This document shows, piece after piece, positions 1 through 64,000 of a stretch of DNA of 64,000 nucleotides. The stretch's first letter is position 1. The number at the start of each line of letters is the position of its first letter. Where the stretch lies: contig NC_057718.1 of assembly GCF_004010195.1 (NCBI RefSeq), positions 63,078,225 to 63,142,224 of the forward strand, written 5' to 3'. Made by a program: the position numbers and the translations under genes. The notes under the pieces were generated by a model. That model made no database searches. It was given only the letters and a program-made list of their open reading frames with translations, and was not told the origin of the DNA. The stretch comes from Chiloscyllium plagiosum. Taxonomy: Eukaryota.

Positions 1-367
1 GAGACTGGGGAGTGATCTGATGTCTGTTCCTTGAAAGTAGAGTCCCAGGTAGACAGAATAGTGAAGAAGTCATGTGGAATGCTTGCCTTTATCGATTAGT
101 GGATTGAGTAGAGGAGTTGGGAGATCATGTTGTGGCTGTACATTTCATTGGTTAGGCCACTTCTGGAATAGTGTGTGTAATTCTGGTCTCCCTGCTCTAG
201 GAATTATGTTGTGAAACTTGAAAGGATTCAGAAAAGATTTACAAGGATGTTGCTAGGGTTGGAGGATTTCAGCTATAGGGAGAGGCTAAACAGGCTGGGG
301 CTGTTTTCCCTGGAGCATCGGAGGCTGAGGGGTGACTTTATAGAAGTTTACAAAATCGTGAGGGGCA
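1..367 (+). mobile_element. CR1-clade LINE fragment (ORF2 C-terminus), cut off at ERV junction
   Basis: ORF 211-396 gives KLERIQKRFTRML...LGLFSLEHRRLRGDFIEVYKI, typical of the CR1 ORF2 C-terminus. Confidence 0.9.
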
Positions 368-960
368 ACTCTGGAAATCGCCAACCATCAATATAAAAAA
401 GTCCCAATTTCACTTATTCCTCCCCCTCTTAAATAAGGTCCCCTGATCCTATCCTTGCTAAGACCAATTCTTTCGGGCTGGACTAGAAAATAGATTGGGG
501 GGTGGGGGGGGGGTCAGGTCGGACACAACTTGAGTGAAAGGAAAACCAAATGTATATAAAACACTCACATCTGGCCGGCTGAATTCCTCAACACTCAGTA
601 GTGAAGGACTTCAAGGCTCTTCCACCGCTGTCCACAATCCATCCGTGCCGAACCACAAGTCACGGTATCAAATGAAGATCTGAATCCCCAGGAGGGACAT
701 CTCAGTTTCTCAATCAGGCAAAAGAATCACTCGGAATGCAGTCTGTTTAAAGCAAGGTTACCAGTTTAATAAAATAAGGCAGCCTGGTGCAGATTTGTCC
801 AGCAACACAGAGGTTAAAAGCTTCTGTATTCCACGGAGAAATCACACAATTACATTTGAACTATAAGCAATTTTTATATGTTTTTAAGACAGTACAGCCT
901 TAATTACAAGGAAAGACCAATCAAATGTAATAAGTTGACATGATTGACAGCAGGTTAATC
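368..960 (-). mobile_element. Inverted ERV 5' module: partial LTR (673-960), PBS and leader
   Basis: 673-960 is the reverse complement of 4688-4972 (about 90% by manual alignment). It ends ...TCTTCA, contains TATAAAA and ATTAAA, and is followed by TT and a tRNA-His-like PBS. Confidence 0.88.
653..670 (-). promoter_or_regulatory. Retroviral primer-binding site, tRNA-His-like (degenerate)
   Basis: TGATACCGTGACTTG lies 2 nt after the LTR CA end. It matches 12 of the first 15 nt of TGGTGCCGTGACTCGGAT, and all three differences are transitions. Confidence 0.7.
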
Positions 961-964
961 ACCT

Positions 965-2460
965 TTTTAGGTGCTTTTCCTTCGGACATCTTCCTCCAGA
1001 AGTGTTTCAGCCCTTCAATAAGCAGTCATGGCCCCAAGTCGAAATGAAATATTTTTGAACCCCCATTTCCACAAGAACTGGCCAATCCCCTGCTGATATT
1101 GGTAACCGTGCTGCTGAATGTAGCTACAAAACAAGCCGCTCGCAACCTTCTTATGATTGTGCCTAAAATGATGAGTCAGACTGAAAGCTCTGACAAGAGT
1201 GGGTCTACCTTGGATAAATTAATGCCAACCCATTCAAGATATTGTTACTTTACAGAGGGACGCCTCTTAATCTGAAAGGCAGTTGTGGTCCAAAGCCGGC
1301 TGTTGTTGTAGTCCTGTTACTAAACTATGGACCACTCCAGCTGGATAGATTTGTATGTCTGATGGTCTTGCTTTCTGGGTCATTGATTGTCTTCATAATG
1401 CTACACACTGTGATGCTCACTCAACGTCTGGTCTGCTTTTAAACACTTGGTGGCATCCACGCCTCCAACAGATGGCCCAACAAGTAAGTGATGGATGCCT
1501 CACCTGCCAAGAACACAATCCGGGGAAGGGTATTCCTTGTCCTATGGAACAGACACCTTTTCAAACTCTTCTACTTGATTTCATTGAATTAGAAAAGTGT
1601 CAAAACTATAAGTATGTTTTGGTTGTTGTTGATTTTTTTCTCTAAATAGGTTGAAGCTTACTCTATTTCCAAGGCTACTGCCAAAACTGTTGTAAGTATC
1701 CTACTTACAGAGATTATTCCCTGCTTTGGTAGCCCCTTTGTCTATCTTCTGACAATGGTCTTCATTTTACTGGTGACATAAGTGAGGAATTATGCTCTCA
1801 ATTCAGCATCCGCCATCAACTTCATTGTGCTTATCACTCACAGGCTGCAGGTCTTGTGGAGCATTGTAACCAGACTTTGAAAACTAAACTCGCAAAATTA
1901 ACTTGAGACAGGCCTTTTCTGGGTTAAACTATTGCCTCTGGTTCTGTTTTACCTATGCTGCATTCCTGCTGGTAGAACTGGCTTATCCCCTGCCGAATTA
2001 GTTTATGGCCATGCCTTTTGCATACCTTGGAATGACAACACCACCCTTGTCCACTTTCACCACATGGCAGATGACATGTCCTATATCCTTTCCTTAACTG
2101 AAATTTTGTGAGGGCTGCATTCTCAAGTATGTGCTGCTCACGAGAAGCTCCCTTCCCTTGACGGAGTTCACACTATTGAGCCAGGCTCCTTTGTCCTTAT
2201 CAAAAATTGAACATGCCGTGGCCTCCAACCTCAATGGGAAGGACCCTTTCAGGTCCTCCTCACCATATCAACTGCTGATAAAGTCACTGGGTGTTCTGCC
2301 TAAGTTCACACCCATCATTGTAAAGTCACTGGAAAAGCACCGAAAAATGGGGGGGGGGAGGAGGGGGGGGGAGTTGATGGAGATGATGAGAATGAAAGGG
2401 AAGATGATGGAGATGATGAGAATGAAAGGGAACGGAGAAAAGAATCTGAGCCAGACTATT
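965..2460 (+). pseudogene. ERV pol remnant: RNase H C-terminus and integrase (frameshifted, stops)
   Basis: GNRAA...TKQAA near 1101; HNATH...CLTC zinc-finger motif; PFQTLLLDFIE, SDNGLHFTG and AAGLVEHCNQTLK (D,D,E core). Confidence 0.9.
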
Positions 2461-4344
2461 AGGGTGTAGTTGCCTTTTTGAATAGTAATATTCCTTCTGT
2501 TGTAGATATCCTGTTGTAGATATCCTAACCCTTGCTTCAGAAATGACTACCAGGATCAGGATCAATCTCACCCTGCTATATGGACTTGCCATTGCCAGCA
2601 TTAGTGCACAAGAAAGGACCATCTAATCTGTGTGATCCTGAACATCCAGAGACTGTATACCATTTATGCCAGGATGATGTTCTTGTATGCCAAGAAACTG
2701 ACTCCTTTGATGTGTGGAATATTACTCAAGATGACTGTTGTAGTGGTCAACTACATCAATGGAAATATGATCTTTCACTAACAATTTGTTTCTTGAAAGC
2801 CATGATAGAATATTTGGGAAGGATGAAGTGGTTTGTTATGCCCTTAGAGATGGAAATGTGTTGCTGGAGAAGCGCAGCAGATCAGGCAGCATCTAGGGAA
2901 CAGGAGAATCGACGTTTCAGGCATTAGCCCTTACTTCAGCAAAACACTCCTTGACCCCTTTTATCCTCCCAAATCCTAACATGGAGATATGGAATGGTTC
3001 TAAAGCATTTACGGGATATAATATTTCTTTTAATTGTTATCTATCCCCACCCGCTACTTGATTATGGACTTCCTCCAATAAATCCGGGATAACCTATCCA
3101 AATTACTACAATGGTAAGGGATGGGGTGCACTTATGTAAAAGTGCCTAAACTATCCCCTGTGCTATGATCATACGTACCAGTCGTCACTGCTTCCCTGAA
3201 GGACTTCACATCTCATGCGTATGCACTAAGGAGGAATGGGTCTCTATTACCACTGGTATTCAAACCCTTTGTGGGGTGGGTAATAACACCCACCTTCATT
3301 ATGAAACCCCTAATGGCACCAATATCTTCACAATTATGGGATGGGTGAAACCGTTCTGGGACAATAACCACGTCTTTTATCAAGAGACCCATCTCATTCA
3401 ATAGGACAATTTTCACCTTCTATGTTTGGGATCAAACTATGTAATCATGGACTATCCACATACTCCAGGAAGTCACAAAGATAGGCCTGCTTCTTATTAG
3501 GAAGGTTCCTCCATTATCTGTACTAAACTTTTTTTGTTTAGTCATAATAAAGCATCAAACTATTTTGTCTTGAATGAAGCAAGTAGTCCTCATGATGTAG
3601 CTGTAGGAACACTTTTTCCAACTACTGTTCCCTGTCCAATTACCTGGCAATAAGATTGGAATTCCCCTGTTAAACATTCAGTCTCCCCTGAGTTTTGCGC
3701 AGAATGGAAGAATCCAAAGGCTCTACGAAAAAGTAAAACTCACTCTTTGGGATATGCAGCTCTTAGTGTTTTTTTCTGCAGGAGGATCTTCAGGAGTTAT
3801 TAGTCATCAAAACCATAATTATCTCATTTGTGGTCTCACCCTTTTGGGTAATGAGACAACTGCTGCCCTATCATAAATTAGAGACATGTTCAGAATTGCA
3901 CCTATTTATCCAACAAAACCAATATGCCCTCAAATACATACTTGCAAAGGAAGGTGGAGTTTGCACCAAAGGTAAAGGTAAATGCATCATGGGGGTCACT
4001 GACCTCATCGAAAACATTACTTGTCATATCGATAATATCCGTACCTTTGTCAGTCAAGTGAATAAAGGTGCAGGATGGGGAGATTGGGGTTTTAGCTCAT
4101 GGTACAACTGGTTAATCAATATGGCTATATATGCTGCAATTATTTTTAAGATGGTCTTTTTGTTGATATCATTATTGTTAAGTGTATTATTGCTAAGATA
4201 TTAGCTTCTATTGACAACATTGGTTCCACCCAGAAAATGCTTCTTCTCCACTTAGATGAAGATGAGGAAGCAATTTTGCCTGCTCCTGGTCCCTCCCCAG
4301 AAGTAGTAGTATGGCAATCTTTGGCGGCCACTGAATTGGATTAA
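2460..4344 (+). pseudogene. ERV env remnant, gamma-type TM subunit
   Basis: QQNQYALKYILAKEGGVC (immunosuppressive-domain-like), C-X6-C loop, Trp-rich membrane-proximal region, hydrophobic anchor, and an acidic tail ending at TAA 4342-4344. Several frameshifts; 5' boundary approximate. Confidence 0.85.
2853..2939 (-). mobile_element. Penelope-like terminal fragment inserted in ERV env (degenerate hammerhead motif)
   Basis: Same gcagcatc...gagaatcgacgtttc...gccctt motif as the copies at 7172 and 34095. Confidence 0.75.
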
Positions 4345-4402
4345 ATTTGATCCATGCCTTCGCATTTATGGTGTGGTCATAGAATGACCAAAAGGGGGGA
4401 GA

Positions 4403-4972
4403 TGAGGAGTTAAAATTTGAATATAGGCTGTTGTCAGAAGCAGCAAGTATATGTAGGTTTTATTAACCATAAAATGACTTTTCAAATTAAAATAGCACAA
4501 AATGGTTTCAAGTTATGATTTGACAGTGAACCTGCATTTCTAATTCAGCTAACTCAGCAAAGCAGAAGATAAAGCAGACAATGGAGTCTTCATAAAATGA
4601 ATCATAAGACATTAACTAACCACTCAAGCTGCCAGTATGAGACTATGATGTGCGTAAGATAAAACCATTTCTCAGGAAATATCATTGGATTAACCTGCTG
4701 TTAATCATGTCACCTTATTACATTTGATTGGTCTTTCCTTGTAATTAAGGCTGTACTGTCTCTTAAAACATAAAAATTGTTTCTTGTTCAAATGTAATTG
4801 CACATTTTCTCCACGGACCACAGAAGCTTTAAACTCCGTGTTGCTGGACAAAACTGCACCAGGCTGCCTTATTTTCTTAAACTGGTAACCTTGCTTTAAA
4901 CAGACTGCATTCCTAGTGATTCTTTTGACTGATCGCGAAACAGAGAGGTCCCTCCGGGGATCTAGATCTTCA
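4403..4972 (+). mobile_element. ERV 3' LTR (570 bp) preceded by polypurine tract
   Basis: PPT AAAGGGGGGAGA at 4391-4402; TGAGGA...TCTTCA termini; homologous to the inverted copy at 673-960. Confidence 0.9.
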
Positions 4973-5347
4973 GAAGTACATGAAATTTGAGGGGTATGGA
5001 TAGGGTAGACAATCAGAATCTATTTCTGGTGGAAATGTCCAATACTACAGAGCGTAGGTTTAAGATTGGGGGGGGGGGGGGGGGGGGAGGGGGAGTTTAA
5101 AGGAGATGAGCAAGGCAAGTATTTTACCCAGAGGGTGGTTAGTGCCAGGAATACATTGCTGGGGGTTGGGAGAAGTAGATACAATAGCAACATTTGAGGG
5201 GCATTTGGGCAAACATATGAACAGGCAAATATAGAGGGGTATGGACCACATGCAAGCAGTTGTGATTTGCTTAGACTGGCATCATGATCAGCGTGGACAT
5301 AGTGGCCAAAGAGCCTGTTCCAAAGCTACCATATTCTATGTTCTATA
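4973..5347 (+). mobile_element. CR1 LINE 3' end with ATTCTATG-like tail
   Basis: ORF2 end (gaggggtatggataggg...ttttacccagagggtgg) and a 3'UTR ending attctatgttctat. Confidence 0.85.
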
Positions 5348-5896
5348 TTGTTTGTGTATGTTGAGCCTAGGACACTAACTTGAGAAACCTATGTTGTGAG
5401 CAATTCCACAGAAGGCACACCAGCACATATATAATACTCAACCTACTTCAGAACAGTGATAGGCCAGTCCAGCTTCATGAGGTTGGTTCACCATTCATTC
5501 CTTTTTCTAGAGTCCAGTGATTTGGACTTTCAGATGGACAATTTCATGCAGAGGTACAAAATGGTCATTTGACAGAATGAGATGAAGTATAAACTAAATC
5601 GTATAATTTCCAAGATGGTTCAGAAAGAGATTTGGTGGTGTATTTATGAAAATCTTTGAAGGTGCTATGAAATATTGACAATGCTACAAGGCGGCTTAGA
5701 TAATGCTTGGCTTTAATAATAGCAATTTGAGTGCAAAAACAATGAAGTTACATTAAATGTGTATAAAATCTAGTTTAGTGTGTTCAATTCTGGACACCAT
5801 AGGGAGGACATTCAAGTACTTCAAGGTGGTACCAAAGAAACTTTCTAAAGAAGTAAGAAGGATGAGACACCAAAAGAACTGCATATGCGGCAAATC

Positions 5897-6290
5897 AAAT
5901 AAAAACAGAAGCTGCTAGAAAAGCTCAGCTAGTCTGACAGCATCTGTGATGAGGAGTTGATAACAATCCAGTTGGGAGGGTTGATAGTTGTTAATAAAGA
6001 CTGTTAGTGCCCATTGTTAGCCACTTACAGGCTCCATTAATAGCTATTCACCCTCCCAGCCAGATGACCATCTACTCCTTTGTCTGTTCAACTGTGTTGT
6101 CTCTTTGGGCTCAACCCCTACCTATTGTTTACTCCTTATCCTCTCCCCCATCCTGTGTTCTACATATAATCCAACATTTTTCAAGCTACCACCAGTTGAC
6201 TAGTCACTGGACTCAAAACATTAACTTTGATTTCCCTTCACAGATGCTGCCAGACCTGCTGATATTTTCCAGCAACTTCTGTTTTTGTGC
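5897..6290. mobile_element. Penelope-like element ends (family 2), inverted pair
   Basis: aaaacagaagctgctagaaaagctcagc...cagcatctgtg near 5900 is inverted to cacagatgctgccagacctgctg...cttctgttttt near 6240. Confidence 0.65.
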
Positions 6291-6389
6291 CAGGGAAGAG
6301 ACAGCTGAGGGTGGGTTTTGCATTTGTTATTGGAGTGTTTGAAATGATATGTAATTGAGAGTAAATAAGGAGTAACTAAGGCATTAAGC

Positions 6390-6900
6390 CCAGGTCGGAG
6401 GCTGGAAATTCTGCAGCGACACACAGTTAACATTTCAGGTCCGGTAACTCACCCCCTCATTGCCCAAAGCCGGCTATCTGCAAGGCACAAGCACAAGTCA
6501 GGAGTGTGATGAAATACTAAGCTTGAGTTCAGATCCAACAACACTCAAAGAGGCTAGACATTCATCCATGAGAAAACACTTGTTTAACTGCCACCTCATC
6601 CACCACCAAATGAACATTCACAATCTCCATCAATACACAGTGGCAATATTCTATCCTGTCTGCAAGATGCATTCCTGCAACTTACCAAACCTCTTTCAAC
6701 AGCACCATCTAAACCCAGAGATTCTACCATCTAAAAGCAGCAGACACATGGGAAAACAACGGTCTCCAAGTTTACTGACCAGGAACTGTATTGCCATTTC
6801 TTTTTAGCGGCCAAGTAAAAACATATTTTTTAAGAATGTAAAGTTACAACAGAAATGTACATGTCTCCATACCACAAGCACTGCAGCAGTTCATTAAAGT
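6390..6900 (+). mobile_element. Decayed 3' part of the tRNA-headed CR1-clade LINE family
   Basis: aaggcacaag...tcaggagtgtgatgaaatact is homologous to 48640-49000. Confidence 0.65.
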
Positions 6901-7171
6901 TCACTGTCCTTTTTCCCTCCCTTAATCTCTCCCTCCATGCAAACACTCATATGATTGGGTTCATCTGGGTGGGACAACACTAACCAATTTGAATACAACC
7001 AGTCTCACTCTTTCTGCTCCTGCATTGTAATGGCGATTGTCACCCTTCTCCCCACCCCACCTCCCAAATTCATCCTCATGCTATTTCTCATTCGTATGCT
7101 GCCCCTTGATGACATCAACCAAACTCTCAGCACATCTCAATTATTGTTAAAATTGTCAAACTTATTTCTTT

Positions 7172-7578
7172 GGAGAAAGTGAGGACTGCAGATGCTGGAG
7201 ATCAGAGCTGGAAAAGCGCAGCAGGTCAGGCAGCATCCAAGGAGCAGGAGAATCGACATTTCAGGCATAAGCTCTTCTTCAGGAATGAGGAAGGTGTGCC
7301 AAGCAGGCTAAGATAAAAGGTAGGGAGGAGGGACTTGGGGGAGGGGCATTGTGAATGTGATAGGTGGAAGAAGGTTAAGGTGAGGGTGATAGGCCGGAGA
7401 GGCCAAGAAGGCGGTGCCGAGTCCAAGGGTTGGGACTGAGATAAGGTGGTTGGGGTGGAGGGGAAATGAGGAAGCTGGAGAAATCTGCATTCATCCCTTA
7501 TGGTTGGAGGGTTCCTAGGCGGAAGATGAAGTGCTCTTCCTCCAGGCATTGTGTTGCCATGGTCTGGCGATGGAGGTG
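7172..7578 (-). mobile_element. 5'-truncated Penelope-like element (GIY-YIG C-terminus plus terminal repeat) with 14-bp TSD
   Basis: Minus frame reads LEEEHFIFRLGTLQP*GMNADF. TSD AAACTTATTTCTTT at 7158-7171 and 7579-7592. Confidence 0.85.
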
Positions 7579-8858
7579 AAACTTATTTCTTTTCCAAGAT
7601 CATAGTGTTCATGGTTTCTTTCAAGCTTGACATTTTTTCTCCTCTATTTCCAAGTTGTTGAAATACATGAATATACATACATATATAAAATTTGTGTGCA
7701 TTTGTTCTGTTGCACATAAAAATGGCATCTGCTCAAAGCTTCATTTTCCAAGAGTTGACTTCAGAGGCCACATGACTATGACAATTCACAGTACATTGCC
7801 TGCACTATACCTTCTAATTGCAAGTTGGCCATATGCAGTCAAAAAACAAGTTGTCATGCATGGGCAGAAAACAGTTAATTCTAGTCTGTCTCACTTAGGC
7901 ATCATATGCAATCTTTATATCATTAGAAAATCTGAATGCTTTGTGTGTAGGCTGTTGGTTTTCATTTGGTGTCGCTGGGGTAACAGTAACTTTCTTTCTA
8001 ATTGTTCTAGCAAGTTTTACTGCAAATACATTGCATTTGTTCGGGAGCAGTCCTCAAAGTCTGATGATCTATCCATTCCATGTTCAGTTAGCGAAATTAA
8101 ATCTTCCTTATCAGTGCCAGTTGTGAAAGAACAACTTCTTTGGTTACAAAAACAGAAATTACTCGAGATCGCCCAGCAGTTAGTTGAATATTGTGTTCTT
8201 CATTTGGCCCATCAGACAAGTCATTAAGTTACTGGAATATAACTGCATCCAATCTTACCTTCAGTGGCAGGCGACATACCAATAAGTGTGCGTTTAAGAT
8301 TGTACACACCTGTAAATATATTTAACATTAAAACAGGTAAATGGACACTATTCAATAAAGTTTGTAGAAATTAGTTTCTTTTGCATTAGATATTGAGATG
8401 GTTCTTGAGCAGATTCACTCCTTGTGAATGTACATTACCAGTTACTACTTAAGCTTCTGATTTACTGTAATTAATATTAATGCAGTTACTGACCAAGATA
8501 TGGTTCTAAATTTAATGATGCATCTGAACAGGAATCTTAACCAGATTTTTTTTGGGGGGTGGGGTGAGTTTAGCTCAATGATTCCTTGGAAACCCACTGA
8601 TCTGTTCCAGTCAATGACCCAAAACAGATAATACACAAGTTTTAATATGCCAGATTAATGTACATACGTTTTTCATAAACTGTAAATTATCAACTTAATC
8701 CTGTATATTTTGATTAGAAGAATCCAGTAAATAATCCTTAATAGCTAAGCATGGTTCATTTCACATTATGGCCAATCAACAGATTATTCTTAACCAGTAG
8801 ATGCAAAGTAGAATATAGTAAATGACATGTTGGTTTTTCCATCAAGTCGTCATCTGGA

Positions 8859-9000
8859 TAGCTACTATCAGTTCTGAAGGAGGATCACTGGACTCAAAAC
8901 AATAACTCTTTTCTTTTCACAGATGCTGCCAGACCTGCTGAGTTCTCCACCAATTTTTGTTTCAGATTTCCAGCACCAGCAGTTCTTTGCTTTATTTTAT
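8859..9000 (+). mobile_element. Penelope-like terminal fragment (family 2)
   Basis: agttctgaaggaggatcactggactcaaaac...cagatgctgccagacctgctgag...cagcagttctttg. Confidence 0.7.
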
Positions 9001-9929
9001 CACCATGTGGTGTGAAATCTAGGAATGTAATCACAACAGAATGCAAATACTTTAAATTTCTTCAGTAAGCTTAAAACTCAAATTTTAAGATGACCGAAAT
9101 CATTGTCTGCATTTTAATACTAGATAAATACATTGCATTCACTGGAGTAGGTAAGCAAGGGGCTAGATGAGTACAAATCCACAAACTAAAAACAGATTAA
9201 CAAAGCCAATTAAATACAAATTATTCACTGGGAGTTATGTCTAGAGGAACTGGGAGAGAAATTGATTAGGCGACATTTGATCATTGCATATAGTTGTTCT
9301 ACATAACACAAAAATGGAATGTAGGCACAGTGTAAAAAATGTTTGCAACCAAGATAATCACATTTGAGGTTGAACATGCACGAAAAAAAAATTACTAAAG
9401 GCAGTGACCCAACAGTCCTTTAAAATTCTGAATAGGGAGAATTAGAAATTTATGGCAGTGCCCAAACATGGGTTACAAATATAAAAGTCAATATTTGCAA
9501 AAATAAATTTAAGATATACTTATTTTTAACTGGAGGGTAGAATGTGAACTCACTATTGAACAATGGAGGTGAACAGCATAAGATGTTAGGAGGATATGTT
9601 GAGGAATGAAGAAACAAAAGGAAGTGCTGATCAGCTGAATGGAAGCAGGGGTAGGAGGCAGCTGGTGTGAATACAAGTACCTATTATAGGTAAGGTGGGC
9701 TAAATGGTCTGTTTTTGTATCGCAAATCTTAGTAATGCATTCTGCAGAATAGTAATATTACACCAATGAAGAGAATGGAGTAAGTTGCATTTGAAGTTGT
9801 AGCATCATCCAAAGTAAAAGATCTAATTCAATGTGTTGTAAATATTGTAGCAAATGTGGTTCACAACTGATGGATAAATGTCAGCAATGTTAAAACACCT
9901 GCCAAAATTTGATAGTACCAGTGAAACAA

Positions 9930-10967
9930 TTGAGAAATTCAGGTGAATTTTATTATTTGGAGAACAAAAACAAGCAATATCAAAATCACAAGTCAGATTT
10001 TAAATGTAAACCAAATTTATTTTGCTCTTAAGTAGTGTTCTTGAAGCACTACAGCATGGTAAACAATGTAAATTAGTACAAGTCATTTCAAAAGCCATCA
10101 GTATTTCCATGAGCTGTTTATAAAGATGCAGCCTATGCTAACTCGATAAATATTTAACCACTTTCACTTAGAATTAATGAAAGCTCACAAATGAGCAACA
10201 CTCCTCATTGAGGAAAACAAAAAGCTGTTGTCGACAAAGCGACAGCACATACATAGACAAAAAAAATTCATAAAAAATAACCAAGTGTACTGTGTTCCCA
10301 AGTCATTCAAGATGCTTTACACTGGGATGATATGCACATGATCTTGCCGCAAACCCATCTGGCTAGAATTGCATTAATTCAAGTCAAGCATTACCATTTC
10401 TTCCAACTACCCATGGATACAATTGATAAGCAGCACTGGGACATGCCTGACAGACAACCCTTTTGAACATTGCTTCCCCCCATAGATCACTTTAATTCCT
10501 AGGCTGCAAAACTTAAAGAAAGGCTACACTATAACAAAGTAACACACCTAATTAAAGAAATTGGTGATCATTTCCAGAAAATAATTCCTATATCTGTTGT
10601 ACACTTTGCAAACAGAGGCACAAGCAAAGTCCACTTCTCAGCTGTCCTCTGTTACCCCCTCGCAAAACCATAAAATGGGGCACAAGTGATCTTTAAAAAG
10701 TGATTTAATTCATATAACTGCATGCAAATCTAAACAAAGATGACAAAACTTTTAATTTATAACAATGGAAAAAAGGTATTACACAAGAAAACTGCTTATA
10801 GAAATTGCATACTAAGTAAAAAGAGCTACCAGGTGACAAAGGGTTTAATATACATATATTGGCATCGTTTTTGGTCAACACACATAGATGTGCAATTACC
10901 TTCTGCAAAGCTACATTAATGGTGGCTGAACAGAAGAAATAGCACAACTTGGTTTACTCCATATGTT
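9930..10967 (-). other. XPO1: Probable XPO1 3'UTR with candidate AATAAA poly(A) signals
   Basis: About 1 kb of AT-rich sequence after the stop with no recognisable repeat. Minus-strand AATAAA occurs at 10016-10021 and 9949-9954. The end point is inferred. Confidence 0.6.
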
Positions 10968-11114
10968 TCAATCAACCATTTCCTCTGGAATTTCATGTGG
11001 GTTAAGAATACCAGGAACAGACATCTGAAGTTTATGCTTTTCTTCTTGGGCCTGTCGTAAAGCAGCTTCTCTCTCTTCCAAGAACAAGTCAGCACTATCT
11101 TCCCCAGCAAATTC
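10968..11114 (-). CDS. XPO1: XPO1 terminal coding exon 19/19 (147 nt incl. stop; C-terminal helix and acidic tail)
   Basis: tgcag|[48 protein letters not shown]. Confidence 0.96.
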   Translation of the reverse strand, partial: EFAGEDSADLFLEEREAALRQAQEEKHKLQMSVPGILNPHEIPEEMVD

Positions 11115-14100
11115 CTGCAGACAGAAACATTGTTAACAGGCAAAAATAAAAGAATCCAGTTAATAACAATTGTCTGTCATGTTGAAATTAGACTAATTCC
11201 ATTCTTCTGCTGCAAAAATAGCAATTTCAGTGCGCATTATATCATATTGACTTGTGCCAATATAAAAGTAATCCTAAAAACCTACCTATGTTGCGCTGCA
11301 AAGTAGTGTTCTTTCAGAATAATACAGTAACCTTTAGTATATTACATCCTGAAAATTGTGATTTTATATGAATCACAATTTCTCATAGGAATCAATGTTA
11401 AAATAGTTATTACTGCACAAGGTATATTTAAATAACCTATGTACAGGTTGAAATATTGTACCCTCTGTGCATTCTTTGCTGAAATACCTTACAAAATAAA
11501 TACTATAATTTTGTACATTGACTTTTCTTAAGGTTCAAATTGAAAAGCTATATCTTCCTAAATATCCTTGGAACATTAATGTAAATAAAAATTTAAATGC
11601 TTTAAGTGTTTAAAAAAATTGCGAACTTAACATTGTTTTACGCTAAGTATTATCTCGTGGCAGATTGGTTGACTCGGAGCAACTGAATCCCAGGTCTACC
11701 TGCACTAACCAACTTTTGCCAATAGTTGGCACCCAAGAACTGAGCACAAATTTGGAATAGAAGCCAAGAGCCAGAAAATGAGCAAGTTACTAGTGGTAGC
11801 AGAGGTGGACAAAAAAAAAATGGACAATAGGAACAGGAGTCAGATTAAAGGGAAACAAATATGGGCTTCAGATTGGAGGGCGAGAGCAAGGGAAGTATTG
11901 AGAAAAAGTGTGTCATGTGTGCATGTCAGGTAACAGCACAGAAGTCTGTGGCAAGCAATATTAAAAAGTGAAACACTCAAATTTAAATGGATATACTAAC
12001 ACTTAACAAGGTTGCCTATTTACACTTCCATGGTTACTGCTTCCAGTATTTGGCTGAGACGGGCAAAACTACAAATTGAGTACTTCCTTTAAATGGGCAT
12101 TCATGTGCTTGCTTATCCAGTAGGTACTCGATGTCAATTTTAGAAACAGTCGTCATTTTTAAAACACAAATTAGAATCAAGCATGAGTAGGAACCCTGGC
12201 CCACCCCAAAATCATGCTACAATTTGCTGTTAGCAAAAACTAAACTCTAGGGTTCAAATCTGAAACTTTTTGTAACTAACTACTAGGAATGTAGTTAAAA
12301 CACTCTGTAGTATAGCTCCAAGTCAAATGTGAGAAACCTTGTACAGTGTTTAATTAATGTTGGGCAGGCAAGCTTTAATGAAGGTATTCATTTAGAGAAT
12401 AACCACACAAGTTAAAATCTGCATACAACTTTGTTAAGAAAAGAAAACGTCTTCGCCTTTTCTATAAATAGCTCACATCATAAAATTCCATTTGCTCAAA
12501 TATTTGGAAAGCCAAATTTTCTTTTTCACAAAACTACAAATGGATCAGGAATGAGTCTTGGTTTCATAATCAGATATGGAATAATAATTCTGGAAACAGA
12601 TCAATGAAACTGGACTGGTTTTGTTACACAGAATAAAATCTCTATGGTAGAACAATCTGCATTCATACTTAAATAGATTCTGCAAGCAACAACTCAAATT
12701 TGTGAAAAGTGACTGGAGAACAATGATAAGTTAGAAACTATTAGAAAATTACCTATACTGACTCTCAACCAACAATAATGAGGCCCACCATACATAAGGA
12801 GCAGCATTAATTTTACAGTCATAGAAACAGACTCTTTGGTCCAACTCATCCACGTTAACTAGATATCCTAACCTAATCTAGTTCCATTTGCCAGCTTTGG
12901 TCCATATCCTTCTAAATCCTTCCTATTCTTATACCCATTCAGATGTCTTCTAAATATTGTAATTGTACCAGCCTCCATCACTTCCTCTGGCAGCTCATCC
13001 CATACACACACCACCCTCGGCGTAAAAAGGTTGCCCCTTGGGTCCCTTTTCCCCATCCCATGCCCTATGCCCTCTAGATTTGGACTCCACCCCCTGCTCT
13101 CCATGGAGAAAAGACCTTGGCTATTCACCCTATCTACGCCCTTCATAATTTTATAACTTCTATAAGGTCACCCCTCAGCCTTCGACACTCCAGTGAAAAC
13201 AGCTCCAGCCTATTCAGCCTCTCCCTACTGCTGAAATCCTCCAACCCTAGCAACATCCTTGAAAATCTTTTCTGAACCATTTTAAGTTTCACAACATTCC
13301 TGGAGCAGGGAGACCAGAATTACACACATTATTCCAGAAGTGGCCTAACCAATGTCCTGTACAGCCACAACATGATCTCCCAACTCCTATACTCAATGCA
13401 CTAATCGATAAAGACAAGCATACCATATGACTTCTTCACTATCCTGTCGACCTGGGACTCTACTTTCAAGGAACCATGAACCTGCACTCCAAGGTGTCTC
13501 TGTTCTGCCACACTCCCTAGGGCCTTACCATTAAGTGTATAAGTCCTGTTCTTTCCAAAATTCAGCATTGCACTTTTATCCACTCCTTGGCCCACTGGCA
13601 CATCTGATCAAGGTCCTGTTATACTCTGAGGTATGACAAGGTTGTTGTTGGCTGTCCACTACACATTCAATTTTGGTGTCATCAGCAAATGTATTAACTA
13701 TACCTCCTATACTCACATCCAAACCATTTATATAAATGACAAAACACAGCAGACCCAGCACTGATCCTTGTGGCACACCGCTAGTCATAGGCCTCCAGCC
13801 TGTAAAGCAAACCTCCACCACCCTGTCTCCTAACTTCGAGCCAGTTCTTTTTTCAAATGGCTAGTTCTCCCTGCATTCCATGTGATCTAACCTTATTAGC
13901 CAGTCTACCATGCAGAAGCTTGTCAAACGCCTTACTGAAGTCCATTAGATCACATCCACTGTTCTGCCTTCATCAATTCTTTTATTACTTCTTCAAAAAA
14001 CTCAACTATGTTAGCAAGACATGATTTCCCATGCACAAAGCCATGTTGACTATCCCTAATCAGTCTTTGCCTTTCCAAATATGTGTAAATCAGTCCCTCA

Positions 14101-17100
14101 GGATTCCCTCCAGCAAATTGCCCACCACCGATGTCAGGCTCACTTGTCTATAGTTCCTAGCTTTTCCTCATCACCTTTCACAAATAATGGTATTAGGCAA
14201 GAACTTTCAAAAATTGATTGGGGTCAGATTTTGCAGGTAAAAGGATGGCTGGGGAATTGGAAGCCTTCAAAAATGAGGTAAAACGTTAGCCAACCTCCAG
14301 TCTTCTCACTTATGGCAATTTGTGATACAAATATCTCAGCAAGGGACACAGTAATCACTTCCCTAGCTTCCCACACTTCTAGGGTACATCCGATCAGATC
14401 CTGAGGATCTCGCCCCCTATCCTTCCTGTAGGATCTATACCCTGGAACATTAAGCTACTGTCCTGTCCATCCCTTAGCCTTGTTTCTGTAATTGCTATGG
14501 CATCCCAGTCCTATGTTCCCAACCATGCCCTGAGTTCAACTGCATTACCCGTCAGGTCTTTCGAACTGAAATGCAGTTTAAATTTATCAGTCCTACCTCA
14601 TTTTCTGCTTTGTTCCTGCCTGCCTTGACTATTTTACTCTAACCCCACTTTCCTGTTAGTAAGATCAGCTCAGGCTCAAACAGTTAACACATCTCATCTT
14701 TTTTTATTTGTTCAGGAATACAATTCAATGAAACCTGGAACTCTTACAACATTTTCATGTAACTACCTTGGTAGACAATTTAACAAAATTCCAATATTTG
14801 ATTATTCTTAATCTTCTTTACCTTGATTTGCACAAGAAAATCTCTCAAATGCTCTTTAAAAGCTGCAATATCCTGATTTAAACTGAAAAGGCCCGTTACA
14901 AATAATTTCACTTGTGCCCTGTTTGGAAAAAAAGAAAATTCAGATTAGGAAGTAAAGTAACAACTGATTAAAGCAAGCTTTTTAAAATCAAGACCAACAT
15001 ACTCTTGTAGATGTGGAAAAGCAGATTTCAGCAGATTGGCCACATAATCCTGAATGAATACATGATTAGTGACAGGATTTGTCGGGTTAAGAGGCACTGA
15101 TATTTTTCCTTCCTCCACCAGGTTAAACATGTATGCAAGTATTGATGCATGCATTGTCAAACCTACAAAAAAAAATAGAACGTTAAAAACTAATTTTCAC
15201 ATGAACATTTGACTTCTAGATGCAATTATGCAAACATTTATCTACAATCCTGTATTTCACAGATAGATTTGGTGAAAATTAGTTTAAAAACTTTAAAATC
15301 TGTTACAAGCAATCTAAATTGCAGTATATCATACTCTCAAATGGCAGAAATAATGACTGCAGCATTCAGATTTTATTATTATATCCAGCACCAATTTCTA
15401 ATCACCAACTATCATCTCTCAAAGCTTAATTCTGAAATTAAAATTCTTCCATGGCTTTATCCCTACTTTTCTCTTTAACATTGTCCGTATTCCTTAGTTA
15501 TAAGTTTTGCCTCTTATTAAAAGTAGCATTTTACATCAAATATATTACAAACCTGTACACTTACACTAAAGGTAAGTTGTTGATTTCTTTGCAGCTAAGC
15601 ATGTGACAACCAACCTAACTAGAAGATGGAACCAAGAGTTGGAACATTAAGGAGATATTGAGGGGATCTGGTGGTATACTGATGTTGTCACAGGACTCAA
15701 AACTCAGACTCTGGCTAATGCTCAAAGAACGTAGATGGATTTTATTTAAATTATTTGTATCCATTACTGAAATCTAGCCTCAGTAATAGTGACCATAAAA
15801 TTTACTTTGATTGTTGGAAAAATCCATCTGGTTCACTAACGTCCTTTAGCAAAGGACATCTGTCACCCTTAACTGGTCTAACCCATACATAACGTTCATG
15901 CCATTTCAGAGGACAGTCACTTCTAGGACAAAAAAGGATTGCCAGCAATACCCACATTCTGTGAAACATGACATTTTTTAAACGTCTGAAGTATCTTTTA
16001 TTTTACAACACTGGAAACAGTGTAAATTGTATCTTAAAAAGGTGACAACTTTACTGCTTAGGAAATAGCATAACAGTTTAGTTTTTACTAATATATCCTC
16101 ACTTATAATGCCAAAGTATGGAACAGTTTTTTGTATCAATAATTTCATAAGCAACTTCGCAAAAAACTAGCTAAGATTTGTCAACCCTCAACTTTATGTT
16201 GAATTTACTTTCAATCGTACATCACAGAAACTGAAACACAGGCCACTTCTACCTGTGAGACAGTATGAACTTGCAGTAGCAGGACCTGATTCCAAAAACC
16301 CTTAACGTTAAAGGTAAACCTACTTGCCTTGAAGACAGACTTCTGATTACATGGCACCAATTAACCTCTCAGACAGACCAAAGTACTTTACATTTCAGAA
16401 GAACATGATCTGGTGTAATCACAATTGTAAAGTAGGACAGTCAGGAGTCAAATTGCACAACCAAAGTCAAACAACTTTCATGTTTCTGTTATAACGCGGT
16501 AGTTCTGTTCTCATGCAATCCCATGTTATAAGAAAATTATGTAATAGCAGCACCATTAATTTAAGTGTTATAACCAATACACACTTTAAAAATTCCTTGT
16601 TTAGAAAGTGTCCCCAATTCATCAATCGCATCACAGTAGATTTGCATTAACGAAACGTGCGTTATAGCAGAACAACCTTTCATTGCTCAGTAAATCAATG
16701 AGTTGTAATTTTATATTGGTGACAACATCTATTGGATCTATTCTTAACCTTGACTGCCCCAAATTTCAAAATTATCACATCTTCAATGTTATCTTTGTGA
16801 ATCTACATTTCTTTTTCGTGACCCCAATAAGTTTGCCCAAAATGCCAGTATTCTAGAGGCATCAAAACCATTACAGTCTTAAACTATACTTGCTGTATAA
16901 TGTTGTTAGAATGAACTAATGGTTTCAAAATTTTTGGTTCATTTCACAAATTATTAATTTGCAAGAACAAAACACGAAAAAAGGAAATCTTATGAAAGAT
17001 GAAATTAATGCAGAAGTGGTCCATGGAGTCAAGTGGCAAATTGACTACCAAATTGCTACTTGCATAATTACAATTGTAAAGGTTCAGCGTTTTGCAGATA

Positions 17101-20100
17101 GTCTTATAAAGAAAGATGCTGTACAAAACCATAAATATGAGAACACCTAACCTTCGATTCCTGGATTATTTTAAATTAATTTTAAACAGACAATTGTTGG
17201 GAAGCTGCAGTAAAACAAATTAGTAATTAGGAAGGAAACAAAAGAATAATTTACTCAACGCAGACATTAATTACATCACCAAAGTTTCCCAATTCCCCAT
17301 GCAAATTACTTTTCAAATCAAACTTCTCTACCAATCTGGAACAAATATTTAGTTAGTTGTAACCAAATTCTAAAACAGTGAAAAGAAATAATCATTGCTA
17401 CTTATGCAATGTGCTCACCAGCAGTATGAGATGTATCTGTGACAACAGAAAATATATGTTGAAGAATATCACAAAAGTATGTCTGATAGAAACTTTGGGC
17501 AGCTGCCTCTTCTTGGGCAACATTTTGTAGCAGAGTATAGAGGATTTGCAGACCTATTATATAAAACATGGTTGCAAAAAGTCAATGGTCAGAAACAAAA
17601 TTATACATAGGAAATTTGATTAAAAAAATAAAGTTAAACAAACCTGTATCAGCAACATTTCTCATTGTGTGCTTAAAAGCCCATATTATAGAATCTAAAA
17701 CTAGCTTAAATTGTGCTGGAGGAATGGCTAGGAATGCTGGGAAACAATGTGAATTTACAGCTTGTAAAAGTAAGAAGAAATTTGTTCGATGTTCAGGATA
17801 TTCCTCGAAGTCCTGAAATTAAAAAAAAAGAAATAGTTGAGACATTACGGGAACTTTAGAAGAATTCAGTTGAAAAGAACACAAACATTGGAATCTCTAC
17901 AGCACCAAGTAGTAAAATGCCACTGTACACATGAAAATTCCTGATTATGGCTGCATTCCTTTCAATTAAAATAGTTTTTATTTTGAAAGTGTTAACCCTT
18001 GGACACAATAGTATGCAGTCATGCTACTTTCCACCTGGAAATAGGCTAAGTTTGCAAACAGATTCTGCACGGCCAAGATCAGCAAAGACAAATGTGGGAC
18101 AAAAGAGAAGGCAGTTCATAAATTTAGATATTAAATACAAAATGAAGGAAAATACCACTTCCTGATGATGCACAGCTTAAAAGCCTACAAATACATTAAA
18201 CTAGTTTTGAAGATCTTTTCAACCCTACTTCACACTGCAACATTCTCAAGTAAGTAGCATCCCTGGCCTCGAACAAGTGATTTTTCTTTAGGAAAATGCC
18301 CAGAATGCTGGAACAAGCTGTCACATTTTGTCCCATGTATCCACTCATGACAGCAGGGGAAACTCTGTGTGGGGAGTTAGACAATTTACGTGTTGCCCAC
18401 AACTTTTTGGGTCAGTGTAGAAGAAATCCAATACAGCATCCTAATATGCATTTAGAATGGAAAAAGCTAAAGACGAAATATTACTCTTAATATCCCTTAA
18501 TATGCAATAGGAGAAAGTGAGGTCTGCAGATGCTGGAGATCATAATATGCAATAAACAATTAGTTTAATTTTGGTCATCTTTGCTTTCAAACTAGAAATC
18601 CTTAGTGGATTCAAACCAGAAGTCCTTTTTGGACAATTATTCTCATTCCTTACGGAGGATCCTGAGGTAGCAGCAGAACCATGCACTTTGAAGCTTACCG
18701 TATCAGTTTAGAACTGAAAGGATGGACTTTGGGGGCAGCTATCTTGCTCAAAATGTTTACAACTACTCACCTCATGATACTAGCTCAGATTTTGCAATCA
18801 ATGGCAAAATGACATGGCCCACCAAAACAGGAAACTGCCCATCAAACTCTCTTTAATTTTCTATTAATGTGGGCAGCCAGTGGGTTCTAACATGCTATTC
18901 TCCTTCAAAGTGCTGCACTGCCATGAAACTGGAAAGGAACATGGCTCGTGAACAAATTTGTTTCTGTGTGGCATATTCCTTATTGCTGTGCAATCACACA
19001 ACTTTGAGAAGCTTGATCTCTTCAAACATTGAGTGATCTGTGTGGCATTAGTTTCCCCTTTCCCAACATTAGTTTAACTCAAATCAAAAAGCTGTCCAGA
19101 TGCCCAGCTAAAGTGTAATGAATAAACAGGATAATAACCAAAGTTCTCAGATAGCAAATTAGGAATTAAAGACACTGCCTATTTTTTGCTTTCATATTTT
19201 AGAGATCAAAATAAATGATCAGCACATACCTTAATAAAATCTAAAATTAAAAATGTGCAAATCACAATTGGAAAAATTATGAAGTCTACTCCATTTATAA
19301 ATCCAGTTACATTGCATTGAAAGCCTCCAACACTCCAGGGAAAATCACCCCTGCATATTCAGCCTTTTGGTATAACTAAGCTCTCCAACCCTGGCAACAT
19401 CTTTGTAAAGTCTTTGCTGAATCCTTTCAAGTTTCACAACATCTTTGCTATAACAGGGAGAACAGAATGTACTAAGTATTCCAAAAGTGGCTTCACCAAA
19501 GTACCGTACACCCGCAACATGACATCCCAATTCCTATACTCAATGCACTAACCAATAAAGGCAAGAACACCAAATACAGTAGCACCTCAACATACGAACG
19601 ACCCCGTTCACAAACAAATCGGTTTATGAACAGGATTGTACGTAAAATTTTGCTTCAACATACGTACGAAATTCAAGGTACGAACACAAAAAGCCAGTGT
19701 GCAACCATGTGGTTTCAATGTTCTGCTTTGCTACGCGCTTGTTGAATGCAAAAGCTCTTGGGCCCTGCGTGATCTCATTCAGTTAGTCTTTGGCACGTGC
19801 GCTGTGAACAGCGCTCGTTGCTACGTCCAAACATCCTTACGAACAATGGGAAAAATTGATTCAATTCGCAAACTTTTCGGTTCGCGAACCGGGTCCCGGA
19901 ACAGATTAAGTTCGTAAGTCGAGGCACTACTGCATCTTCTTCACTAACGTTTATACCGTGACTCCACTCAAGGAACTATAAACCTACACTCTAAGGTCTC
20001 TCTGTTCAGCAACACTCCCCAGTCCTTACCATTAGTGTATTAGTCCTGGCCTGATTTACTTGTCCAAAGTGCAGCACTTCATATTTATCAAAATTAAACT

Positions 20101-23100
20101 CTACCTGCCACTCCTCAGCCCAATGGCCCATCTGATCAAGGTTCTGTTGTACTCCAAGGTAACCACCTTTGTTGTCGGCTGCACCTTCAATTTTGATGTC
20201 ATCTGCAAACTTACTAACCATACCTCCTATGTTCACATCCAAATCATTTATATAAATGACAGAAAAGCAGTGGACCCAGCACGGATCCTTGTGGCATACC
20301 AATGGTCACAGGCCTCCAACCTGAGAAGTAACCCTACACCACCACCATCTTCTACCTTTGAGTCAGTTCTCCCTGCCTTCCATGTGATCTAACCTTGCTA
20401 ACCCGTCTACCTAATGACAAACCTTGGTGACCGTCTTAAATGAGGTCAACGTAGATCACACCCACTGCTCTGCCCTCAATGCTCTGTTATTTCTTGCTCA
20501 TTTTCCCAACTTCACCAGTCTCAAACAGATCTCTTTCCTCACTGTCTCCCTGGGTCCCTCCCAACACACCCTTCCTAGTTTAAATCCTCCTGAGTAGCTC
20601 TGGTAAGTCTCCCCACCAGTACACTATTCCCCTTCCAATTTAGGTGCAATCCGTCCTTCTTATACAGGTCACTTCTACTCCAGAAGAGATTCTAATGATC
20701 CAAAAAGTGAGAGTACTTCTTTGCATCAGTTCCTCAAACACACATTCAGCTGCTCTACTCTCACTAGCTCATGGCGCGGGGAGCAATGCAGATATTATTA
20801 CCCTTGAGGATCTACTTTTAAAATTCCTGTCTAACTTCCAATATTCTCCCCAGAATCTTGTAGTTTTCTTTTCTTATGTTGTGAGTTCCGATGTGTGCAT
20901 TGTCCTCCTGCTGGTCCTTCTTCCCTTTGAGAATATTCTGCACCCTGTCCAAGATATCCTTGATCCTGGGACCAGGTAGGCAACAGACCATTGAGGTCTC
21001 ATTGTCAACCATTGTTTGTCTTTGCCTCTGAATAGAGTCCCCTTTCACAATCGCTTTATTTGGAACCTGACATACCTTTTGTTACAGTAGAAACCTGGCT
21101 GTCAGTGCTCCATTCCCCCTCATCCCCGACATTTTCCAAAGCAGCATTCTTGTTTGAGACACTGGCACTTGTTGCCTATCCCTCCTACCTTGCACATGTG
21201 TGGGTTTAATGTTTCAAAGAGTAACAACATTGCAAGCCAATTGTTTTATGTTATAACCGCTGGCTCATGAATACTTTTTAATGAATAAATCTACCATTGG
21301 CCACGACATAAAAATGACTTTTTTTTGAAACCACAATATTTCTGAATATACTCAGCTTAAGTCAAGCACTTTTCAGCCATGATATGCTACACTCATTGAT
21401 CGTCAGTCTCAACTTTTTAAGCCAAATAGCTGCTTTACTTCTCAACACCTTGGAATGAATGGGATCAAGAAAGCCATGTTTCAGGCTTTTTTTTCCTAAG
21501 AAGAAATATCCTCACATGGTGAATAACAAAGATGGAGACCATCTACACCAAGCATTCACTCTTCAACATACAAGCTCGCTCAATTTTGAAGGGATTCTGA
21601 GATTTCAAAAGGTTGATTTATATGACAACATCCAAAGTTATAATAGTCATCTACTTTCTTCACATTTTTTTTCCTCTGCTGAAACTATGTTACCTGACAA
21701 CTGCATTTTTAACTCATGAAGAAATCGTTTTATGATTCCCAACAATCAGAACGATTTGACTATTCCTATAATTAGAAGGCTGGATGAAATTTTAAAACCT
21801 GGTCAAACACCTCATACTGAAGTAAAGCTTAGCATAGTTTTTTGCTTTTTTAAAAACTGCAGCCAATCATCAAATTATTTATAGCACACCATCACTTCCC
21901 CAAAGCTCCTATCAAATTGCCATGCACTCCAGTCTCCAATTGCTTTCGCTTTTCATCTTAACCATTTTATTTTAAATTAATATTGTTCATATTGGCTTAA
22001 AGGCATCAGTTACTAATCAATATTAAAATTATCTGATTGCATTGCTTCTCATTGCCTCAATTTTATATATTTCAGCATGAAGCATTAATAAATGTTGCTT
22101 TCAATGCAATTCTCAAAGAAAAAGCAATGGTAACAATACAATCACAGAATTGTTACAACACAAAAGGAATGCATTCATTCCATCACTGCACCAGCTCCCC
22201 AAATGAGCTATTGACTTAGTGTCATTCCCCTGCCTTATCTTCATAACCCTGCATATGTTCTTTTTCAGATAATAATCCAGTTGCCTTGTGAATATCTCTG
22301 TCACACTCAGTCAACACATTCCAGATCCCAGCTACCTACATCATGAAAAAGTTCCTCATGCCTCAATTAATCACCTTAAATCTGTGCCCAGGTTTTTGAT
22401 GCTTTTACCAATTTTTTAGATTAATACATTACTCTTTAACCTCAAGTACATGCTTCATATCCAGATATAAAGCAGATTATCTCCTACGTGACTGCCTGCA
22501 TTGGTCTCACGGGAGCATCCTTACTGCATACACTGAGATAATCTATAGTTCAATTTTAGAAATATAACTTTCAGTTTAATGAGACAATTGAAATCATCAC
22601 CTCTTCTAAATAAAGGTTGGTGCAAGTTCTAGTAAATGTTAAATCCCAGTTCATCCCAATGGAATCGGTCTTAAATATTTAGGATAAACTGTAAAATTGA
22701 CCTTTTCACTTGCATTTTCAGATGATTATCAAAATAGAAGGCTGAAATATCTGCAAGTGCCTTCAGTAACAATAGTCAAAAAGGATACTACTGTGCCTTC
22801 TCCCAAAGTCTGCACTACATATCCTGCCCACCAAGATAAGCATTCACCAAATAAAAAGAGGGTATAAACCTGAGTATCTTGATTAATGTTAAATAACTCC
22901 ACACCAAAACAAACGAACCCCAAAGAAGTGTTTTCTGTACAACTATGACATTAGCATCTACTCAAGTGTGGAAGGTCATAAGGGTTTAGCCAATCTGTCC
23001 AAATCTACTCCACCGTCTAATTGAATCACAGCTGTTCTAATTATGACCATAATGCCATGCTCTTGTGCCCTGCACTCCCTCGATCTAAAAACCATCAATT

Positions 23101-26100
23101 CTCATGTCAAGCAAAAAAACAGTCCAAGTCAGCCTTAAATATTTTTAAATCATCTAGCCTTCATTGCTCTCTGAGGAAGAGTCTAAGAATGACTCTTAAC
23201 TCTGTCTTAAAAGGGAGGCTCTTATTTTTAAGACAATGCTCCCTAGATCTAGACTCCTTTATCAATGTGAAACATCCTCTTAATCCTCCTCCGGATCGAA
23301 GTTTCCTCAAAGTAAACACGTTCATCCCAGATATAAGTCTTGAGAAGCTTCTGTGAACAGCTTCCAAAAGCAAGTATATTCTTTCCTCAAGTTAAACCAG
23401 CAAAACTGGACATAGTACACTCCCAGATGTAATCTCACCAATGCTGTACAGTTTTAGCAAGAGCTCCTTACTTTTAAACTCTATCCTTATACTTTCAGGG
23501 TAACATTTTGTTGTAGCACACTGGAAATTCAGCTGTCCTATTCCTGGAGTCATCAGAAAAGTTAATAGATTTTATATAAAATGCAGAATTCCTTATTTTC
23601 TGTCTTTCAAACTCAGGTTGACAGAAAGCAGGGACCAGGTTTCAGCACTCAAGAACTTCTATTACAAAAACTCAAGTTCTTACTACAGATAAACAATTAT
23701 GAAACATCGGCATATGACTCTAACCCCTTAAAAACCTCAATTTACACACACACACACACATGAACTGGTGTTATGGGCTAAAGCTATAACTGGAAAGGCA
23801 GTTCAACAGACCCTGGCTAGATTTGCCAAGACGTTCCCTTTGCCAAACAGAATGCTGCTTCTTGATCTTCCTTTTCCAGATACTTTTACTTGCTTGCAGG
23901 AGAATTAGTGGCAGAAGCCAAACATGGCAGTGAATGGCTGTTTCAGAGACTGGAGGCTGTTGTCTATTGTGCATAGATTGTAACAGCAGGGAGAATATGT
24001 TGGAGTTGTACAAAACCTTGGTCAGGCCATAGCTAGGAGTTGTTTGCGCACATTTCTGGTCACAACACTATAGGAAGGATGCAATTACACTGGAGGATAC
24101 AGAGGAGATTCAGTATGGTATGCCTGGAATGCAACATTTTAGCCATGAACACAGGTTGGGTATGCTCGGGTTGTTTTCTTTAGAGCAAAGGCGGAGTGGG
24201 GACCTCAGAGATATTTAAGATTACAATGGACATGGACAAGGTGGATTGGAATGAGGTGTTGCCTGTAGGTAAAGGGTCAATAACAACTTGCATACTTCTA
24301 AGGTGAATGACAGGAGATTTAGAGGAGTTTTGAGGAATATATTTTTATCCTTAATTTTAAATGCATTGCCTGGAAGGTAGCACAGGCAAGAAATCTCAAC
24401 TTTTAAAAAAGGACATGGGTGTACACTTGAAATGTCAATTTTCAAGGCTATGGACCAAGTGCTGTAAAGTAGGATTTATGGCTCATCAAGTCTGCACTGA
24501 CTTAAGGGCCTCTCCTGACTTGTATGAAGCACAGGTACACTTTTTATAAAGGTTAATTAACTAGTTAATTAGATGTCACTGCTGAAATCAACAGATGATG
24601 GGAAAAACAGGGTTTCAGGCCTGAAATGTTTTCGACCACAGATGAAAGTAAGCACCTTCTCTTCCAAGGTATGGCTTCTACCCTGAATATTCGCATCCCA
24701 AGCTGTTCCGCTGTCTGGGAGCTAATCATATGGTTGCTGGCAGGCAAGGTAACTAAGTGGTCATTGATAACTTGTCACCATTTCATTGAACAATCAGCTA
24801 CTTAATGCCAGCCAAATATCTCTGGACTCCATCTGCAACTAGTGCCTCCCACCAACGTTTGTATAAAGTAGCAATGCATGCAGCACTTGAGTGTCAGGAA
24901 ACTTGCTTTTATAAAGTAAAGAAATCCTTCAAAAATCCATGATCTTTAAATCAGTTATTTTCCCATTTCAGTCTGCAATCAAGAATATTGTAAAAGAAAG
25001 AGGTACGGACTTTACAATTTTATTTGCCTTCTTAATTACTGGAGGAAAATTACCCTACCCATACTTTGCACACAAATCTAATCTGCTAATCATAGTTTTA
25101 ATCAACCTCAGTGAATTAAGACAATTGTGGAATTCATCAAATAGTGTCATTAAATCACACCTCAGTCATCATCTGCTCAATTTAGGTATCAGGATAACAA
25201 TTGTTTCATACCTTATTACAGCCTTGTACCGTACACAAGAGCTGAGGGGTGACATAAGGTAGGTGGCCTCAATGCAAAAGTAATTTGATTGAGTATGGTA
25301 AAGAACCTCAGAAAAGTTGAGGTCAATTGGAATCAAGAGGGAATTCCTCAAATTGTTGGACAGATATTTGGCAAAGGCAGGAAGTTGAGTCAAATCAATC
25401 ACAGCCCATCACATAAGTACAAGAATTCCCAGAAGACTACTTAGCCCAAACTTTGTGAGCTGCTTAATGACCTGTATTTGTCAGAACAAAGTTCAGAATT
25501 GCTTATTCCCCGAATTTCAGTATTAACTCACTTTCAACAATCTGGACAAAGATGGGGTCACCTTTGGAAAAGGTGAGGACTGCAGATGCTGGAGATCAGA
25601 GTTGAAAATTGTGGCACTGGAAAAGTGCAGGTCAGGCAGCATCTGACGAGCAGGCGAATCAACATTTTCAGCATAAGTCCTTCATCAGCCACATTCCTGA
25701 TGCAGAGTTTATTGCCCAAAGCGTCGATTCTCCTGTTCCTCAGATGCTGCCTGACCTGCTGTGCTTTTCCAGCGCCACACTTTTCAATTCAGAACATTAA
25801 AGCCTCATTAACAAGGCTAAATGTGGATGAGTATTTCAACTTTCAAGAAACTCAAAATCAGCAGTATTGTGGTTGTAGTACAATAACAATCACCAAACCT
25901 CAATAATCAAAGAGAGGCAGAGGCAATATCACCTCAAGTTCTTTGATCACTGATACAAAAATCTAAAAGCATCGAGAGGGCATATTTCTGATATTTGTGG
26001 ATACTTTCCAGAGCATCAATGGATGGACAATAAATGTAGACATGAATCTCTCATTCTGGGAGCAGAGTATAAAAAGTGACAAGCTGTCAAAACCTCAACA

Positions 26101-29100
26101 GTACCAAATTTTAATTTAAAAACCTTTTATTTCCAACTTAAAATCCATGCATGATTTTTGTAATTCCCGTAGCTCAACACATGTCTGGGTATGCTATTTT
26201 CTACCTATATTTAAAGTCTGTAAATACAGGATCCTTGTATCCAATGAACCGTTTACCTTACCTTGTTAATCATATTTAAAGTGCATTCGAAGACAGCATC
26301 AAATATCTGAGGAATTTCAGAAGTAATATGTCCACCCAGTTTATTCACAATGGTTGCCATGGTGCTAAGTACTTCTGGTTCTCTAGCAGCTGGCACATTC
26401 CTCTGGTAATCAATAAGCACTGCATCCAGCAATGGAGGAACAAAATTTTCGCCTACCTACAATGATCAACATTGTAAAAATTAACTTTTTGCACAAGAAT
26501 AGGACAGTTTAAACAGTAATAATTCTTGAAAATAATCAGTAGTCAAGTCTTATCTCCACCCTAGCTTGTCAAACAAACAATTTTTTTGTTATGATTGTTA
26601 CATAGAGAAAAATCCTATGAAATTGCAAAAAGAACCTCAGTATGGCATTGAAAGCGTTTACATCAACCTCCTCCAATAGAAGATCCAATGTTAAATGACT
26701 ACATTTAACCTCTAAACAGTAGTTTTCATTGTGATGACTTATAATGTTAAATGTACTGCAGCATACTTCTTCTATAATACCATAGATGTTGGTATCAATC
26801 TGTTACATTAGGCCATAAAGTCTGGGCAAACTCAATAGTGTGTACACAGTTACAGACTTTAACTACCAAACGCCGCTGTAGAGGTATTCTGAGATTCTCC
26901 ACCACCTAAGCCTGTCAGCCATTTATATAAATGGAGTGATTAGCATGATATACATGCATGGCAATATCAGCTACTTGTGATAGATGTCCCTGAGCCAAAC
27001 TGAATTTGCACACATGTGGCTGATTTCACTATGTTCTGTGCAATAATCTCACATTGGTTGTTTATGTACACCTCCTGAGGTTCAAATTCTGAGTGCACCA
27101 ACTGTTTAGCTGAGGACAGACAGTACAGGCTCAATTTGGATTGGGGAAGTAAGGAGGGGAATGGAGTGCTGACAGCACCGAGGACTTTCCACCAATCTGG
27201 CATTCAGCGATCACTATTTCACTGAATGCCAGAAGGTTGGTTAAATAGTCCAATCCTGTCGACAGAATGCATCAGTCACTCGGTAATGGCATAGCACTGC
27301 CATGTAGAATTTATGCCTGTGCTCCTTTCACCACCTAGAAGCTGGGTTCTCTTGGCACCAGTTTACACCTCTCACTTCAGCTATCCTGGCTGATTAAACT
27401 CCCCTACTGGCTGTTTCTTTCCTTTTGTACAGTTCCTCATTATAGCCAGTTGAAACTTTATTGCTGGAACAGCACAGCAGGTCAGGCTGCATCCAGGGAA
27501 CAGGAGATTTGACGTTTCGGGCACAGGCCCTTCTTCAGGAATCCTCATTATAGCCAACCTTGAATTAAAACTTGGCTAATGGTAACAATTCCTGCATCAT
27601 TACTGAAAATATAACAGAAACACAAGTTTCACAACCACTCCTGCACCGCATGTGAAAAATGATCAGCTTTCCTTTGTATCTGAATTGTAAGTGAATATCA
27701 ATACCCAATCATACGCAACTTGAAAAGACAATGCATGATTTAAAAAAAAAAATTTCAGGATTAAGATAATCAGATTTTGAGTTACAGTCCCAAAGAAATG
27801 AGGGGTGATTTGTTGCTGACAAGAAACTAATTGCAGTTGAAGATGCAAAAGGAATGTAATCATAGCCAAGTCATGCTTAAACAATGCACACATTTTCAAC
27901 TTTACTGACATTTGAGACACATGAAGAGGCCAAACCAAAAAGGTTCACTTCAATCTCAAGATCTTTATGGCCAAAGTAAAAAAAAGTAGAATAGAATAAC
28001 ATTAGGCTGACCAATAATCCTAAGCATTCCCGGTCACTCCCACCATCCTGATCAGCTGAAATTTGCAGCCTGAAATTTCACTCCTTGAATCAAACAAATG
28101 ATTCAAGCTCAAGCCCAGCATTCCTCACTGCCCTCAAAATGATATCCAGACTCAGGCTGAGACCCAGACAACTCTTGCCTCAACTTGGCTAAATCATGGA
28201 CCCAGTCCCAACTGACACATTCCTCACTCAAGTGAGCAGAGTAATAGCTTCTCAGAACTTGCTTCATCATAGTCATACTCTCCTTCATGCTGCGGGAACA
28301 GCCAGAAATACAGATTTCCTCTGCCCCACTCTTGGCCTATTCAATCATTGATTTTGTCTCAACGGGTAGCAAAACTGGGAGAGGGAAACTACGAATGGAG
28401 GAACAGCTCTTCTCAGATCCTGCTCATGTGTAGGGACCTATTGCTCTGATTGGTTATCCTCATGATTCATATCATAGAACACAGAACAATACAGTGCAGA
28501 ACAGGCCCTTCAGCCCTCAATATTGCGCCGACCTGTGAACTATTCTCAGCTCATCCCCCTACACTATCCCAAAATCATCCATGTGCTTATCTAAGGATTG
28601 TTTAAATCTCCCTAATGTGGCTGAGTTGACTACATTAGCAGGTAGGGCATTCCATGCCCTTTACCACTCTGCATAAAGAACCTGCCTCTGATATCTGTCT
28701 TAAATCTATCACCCCTCAATTTGTAGTTATGCCACCTCGTACAAGCTGACGTAGTCATCCTTGGAAAGACACTTTCACTGTCAACCCTATCCAATCCTAT
28801 GATCATCTTGTATGTCTCTATCAAATCCCCTCTTAGCCTTCTTCTTTCCAATGAGAACAGACCCAAGTGTCTTAGCCTTTCCTCCTAAGACCTTCCCTCC
28901 AGACCAGACAACATCTTGGTAAATCTCCTCTGCACCTTTTCCAATGCTTCCACATCCTTCCCAAAATATGGGGACCAGAACTGTACACAATATTCCAAGT
29001 GTGGTCTCACCAGCATTTTGTATAGTTACAGCATGATTTTGCCGCTCCGGAACTCAATCCCTCTACGAATGAAACCTAACACATCGTATGCCTTCTTAAC

Positions 29101-32100
29101 AGCACTATCCACCTGGGTGGCAACTTTCAGGGATCTATGTATATGGACTCCAAGACCTCTCTGCACATCCAAACTACCAAGAATCCTTCCATTGACCCAG
29201 TACTCTGCCTTCCTGTTATTCTTCCCAAAGTGCACCACCTCACATTTAGCTGCATTGAACTCCATTTTTCACCTCTCAGCCCAAGTTTGCAGTTTATCTA
29301 AGTCCCCCTGCAACCTGTAACATTCTTCCAAACTGTCCACTACTCCACCAACTTTAGTGTCGTCTGAAAATTTACTAACCCATCCACCTATGCCTGCTTC
29401 TAAGTCAATTATAAAAATGACAAACAGCAGTGGTCCCAAAACAGATCCTTGTGGCACACCACTAGTAACCGGACTCCAGACTGAATATTTTCCATCATCA
29501 ACCACCACTCGCTGCCTTCTTTCAGAAAGCCAGTTTCTAATCCAAAATGCTAAATCACCCTCAATTCCATGCCTCTGCATTTTCTCCATCAGCCTACCAT
29601 GTGGAACCTTATCAAAGGATTTACTGAAATCCATGTATACCACGTCAATTGCCCTACCCTCACCTACATGCTTGGTCGCCTTCTCAAAAAACTCAATGAG
29701 GTTTGTGAGACACGACCTGTCCTTGACGAAACCATGTTGACTATCTGAAATCAAACTGTCGCTTGCTCGATGATTATAAGTCTTATCTCTTACAATCCTT
29801 TCCTACAACAGAAGTAAGGCTCACTGGTCTATAATTACCTGGGTCACCTCTACTGCCCTTCTTGAACAAGGGCACAACATTTGCAATCCTCCAGTCCTCT
29901 GGTACTAAACTTGTAGACAACAACGACTCAAATATCAAAGCCAAAGGCTCTATCACCTCCCTAGCTTCCCAGAGAATACTCGGATAAATCCCATCCAGCC
30001 AAGGGGACTTGTCTACTTTCACTCCTTCTAGAATTGACAACACCTGTTCGTAACTAACCTCTATCCTTTCTAGTCTAATATCCTGTACTCATTCTTCTCC
30101 TCTACAATAGTCTCCTGTTCCCGAGTGAAAACCAATGAGAAATATTCATTTAGCACCTCTCAGATCTCCACAAGGTCCACACTCAACTTCCCACTTCTGT
30201 CTTTGATTGGTCCTATTCCCACCCCAATCATCCTTTTATTCCTCACATATCTATAGAAAGCTTTAGGGTTCTCTTTTATTCTATTTGCTAAAGACTGCTC
30301 GTGTCCTCTCTTTGCTCTTCTTAACTCTCTCTTTAAATCTTTCCTAGCTGATCTGTAACTCTTCATCGCCTCATCTGAACCATCTTACCTCATCAACACA
30401 TACAGAAATTCTTCTTAACAAGAGATGTAATTTCTGTAGTAAACCACAGTTCCCTTACCTTATCACTTCCTCCCTGCCTGACAGGGACATACCTATCAAG
30501 GACACACTATCTGTTCCTTAAACCAGCTCCACATTACCATTATCTGCATCCCCTGCATTTTGCTACCCCATTTTATGCATCCTAATTTTTGCCTAATCGC
30601 ATTATAATTGCCCTTGCCCCATCGATGACTCATGACCTGTAGCACGTACCTATTCCTTTCCATTGCTAAACTAAACGTAACCGAATTATGGTCACTCTCT
30701 CCAAAGTGCTCACCTACAACTAAATCAAACACCTGGCCTGGTTCATTACCAAGCACCACATCCAGTGTGGCCTCTCCTCTTGTCAGCCCTTCGACATACT
30801 GTGTCAGGAAACCCTCCTGCACACATTGGACAAAAACTGATCCATCCGACATACTACAGTTATAGCGTTTCCAGTCAATGTTGGGGAAATTAAGGTCCTT
30901 TATAATGATCACCCTGTTCCTTTCACTCCTACCCAGAATAAATTTTGCTAATCCTCTCTTCCACCTCCCTGGAACTCTGCGGAGGCCTATAAAAACTCCA
31001 AGCAGTGTGACCTCTCCTCTCCTGTTTCTAACCTCAGCCCACACTACCTCAGTAGATGAGTCCTCATCAAAAGTTCTCTCAGCCACCGTTATACTATCCT
31101 TGACTAACAAGGCCACGCCTCCTCTTTTACTGCTTTGCCTGTTCTTAATGAAAGATCGAAACCTTGGAACCTGCAAAATCCATTCCTCACCCTGCTCTAT
31201 CCATGTCTCCGAAATGGCCATAACATCGAAGTCCCAGGTACCTATCCATGCTTCAATCCTCGCCTCCTGCCCCATCCCAGGGTTTTCAGGAAAAGCATTC
31301 ATCTGTCACCACAATGTATTTTGACACTCACCCCCCAACACAATTTTAGTCTGCTTGCCCTTGAAACTAAAACTGCAACTGTCAAAGTATTTTATGACAA
31401 AAATTGGGAATGTGATTAATTGATTCGGTTTACAGACAACATAGAAATAGTTGGCAGATGAAATGGAATATGAAAGAATGAGGTGAGGGAGATGTATAGC
31501 AAGTTAATTTATATATATTTTAATATCACACTGTAGAATTAGAATTTTGAAGTAGATTTGAACTAGATTTTAGTCTGTGCATATAAAAAGGGGATGAAGG
31601 AGAGGTGGGGGTGGGAGGATAGGGCAAGAGCAGGTGCCGAGCACATGGTGGTGATGGGTGGGTGGAAGAAGAAAATTTACTTGCAATGCAGAGGTTTCTA
31701 TGAGCTGACAGAATAAACAACAAACAGGATAATCTTGCTTTCAGTTAGAACGATCTGGAATTTTTTTTGCTGCGGCGGGAGGGAAACCCATAGCTTGGGA
31801 AAGGATTTCAGCTTGGAAAAGTACTGGTTGGCATTAGATGCAAGAAATAGTTTTCCAACCAGAGTTAAGTCATACAAGTTAAGAAATGGGTTACCCCAGT
31901 GTAAGGAGTTCAGTTGGCAAGTTCCAGATCAGAAAATGTTTGGTTAGAGGGGTTATTTGGAGCTTGGAAAAAAAACTCAGCTCAGTTGTATGAAACTCTA
32001 GAGGCTATTTTCAAGACTGGGAATTTAAAACTAGTTAAATCAAAACTACAGATACAATAGGAAAGAGACTTTTTCTCTCATATTATGAGAATTGTAAAGG

Positions 32101-35100
32101 GATGCTATTGGGGGTAGATGGAATATTATATTTTTAAACTATTTTGAAATCTTTCAAGTTGTGCTGTATGTAAACAGCTAGATTACATTTAATATTTTCC
32201 TCTGCATATAAAACCTGTTTTCTTATTAAATTATTTTTAAAAATATGATCTATCAAGCAAGATTTTAGTCTGGGATGAGAATTTTCCTGTAGTAAAATAA
32301 ACTGGGATCATAACAGGTGACAACTTCAGCAACGTATAGGTGAAATATAAAACCATAAAGGATAAAACATTGATTTCAGCTGTACAGAAAGAAAAGTTGG
32401 TAATCTATTTGGAGCGTGGGTTCAAAGACAAAGGGATCATAGTTACATAAGAAATAAAAGAACACCAAATTGCCTATCATAAGCTGCTCCTTCATTTATG
32501 GTTCCCACTCCACTTCTCTACAATTCCCTGGGACCAAAAATCTTTTTAACGCAGCCTTAAATATGTTCAGTGATGGCACATCCATAATACCCTGGGAGTG
32601 AAGAAGTCCATAGGGTTGGAAAGCTTTAGAATTCTCTATTTTTGAAATTCTAGATTTTCAATTGCTAAATATATACACAAGACAAGTCAGTGGAATAGTT
32701 TGGATGAAATGCAGAAAATACAAGTGGTAGGGCATTCAGCCCTTCAAGCTTGGCCCACCATTCAATACATTGGCTGATCATCTAATTCAGTACCCTGTTC
32801 CTGCTTTCTCCCCGTACTCTTAATCCAAGTCTTTGAAATCAATGTTTTGGCCCCAACAGCTTTCGGAGAGAGTGAATTCCAAGGCACACCACTCTGAATG
32901 AAGGAATTTCTCATCTCAGTCCAAAACAGCCTACTCCATAACCTTAAACTGTCAATCTGATCCTGGACTCCCCAGTCATCAGGAATATCTTTCCTGCATT
33001 TCTTCCATCTAGCTCTGAGAACTGCATAGGTTTCAAAGAGAGCACCCATCCCCATTCTTTCAAACTTCAGTGAATATAGTCCCAACAGATCCAGCCCCTC
33101 TTCATAACTCAGTCCAGCCATCCCAAGAATCAGTCTGGTAACAGTTGTTGTACTGCCTCTATAGCCATATGGTTCTTCTTCAGATAAGGAGAACAGAGCT
33201 GCACACAGATCCAGGTGAGATCTTACCAAGGCCCTGTACAACTGCAGCAAGACATTTTGCTCATGCACTCAAATCCTCTTCATATACAGGCCATGTGTCT
33301 TTCTCACTGACTGCTGCAGGACAGAGGTCTCATTGCAACTCTCCCTTTCTTAATCTATTGTCATTCAGGTAATAACATACCTTCCTGTTTTTGCTACCAA
33401 AGTGGATAACCTCACGTTTATCCACACATTCACTACATTTTCCCATTCATTCAACTTGAGTCACACTGGAATATCTCTGCACCCTCCTCACAGCTCAGTC
33501 TTCAACCCTGCTTTTGTCATCTACAAACTCATCTAAATTATTAATATATATTGAGAATAGCTGGGGTGCAAGCATTGTTCCCTATGATATTCCAGCTCGT
33601 CCCTGGTCACCACTGAGAAAAAAGATCTTTGTATGCCTACTCTTTTTCAGTCTGCCAACCATTTCTCTATCCATGTTCAGTACACCATTCCCAAAGCCAC
33701 GTGCTTTAATTTTCCTTGCTAATCTCTTAAATGGGACTTAATCAAAAGCTTTTTTAAAGTCACAAGTAAACAACATCCATTGGCTCCCCGTATCAACTTT
33801 CCTACTTATAGCCTCGAAAACTTCCAGTAGATTAGTCAAGTATGATTTCCTTTAATTAAATCCATGCTGACTTTGTCCAATCCTGTCAGTGTTTTGCACT
33901 GAAACCTTTGGCCCCACAACCGATGATGTCTGGCCAATCGACTTACAATTCCACTTGCTCTCTATCGTCTTTTAAAATAATGGGGTTAAATTAGCTGTCC
34001 TTCAAATAGTCAGAATCTACAAATTAGCTGTTTTTCTATACAGATGCTGCCAGGTTTGTTGAATATTTCTAATAGGGACTATTTTATTCTTCGAGGAGAA
34101 AGTGAGGTCTGCAGATGCTGGAGATCAAAGTTGAAACTTTATTGCTGGAACAGCACAGCAGGTCAGGCAGCATCCAGGGAACAGGAGATTCGACGTTTCG
34201 GGCACAGGCCCTTCTTCAGGATTCCTGAAGAAGGGCCTGTGCCCGAAACGTCGAATCTCCTGTTCCCTGGATGCTGCCTGACCTGCTGTGCTGTTCCAGC
34301 AATAAAGTTTCAACTATTTTATTCTTTCACAGCAAAGGGAAAAAAACATTTTTGTTTTTATTTCAACTAACGCTAAGTCCCAATGGACAAAATTACCAGA
34401 AACCATTTAAGTATAAATGTAAAAAGCTAGGAGCTGATTAGAACAAGTTAACATGTTTCTGTAAAAAGCAGATAATATATAATCAAAAGGCAAGGAAGAA
34501 ATAATGTCTAGTAAGCTCAGAGCATAACAAGGTCGACAATACAAATTTCAAACGAATTATGTGGGTTGATGCACAGTCATTCAAGTTCAAAGGTTGAGAC
34601 TGCAAATGGAGGATAGGTGAACAAAGGGATTTAATATTTATTAAGTTTAGAAAGTGGAAGCATGGTCATCACAGAGGTATGATGTTTCTTCATGTGGGGG
34701 AAATCTAGAACATGAGGCAATTGTTTTAAATCTGCTACCCATTATCCTAGAACAGAGATGAGGAGAAATTACTTCTTTCAAAGAATCGTACATATGTGGA
34801 ATTAACTATCCTAAAGTGTGATGGATGCTGGGACATGGAGTATATCTGAGTTGATGGGCAGATTTTTTAATTCTTAAGGGGTTGAAAGGTTATGGAGAGT
34901 GACATTGGTGCCTAGAGGAGATCAACCATTACTGTACCAAATGGCGGAGCTGGCATGAGGGTCTGAACTGCCTCCTAATTCTTATGAAAAGAAAGTCAAG
35001 GATGAGGAGCGTCAAAAGGTGTGGCGGTAGAAAAGCGCAGCCAGTCAGGCATCGGCCCAGTCAACGTTTAAGCATAAGCTTGAAGAGGAGCTTGGACTCG

Positions 35101-38100
35101 AAACATCGACTCCCCTGCTCCTCAGATACAGCCTGACCAGCTGTGTTTTTCCAGCGCCACACTTTGTGACTCTGATCGCTAGCATCTGCAGTCCTCACTT
35201 TCTCTAATGTGAAAGAGTGGTGGAAGGAAGGAAGAATGGAACGATTGAGGCAAGAAAAATACTTGGGATTTACAGCATCTTCACATAATGGTTACACATC
35301 CCAAGGTGCTTTAAAGCTGATGAATTTAGATGCACCATTGCATAAGTTAGGGAAACATGACAGCTAACTTCTTGCTGCAAAAGCCTCCAAACAGCAATAA
35401 TAACTGGATGATACTGTTTTAGAAAGTCAGAGAATAAATGGTGTTCGGGATATGGAAGTATTACTGACACTATACAGAATAATAGCTAGACCACTGACAA
35501 TTGGTCAAAAAGACCAACAGGTTGGCAGAGGTCAAATCTGAAATCAATTACAGCTACTCACAATAAAGGAAATTAGCTACAAGAAATTGGCTACAAGAAA
35601 TTGGATAACTTTGGAGAATATTCCCTTGAAAGTTGAGAGAGTTGAAGGCAAATCTAGAAAACAATGCTAAAATGAGACAACGTAGATGGAAGTCAACATT
35701 TCAATGAATGGAACTTTAACATAAAAGACAAAGCTCTTCAGACTAGAGTGAGATACCCCATAAACACAGATACACAATCAACAGCAAATCTAATAAAACT
35801 TGCTGAAGTATGGGCTTTAAAAAAAGGACAGGGACAAAGATATATGGTCGACGAATAGAGAAGTTAGGCTTAATTGGCAACAATCAACTTAGAAATAAGA
35901 TGGTTTGAAAATATCAAATAAGAAAGATCGCTTGCACAAGAATGCTTCAACATGGACAAATGGAGTCAAAGCTCAGTAACGTACAAAATCAGTTCCAGAC
36001 TGTCAACACCTCATCGGGAATCATGTGATCACTTGATAACTTATAGTAGCCAAAAGTAAAACCACAGCAGGATTACAATTCTAACACTTGCAGAGGATAA
36101 AAATAGAAATTGCCAAGAAGGCTCAGCAGGTCTGGCAGCATCTATAAAGAGACAGAGTTAATGTTTCAGATCAAGTGACCCTTCCTCAGAAGGAGATCAC
36201 CCCTTTAGCTTTAAAAATTAGGACTGGCATTCGGATAAAATGAAGTGCTAAAGCATTTAACAGTCTACTACAACTATACAGCTCTGAACAAGTTTCTTTT
36301 GAATTGGAAAAACTTACTCCATTTCTGCCCTCACAGATATTGTCAGAACAGAGTTTCTCCAACACTTTTATATCAGATCTCCTGCAGTACTTTGCTCTTT
36401 TGCTACAAAATACCATTGTGTAGTACCAAACGTCTCTCTTGGCCATGAACCAAAATAAAATCAACATTTTCTACACCACCCCCACCACTATTCTTCAGGT
36501 GTAAGGTAGAATGACGAGAATAGAAAATTTTGTGCTGGGTGTTAAGAGTAGAAGATACACATAACATGATGGAGTAGAGATTTAATCAGGCATTCTTGAT
36601 CAGTTCAAGAAAACACTGGACAACCCAACACAAACTCTGTATCAAAAAAGAAATTAACACTTTATTCCTCCACATTCAAGTTCCTATTTATCCATCACTT
36701 ACCATCTGTGGATCATTGGATCGGCTCACCCAACCGGAAATAAGCTTCAGGGTTTCCCTTTTTACTGTGCGCATACTTCTGATCAGGGGCTGTTTTGTAA
36801 CGACATCACCTACAATATAACAGATATCAATGAAAATATAACATACCTTGCTGAGAGCCATTTCTTTTTCTAACCAACACACCTAGTTTGTAATGAATTT
36901 TCACATGACATTTCTATTCAGGGTGAAATCACAGTTGTAAGTTCCCCAACAAAATTTAATAAAAAACAAACCAAAATGTACAAACTCTGATCATTCGATT
37001 GAAATTGTACCAACATATATTTAATTCACATTGGAGATTAGTAAATTACAAGGATCAGAGATAACATACTTCATCATAGAGTAATACAGCATGGAAAGGG
37101 GCCCTTTGGCCTAAACGGGTCCATGCTGACCATGGTGCCCACTCAGCTAATTCCAAATGCCCGCATTTGGCCCATATCACACTAAACCCTTCTCATCCAT
37201 GTACCAATCCACACTTTAAACAAAATGTTGCTATTGTACCTGCCTCAACCATTTTCTCTGGCAGCCCATTCCACATACCATATGCACCACTCTCTGCGGG
37301 AAGTTGCCGCCCTTCAGGTCCTCCTTAAATCTTTCCCCTCTCACTTTAAATCTATGCCCTCTAGTTTTCCATTCCGTGTGCCTGGGAAAACTATTATGTG
37401 CATTCATTCTATGCTACTCGTAATTTTGTACACCTCAATAAAGGTCAGCCCTCATTCTCCCATGTTCCATGGAATCTAGTCCTACCCTGGCCAACCTCTC
37501 CTTCTAACTCAGGCCTACTAGTCCAGGCAACATCCTTGTAAATCTTCTTTGCACCCCTTCCAGTCTAAGTCTTTCCTATAACAGGGTGATCAAAACTATA
37601 CACAATGCTCCAAGTGCAGCCTCAACAACAACTTATATAACTGTAACAGAACATCCCAACTCCTATACTCAATGCCTCGACCAATAAAGGTTAGCACGCT
37701 TCTTCACCACCCTGTCTACCTGTGACGCCGCTTTTGAAGAACTATGTACTTGTACCCCTAGGTTCCTGTTCCACAACACTCCTCAGGACCGTATCCTTTA
37801 TTGTACAAGTCTTAGCTTAGTTTGACTTTCCAAAAAGTGTAACACCTCACACTTATCTATATTGAATTGCATTTGCCAATCCTCAGCTCACTTCCTCATC
37901 TGATCAAGATCTCTTTGTACTTTTTGATCTCCCTCACTACCAACGACACCTCCTAATTTTATATCATCCGCAAACTTACTAATCATAGCTTGCACATTCA
38001 AATCCAGATCACTTAAGTAACAAATAACAAAGATCCCAGCACTGACCCTTATGGCACATCACTAGTCACAGGCTTTCTGTCCAAGAAATAACCTTCAACC

Positions 38101-41100
38101 ATCATGCCAATTTTGAATCCAATTAGCCAGCTCTCCCTGGATCCCACGCAACCTAACCTTCATGACCAGCTGCTATGTGGGATCTTGTCAAAGGACTTAC
38201 TGAAATCCATATAGACAACATCCACTACCTTATCCTCTTAATTACCTCTTCAAAAAACCCCAAGATTTGTCAGACATGACTTCCCACGCACAAATCCATG
38301 CTGACTACCCCTAATCTGACCTTGACTATCCAAATGTACTTCAACAAACAAAATGCCCAATCATCCTCTCAAAACATTAAAGTTTGGAAAGCATTGTACT
38401 CTTGGCACTGGATCTTAATTAGTATTAACGCTAGTTGACAGAAATTTAAACTGTAATCTTGTTTTTAAGAGTAAACAATTCCAATATTCTGACAAGCATT
38501 TAAAAAGCAACTAACAAAGCCTTTAAGAAATCAAGCAATTTTCTTATTCATGCTCATTTAACTTGTAAAACAATTTATCTTACTATGAATCCATCATTTC
38601 ATATTAAACAAGCCTATTTTAGAAACACAAAATATTCAACCAACCATTTGTTTGAATTGCTGCTGAAATATTTTCACTGAGGCACTTGTATACATTCAAC
38701 ATATCCAGATATATTCGACCAAGCTGGATGACAAATGGGTGACCAACTGCTTTGCAAGCTCGAACATTAGTTTTCAGAATACTGCCAAGCTGTTTTACAG
38801 TTTCAGGATCCTTGAGAATGTCAACATTCTACAACAGAAAGGGGAAAAAAGAAATCAACTAATTGGTTTGTTCACTGGAGAAGTTCAGAAAGGAGATGCA
38901 CCACATTCATTTTTTTTTGTTAAAAGCAAAAAGTTGCTAGATCATTGCAATGCACACAGGACAAAACTACAGGATTTAAATAAGGTTGAGTAATACATAA
39001 ATGCTTCTAAATAATCAACACAATGGTCAAAAAACAATTTTGAAACAGAATTAGTCTGAAGGTTAATATATTCCTTAGAACTTATTTCTTCTTACAGAAC
39101 ACTGTTCAATGAATAATTCTGGAAGATGACGTTAGTTCCCATTATGATGGCTGTAAAACTATCAAACATTGTAAAACCCATTTGGTTCATTCATGTCCTT
39201 CAGGGAAAGCAATTTGCGACATGCCAAAATTGCTTACATGCAACTCAAGCCGACTCAACTACCCTCTGAAATGGTGAGCCACTCAAATCGAAGGATAATC
39301 AGGGACAGATAACAAATGCCAGTGATACCCACATCCCACAGCCAAATAAAATAAATGCTAAATGACCTCACCAATGCCCTGTCCATCCACATGACATCCC
39401 AACTCCTATACTCAATGCACTGACCAATGAAGGCAAGCGTGCCAAGTCTCCTTCACCACCCGCTATCTACCTGTAATGCCACTTTCGAAGAACTATGCAC
39501 CTGCATCCCTACGTGTTTTTGTTCAGCACCACTCTCCAGGGCCCTACCATTAATAGTACAAGTCCTGCCCTGCTCTCCCTTACCAAAATCCAACAACTCA
39601 CATTTATCTAAATAAATTCCATCTCCCAATCCTCAGCCCATCTGATCAAGATCCTGTTGTACTGAGATAATCTTCTTCACTATCCACTACACCAATTTTG
39701 GTGTCATCTGCAAACTCACTGACATAACGTCTATATTCACAAAGCAGTCTTTGGACTATGGGAGGAAAGTGGAGCACCTGGTGAAACCCATACAGACACA
39801 GAATCTGCAAATTCCACACAGACAGTGACCCAAGGCCAGAGCTGAACCTGGGCCCCTGGCACTGTGATGCTGCAGTAATGACCAGTAAGCCACCGTGCCA
39901 TCTATTGTGTGCCACTTCCATGAAGACATCTGTAATGGCACATAGACCACACTGACCACAACTGGTTTACCATAATAAATCAATGGTTGATATGAGTCTA
40001 GAAAAACATGAGTTCCACAAAAGAGAATTCAGTACAGAGGGCAGAAAACAGAAATAGTTCCAGTCTTTGTTGTTTTAGCAATTCTAATTACACTTTTCCG
40101 TAAACCTCTTTCTAACGTCCATAACTTTTGATAGGGGTCAAAATTGTTGTCAGGGACTCATGAGGAAAGCTCAATACAGAGGAACCTCCATTATCTAGCA
40201 TTCAATTATCCGAATATTGGATTATCCGGCAAGATTGCAAGGTCCCGATGCTTGGCTAAACTATGTAATCCAGTATTCAATTATCTGGAATTTGATTAGC
40301 TGAACGAAATACTCCCCGCCCACATCCTTCAGATAATCAACGTTCCTCTGTAAACACAGTTAGTAAAAGGAAACTGCAGTAACAGCATGGTGAAAAAAGG
40401 GAAACACTTTTTAAAATTTATGCAGAGTATGCCAATTACTCTGGTTTAAAAATGCAACTGGATTTCAAACAAAATCACACTTCCATGGCAAGAATTAAAA
40501 TGAGAAATTAAATAAATGATTATAAACTTTCCAATATTTAAACAAAAATCCATTACTTACTTTAGTTGCCTGCTGAATTATACTGTCCCAGACCTGATTT
40601 GGCAGCATCATATATTTTTCTATTAAATGTTCTTGAACAGCCTGGTCAGTCTGAGCACCTATCATATAACCAACCGCCTCATAAAACGTGTGAACCTATG
40701 GACAATGAAAATATAAACATTTAAAAACACTATTAAACCAACATATTCTAAAAAATAATTTGCATGTTAGCCTTTCAATCAACATCTAAATTTATTTTTT
40801 ATTTTCAAACCATTTTGTAGTCTTACCTGTTGTGGCTGAAGATCACAGATGATAGTATTTATATTATTCAGGATCTCATCAATGAATGGCATTACTTCAC
40901 CAACTTGGACCTGAACAAAGTGTCGACGACATTTTTGTGCAATTTTAATGAAAGTATCACAAGCCATATCTTGAACTCCATCATGGGTTTCTAAATTCAT
41001 AAGGTAAAATGAACATACTTTAAAAAAAAACTCTTTGACCCAAGGATTTTTTTTAACCATAAAAATGCTCAAATCTCAAAATTCAAATGCAATTTACTCA

Positions 41101-44100
41101 GGAACAGATCATTCTTTATATTGCATTAATAGAAAAACTACAATATTACAACAGAAACAGATAAAGCACATGAAATGTCACCTTATCCAGATGAGTATCA
41201 TCTCAGAACCAAAAATGTTGTCGAGGTTTCGAATCCTATCTTAGACACGATGCCGTTACACAAGTTAACTTTAAATTCAAGACTAATGGAGCCTTCAAAT
41301 CAAGAGCTCAGCTGTTTAGTCAGCAGTTTAAAAATAATGTTATAAAACAAAGTTGAGATTTTATTGCTGTAGTTTGGAACTTATGATACATAAAACAGCA
41401 TTAAGTTCGCCTGTAAATCAACAGCTGCTCTGCCTCAAAGTAATCATTAATACAAGAAGCATTCAACACATTTATGCTGAAGCAAAAACAGAAATTGCTA
41501 TAAAAGCTCAGCATGTCTGGCAGCAAGTGTAGAGAGAAATCAAGAGTTAACATTTCAGGCCCTTCCGCAGATTCCAGGGATGGCAGGACTGAGGTATGAA
41601 GACAGGCTGGTTCAGTGAGGACTACAAGATCACTTGAGTTTAGAAGAATGTATGCGCACGCGTGTGTGTGGGGGGGGGGGGGGGGATGCGGGAGATCTTA
41701 TGGAAACAAAATTCTAATAGGACTACACAGTAAATGCAGGAAAGATGTCCCCGATGACCAGTGAGCCCAGAACCAGGGTCACAGTTTAAGAATACAGGGC
41801 AGGCCATTTTGGTCTGTGAAGCAAAGAGATTTCTTCAACCAGCGAGTGGCCAGCCAATGGAATTCTCTGTCACAGAAAGCAGCAGAGGTCAAAACACAAT
41901 GTTTTCAAGGAAAAGGATATAGTTCTTGAGGCTGCAGGGATCAAAAAATGTATGGGGAGAAAGCAGAAACATGGCACTGAATTGGATAATCAGCCAGAAT
42001 AATGAATGGTGGATTAGCCTGTACCTTTTCATACTCACTATGTTTCAATCACCGATTTAGTTTTTATTAAATGAATACGCTAAATAGATTAGTATATTTG
42101 TGAAATGACGACACCAGTCACAGCAAATAATCCATTACTTTTGCCAAAAAACTTTTCTTGTTTCAAATAGTGCATAAATAGTAACCATAAATTTCATGAC
42201 ATATGGGTTGTTCCCTTAATTTACATCTTCAAACAATATCATGAACACAACTTTGAAACGTACGATTTAGATGGAGTCGATGACTTGATCATATAGCTGG
42301 AGAAAAACAGCTGACCATTAATAGATTCGAAGAACTGAAACATTCTGAAACTTTTGTGCAAAATTCAGTGTTCAAATTAAACACATAAAAAAAGTATTCT
42401 ACACAATTTTCACAAGCCAAAGTTCTGGTTCTACAAGTATTTTTAAATAATAATGCCTACAAAGTCCCTTTACATTCATTTCTAAGCAAAGGATCCAAAT
42501 TCTAAGAATGCTGACTGTCAGCAATTTCTTTTAAATATGCACTTAAAAAAATATGTTTCTTCTTTTTCCAATCTAATAAACTTACCATGCATAAACTCAA
42601 AGAGTTTATTAACAACAGTCTTTAAAAACTTCCAGTGAGCTCTCAAGAAACGTGGATACTGACCCACAATATACATGATATTCGAAGCAATGATGGCTTT
42701 GTTATCTTTACCCCTTTTCTGCTCACACAGTCCTAAAAGATCCTGTGAAGTTAACAAGAATACATATCACAATTTGAACCCAAACAAAATCTGAGATTTA
42801 GACACTAAATTCAGAAATTGTGTTTGGGAGAGAAAAATAAAACAGAAGATATATAGCAATTAACAACTTTTTTCATCAGTGGATAGGTGAGAAAACACTG
42901 TCTTCTAATTAGTTTTATTTATTCTTGGGATATGGACATCACTGACTGGGCCAGCAATTGTGCCAATCCCTAGATCCCCTTGAGATAGTGGTGATGAGGC
43001 TGCCTTCTTAAAAACGCTGGAACTGATTTGCTGAAGACCCCTACAACGCTGACAGGGAGGGAGTTCTAGGATTTTGACACAGCTACAATAAAGGTACAGC
43101 AATATACTTTCATGTCAGGACACAGTGACTTGTAGGGGAACTTGCAGGTGTTCACATGTATTTAATGCCCATATCCCTCTAAATGGAAGTGATTTTAGGT
43201 TTGGTAAGTGCTGTCTAATACAATACAACCCTACTGTTAGTTAAGTAAAATTGCTTCAAAATGTTAAGTGGATCATTAGAGTGAGGACAGAAGGAAAAAT
43301 AACATGTTTAATTATTTTCTCCATAGAATTGCTTTTAATTGTTATAATTGTCCTTGTACATGAATCACCCAGTTAGGGCCTATTGCTGGATACTGTAAAT
43401 CAGAGACAAAAATAGAAATTGCTGGAAAAGCTCAGGAGATCTGGCAGCATCTGTGGAGAGAAATCAGAGTTAGCATTAGCTCAGTTGGCTGTACAGCTGG
43501 TTTGCAATGCAGAGTGACAACAATGGAGGTTCAAGTCCCACACCAGCTGAGGTTACCATGAAGGCCCCGTTTTCTCAACTTTGCTCCTCACCTGTGGCAT
43601 TGTGACTCTCAAGTAAATCTCACCCGCAGTCACCTCTGAGACTATGGCAACTTTATGTTTTACCAAGGACAAAATAGGAACAGTCAAACTTTTGAGGAAG
43701 TACTACAAAACAACCTCGATTACCTGAGCGAGACGGGCATGGAGTATTTTGTTCAGATAATAGATAACATTTTTACGGAACCTTGAGATCTTGTTCAGAT
43801 AATCCGAAATTCAGATAATTGATGTTTGGATACCCGAGGTTGCTCTATATAAATTTACTCAGAGACAGATAGAGTAAGTACCCAGGAGAATCTTGGAGAA
43901 GTGAAAAAACTGTAGGATTTTGAATATCCCGATATTAACTGAGATCGTTTTAGTTTGAAAGGAATTGGCAGAGAATATCCCTTGTCATGCATTAAGGAGA
44001 ATTTATTTAGCATACCGTAAGACCAACAACAATAAAAGCACAGGAAGTTCTGAAGGGTCACTGGTCTCAAAAAATTGTTAACACTGCTTTCTCTCCAAAC

Positions 44101-47100
44101 CTGCTGAGTTTCTCCAGCAATTTCTGTGTTTTGTTTCAGATCTTTAGCATCTGCAGTTCTTTATTTTGGTTCAGAGAAGTTTAGGACTTAGTTTTAGGAA
44201 ATGACATTGAGCAGGTCAAAAGACTTGCCAGTGGGAGCATTTTAGTGGTAGTCCTCAAAATCCAGGTGGCTTTCACATGACTACAAAAAAGGTCAGATAG
44301 ATCAGGAGATAAGAGTCCTAAACTGGGGCAACACGAATTTTATTAAGCTGAATGATTTAGCAAGAGTTGACTGGCAACAGCTATGTGAGATAAATCAGAG
44401 TTAAAGTAATGGGGGGGGGGGGGAGGGGCACACAAATGAAGTCAAACTCAAGGTATTAATGTGAACATGCTTTCAGAAAGAAAAACAACTGAGATGGCCA
44501 AATCCAGAGACTCCTAGACTTAAAGAAACTTAAAGGCAGAGAAGGAAAGCCTATGTTTACCCACAGAACCTGATAATAGAAAATGCTGCAAGTGTAGCAT
44601 GTGGACAAGGGAAATCGAACAGCAAATTAAAGGTAGCAAAAAAAACCACAGGAAAAGACATTAGCAAGCAAATCAAAGGTAAACCCAGTAGAGGAAAACA
44701 AAAGGGAACTACAGGCCACGTAAAAGTCCAAAAAGGCAACCTTTGTAAAGAGGCAGACATTGCACAGTGCTTAATGAAAAGTTTGTATTGTCTTCACAAA
44801 GGGTGGGACCATGCAGTTAGTTCTCAGTTCTGGAGGAGTGAGAAGTATTTGACGCAATAAGCATAGGACGTGAGGAAGAATGAATGGGATGCGCATGCAC
44901 TGAAGTAGTAAATCATGGGGTTCGAATGAAATGTACACCGACCGTTAAAAGAAGTCAGGGAGAAAATAGTGAAAGATCTAACCCTTTTCCAATCCTCACA
45001 GGATACAGGTGCAGTGTCAGAGATTTGGAGGACTGACTTTGTACCTTTGTTTAAAAAGGAAGCAAGGGATAGACCCAATAAGTACAAATTAGCCAGTCTA
45101 AATTTAGTATTGGGCAAATTGTTGGAATCAATTGAGAGGGCAGATAAACTGTCATTTAGAAAGAATCAAGGATAGTCAGCTTGAACTTGACAAGGGAAGA
45201 CCATATCTGACTAACAACTGTGAAGAGGTAACAAGCAGGATTGAGGAGGCAGCGCTATTTACATAGTCCATAAAGATTATGCCAAGGCTTTTGATAAGGT
45301 CCCACATGACAGACAAGTTGAAAAGAATGCTGGGGAATGCAGCAAACTGAATACAAAATTGTCTCAGTGGTAGGAACAAAGGATGGTGGAGAAGATCAAT
45401 TTTGCAGACAAGAAATTCACTATGTGGTTGATAGCAAGGAGGGTAGCTGCAGATTGCAGGAAGATATCAGTAGACCGCTTAGGTAGACAGAGAAGTGGCA
45501 GATGAAATTAAACCTAAAAATGGGAGAAGATGCATTTGGGGTAGTCAGATAAGGCAAGATAATGCGTAACTAGTGGGGAAATATTGAGAAATGGAGGGAA
45601 GGTTAGAAATTTCAGATTAAGTGTCCATTTATACCTGAAGATAGCAGAACAGGTTAATAGATTGGTTAAAGATGGAATTAGGAATTCCTTCTTTTATCAG
45701 CTGAGGTACAGAATACCCAAGTGAAGGGAGGTTATGCTGGAACTGTATATATTATTAGTTGGGCCAAACAGGAGGACTGTGCACAGTTCCAGTAACCCCA
45801 TTACATGTAATTGCACTCCAGAAAATACAGACTAAATTTACATAAATGGTGGCATGAAGACTAGAAAAATGCAGTTATGGGGGAAGAGATTGGAGAGACT
45901 GAGATTGTTTCTCCTTAGTACAAATGGAGGTTGAGAGGTGATCTAATTGAGATGTACAAAACCTAAGGAAGCTGGACAGTGTGGACAAGAATGAACTACT
46001 TACCTTAGCACAGAGGTCAGTGACTAGCAAGTGTAGATTTAAACTGAGTGATAGAACAATTATAGGATAGATTAAGAAATGGGAAGGCAATGGCCTAGTG
46101 GCATTACTGCCAGACTATTAATCCAGAGATCTAAATGTCTGGGGACCCAGGTATGAATCCCGCCACAGCTGATGGTGGAATTTGAACTCAAAAAGAAAAT
46201 CTGGAAGAAAGAATCTATCGACCATGAAATCATTGATGACTGTCAGAAAAACACACCTGGTTCACTAATGTCCTTCAGGGAAGGAAATCTGCCATCCTCA
46301 CCAGGTCTGGTCTACATGTGACTTCAGACCCACAGCAATGTGGCTGCCTCTCTCCTGCCATCTAAAACTGCCTAGCAAGCCATTTCTGTTGTACTAATTG
46401 CTACAAAGTCTCAAAGAAATGAAACCGTACGCATTACCTGGCATTTACCGAGGCAGTAGAAAACACAATGGCAGAAACAGGGTTGTCAACCCTGCAAAGT
46501 CCTCCTCACTAACATTTGGGCTGACAGTTCTACACACACACACACACGGTGATGTCTTGTCTCACTGGTAGGTCAGACCCAGCCAAAGTGGCGGCACGGT
46601 GATATACAGTCAGGCAGGTATTGCTCTGGGAGTCCTCAACACTGATTCTGGACCCATTAAGTCTCATGACTTCAAAAGGAAAGGAAACCAAGGCAAAGAA
46701 ACCTCTTGCTGAATAACATATTCCGCCCTCCCTCAGCTAATGAATCAGTATTCCATGTTGAACACTTAGAGGAAGCACAGAGGCTGGCAAGGGCACAAAA
46801 TGCACTCTGGGTGGGGATTTTAGTGCCCACCGATAGAGCTGGTCGGGTCCTAAAGGACATAGTCGCTAGACTGGGTCTGTGGCAGGTGGTGAAGGAACCA
46901 AGAGGGCAAAACATACTTGACCTCACCCTTACTAATCTGCCAGCTGCAAATGCATCTGTCCATGATAGTATTGATAAGGGTGACTACTGAACACAGTCCT
47001 TGTGAAACAAAGTCCTGCTTTCACATTGAAAATAACCTCCATCGTGTTGTGTGGCACTATCACTACGCAAAATGGGACAGACTTCAAACAGATCTAGCAA

Positions 47101-50100
47101 CTCAAGACTGGGCATCCATGAGGCACTGTGGGCCACTAACAGCAGAATTGTACTCCAGCACAACCTGTAACCATATCCCCCACTCAACCGTTACCATCAA
47201 GCCAGGAGATCAACCCTAGTCCAATGGAGAGTGCAGGAGAGCATGCCAAGAGCTGCACCAGGCATACCCGAAGATGAGGTGTCAACCTGGTGAAGCCACC
47301 AAACAGGACTAATTGCATGCCAAACATCATGAGCAGCAAGTGATAGACACATCTAAGCAATCCCATAACCAATGGATCAAATCTAAGCTCCGCAGTCCTG
47401 CCACATCCAGTCGTGAATGGTAGTGGACGATTAAACAACCCACTGGACCTGGAGGCTCCATGAATATCTCCATCCTCAATGATTTGTTGGGCCCCTGCAT
47501 CAATGTAGAAAATGAGGCTGAAGCTTTTGCAGCAATCTTCAGCCAAAAGTGTTGAATGGATGATCCATCTCGGCATCCTCCAGGTGTCCCCAGCATTACA
47601 GATATCAGTTGAATCCACATATCAAGAAACAGTTGGAGGCACTGGATACTTAAAAGACTATGGGCCCCGATAACAGTCCAGCAATAGTACTGAAGACTTG
47701 TGCTCCAGAACTTGCCGCTCCCCTAGCCAAACTGTACCAGTATAGTTACAACACTGGCATCTACCCAACAATGTGGAAAATTGCCCAAATATGTCCTGCA
47801 CATAAAAGGCAGGACAAATCCAACCTAGCCAATTACTGCCCAATTAGACCACTCTCGCTCATCAGTAAAGTGATGGAAGGTGGCATCAGTGCTATCAAGC
47901 AGCACCTGCTCAGCAATAACATTCGGAGACGCCCAATTTGTGCTCTGCCATGGTCACTCAGCTCCTCACCTCACTACAGCCTAGGTTCAAACATGGATAA
48001 AAAGCTGAATTCCAGAGGAGAGAGTGACAGCCCTTGACACTAAGGCTGCAATCAAACAAGTGTGGCATCAAGGAGCCTCAGCAAAACTGTGATCAATGGA
48101 TATCGGGGCACTCTCCGGTGGTTAGAGTCATACCTGACATAGGAAGATGGTAGTGGTTATTGAAGGTCAATCATTCTCAGTTCCAGGACATTCTCATGGT
48201 AGTGTCCTAGGCCCAACCATCTTCAGCTGCTTCATCAATGACCTTCCCTCCATCATAAAGTTAGAATGGGGATGTTCGTCAATGATTGCATCATGTTCAG
48301 CAGCATTTGCAATTCCTCAGAACTGAAGCAGTCTGTGTCCAAAAGCAACAAGATGTGGACAATATCTTGGCTTGGGCTGACAAGGAGCAAGTAACATTCA
48401 CGACACACAAATGCCAGGCTATGACCATCACCAACGAGAGACAATCTACCACCCCTCGAATCCCATAGTGTGAGATTCAGTGATTGTAACACCATCAACA
48501 TCCCGAGAGTTATCACTGATCAGAAACTCAACTGGACTCACCCCATAAAAATGGAGTGGCTACAAGAACAGGTCATAGGCTAGAAATGCTGCAGTGAGTA
48601 ACTCACCTCCTGACTCCTCAAAACCTGTCCATCATTTACAAGGCACAAGTCAGGAATTGATGGGATACTCTACACTTGCCTGGACGAGTGCAGCGCCAAC
48701 AACACAAGAAGCTTGACACCATCTAGGATGAAGCAGCCCACTTGACTGGTACCACATCCACTCCCTGCACCACTGATGCTCAGTAGCAGTGTGTACTCTC
48801 TCTGATGCACTGCAGAAATTCACCAAAGGTCCTCAGACAGCACCTTCGAAGCTCACAACCACTTCCCTCTACGCAGCAGATATATAGGAACACCACCACT
48901 TTCAAGTTTGTCTCTAAGTCACTCACAATACTGACTTGGAATTATATCACTGTCCTTTCATGTCACTGGGTCAAAATCCTGGAATTCTCTCCCCAGTGGC
49001 ATTTTGGATCAACCTTGGCGGACTGCAGTGATTCAGAAAGGCAGCTCAGCACCACATTCTCAAGGGCAACAAAGGATGGGCAATAAATGTTGGCCAGCCA
49101 GTGACACCCACAGCCCAAAAAAGTGAATAAATAAAAAATATATTTTATCCAAAAGGGTGACAGATATCTGAAACATATTGCCTGAAAAGTAGATGAAGAA
49201 CTCTTAAGCCTTTAAAAAAGATGCCGTAACCTGCAGGATTATGTACTAAAAACTGGAACGTGGGATTAGGCTGGGCGATTCATTTTTTCAGCTGGTACAA
49301 TCACGACAGAATGGATGTAAACTGACTATAATTTTTAGGGTTTTTACAACAGTTCAGGGCATTGATAAGAAAGCACAGAATTGTGTGGTTTTGGTAGTCT
49401 TGCTCAAGAAAGGATAAATGCTCATTGGAAACAGTTAGATGGTGGCTGACTTCACTGCTTCCTGGGATGAAGAGTTTTGCTGTATGAGGAAAGTTGGAGC
49501 CTATGTTCATTGTACTTTAGAAGAACCAGAGGGAATCTGACCGAAACAAAGTTTCATTGGGACATTTTCAGGGTGCAATTGGGGGGGGGGGAACGGACCA
49601 AGTTCCTGCTGTCAATATAAATAAAGACTTTTCAATACCAATTACACAACTCCAACCACCTTGTGTTTACTTGTACTGCTTTCTTTAGTTCTATGTATTT
49701 GCTCTATCATTCTGTGCAGTGAGCACCAACAGCAAAGTCTCTGCTTTAAACATGCTTTCTTACATATACTAAGGGGCATTGCTCTCAAGTTCACATTTCT
49801 TTTCTCAAGCAACACATTGCTGACACTTCAGGAACATACTACTATTCAAAACTATCTATTCTGTGGACATCACAATTGAAGTATCAACACATGTACCAGT
49901 ATTCTGCTCAACCAATACAAACACAAACACACTGGGCATTCTGATTAGTTCTCCATGCATTAGATCTGGCAAATTTACTGGAAATAGATTGTCACAGTAT
50001 TTTGCAATCCTCACTTTATTGACATGTATGCAATTGCGTTACCCAACAAAAACAAACTTCCAACTTTCTAAATAAAGTCATTAGAAATATAACACTTACT

Positions 50101-53100
50101 TTTATTACAGTCACCAGAAATCTCTTCTCATCTTCCTCATGCATAGCGCCACTAATTGAGCCAATAGCCCAACAGAGGGTGTTCAAATTTTTCCATGACC
50201 ATTCAGTACCATTTACCTGGTTGTGAAGTTTGTCGGTCATAATACGTTCTGTATCTGCATAATCCAAATGAGTAAGGTATACTGCAAACAAAAAAAAAAT
50301 TCTAGAACAGTTTATTCTCCTTGCAGATCCACTATGAAGATAGCTTATATTTTGCTAAAAGCAACTTACAGGAATGTAGGGATAGAAATACACCACTTAT
50401 GTTCAACGCTGATCTACCATTCAATGAGATCATGGTCAATGTGCTAAATAATTTAACCTGCCCAAACTTTTCTTATATCCCTCAGCATCTTTATGCTCAA
50501 CAACCCATCAACCTCAATTTCAAAACTGACCGACTTGGCACTAACTTCCACTTGCAGAAGAGTTCCAAACTTCTACCAGACTTTGCCTGGAGGAAGTTAT
50601 TTCTAACTTTACTCAAAAGGTTTGCATCGAATATTTAAGCTATGCCCCCAGATCCCAGACTCCCCACACAGCAGAAAGTGTTTTGGTCCATTGAAAAATG
50701 TTGATACTTCATTTAAACCTTGTATAGTAAGAGCTTCAACAAACAAAAAGAGGAAGTCCTTCAAATTCTAAAATAGCTGATAAAAATGGACACTAGATGC
50801 ACAGACAGGGCTAGTGACAGCTACTCATTACAAGCTTCAAGATGCATTCATGCATGCACCCTGGGTGTCACATGCTGGATGCAATGATGTTAGCATCAGC
50901 ACATGCACAAATTGCTCCAACCTTATTTCATATTAGCTTTTAAAAGTGATGACCAATCCTATATACTGCCTCTACTTCCACTTGCATTCTCTTACATCTC
51001 CTTGAGCTACTTCAATTGTGGCTAGTTGATCCCATAAGTCTGGTATTTTGTCCCCATGTGGCACATGTTTTCCTCCTGGCTGAATATTTAAAATTAGTTA
51101 TTTAACTCTAATACAGCCTTAGTGAACAGTCTCTGTTGAACTTAGCAGTTATTAACCTTTATTCTTTCCACAGTAATTTCCAGAATACTACCTAAAAATG
51201 TGAAAAACATCCTGGGGACACTAACAATGGCCAGTTTCCAATTTAAATTTTTTTCCCACTCATTACAATTATTCTGAAAATTTCCATTGCTTCCAACTAC
51301 TGTCATCTTCCTCTGTGCTTGCGTGCTCTTTCTTCCACCGAGACATGGAATTTTAACTAGTCGCAGCAATATTAAAACATAAGTTCAGCCACAACGAGAG
51401 GGTCAGTCTGTTGGAGAGTGATACTGAGAAGTTAATAATGGGTACAAGGAATTGGCATAAATCAGAAGAGGCAAAGAGACCAAAACTGGACATAACACTT
51501 CAGTGACATATAACCAGGGCTCCATATAATTGTATTAAGATATCTTATACACACAATTTCTCTTGTAAGCCAGCATATCATTTGGATGAAATGCTTATTA
51601 TGCTTGCATGTTAATGTTCATTAACTGATGAACAAGGACCTCAACTCCCTTTGGAGGATCAAGCCCTCTTAGTCTCACACCATTTAAAAAACATTATTTC
51701 CATTTTTGCCAAAGTCGATGACTTCAGATTTCTCCATACAGTATTGTGTGTCAATTTGAGGCCCATTCACCTAGTCTCTCCAAAGCCCCTTGAATATCCT
51801 TACATCTTTTAACTCTCACTTCCATCTATTTTTGCTATCATCCACAAACTCGAAGTGTTAGTTTTTATCATATTCCCAAATATTTGACAGACTTTATAAA
51901 CAGTTGGGGATTAAGCACCAATTCTTGTAGTACCCCACTAACACGTTAACCAGAAAATGATACATTCACCCTTATTAGGCTTTTTGCCCGATGACCAGTT
52001 TTCAATATGCCAATATATTCTCCCAAACTCCATCCGTACTAATTTTGCTTACCAATCTTATGTGGGACTTTATAAAAAGCTTTCTGAAAATCTAATGCAT
52101 CATATCCACTAGTTCTCCCTTGTCAATCCTTCAAGTTACATCCTAAAAACTCCAAAAGGTTTATTAAACATGATTTCAATTTTATAGATCCATGTTGACT
52201 GTCCAATCCTAACACTGTGTCCTGTTATCACATCCCTATTACAGATTCTAGTATTTACTTTATGACTGATGTGAGGCATTAGTTCAGTTTTCTCTCTCCC
52301 TCCTTTCTTAAAGAGAGTGGGAAAGGCATCACAAAAAAATCTTACTACTCAAGGTAAGACCTCATGGTTAGTGACTGGTTCGCCAACAGGAAACAGTGAG
52401 TCAGGTTAAATGAGTCATAAAGCTGTACAGCACGGAAACAGACCCTTCAGTCCAACTTTTCCAAGCAGACCTGCTATCCTGAATTAATCTAGTCCCACTT
52501 GCCAGCATTTGGGCATATCCCTTTAAACCTTTCCTATTCATATACCCATCCAGATGTGTTTTAAAGGTTCTAATTGTGCTAGTCTCTACCACTTCCTCTT
52601 GCAGCTCATTCCATACACGCACCATTCTCTGCGTGATAAAGTTGCCTTTAGGTCCCTTTTAAATCTTTTCTCTCTCACGCTAAATCTATGCCATCTAGTT
52701 TGGGACTCCATCCCCCAGCCCCAATAAAGGCAAGCATACCAAACACCACCTTCACTATAGAGTCTACCTGCAACACTACTTTCAAGGCTCTACAAATGTG
52801 CATTCCAAAGGTCTCTTTGTTCATCAACACACCCCAGGACCTGACCATTAAATGTATAAGTCCAGCCCGATTTGCCTTTCCAAAATGCAGCACCTCACAT
52901 TTATCCACTCCTCGGCTCAATGATCATCTGATCAAGATCCCATGGTACTGAGATAACATTCTTTGCTGTCCACTACACAACCAATTTTGGTGTCATCAGC
53001 AAACTTACTAACCACACTTCCAAAAGGTATCCTCCACCACCAGCCTCCCTCTTCTCACGTCGAGCCAGTTCCGTATTCAAATGGATAGTTCTCCCTATAT

Positions 53101-56100
53101 TCCATGTGATTTAACTTTCCTACCCAGTCTACCATACAGAATCTAGTCAAATGCCTAGGTGAGATCTGTATAGATCATACCCAAAACGGAGTCATTTTCA
53201 AACTGAAGAATTGTAACTAGTAGAATTACAGATGGATTTACGAGGAGGCCTCAACTACCTACAATCAAAATACCAAATCTTCAAAGGAACAACCTATTTG
53301 CTGATGGTCAATGTTTGAGTTCTGACTAAATTACAAGCATGTACAAAAAAAAAGGTGACCTCCAGAGGTGAAGGGAGAGTGACAGCCCTTCATCTCAAGG
53401 CAGCATGCGACTAAATGTGTCATCAAGGAGTCCTACGAAAACTGAGCTCATGAAGATCAAGGGACAACTCTGCTGGGTGGAAGTCATAAGACGACAACTG
53501 TGGTTGCTGGAAATCAATAGTCTCAGCCCCAGGAATTCCTCCAAGAAGTGTCCTAGAACCATACATTAGCTACTTCATCAAATTATCCTCCCTCCAACCC
53601 AAGACTGGATATTTGCATAACAATCAGCTTATTCACATTTGTGATGTTGAAAACGTCTATATCGATTTTCAGGAAGACCTGGACAACATCCAGGCTTGGT
53701 GTGATTAATGTCAAGTAACATACTTGTCTCAAGTTCATGTAATAACTATTTCCAAAAAGAGAAACTATCATTCCTAGGCATTCAATGGCTTTATCATTGA
53801 TGAATTCCTCACTATCAACATCCTAAGGGGTTTTTACATGGTAATGACAAAGACGTGACAGAGGAGTGGCCAGTGCTTGGAATGGGAATCTACCAGGTAA
53901 GACAGTGGAATAGCTATGATGGAGCTTCTGGGGGTGATTCAGGAGGCATAGCAAAAATGCATCCAAGGAAGAAGAAATGCACTAAGGGGAGGCAACAAAG
54001 GCTGACAAGGGAAGTCAGTAAAGGCATACAATATGCTCAATCTTAGAGGAAAGTTAGGGTCTTTAAAAAAAAACTAGCAGAGGATAATTCACAAAGCAAT
54101 AAGGGGAGAGGAAACAAAACATGAGAGTGAGCTAGTTAGTAATACAAAGGAAGATTGCAAGTTTTTTTAGGTATCTAAAAAGTAATAGAGAGGCAAGAAT
54201 GGACAATGGACTGGTGGAAAATGAAGCCAGAGTAGTAATAGGAAATAAAATGGCAGAGGGCCAGAATAGGTACTTTGTTTCAGTTTTCACAGTGGAAGAT
54301 ACCAGCAGCTTATCGTACTCCAAGCAAGCCGGGGGCAGAGGCGAGTATAGCGGCCATCGCTAAGGAGAAGGTTCTGGGGAAGCTGAAAAGTCTGAAGGTG
54401 ATACATCACCCGGACCAGTGTTCTGAAGGAGACAGCTGAGGAGATTGCAAATGCACCTTTCAGGAATCACTGGAGTGAGGGAGAGTATCAGAGGACTGGA
54501 AAATAGTTAATGTATCACCCCAGTTTATGGGAGGGAGGCAGAAGACAGGAAATCACAGGCCGGTTAGCCTAACCTGTCATTGGTAAGATTTTAAGAGTCG
54601 ATTATTAAGGATGAGATTGCAGAGTGCTTGCATGTGCGTGACAAAATAGGTCTGAGTCTGCATGGCTTCATCAAGGGGAGGTCAAGCCGAACAAATCTGA
54701 TAGAATTCCGAAGAGGTTAGACAAGTTTGACAACTAAGAGCCAGTGAACACGCTCTATTTGGATTTCAAGGCCTTTGACAAGGAGCTGCCATGAGGACGC
54801 TAAATAAGAGCTCATGGTGTTAGGGACAAGTATTGACCTAGATTGGCGATTGGCTGACTGGCAGAAGGCAGACAGTACGAATAAAGAGGTCCTTATCAGG
54901 GTGATAGCTGGTGACTAGTGAAGTTCCATAGGGGTCAGTGTTGGGACCATAGCAGTTCATGTTATAAATTAACTATCTGGACAAAGGAACAAAGGCAGTG
55001 TTGCCAAGCTTGCAAACGACACAAAAGATACGTGGAAGAATGGGCAGGGCTGCGGAAGAGGAAAGGCTGCAAAAAAGACTTGTTCAGGATAGGAGAGCAG
55101 GCAAAGCAGTTACAAATGAATACCTATGGTAAAGTGCGAAGTTAAGAGACTTCAGTGAATCCTGAACTAGGACCTCCAAGGTTAACATGCAGGTTCAGTT
55201 GAGTTAGGAAGGCAAATGTAATGTTTGCATTCATTTCAAGAGGGTTTGAGCAGAGATGTATTGTTGAGGCTGTATCAGGCTCTAGTCAGCCTGTATTTGG
55301 AATATTAAGCGCAGTTTGGACCCAGTACTGAAGGAAAGAAGTGCTGGTGCTGGAGGGGGGTCCAAAGGAGGTTTATGAGAATGATCTCAGGGATGAAGAG
55401 CTTGTCATACGAGCAGTTGAGAAGTCTAGGTCTGTACTCAATGGAGTTTAGAAGGATATGGGAGGGGTATCTGATTGAAGCTTACAGAATACCCACAGGC
55501 ATGGATTGAGTGAACGTAGAGACGATGTTTCCACTTATAGGCGACTAGGACCAAAGGGCAAAGCCATAGAGTTAAGGTTTGGAGGTGGAATCTCTTCAGC
55601 CAGAGGATGGTTAATCTGCGGAATTACTGGGCGCTATGGAGGCCAACACATGTAGTATACCAGACAGATAGATAGATTCTTGACTGGCAAGTGGATAATG
55701 GGTACAGGGAGAAGGCTGGAGAATGGGGGGCTTGAAACACATCAGCCATGATCAAATGGCTGAGCAATTTCTGCTGAATGGTCTAATCCTGCTCCTATGT
55801 CTTATGGTCAGTGGCTAGAAACTGTGCCATCCATATCAATCCTGTGGCTCCAAGAGCAGGTCAGAGGCTAGAAATTCTGTGACATGTAATTCACCTCAGT
55901 ATCCCATCCTGTCTACCATCTGCATGATTGGAAGTCATGCCATCAGGTTACAATCCAACAGGTTTATTTGAAATCACATACTTTCAGAATGCTATTCCTT
56001 TGTCAGGTCACCTTAAGTTGCGACAATGAAATTGTGTGATTTCAAATAAACCTGGTGTCGTGTGACTTCTGACCTTGTCCGCCCCAGTCCAATAATGACA

Positions 56101-59100
56101 TCTCCACATCATGGCAACGATCTACAAGGCACTGGTTAGGAGTGTGATGAAATATTCTCCACCTGTCTAATTTCGTGCAGCTCCAACAACAGTCAAGTTT
56201 GACACTATTCCCAATAGAACAATCTCCTGCTCCGTCACCTTCAAAATTTTATTCCCTTCATCAGCAATGCACGAAGACAGTGTGTACTATCTACAAGACA
56301 CACTGCAATAATTCATAGAGGGTTTTTTTTTCTCACAGCACCTCCCAAACACTCAACCTCTACTACCTAGAAGGATAAGGGCGACAGATGCATGGGAACA
56401 CCGTCTTGACTTGGAAATATACTCCTATTCCTTCAGTGTGGCTGGGTAAATATCCTGAACCCCTTCCCAACAGCACTGCGGGTGTGTTACACCCCAAAGA
56501 CTACAACTCTTCAAAGTGACAGCTCACAGCTATCTTTTTCAGGGTAAAAAAACGACAAGCAGTAATTGCAAACCTATTCAATGGCACTCATAGACCCTGA
56601 CCATATACAGAGAAACCTCAAATATCCAAATTTCAGATTATCCAGCAAGATGGCAAGGTCCTGATGCTTTGCAAAACTATGCTATCCAGCATTCGATTAA
56701 CCGAATGAAATATTGCCCGCCTGTGTCCTTCGGATAGTCAAGGCTCCTCTGTAAAAAGGATATTGATAACTTGAATGAAGGGAATGAGTATACAGTAGCC
56801 ACGTTTGCTGATGACAAATATCAGTAGGAAAGCAAGTTGTGAAGGGGACATAATCTGCACAGGATAGGCTGTGGACAAAAATTTGGTGGATGAAGTATGA
56901 CAAAACACACTGCCCACTTTGACAATGGAAAGGTTGAATATTACTTAAGGGAGACAGAAGAAATCTGTGGTGCAGAGATTTTGAATCTCAAAAAGCTAGA
57001 ATGCAAGCACAGGCAAGTAATGGTAAGATCACAAGAAGATTATCAATTATCACAATATAAGACAAGATGGTGCTACAGTTATACACAAGGTCCAAATGAC
57101 AGCAACTCATAATACTACATGGTTTTCTTCCCTCTGCTCAAGGGAGGTACATAATTGCATTCAAAGCATTTCAGTGAAGCTTCATTCACTTAATTTCTAG
57201 GGTGAACCACTTGCCTTATAAAGGAAATGTTCAGCAGGTTAGGTCTATGCACACTGCTATTTAGAAGATGGCTTTACTGAAGCATGTCAGATTCTGAGGG
57301 GACTTAGAGTCGATGCCAGAATGATGTTTCTCCACATGGGGCAGTCTGGAACAAGGGCTCATAGTTCAAAAGATATAGATCTCCAATTAAGAAGAAATGG
57401 AGAGGGACTTTTCTTTGAGGGTCACTAATACTTTGGAATCTTCAGAAAGCAATGGCATTTGGGTGAATACATTAAAGACTCACTTAAGGTAGATTTTTGA
57501 TCGACAAAGGAGTCAGAGCTTTTGGGCTATGCAAGAAAGTGACAGCAAAACCATTATCAGAACAGCCATGATGTTACTGAATAAACTGTCCCCATGACTT
57601 GTCCTACCTGCCTATCTTCTTTTCCACCTTTCCACTCCACCCTCCCCCCGCCCTATCACCTTCATTCCCTCCCCCACTCACCTATTGTACTCTATGCTAC
57701 TTTCTCCCCACCCCCACCTCTAACTTATCTCTCCACCCTTCAGGCTCTCTGCCTGTATTCCTGATGAAGGGCCTTTGCCCGAAACGTCGATTTTACTGCT
57801 CCTCGGATGCTGCCTGAACTGCTGTGCTCTTCCAGCACCACTAATCGAGAATCTGGTTTCCAGCATCTGCAGTCAGTCATTGTTTTTACCTACTGAATGG
57901 AAGGTTACTCCTACTTATGTTTAAGTTGATAAACATCTACAGACATGCAAACATGTTGGAGTGCTATTGTAACCATCAACTTGCTTAGTTTTAGCCATGT
58001 TTATAAATACCCCAGATGGTGGAATGGAAAACCTTACCAAGAGTTTCTCTCATATTTTTATACAAGTTGATAGAGTCTGTATCCTTCATGAACTCTCGTA
58101 CAACCTCGCCTTGGTCATTTTCCACCACAAGTACTTCTTCTGGTTTGGCCATGCGACTGACCATTAGAAGGCGCACCTTTGAGGAATATTTTATAGTTAT
58201 ATATCATCAGTCTCACATACAGCAAATGAAGCAACCATGCTAGAATATCATGATTTGGAGGTGTCTGTGTTGGACTGGGGTGTACAAAAGTTAAAAATCA
58301 TGCAACACCAGGTTATAGTCCAACAAATTTATTTGGAAGCACTGCTCCTTCATCAGGTGGTTGTGGAGTATCACAATCTTCACAACCATCTGATGAAGGA
58401 GTATTGTTCCAAAAGCTAGTGCTTCCAAATAAAACGTTGGCCTATAACCTGGTGTTGCGTGATTTTTAATCATGAATATCAAGTCACATTGAATGATTCA
58501 CATTCAAGTGTGACATTTAATTTGCAAACAGCAAATCCAATAAACTGGCACTTAATTTCAAAGAACTTCAAAGACTGTTTCTAATGAAAGTGAACTAAAA
58601 TGTTGCTCCAATAAGCACTTACATACATTAAGTTAGAAAACATTTTGATCTGAACATTAAAGCAAAGGAATGATAGAAATTTTATTCACAAAGGACAAAG
58701 AATCTAAATGGTGCGATTCCCTCCACAATAGTACATCTCAGAAGAACAATGCAATGAGTATGTCCAGTGATTAAATTTTACTGAAGCAATAGGATAGATT
58801 TCTATTAACTCACTGAATGCTTACCTTCGATAACACTGGCAAATAAAGTTGTCTTCTTGGAGGAACATCAAAATGTTGACTTCCAGAAAGCACAGGCGAT
58901 GCAGGTGTTGAAAATGGACTTTCCCTATAGAGTTCAGAAGCCAAATGGTTCCAATACTCGAGGCAAATTTTGAATATCTCCGTTTCCTCCACTTCTGACA
59001 CAAGCAGCATATAGTGAAGAGCCTACAGAATATTCAAAAGATTTAAACTGAATTATTCTTTCCTCAGTTATGCACAATAATTTATGACAGCATTATAAAG

Positions 59101-62100
59101 GAAGATTTACTAAAACTCTTACCTCCATAAGTGTTTCTCTCAAATTCAATCGTTTTTCAATAAGTTGCCCATGTTCTTTCAGAAATGTACAAAGAAATAG
59201 GCTCAAATTCTGGATGAAATTCTGTTCATCATCTTTTCCATTAGCATAAGCCACTCTAATATTGGTGTTCAAAGGAAGCATCTAATAGTAAGTTAAGAGA
59301 AAACAAAAGTATTACTCCCACACTGAATTGCCTACAGCCACAGTTCAACTGTTACAAACAAGCTCTTATCTGATCAAATCTAATGGCTATTATTCTTTTA
59401 TAGATAGGAGATAATTTGCAAAATTCTGCAGAAGAAGAACTTAAAGTTAGATGTTTTTTAAACTGTCATCTTGAATAATATATTTAAATCTCAATGAAGA
59501 TTGCAAGGGTGTGGGAAATGAGTACACAGAGAAAACAAAATAAAAAGCTGTTACAAAATGACAATTAAGTTTGTTTTCAAATTCACTTAGCAGGATTAGA
59601 ATTACTGACTACTGTTGTAATACAATTCTCAACTATGCCTTTTGACACACTCCAATTATTTACCAATGTCTGCATATTAACAAATCAGTGCTTACACGAC
59701 TAAGCTGCACTAAGTTTTGGATTTACTGCATAACATTATTAGTCATAGAGATGTACAGCACAGAAACAGACCCTTCAGTCCAACTCACCCATGCCGAGCA
59801 GATATCCTAACCTAACCTAGTCCCATTTGCCAGGACTTGGCCCATGTCCCTCCAAACCCTTCCTATTCACATATTCATCCAGATGCCTTTTAAATGCTGT
59901 AATTGTACCAGCCTCCACCACTTCCTCTGGCAACTCATTCCATACACGCACAACCCTCCGTGTAAAAGTTGTCCCTTTTAAATCTTTCCCCTCTCACCAT
60001 AAAGCTGTGCCCTCCAGTTCTGGATTCCCCACCCCAGGGAAAAGACCTTGTCTGTTTACTCTATCCACGCCCATCATGATTTTATAAACCTCTATAAGGT
60101 CACCCCTCAGCCTTTGACGCTCCAGGGAAAACAGTACCAGCCTATTCAGCCTCTACCTACAGCTCAAATCCTCCAACCCTGGTAACATCTTGTAAATCTT
60201 TTCTGAACCCTTTCAAGTTTCACAGCATCCTTCCAATAAGGAGACCAGAACTGCACACAATATTCCAACAGCGGTCTAACCAATGTCTTGTACATCCGCA
60301 ACATGACCTCCCCACTCCTATACTCAATGCTCTGACCAATAAAGGCAAGCATACCAAACGCCTTCTTCACTATCCTATCTACCTGCGACTCCACTTTCAA
60401 GGAACTATGAACCTGCACTCCAAGGTCTCTGTTTAGTAACACTCCCCAGGACCTTACCATTAAGTGTACAAGTCCTGCTCTGATTTGCTTTCCCAAAATG
60501 CAGCACCTCACATTTATTAAATTAAACTCCACCTGCCACTCTTCAGCCTATTGGCCCATCTGATCAAGATCGTGCTGGACTCTGAGGCAATCTTCTTTGC
60601 TGTCCACTACACCTCGAACTTTGGTGCCATCTGCAAACTTGTTAACTACACTTCCTATGTTCACATTTAAATCATTTTCTATAAAATGACAAAAAGCAGT
60701 GGACCCAACACCAATCCTTGTGACACACCACTGGTCATATGTCCCCAGTCTGAAAAGCAACCACCCAGTCTTCTACTTTTGAACCAGTTCTGTAATCAAA
60801 TGACTATTCTCCCTGTATTCCACGAGATGTAACCTTGCTAACCAGTCTCCCATGAGGAACCTTGTTGAATGCCTACTGAAGTCCCATAGACATCACGTCC
60901 ACTGCTCTGCCCTCAACCCTCTTTGTGACTTCTTCAAAAAACTCAATCAAATTCATGAGACATGATTTCCCATGCATAAAGCCATGCTGCATATCTCTGA
61001 TCAGTCCATGCCTTTTCAAATACATGTAAATCCTCAGGATTCCCCACCAACAACTCGCCCACCACCGACAGCAGACTCACCAGTCTATGGCTCCCTGGCT
61101 TTTCCTTACCACCTTTCTTAAATAGTGACACCATGTTAGCCAAACCAGAATCTTTCAGCACCTCACCTGTGACTATCGATGGTACAAGGAGTATACTTAA
61201 GAGGGAAATTGGTAGGGCAACAAGGGGACATGAGACAGTTTTAGCTAAAAAGGGTTAAGGAGAATCCAAAGGGATTTTATAAATACATTAAAGGACAAAA
61301 GGGTAATTAGGGATAGAATAGAACCCTTCAAAGATCAGCAAGGCAGCCTGTGTGTGGAGCCCCGGGGAGATATTAAATAAGTATTTTGCATCAGTGTTTA
61401 CTGTGGAGAAGGACATGGAAGATATAGAATATGGGGAAATAGATGGTATTCTTTCAATTCGTGTGATCAAATGTTACTGAACTTTCCACCCCAGCTTCAG
61501 GAACCCAAGTAGCAAAATAGACCATTCCACACACAGCCACATCTTTGTCACCAAAAACATTAATGTTACCCTGCTTAAGCACATAATTGAAAAGTTCTTT
61601 CCATTTCAAAATCATTAGTGTGGCTTTGACAGGCCTGAGCTCCCACCATATACTTCCACAAAATACAATTAATTACATAAGCCTGAAACATTAAAAGTAT
61701 TCCCATGCAATTTCTTGTATTTACTAATGACATTCCTGAACCATTTTCTTACTGAAGTAGATATATTTGCTTAGGTGAGTCCAGGAGCCTCATACAGGAG
61801 ATGTTACACCTATTTTATATTTTCAAACTTGTTTAGAATAATATGCCCCTCAATCCTGATCTGCCATTTAATACCATTAGAGCTTCTTTTCTGCCAAAAT
61901 CCACTTCTATATTCATTTGTTTTAATGATAATCACCATGGTCACTGTTGGGCTAGCGGTTTATTCCAGATTTTTAATGAGTTCAAATTTCACCATTCCCC
62001 AAGGTGGAATTTGAATCCGTATCCCAGGGCATTAACATGGATTACCAGCCCAATTACATTTCTACTATGTCACTGCATCCCTTTGGTTTAAAAATGTTCC

Positions 62101-62788
62101 TGTGAAGCCACTAGGTCACATCCAGTATTTTAAAGAGGCACGACATAGTTGACCAACTATCTTTTGAGAAGCTTACACATTCCACTTCCATCCGCTCCCC
62201 TTTATCCGTCTGACTCGATACATTTGCCTTTGTTAAATTATTTTTGTTTTTGATCATACTATGACTTTTTTAAGTGGATTTCTTAATTATAATTTCAGCA
62301 ATTTCTGATGTTTAATTTCAGGCTAACTGGTCTATACTTCCCTGATTTCTCTTGTTTTTTTAAATTAGTAGTGTTTAATATAATTACTTTTAAAACAACT
62401 GGGCCTTTCAGCAACTTTGGGGAATCAGACCAGTGCATATACCAATCACAGAAACTCCCTCTTACAGAATCTTAGGACATGTGTCAACAAGTCCATGTGA
62501 TTTGTCAGATTTTAATGTTCAGATTTCTCTCTCCTATCAGCTCCATGGTTACCTTCGCGATCTGGGTATGAAATTTCTGTCTTCTAAAATAACAAAATAT
62601 AGGTTCAACATGTCTGACATTATTTACCTTGTCTCCTGTTGTGAAAAAAACAGATACACTCACACAATGTGTGTTTATATTCCAGATTAGTTTGCTCTTG
62701 ATACATGCCCACCCAACAAAGCCCATATGACCAGAACAATTTAAAATTTTTTTAAAATGTAAGCCTCTTTTGATATATTATCATACTT

Positions 62789-62835
<47 letters not shown>

Positions 62836-63595
62836 GATTAACATACCTGTTTCAGTTGTATCATTGTTAGTGTAAACAGAGTAACAAACTGCTCTTCATA
62901 CTGGCTGACACTCACTCCAGCAATCTCTGTCAGGCACTTCAGAGTCACATTTCTGAACATAGGCACATTCAGAAACTAAAACACAAAAGCCGTATGTTAT
63001 TTAAATGTTCTTACCTAGACTAGCTTAAAAGAGGTTTCTACAAAACCTGAAAATAAAGAATGCACATACCTTATATATCAGTGTACTGATCAATTTTGTT
63101 TCAAAGATATATCCAAGTGGAATCCAGTTCAAGAATCTCAACAATGTTTCCAAGGTAGCTTGAACAAGTGGAGCATTTTGAGAGTTTTCCTACAATGGAA
63201 AATAGTTTGTTGAAATCTACCTAAATTAGCAAAACTGCCAGATTTAAAAATTAAATGACTTATTTACCATGACAAACTGGCACAGCTGGAATATCTGAGA
63301 GAATTCATTGCACATGCTGCAAAGAAAGAACAAGTTATATTTATGTATGAGAATAAGTTAAGAATATTGTTGGACCAAAGTTGACTTAAATGAAGTACAA
63401 GTCCAGATTATACCTGTCCTTCAAATGCTTTGCTTTAACCTGGGTCATCTGTCCACTGGAGAAATCAAACACTTCCTCACTCAGCAATTTAAGAATAATC
63501 ATGTTGTTCTGGCACAAGCTCTCACTGGTTCTACTTGCACCAACAATGTCACTGATGAATGTGGGCCAATGTTTTGGCCACTCCTGCTTCAGTAT
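10968..63595 (-). CDS. XPO1: Exportin-1 (CRM1) gene, 3' 19 coding exons (5' part outside window)
   Basis: Exon translations are recognisable XPO1 ([39 protein letters not shown]). All 18 introns are GT-AG with consistent phases. Exons sum to 2808 nt with no stop before TGA at 10968-10970. Confidence 0.98.
12818..14640 (-). mobile_element. CR1 LINE ORF2 remnant with internal deletions and a small inverted insert (~14186-14281)
   Basis: ORF track gives [17 protein letters not shown] and [14 protein letters not shown]; endonuclease N-terminal sequence at 14420-14580. Confidence 0.9.
14822..14918 (-). CDS. XPO1: XPO1 exon 18/19 (97 nt)
   Basis: aacag|[32 protein letters not shown]|gtaaag. Confidence 0.96.
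15003..15162 (-). CDS. XPO1: XPO1 exon 17/19 (160 nt)
   Basis: tgtag|(G)[52 protein letters not shown](E)|gtatgt. Confidence 0.96.
15660..15975 (+). mobile_element. Decayed tRNA-derived SINE sharing head and tail with the 46083 LINE
   Basis: aaaatccatctggttcactaacgtcctttag matches 46250-46280; gccagcaatacccacatt matches the 49095-49115 tail. Confidence 0.65.
16480..16680. mobile_element. MITE-like element (Tigger/pogo-type TIRs)
   Basis: ttctgttataacgc at the left end is inverted to gcgttatagcagaa at the right end. Confidence 0.6.
17419..17553 (-). CDS. XPO1: XPO1 exon 16/19 (135 nt)
   Basis: aatag|(G)[44 protein letters not shown]|gtgagc. Confidence 0.96.
17644..17812 (-). CDS. XPO1: XPO1 exon 15/19 (169 nt)
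   Basis: ttcag|[56 protein letters not shown]|gtttgt. Confidence 0.96.
18510..18542 (-). mobile_element. 33-bp Penelope-like terminus with 12-bp TSD
   Basis: GGAGAAAGTGAGGTCTGCAGATGCTGGAGATCA flanked by TAATATGCAATA at 18498-18509 and 18543-18554. Confidence 0.85.
19322..21190 (-). mobile_element. CR1 LINE remnant with ORF1 SGNH-esterase region joined to RT by an internal deletion
   Basis: ORF 20818-21048 [22 protein letters not shown]...HIGTHNI (CR1 ORF1 esterase); ORF 20006-20302 YINDLD...KFADD (RT). Confidence 0.88.
19577..19932. mobile_element. Tigger/pogo-type MITE nested in CR1
   Basis: TIRs CAGTAGCACCTCAACATACGAAC and rc CAGTAGTGCCTCGACTTACGAAC, preceded by TA; CR1 sequence resumes on both sides. 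Confidence 0.8.
22980..23500 (-). mobile_element. Old CR1 3' fragment
   Basis: ORF 23161-23373 [16 protein letters not shown]...PFKTELR. Confidence 0.7.
23960..24530 (+). mobile_element. Old CR1 3' fragment
   Basis: ttgtacaaaaccttggtcaggccatagct...ttctggtcacaacactataggaaggatg...atgcattgcctgga. Confidence 0.75.
25566..25790. mobile_element. Penelope-like inverted terminal pair (imperfect palindrome, degenerate hammerheads)
   Basis: Same family as 34095-34315; ttgaaaattgtggcactggaaaag is inverted to cttttccagcgccacacttttcaa. Confidence 0.8.
26262..26456 (-). CDS. XPO1: XPO1 exon 14/19 (195 nt)
   Basis: tgtag|[65 protein letters not shown]|gtaagg. Confidence 0.96.
27449..27541 (-). mobile_element. 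93-bp Penelope-like unit with hammerhead core and 15-bp TSD
   Basis: Nearly identical to the left arm of the 34129 palindrome; TSD TCCTCATTATAGCCA at 27434-27448 and 27542-27556. Confidence 0.88.
28468..31258 (-). mobile_element. Comparatively intact 5'-truncated CR1 LINE (APE endonuclease, RT, 3'UTR), frameshifted
   Basis: ORF track gives [73 protein letters not shown] and KFSDDTK. Confidence 0.95.
31390..32315. mobile_element. Possible decayed solo LTR
   Basis: TTTTATGA...TCATAACA near-inverted termini with AATAAA near the right end; no matching TSD. Confidence 0.3.
32710..34020 (-). mobile_element. Old CR1 RT and 3' end
   Basis: ORF 32762-33268 [13 protein letters not shown]...[16 protein letters not shown]. 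Confidence 0.85.
34095..34315. mobile_element. Young Penelope-like insertion forming a perfect 187-bp palindrome
   Basis: Arms 34129-34221 and 34223-34315 are exact reverse complements around a single T. Flanking direct repeat ACTATTTTATTCTT at 34078-34091 and 34313-34326. Confidence 0.9.
34220..34257 (+). ncRNA. Minimal type-I hammerhead ribozyme motif
   Basis: Stem I GATTC/GAATC; core CTGAAGA plus extra A; stem II GGGC-CTGT-GCCC; GAAA; palindromic ACGT stem III; GTC cleavage triplet (C at 34252). Confidence 0.75.
34560..34990 (+). mobile_element. Old CR1 3' fragment
   Basis: gaaatctagaacatgaggc...agagatgaggagaaattacttc...ctcctaattcttatg tail. Confidence 0.7.
35008..35205. mobile_element. 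Penelope-like inverted terminal pair (older)
   Basis: gtgtggcggtagaaaagcgcagc / gctgtgtttttccagcgccacac arms, ending gcatctgcagtcctcactttctc; degenerate ttgaagaggagcttggactcgaaacatc core. Confidence 0.75.
36085..36410. mobile_element. Penelope-like family-2 inverted pair with hammerhead-like motif (36156-36191, minus)
   Basis: Minus strand reads CTGAGGA-A-GGGTC-ACTT-GATCT-GAAACATTAACT. Confidence 0.65.
36703..36809 (-). CDS. XPO1: XPO1 exon 13/19 (107 nt)
   Basis: tgtag|(G)[35 protein letters not shown]|gtaagt. Confidence 0.96.
37073..38340 (-). mobile_element. 5'-truncated CR1 LINE (RT and 3'UTR)
   Basis: catcatagagtaatacagcatgga tail; catccgcaaact (rc FADD); ttgtcaaaggacttactgaaatc (rc DFSKSFDK). 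Confidence 0.9.
38645..38828 (-). CDS. XPO1: XPO1 exon 12/19 (184 nt)
   Basis: tgtag|[61 protein letters not shown]|gttggt. Confidence 0.95.
39130..39356 (+). mobile_element. SINE 3' half sharing body with the 46083 LINE head and tail with its 3' end
   Basis: ttggttcattcatgtccttcagggaaag...ccctctgaaatgg...gccagtgatacccacatccc...aaataaaataaa. Confidence 0.7.
39360..39740 (-). mobile_element. CR1 RT fragment
   Basis: rc [19 protein letters not shown]. Confidence 0.85.
39747..39899 (-). mobile_element. V-SINE / HE1-like SINE 5' part
   Basis: rc GGCACGGTGGC... tRNA head, then V-domain-like gtctgtatgggtttcaccaggtgctccactttcctcccatagtccaaagac. Confidence 0.75.
40177..40350. mobile_element. Tc1/mariner-type MITE, TA-flanked
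   Basis: TA-CAGAGGAAC...GTTCCTCTG-TA with internal ATTATCC subrepeats; related copies at 43706 and 56608. Confidence 0.85.
40561..40695 (-). CDS. XPO1: XPO1 exon 11/19 (135 nt)
   Basis: catag|[45 protein letters not shown]|gtaagt. Confidence 0.96.
40827..40990 (-). CDS. XPO1: XPO1 exon 10/19 (164 nt)
   Basis: tttag|(E)[54 protein letters not shown]|gtaaga. Confidence 0.96.
41480..42030 (+). mobile_element. Penelope-like family-2 fragment followed by CR1 3' end
   Basis: aaaaacagaaattgc...ctcagcatgtctggcagc, then attccagggatggcaggactg...ttcttcaaccagcgagtgg. Confidence 0.7.
42586..42742 (-). CDS. XPO1: XPO1 exon 9/19 (157 nt; NES-binding groove, Cys528 and Glu571 equivalents)
   Basis: cacag|[52 protein letters not shown]|gtaagt. 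Confidence 0.97.
42905..43215 (-). mobile_element. 3' end of tRNA-headed CR1-clade LINE family
   Basis: rc matches 48900-49140 (caaaatcctagaactccct...ggcagcctcatcaccac...gccagtcagtgatgtccatatccc...aataaataaaa). Confidence 0.75.
43472..43663 (+). mobile_element. tRNA-derived SINE (second family) within a Penelope-like inverted pair (43400-44175)
   Basis: A box TAGCTCAGTTGG at 43477-43488; B box GGTTCAAGTCC at 43528-43538; tail gactatggcaactttatg. Confidence 0.7.
43706..43847. mobile_element. MITE copy (40177 family, opposite orientation)
   Basis: TA-caaaacaacctcg...cgaggttgctcta; GATAAT subrepeats. Confidence 0.7.
44180..49300 (+). mobile_element. Old CR1 ORF2 remnant (44180-46080, resuming 49141-49300) split by a nested LINE
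   Basis: [21 protein letters not shown] and ggcttttgataaggtcccaca; the 3' end continues after 49140 as tattttatccaaaagggtg. Confidence 0.8.
46083..49140 (+). mobile_element. Single-ORF CR1-clade LINE (APE endonuclease and RT, decayed) with tRNA-like Pol III 5' head
   Basis: A box TGGCCTAGTGG at 46091-46101; B-box-like GGTATGAATCC at 46150-46160; LLTNIW near 46500; RPPSANESV...[45 protein letters not shown]-rich tail. Confidence 0.85.
50100..50281 (-). CDS. XPO1: XPO1 exon 8/19 (182 nt)
   Basis: tgcag|(V)[60 protein letters not shown]|gtaagt. Confidence 0.96.
51500..53180 (-). mobile_element. Two decayed CR1 copies (51500-52320 and 52413-53180)
   Basis: [40 protein letters not shown]; rc FADDTK. 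Confidence 0.8.
53360..56590 (+). mobile_element. Decayed copy of the 46083 LINE family (53360-53830, 55810-56590) with nested CR1 (53830-55810) and Penelope-like palindrome (55943-56113)
   Basis: gagagtgacagccctt...catcaaggag matches 48020-48080; the nested CR1 RT ends cctatgtcttatggtc; inverted aggtttatttgaaatcaca / tgtgatttcaaataaacct. Confidence 0.75.
56608..56751. mobile_element. MITE copy (40177 family), TA-flanked
   Basis: TA-CAGAGAAACCTC...GGCTCCTCTG-TA; shared core gcaagatggcaaggtcctgatgctt. Confidence 0.8.
56780..57922 (+). mobile_element. Old CR1 RT and 3' end, interrupted near its tail by a Penelope-like insertion
   Basis: tttgctgatgaca (FADD)...atcagaacagccatgatgttactgaat. Confidence 0.7.
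57583..57890 (+). mobile_element. Penelope-like 3' end with hammerhead core and 8-bp TSD
   Basis: TSD TACTGAAT at 57575-57582 and 57891-57898; CTGATGA-A-GGGC-CTTT-GCCC-GAAACGTC at 57761-57788. Confidence 0.85.
58038..58176 (-). CDS. XPO1: XPO1 exon 7/19 (139 nt; HEAT9 acidic loop)
   Basis: caaag|[46 protein letters not shown]|gtaagg. Confidence 0.96.
58251..58473. mobile_element. Penelope-like family-3 inverted pair with CTGATGA cores
   Basis: Arms ttaaaaatcatgcaacaccaggttatag / ctataacctggtgttgcgtgatttttaa; CTGATGAAGGAG at 58390 and on the minus strand near 58355; GAATATCA direct repeat at 58243 and 58474. Confidence 0.7.
58825..59022 (-). CDS. XPO1: XPO1 exon 6/19 (198 nt)
   Basis: tgtag|[38 protein letters not shown]...[11 protein letters not shown]|gtaagc. 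Confidence 0.96.
59123..59281 (-). CDS. XPO1: XPO1 exon 5/19 (159 nt)
   Basis: attag|[53 protein letters not shown]|gtaaga. Confidence 0.96.
59741..61453 (-). mobile_element. CR1 LINE with 5' inversion (minus 59741-61185; plus 61186-61453)
   Basis: Minus part: RT through 3' tail ([25 protein letters not shown]). Plus part: [12 protein letters not shown]...[12 protein letters not shown] linker region. Confidence 0.88.
61920..62082 (-). mobile_element. SINE 5' half with the same tRNA-like head as 46083
   Basis: rc ...ggattcaaattccacc...ggtgaaatttgaactc...aaatctggaa...gaccatg matches 46150-46230. Confidence 0.7.
62792..62829. repeat. (GA)19 microsatellite
   Basis: Direct read; lies 18 nt from the XPO1 donor at 62846. 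Confidence 0.95.
62847..62975 (-). CDS. XPO1: XPO1 exon 4/19 (129 nt)
   Basis: tttag|[43 protein letters not shown]|gtatgt. Confidence 0.96.
63070..63189 (-). CDS. XPO1: XPO1 exon 3/19 (120 nt)
   Basis: tgtag|[40 protein letters not shown]|gtatgt. Confidence 0.96.
63268..63316 (-). CDS. XPO1: XPO1 exon 2/19 (49 nt)
   Basis: tgcag|(S)[16 protein letters not shown]|gtaaat. Confidence 0.95.
63414..63595 (-). CDS. XPO1: XPO1 exon 1/19 in window (182 nt)
   Basis: cacag|[60 protein letters not shown]|gtataa. Confidence 0.96.
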
Positions 63596-63890
63596 CTGTG
63601 TAAATAATGATACCAAATTATGCATTTACTGCAAAATTAAACATCGAAAAGAAGGACAGTTAACATTTTCCTCTGTCAGTTAATACAGCTAGTCAACCTG
63701 AAGACAATAAAAAGATCGACGTTCTATAGGTTATAATTCTGATCAAATTGTCGTCTGTCTACAAGTGCAGAATCCCCATTAACAGGTAGTTTAAAAAAAA
63801 GCTATATAGCTTCGCTATCCCTTGCAATCATTGCCCTCCACTCAAATCTCAGGAGAAGCTAGCTTTAATGTCATTTAAACACTAATCAAT

Positions 63891-64000
63891 TTAGATTAGA
63901 TTACATTCCCTAGTGCGGAAACAGGCCCTTCGACCCAACTAGCCCACACCGACCCATTTCCCTCTGACTAATGCATCTAGCACTATGGGCAATTTAGCAT
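63891..64000 (-). mobile_element. HE1-like SINE / CR1-derived 3' tail (runs off window)
   Basis: ttagattagattac...ggaaacaggcccttcg...actatgggcaatttagcat. Confidence 0.7.

What the first reader, a model, noticed from the sequence alone, without database searches (positions are those of the whole stretch)
34095..34326. Perfect 187-bp palindrome holding two back-to-back hammerhead ribozyme cores inside an XPO1 intron
Seen: the 93-bp arms are exact reverse complements around one T, and the insertion is flanked by a 14-bp duplication, so it is probably recent. The centre reads GATTC-CTGAAGA-A-GGGC(CTGT)GCCC-GAAA-CGTC-GAATC. That is a complete minimal type-I hammerhead with a perfect 5-bp stem I on the plus strand, and the same core with one stem-I mismatch on the minus (XPO1-sense) strand. 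Established: Penelope-like elements carry minimal hammerheads with a palindromic stem III thought to act as dimers, and they form inverted pseudo-LTRs. Inference: in XPO1 pre-mRNA the perfect hairpin should sequester the ribozyme, preventing self-cleavage while creating long dsRNA (a possible ADAR or Dicer substrate); the DNA could form a cruciform.
Basis: partly seen in the sequence, partly recalled or inferred. Interest (0 to 1): 0.72.

Follow-up and report, generated by a model that had tools for sequence, protein, structure and literature searches.

The report
Young Penelope-element hairpin in XPO1 intron
This is a real, recent, short insertion of a common jumping gene whose two mirror-image ends each carry the element's usual small self-cutting RNA motif; it is an ordinary insertion shape, not a regulatory device of the XPO1 gene.

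Summary
In detail: 93-bp exact inverted arms (34129-34221/34223-34315), a 14-bp target duplication, a minimal hammerhead core on each strand, inside an XPO1 intron. A contig from a related species lacks the insert and has the target once, and contigs from the same species carry both junctions, so it is a real, recent insertion. It is a 221-bp stub of a very abundant Penelope-like element (PLE): a 37-nt 'tail' on one side plus two head-to-head truncated ends, the published PLE insertion signature. Three such palindromes and four insertions with 12-15-bp duplications lie in this window. The two cores are on opposite strands, so no transcript holds both. A lone core cannot close stem III, and the hairpin costs about 60 kcal/mol to open: the ribozyme is predicted silent, as a by-product. 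An unsequestered sister core sits in the same intron, which argues against a protective role. No Rfam hammerhead hit, no locus-specific RNA evidence. Most likely origin: both cut DNA ends primed reverse transcription at the element's two start sites (inferred). This scan had already noted the same family and shape on other DNA of this genome.

The parts
34078..34091 (.). Left copy of the 14-bp target-site duplication (86% A+T)
   Evidence: present once in the related species' contig
34092..34128 (-). 37-nt PLE 'tail', on one side only; 3' end of the element's sense strand. The first 2-3 bases may be untemplated
   Evidence: loose ends pile at 34094/34095 in all four runs; a 33-nt tail-only insertion at 18510-18542 equals 34095-34127
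34129..34221 (-). Left arm: truncated pLTR piece, element sense on the minus (XPO1-sense) strand
34187..34224 (-). Minimal type-I hammerhead on the XPO1-sense strand; A-A mismatch in stem I; predicted C17 at 34192
34221..34222 (.). Head-to-head junction; A34221 fits both arms (1-nt microhomology), T34222 is the unpaired centre
   Evidence: loose ends before 34221
34223..34315 (+). Right arm: tail-less truncated pLTR piece, element sense on plus; its last 3 nt are shared with the duplication
34220..34257 (+). Minimal type-I hammerhead, 5-bp stem I (4 native pairs), 4-bp stem II, loopless palindromic stem III; predicted C17 at 34252
34313..34326 (.). Right copy of the target-site duplication
34012..34091 (+). 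Decayed end of an older, related repeat family into which the young element inserted
   Evidence: I3; local alignments to 5 window copies, scores 29-47, no null computed
27449..27541 (-). Sister insertion: one tail-less arm only, 15-bp duplication, 2 differences in 96 nt from the right arm; unsequestered core in the same XPO1 intron
18510..18542 (-). Sister insertion: tail only, 12-bp duplication
7172..7578 (-). Longer, older copy: ORF C-terminal stub, C-rich 3' region, hammerhead, pLTR piece, tail; 14-bp duplication
36694..36813 (-). XPO1 exon upstream of the host intron (approximate, from the protein match)
26262..26456 (-). XPO1 exon downstream of the host intron (approximate, from the protein match)

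Best explanation
A young, heavily 5'-truncated insertion of an abundant Penelope-like element, neutral for XPO1. SHOWN: insert limits, 14-bp duplication, empty site in a related species, tail on one arm only, family membership in the window. INFERRED mechanism: the PLE endonuclease cut AT-rich DNA on both strands 14 nt apart; each 3' end primed reverse transcription on pLTR RNA, one at the outer start site (arm with tail) and one at the inner site about 37 nt in (arm without tail); both cDNAs ran through the uncleaved hammerhead, stopped 2-4 nt beyond its core and were joined head to head. The hammerhead is the element's normal dimer-type motif. On either strand the antisense arm is transcribed before the core, so a 92-bp hairpin forms and the core stays silent.
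For: Empty site: X14 contig 9 covers 33500-34091 and then 34334-34780 with 8 letters between. Both junctions lie in X1 contigs with 0 differences. The window holds all three products that two-end priming predicts: tail only (18.5k), tail-less arm only (27.4k, 2.9k), both arms (34.2k, 25.7k, 35.1k); in 3 of 3 palindromes one arm has the tail and the other stops at about the same inner site. Four duplications of 14, 15, 12 and 14 bp among 10 copies tested. Frangieh 2024 (PMC11167929): a PLE protein cuts and extends both strands at AT-rich DNA, starts at two sites that delimit the tail, and uses uncleaved RNA. Craig 2021 and Arkhipova 2013 describe the inverted truncated copy, one-sided 30-40-bp tail and duplications. 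Hairpin.
Against: No call shows a full element with RT and GIY-YIG domains; the protein link is a 39-aa stub with no Pfam hit and a weak Atlas lead. No listed contig spans the centre at this locus, and X1 may be the assembly's own sample. Covariation in 11 cores did not beat shuffles (45 of 500). Two-end priming is extrapolated from another PLE in vitro. At 27.4k the 4 nt after the cDNA end also fit a palindromic template. 6 of 10 copies tested had no duplication longer than 7 bp.
Confidence: 0.72

Rival explanations
1. Same PLE identity, but the palindrome arose by self-priming (snap-back): one strand folded back near the hammerhead's 5' edge and was copied, as proposed for head-to-head PLE junctions on an antisense template.
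For: Arkhipova 2013 reads palindromic inverted junctions as self-priming. The arms are 93 of 93 identical with a 1-nt centre.
Against: It does not by itself explain why the second arm stops at the site where the lone 27.4k arm starts, nor the tail-only insertion. Only 1 nt of microhomology lies at the centre.
Confidence: 0.15
2. A non-autonomous palindromic mini-element copied whole from a hairpin master RNA.
For: The 27.4k copy continues 4 nt in agreement with the palindrome's centre, though those bases also belong to its duplication. One contig of organism B spans a similar centre (X14 record 13: 81 nt, 6 other letters, 2 gaps).
Against: The three palindromes in the window have three different centres. 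A 92-bp duplex is a poor template (inference).
Confidence: 0.06
3. A functional element of XPO1: the hairpin was kept because it locks the ribozyme, or supplies dsRNA for ADAR or Dicer, and so tunes XPO1 RNA.
For: The hairpin is predicted to dominate on the XPO1-sense strand.
Against: Absent from a species about 3% diverged in the flanks (33 other letters in 1039), so no conservation. An unsequestered sister core (penalty 11.9 kcal/mol, though with its first stem-I pair broken) sits in the same intron. Published single minimal cores did not cleave in vitro.
Confidence: 0.04
4. Assembly or fold-back artefact at the centre.
For: No listed contig bridges the centre locus-specifically.
Against: Short-read contigs show the two junctions with opposite element orientation and 0 differences; the structure is asymmetric (tail on one side), flanked by a duplication and by different unique DNA; the empty site fits.
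Confidence: 0.03

Closest known systems
EN+ Penelope-like element insertions with inverted pLTR and tail (Arkhipova 2013 PMC3846280; Craig 2021 PMC8557442)
   Same: Head-to-head inverted truncated copy, 30-40-bp tail on one arm only, target duplication, hammerhead in the pLTR piece.
   Different: Reduced to 221 bp with no ORF between the arms; duplications here are 12-15 bp against 8-10 bp in the rotifer passages read.
Minimal type-I hammerheads of metazoan PLEs (Cervera and de la Pena 2014, PMC4209133)
   Same: [quoted passage not shown]
   Different: Helix II is 4 bp (7-8 in their Schistosoma families); the two opposite-strand cores abut within 6 nt, against about 100-700 bp in that paper.
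PAc, Poseidon element of Anolis (Frangieh 2024, PMC11167929)
   Same: AT-rich targets, two fixed 3' ends delimiting a tail, cDNA running through the uncleaved hammerhead.
   Different: That paper (parts read) does not show how inverted arms or duplications form; the clade of this family was not determined here.
Non-LTR retrozymes (bioRxiv 10.64898/2026.07.22.740005)
   Same: Type-I hammerhead, PLE-derived, non-coding.
   Different: Retrozymes are head-to-tail tandems with two or more same-strand cores; this is head-to-head with one core per strand.

Membership tests
EN+ Penelope-like element | Inverted 5'-truncated pLTR copy adjacent to the 5' end | tested here: met
   3 palindromic copies in the window
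EN+ Penelope-like element | 30-40-bp tail at one end only | tested here: met
   37 nt at 34092-34128; same asymmetry at 25.7k and 35.1k
EN+ Penelope-like element | Target-site duplication at AT-rich DNA | tested here: met
   14 bp with empty site; 4 of 10 copies tested have 12-15 bp, 60-86% A+T
EN+ Penelope-like element | Single ORF with telomerase-like RT and GIY-YIG endonuclease in the parent | tested here: inconclusive
   Only a 39-aa stub at 7465-7581: no Pfam hit; 3 unannotated short matches of 6 hits, the other 3 being repetitive proteins; one match gave an Atlas neighbour with GIY-YIG in 15% of members, score 0.91, 152 features
Minimal type-I hammerhead of PLEs | Core CUGANGA, GAAA, UH with helices I and II | tested here: met
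Minimal type-I hammerhead of PLEs | Palindromic, loopless helix III (needs a dimer) | tested here: met
   ACGU self-complementary
Minimal type-I hammerhead of PLEs | Covariation supporting the helices | tested here: inconclusive
   11 cores: helix II 86% paired, helix I 59%; score reached by 45 of 500 shuffles
Minimal type-I hammerhead of PLEs | Self-cleavage 3' of C17 | not testable with these tools
   No pile-up of read ends in one poly(A) single-cell run, about 2% read; not decisive
Rfam hammerhead families | Covariance-model hit | tested here: not met
   none; only sub-threshold hairpin-type hits. That the Rfam models expect a closed helix III is recalled, not tested
Non-LTR retrozyme | Head-to-tail tandem with two or more same-strand cores | tested here: not met
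   one core per strand, head to head

The most novel reading that the evidence does not exclude
These stubs are a genomic record of the unresolved PLE integration step: a dimeric PLE protein makes a 12-15-nt staggered cut, both ends prime at the two tail-delimiting start sites, and synthesis ends at a programmed boundary at the hammerhead's 5' edge (a short pLTR transcript that starts there, or a bound ribozyme that stalls RT). Head-to-head products silence their own ribozyme on both strands, which may make them better tolerated in introns than lone arms.
Probability: 0.35. Interest if true: 0.5.

Novelty: new member of a known kind. Interest (0 to 1): 0.2.

Why it matters
As a single locus it matters little: a neutral, recent repeat in an intron. 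Its value is as a clean specimen. With an empty site and sister insertions of three shapes, it constrains how Penelope-like elements build their inverted ends, which Craig 2021 (passages read) calls undefined. Perfect young copies could also serve as presence/absence markers and as natural substrates for testing whether long intronic hairpins are edited in this lineage.

Tried and rejected
Rfam at gathering score (whole window) and at E up to 10 (33900-34500): no hammerhead; the miRNA-family hits are below threshold and reflect the hairpin. No whole genome is held, so no genome-wide census was possible. A 23-nt family motif in three collections gave 0 viral, 4 metagenome and 3 genome matches; flanks are unrelated bacterial sequence, rejected as chance. 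No RNA holder of the stretch was listed; this is not evidence. RNA run X21: 1451 reads laid on repeat parts only, none on the unique flanks; A>G places 8 and T>C 9, against 6/4, 8/4 and 9/14 in the three contig sets, so no editing signal and no locus-specific test; no start/end pile-up. Polymorphism within the species: X5 contigs stop at 34080 and resume at 34349, undecided. Summed depth on the element is millions against about 12 on the flanks, but the tool states this is no copy number, so none is given. Six-frame motif scan for RT or GIY-YIG motifs in the window: 2 irrelevant hits. Lone-arm folds: z between -0.2 and -2.4 in 6 pieces, none closing the full hammerhead. Sequence look-up of earlier findings: nothing. 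Six paper searches listed no title or abstract start about this family; Repbase and Dfam were not available, so it may already be catalogued.

Full report
Observation. The palindrome is as described: arms 34129-34221 and 34223-34315 are exact reverse complements around T34222, while the next-best perfect arm in the window is 11 bp. A 14-bp direct repeat flanks the insert (34078-34091, 34313-34326); the same search at 1000 random positions reached 12 or more once. The insert proper is 34092-34312 and includes 37 nt (34092-34128) outside the palindrome. The neighbouring minus-strand exons match consecutive parts of CRM1_C and exportin-1, so the site is in a roughly 10-kb XPO1 intron.

Real and recent. 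Contigs of run X1 (same species; possibly the assembly's own sample) cover 33500-34114 and 34293-34780 with no differences, so both junctions exist and the element reads in opposite orientations at them. A contig of run X14 (organism B) covers 33500-34091 and then 34334-34780 with 8 letters between, 33 other letters in 1039: the insert plus one copy of the target is missing. That is the empty site. No listed contig bridges the centre at this locus, and run X5 could not decide polymorphism (I laid 4 of the 24 runs listed).

A family member. The window holds 11 arms of this family at 8 places, and about 7 fragments of older related repeats. Tens of thousands of contigs per run (29,246; 32,968; 22,799) were laid on the stretch, with depth concentrated on the element. 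Two sister insertions are nearly identical: a lone tail-less arm at 27.4k (2 differences in 96 nt, 15-bp duplication) and a tail-only piece at 18.5k (33 of 33 identical, 12-bp duplication). An older, longer copy at 7.2k has a 14-bp duplication and runs upstream into an ORF end. The other 6 of 10 copies tested, older or with uncertain limits, showed no duplication above 7 bp. In 3 of 3 palindromic copies (34.2k, 25.7k, 35.1k) one arm has the tail and the other stops at about the same inner site; their centres differ. Of 9 arms that reach the start of the core, 7 end within about 5 nt of it and 2 continue upstream. That the organism is a shark-like fish is my recall of the repeat, and the label used in earlier notes; no call names it.

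The hammerhead. Both cores meet the minimal descriptor of Cervera and de la Pena (PMC4209133; parts 1-2 of 4 read): short helix I, an extra base before helix II, G10.1-C11.1, palindromic loopless helix III. My descriptor found 4 sites in the window and none in 30 random windows. Among the differences listed, two frequent ones (34237, 34239) fall in loop II and one (34255) in stem I. Rfam gave no hammerhead hit, and covariation among 11 cores was not above shuffles. In that paper a single motif did not cleave and dimers cleaved weakly. Here each strand carries one sense core, so the two cannot pair as a dimer in cis. The plus-strand fifth pair is accidental, and the XPO1-sense core has a stem-I mismatch.

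Fate in RNA. The XPO1-sense strand folds into a 92-bp hairpin (-199.9 kcal/mol, z -27.9). Forcing the hammerhead fold costs 59.7 (plus) and 63.6 (minus) kcal/mol, against 11.9 for the lone arm at 27.4k. In a head-to-head palindrome the antisense arm is transcribed first on either strand (follows from the geometry). So sequestration is well predicted, but it needs no selection. The lone 27.4k core lies on the XPO1-sense strand of the same intron without such a hairpin, although its first stem-I pair is broken. One RNA run gave reads on the repeat only, no excess of A-to-G over DNA and no end pile-up; it cannot test this locus.

Mechanism. Frangieh 2024 (PMC11167929; parts 1-2 of 4 read) shows a PLE protein, predicted to be a dimer, cutting and extending both strands of AT-rich DNA, starting at two sites that delimit the tail, and using uncleaved RNA. 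Applied here (inference): a 14-nt staggered cut, one end priming at the outer site and the other at the inner site, both cDNAs ending just past the core and joined through 1 nt of microhomology. Tail-only, arm-only and two-arm insertions are the three expected outcomes, and all are in the window. The cDNA ends do not match the ribozyme's cut site (3' of 34252). The main rival is self-priming, proposed by Arkhipova 2013 (PMC3846280; passages).

Comparison. The inverted truncated copy with a one-sided 30-40-bp tail is described as typical of PLEs (Craig 2021, PMC8557442, passages; curation guide PMC8969392, passages). It works like, and by structure is, a truncated EN+ PLE insertion; the defining ORF could be tested only on a stub and was inconclusive. 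It is not a retrozyme (bioRxiv 10.64898/2026.07.22.740005; part 1 of 5 and passages). Passages of PMC5753468 and PMC2377424 added nothing decisive. No supplements were read; those of PMC4209133 list many motifs and might include this family. Earlier notes of this scan report the same family, palindromes and clustered ends elsewhere in this genome; I saw them after forming this reading, and they are unchecked notes, not support.

Verdict. Real, recent and well defined, but a new member of a known kind. Interest 0.2.

Noticed in passing
window 27434-27556: The 15-bp target of the lone-arm insertion begins with 8 nt that match the element's own sequence just upstream of the hammerhead (as read in the 7.2k copy). 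The target overhang may have annealed to the RNA where cDNA stopped.
   Followed up: partly
window 34012-34091: The young element landed in the decayed end of an older related repeat, near the position equivalent to its inner 3' end; possible preference for pLTR-like AT-rich targets.
   Followed up: partly
window 18498-18554: A 33-bp tail-only insertion with a 12-bp duplication, a very small retrotransposition product.
   Followed up: yes
window 58291-58469 and 5876-6286: Decayed head-to-head pairs of two other related families; the first has hammerhead-like cores in both arms, the second about 290 nt between arms.
   Followed up: no
window 34253-34257: The young subfamily has A at 34255, giving a U-A pair in stem I where about 60% of laid family contig depth in X1 and X5 has T (U-U mismatch).
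   Followed up: no
window 28630-31305, minus strand: A long, broken LINE (endonuclease and RT-like frames, CR1-like by recall) in the same XPO1 intron.
   Followed up: no
window about 8250-8310, minus strand: A short exon-like stretch with splice-like edges; gene not identified.
   Followed up: no
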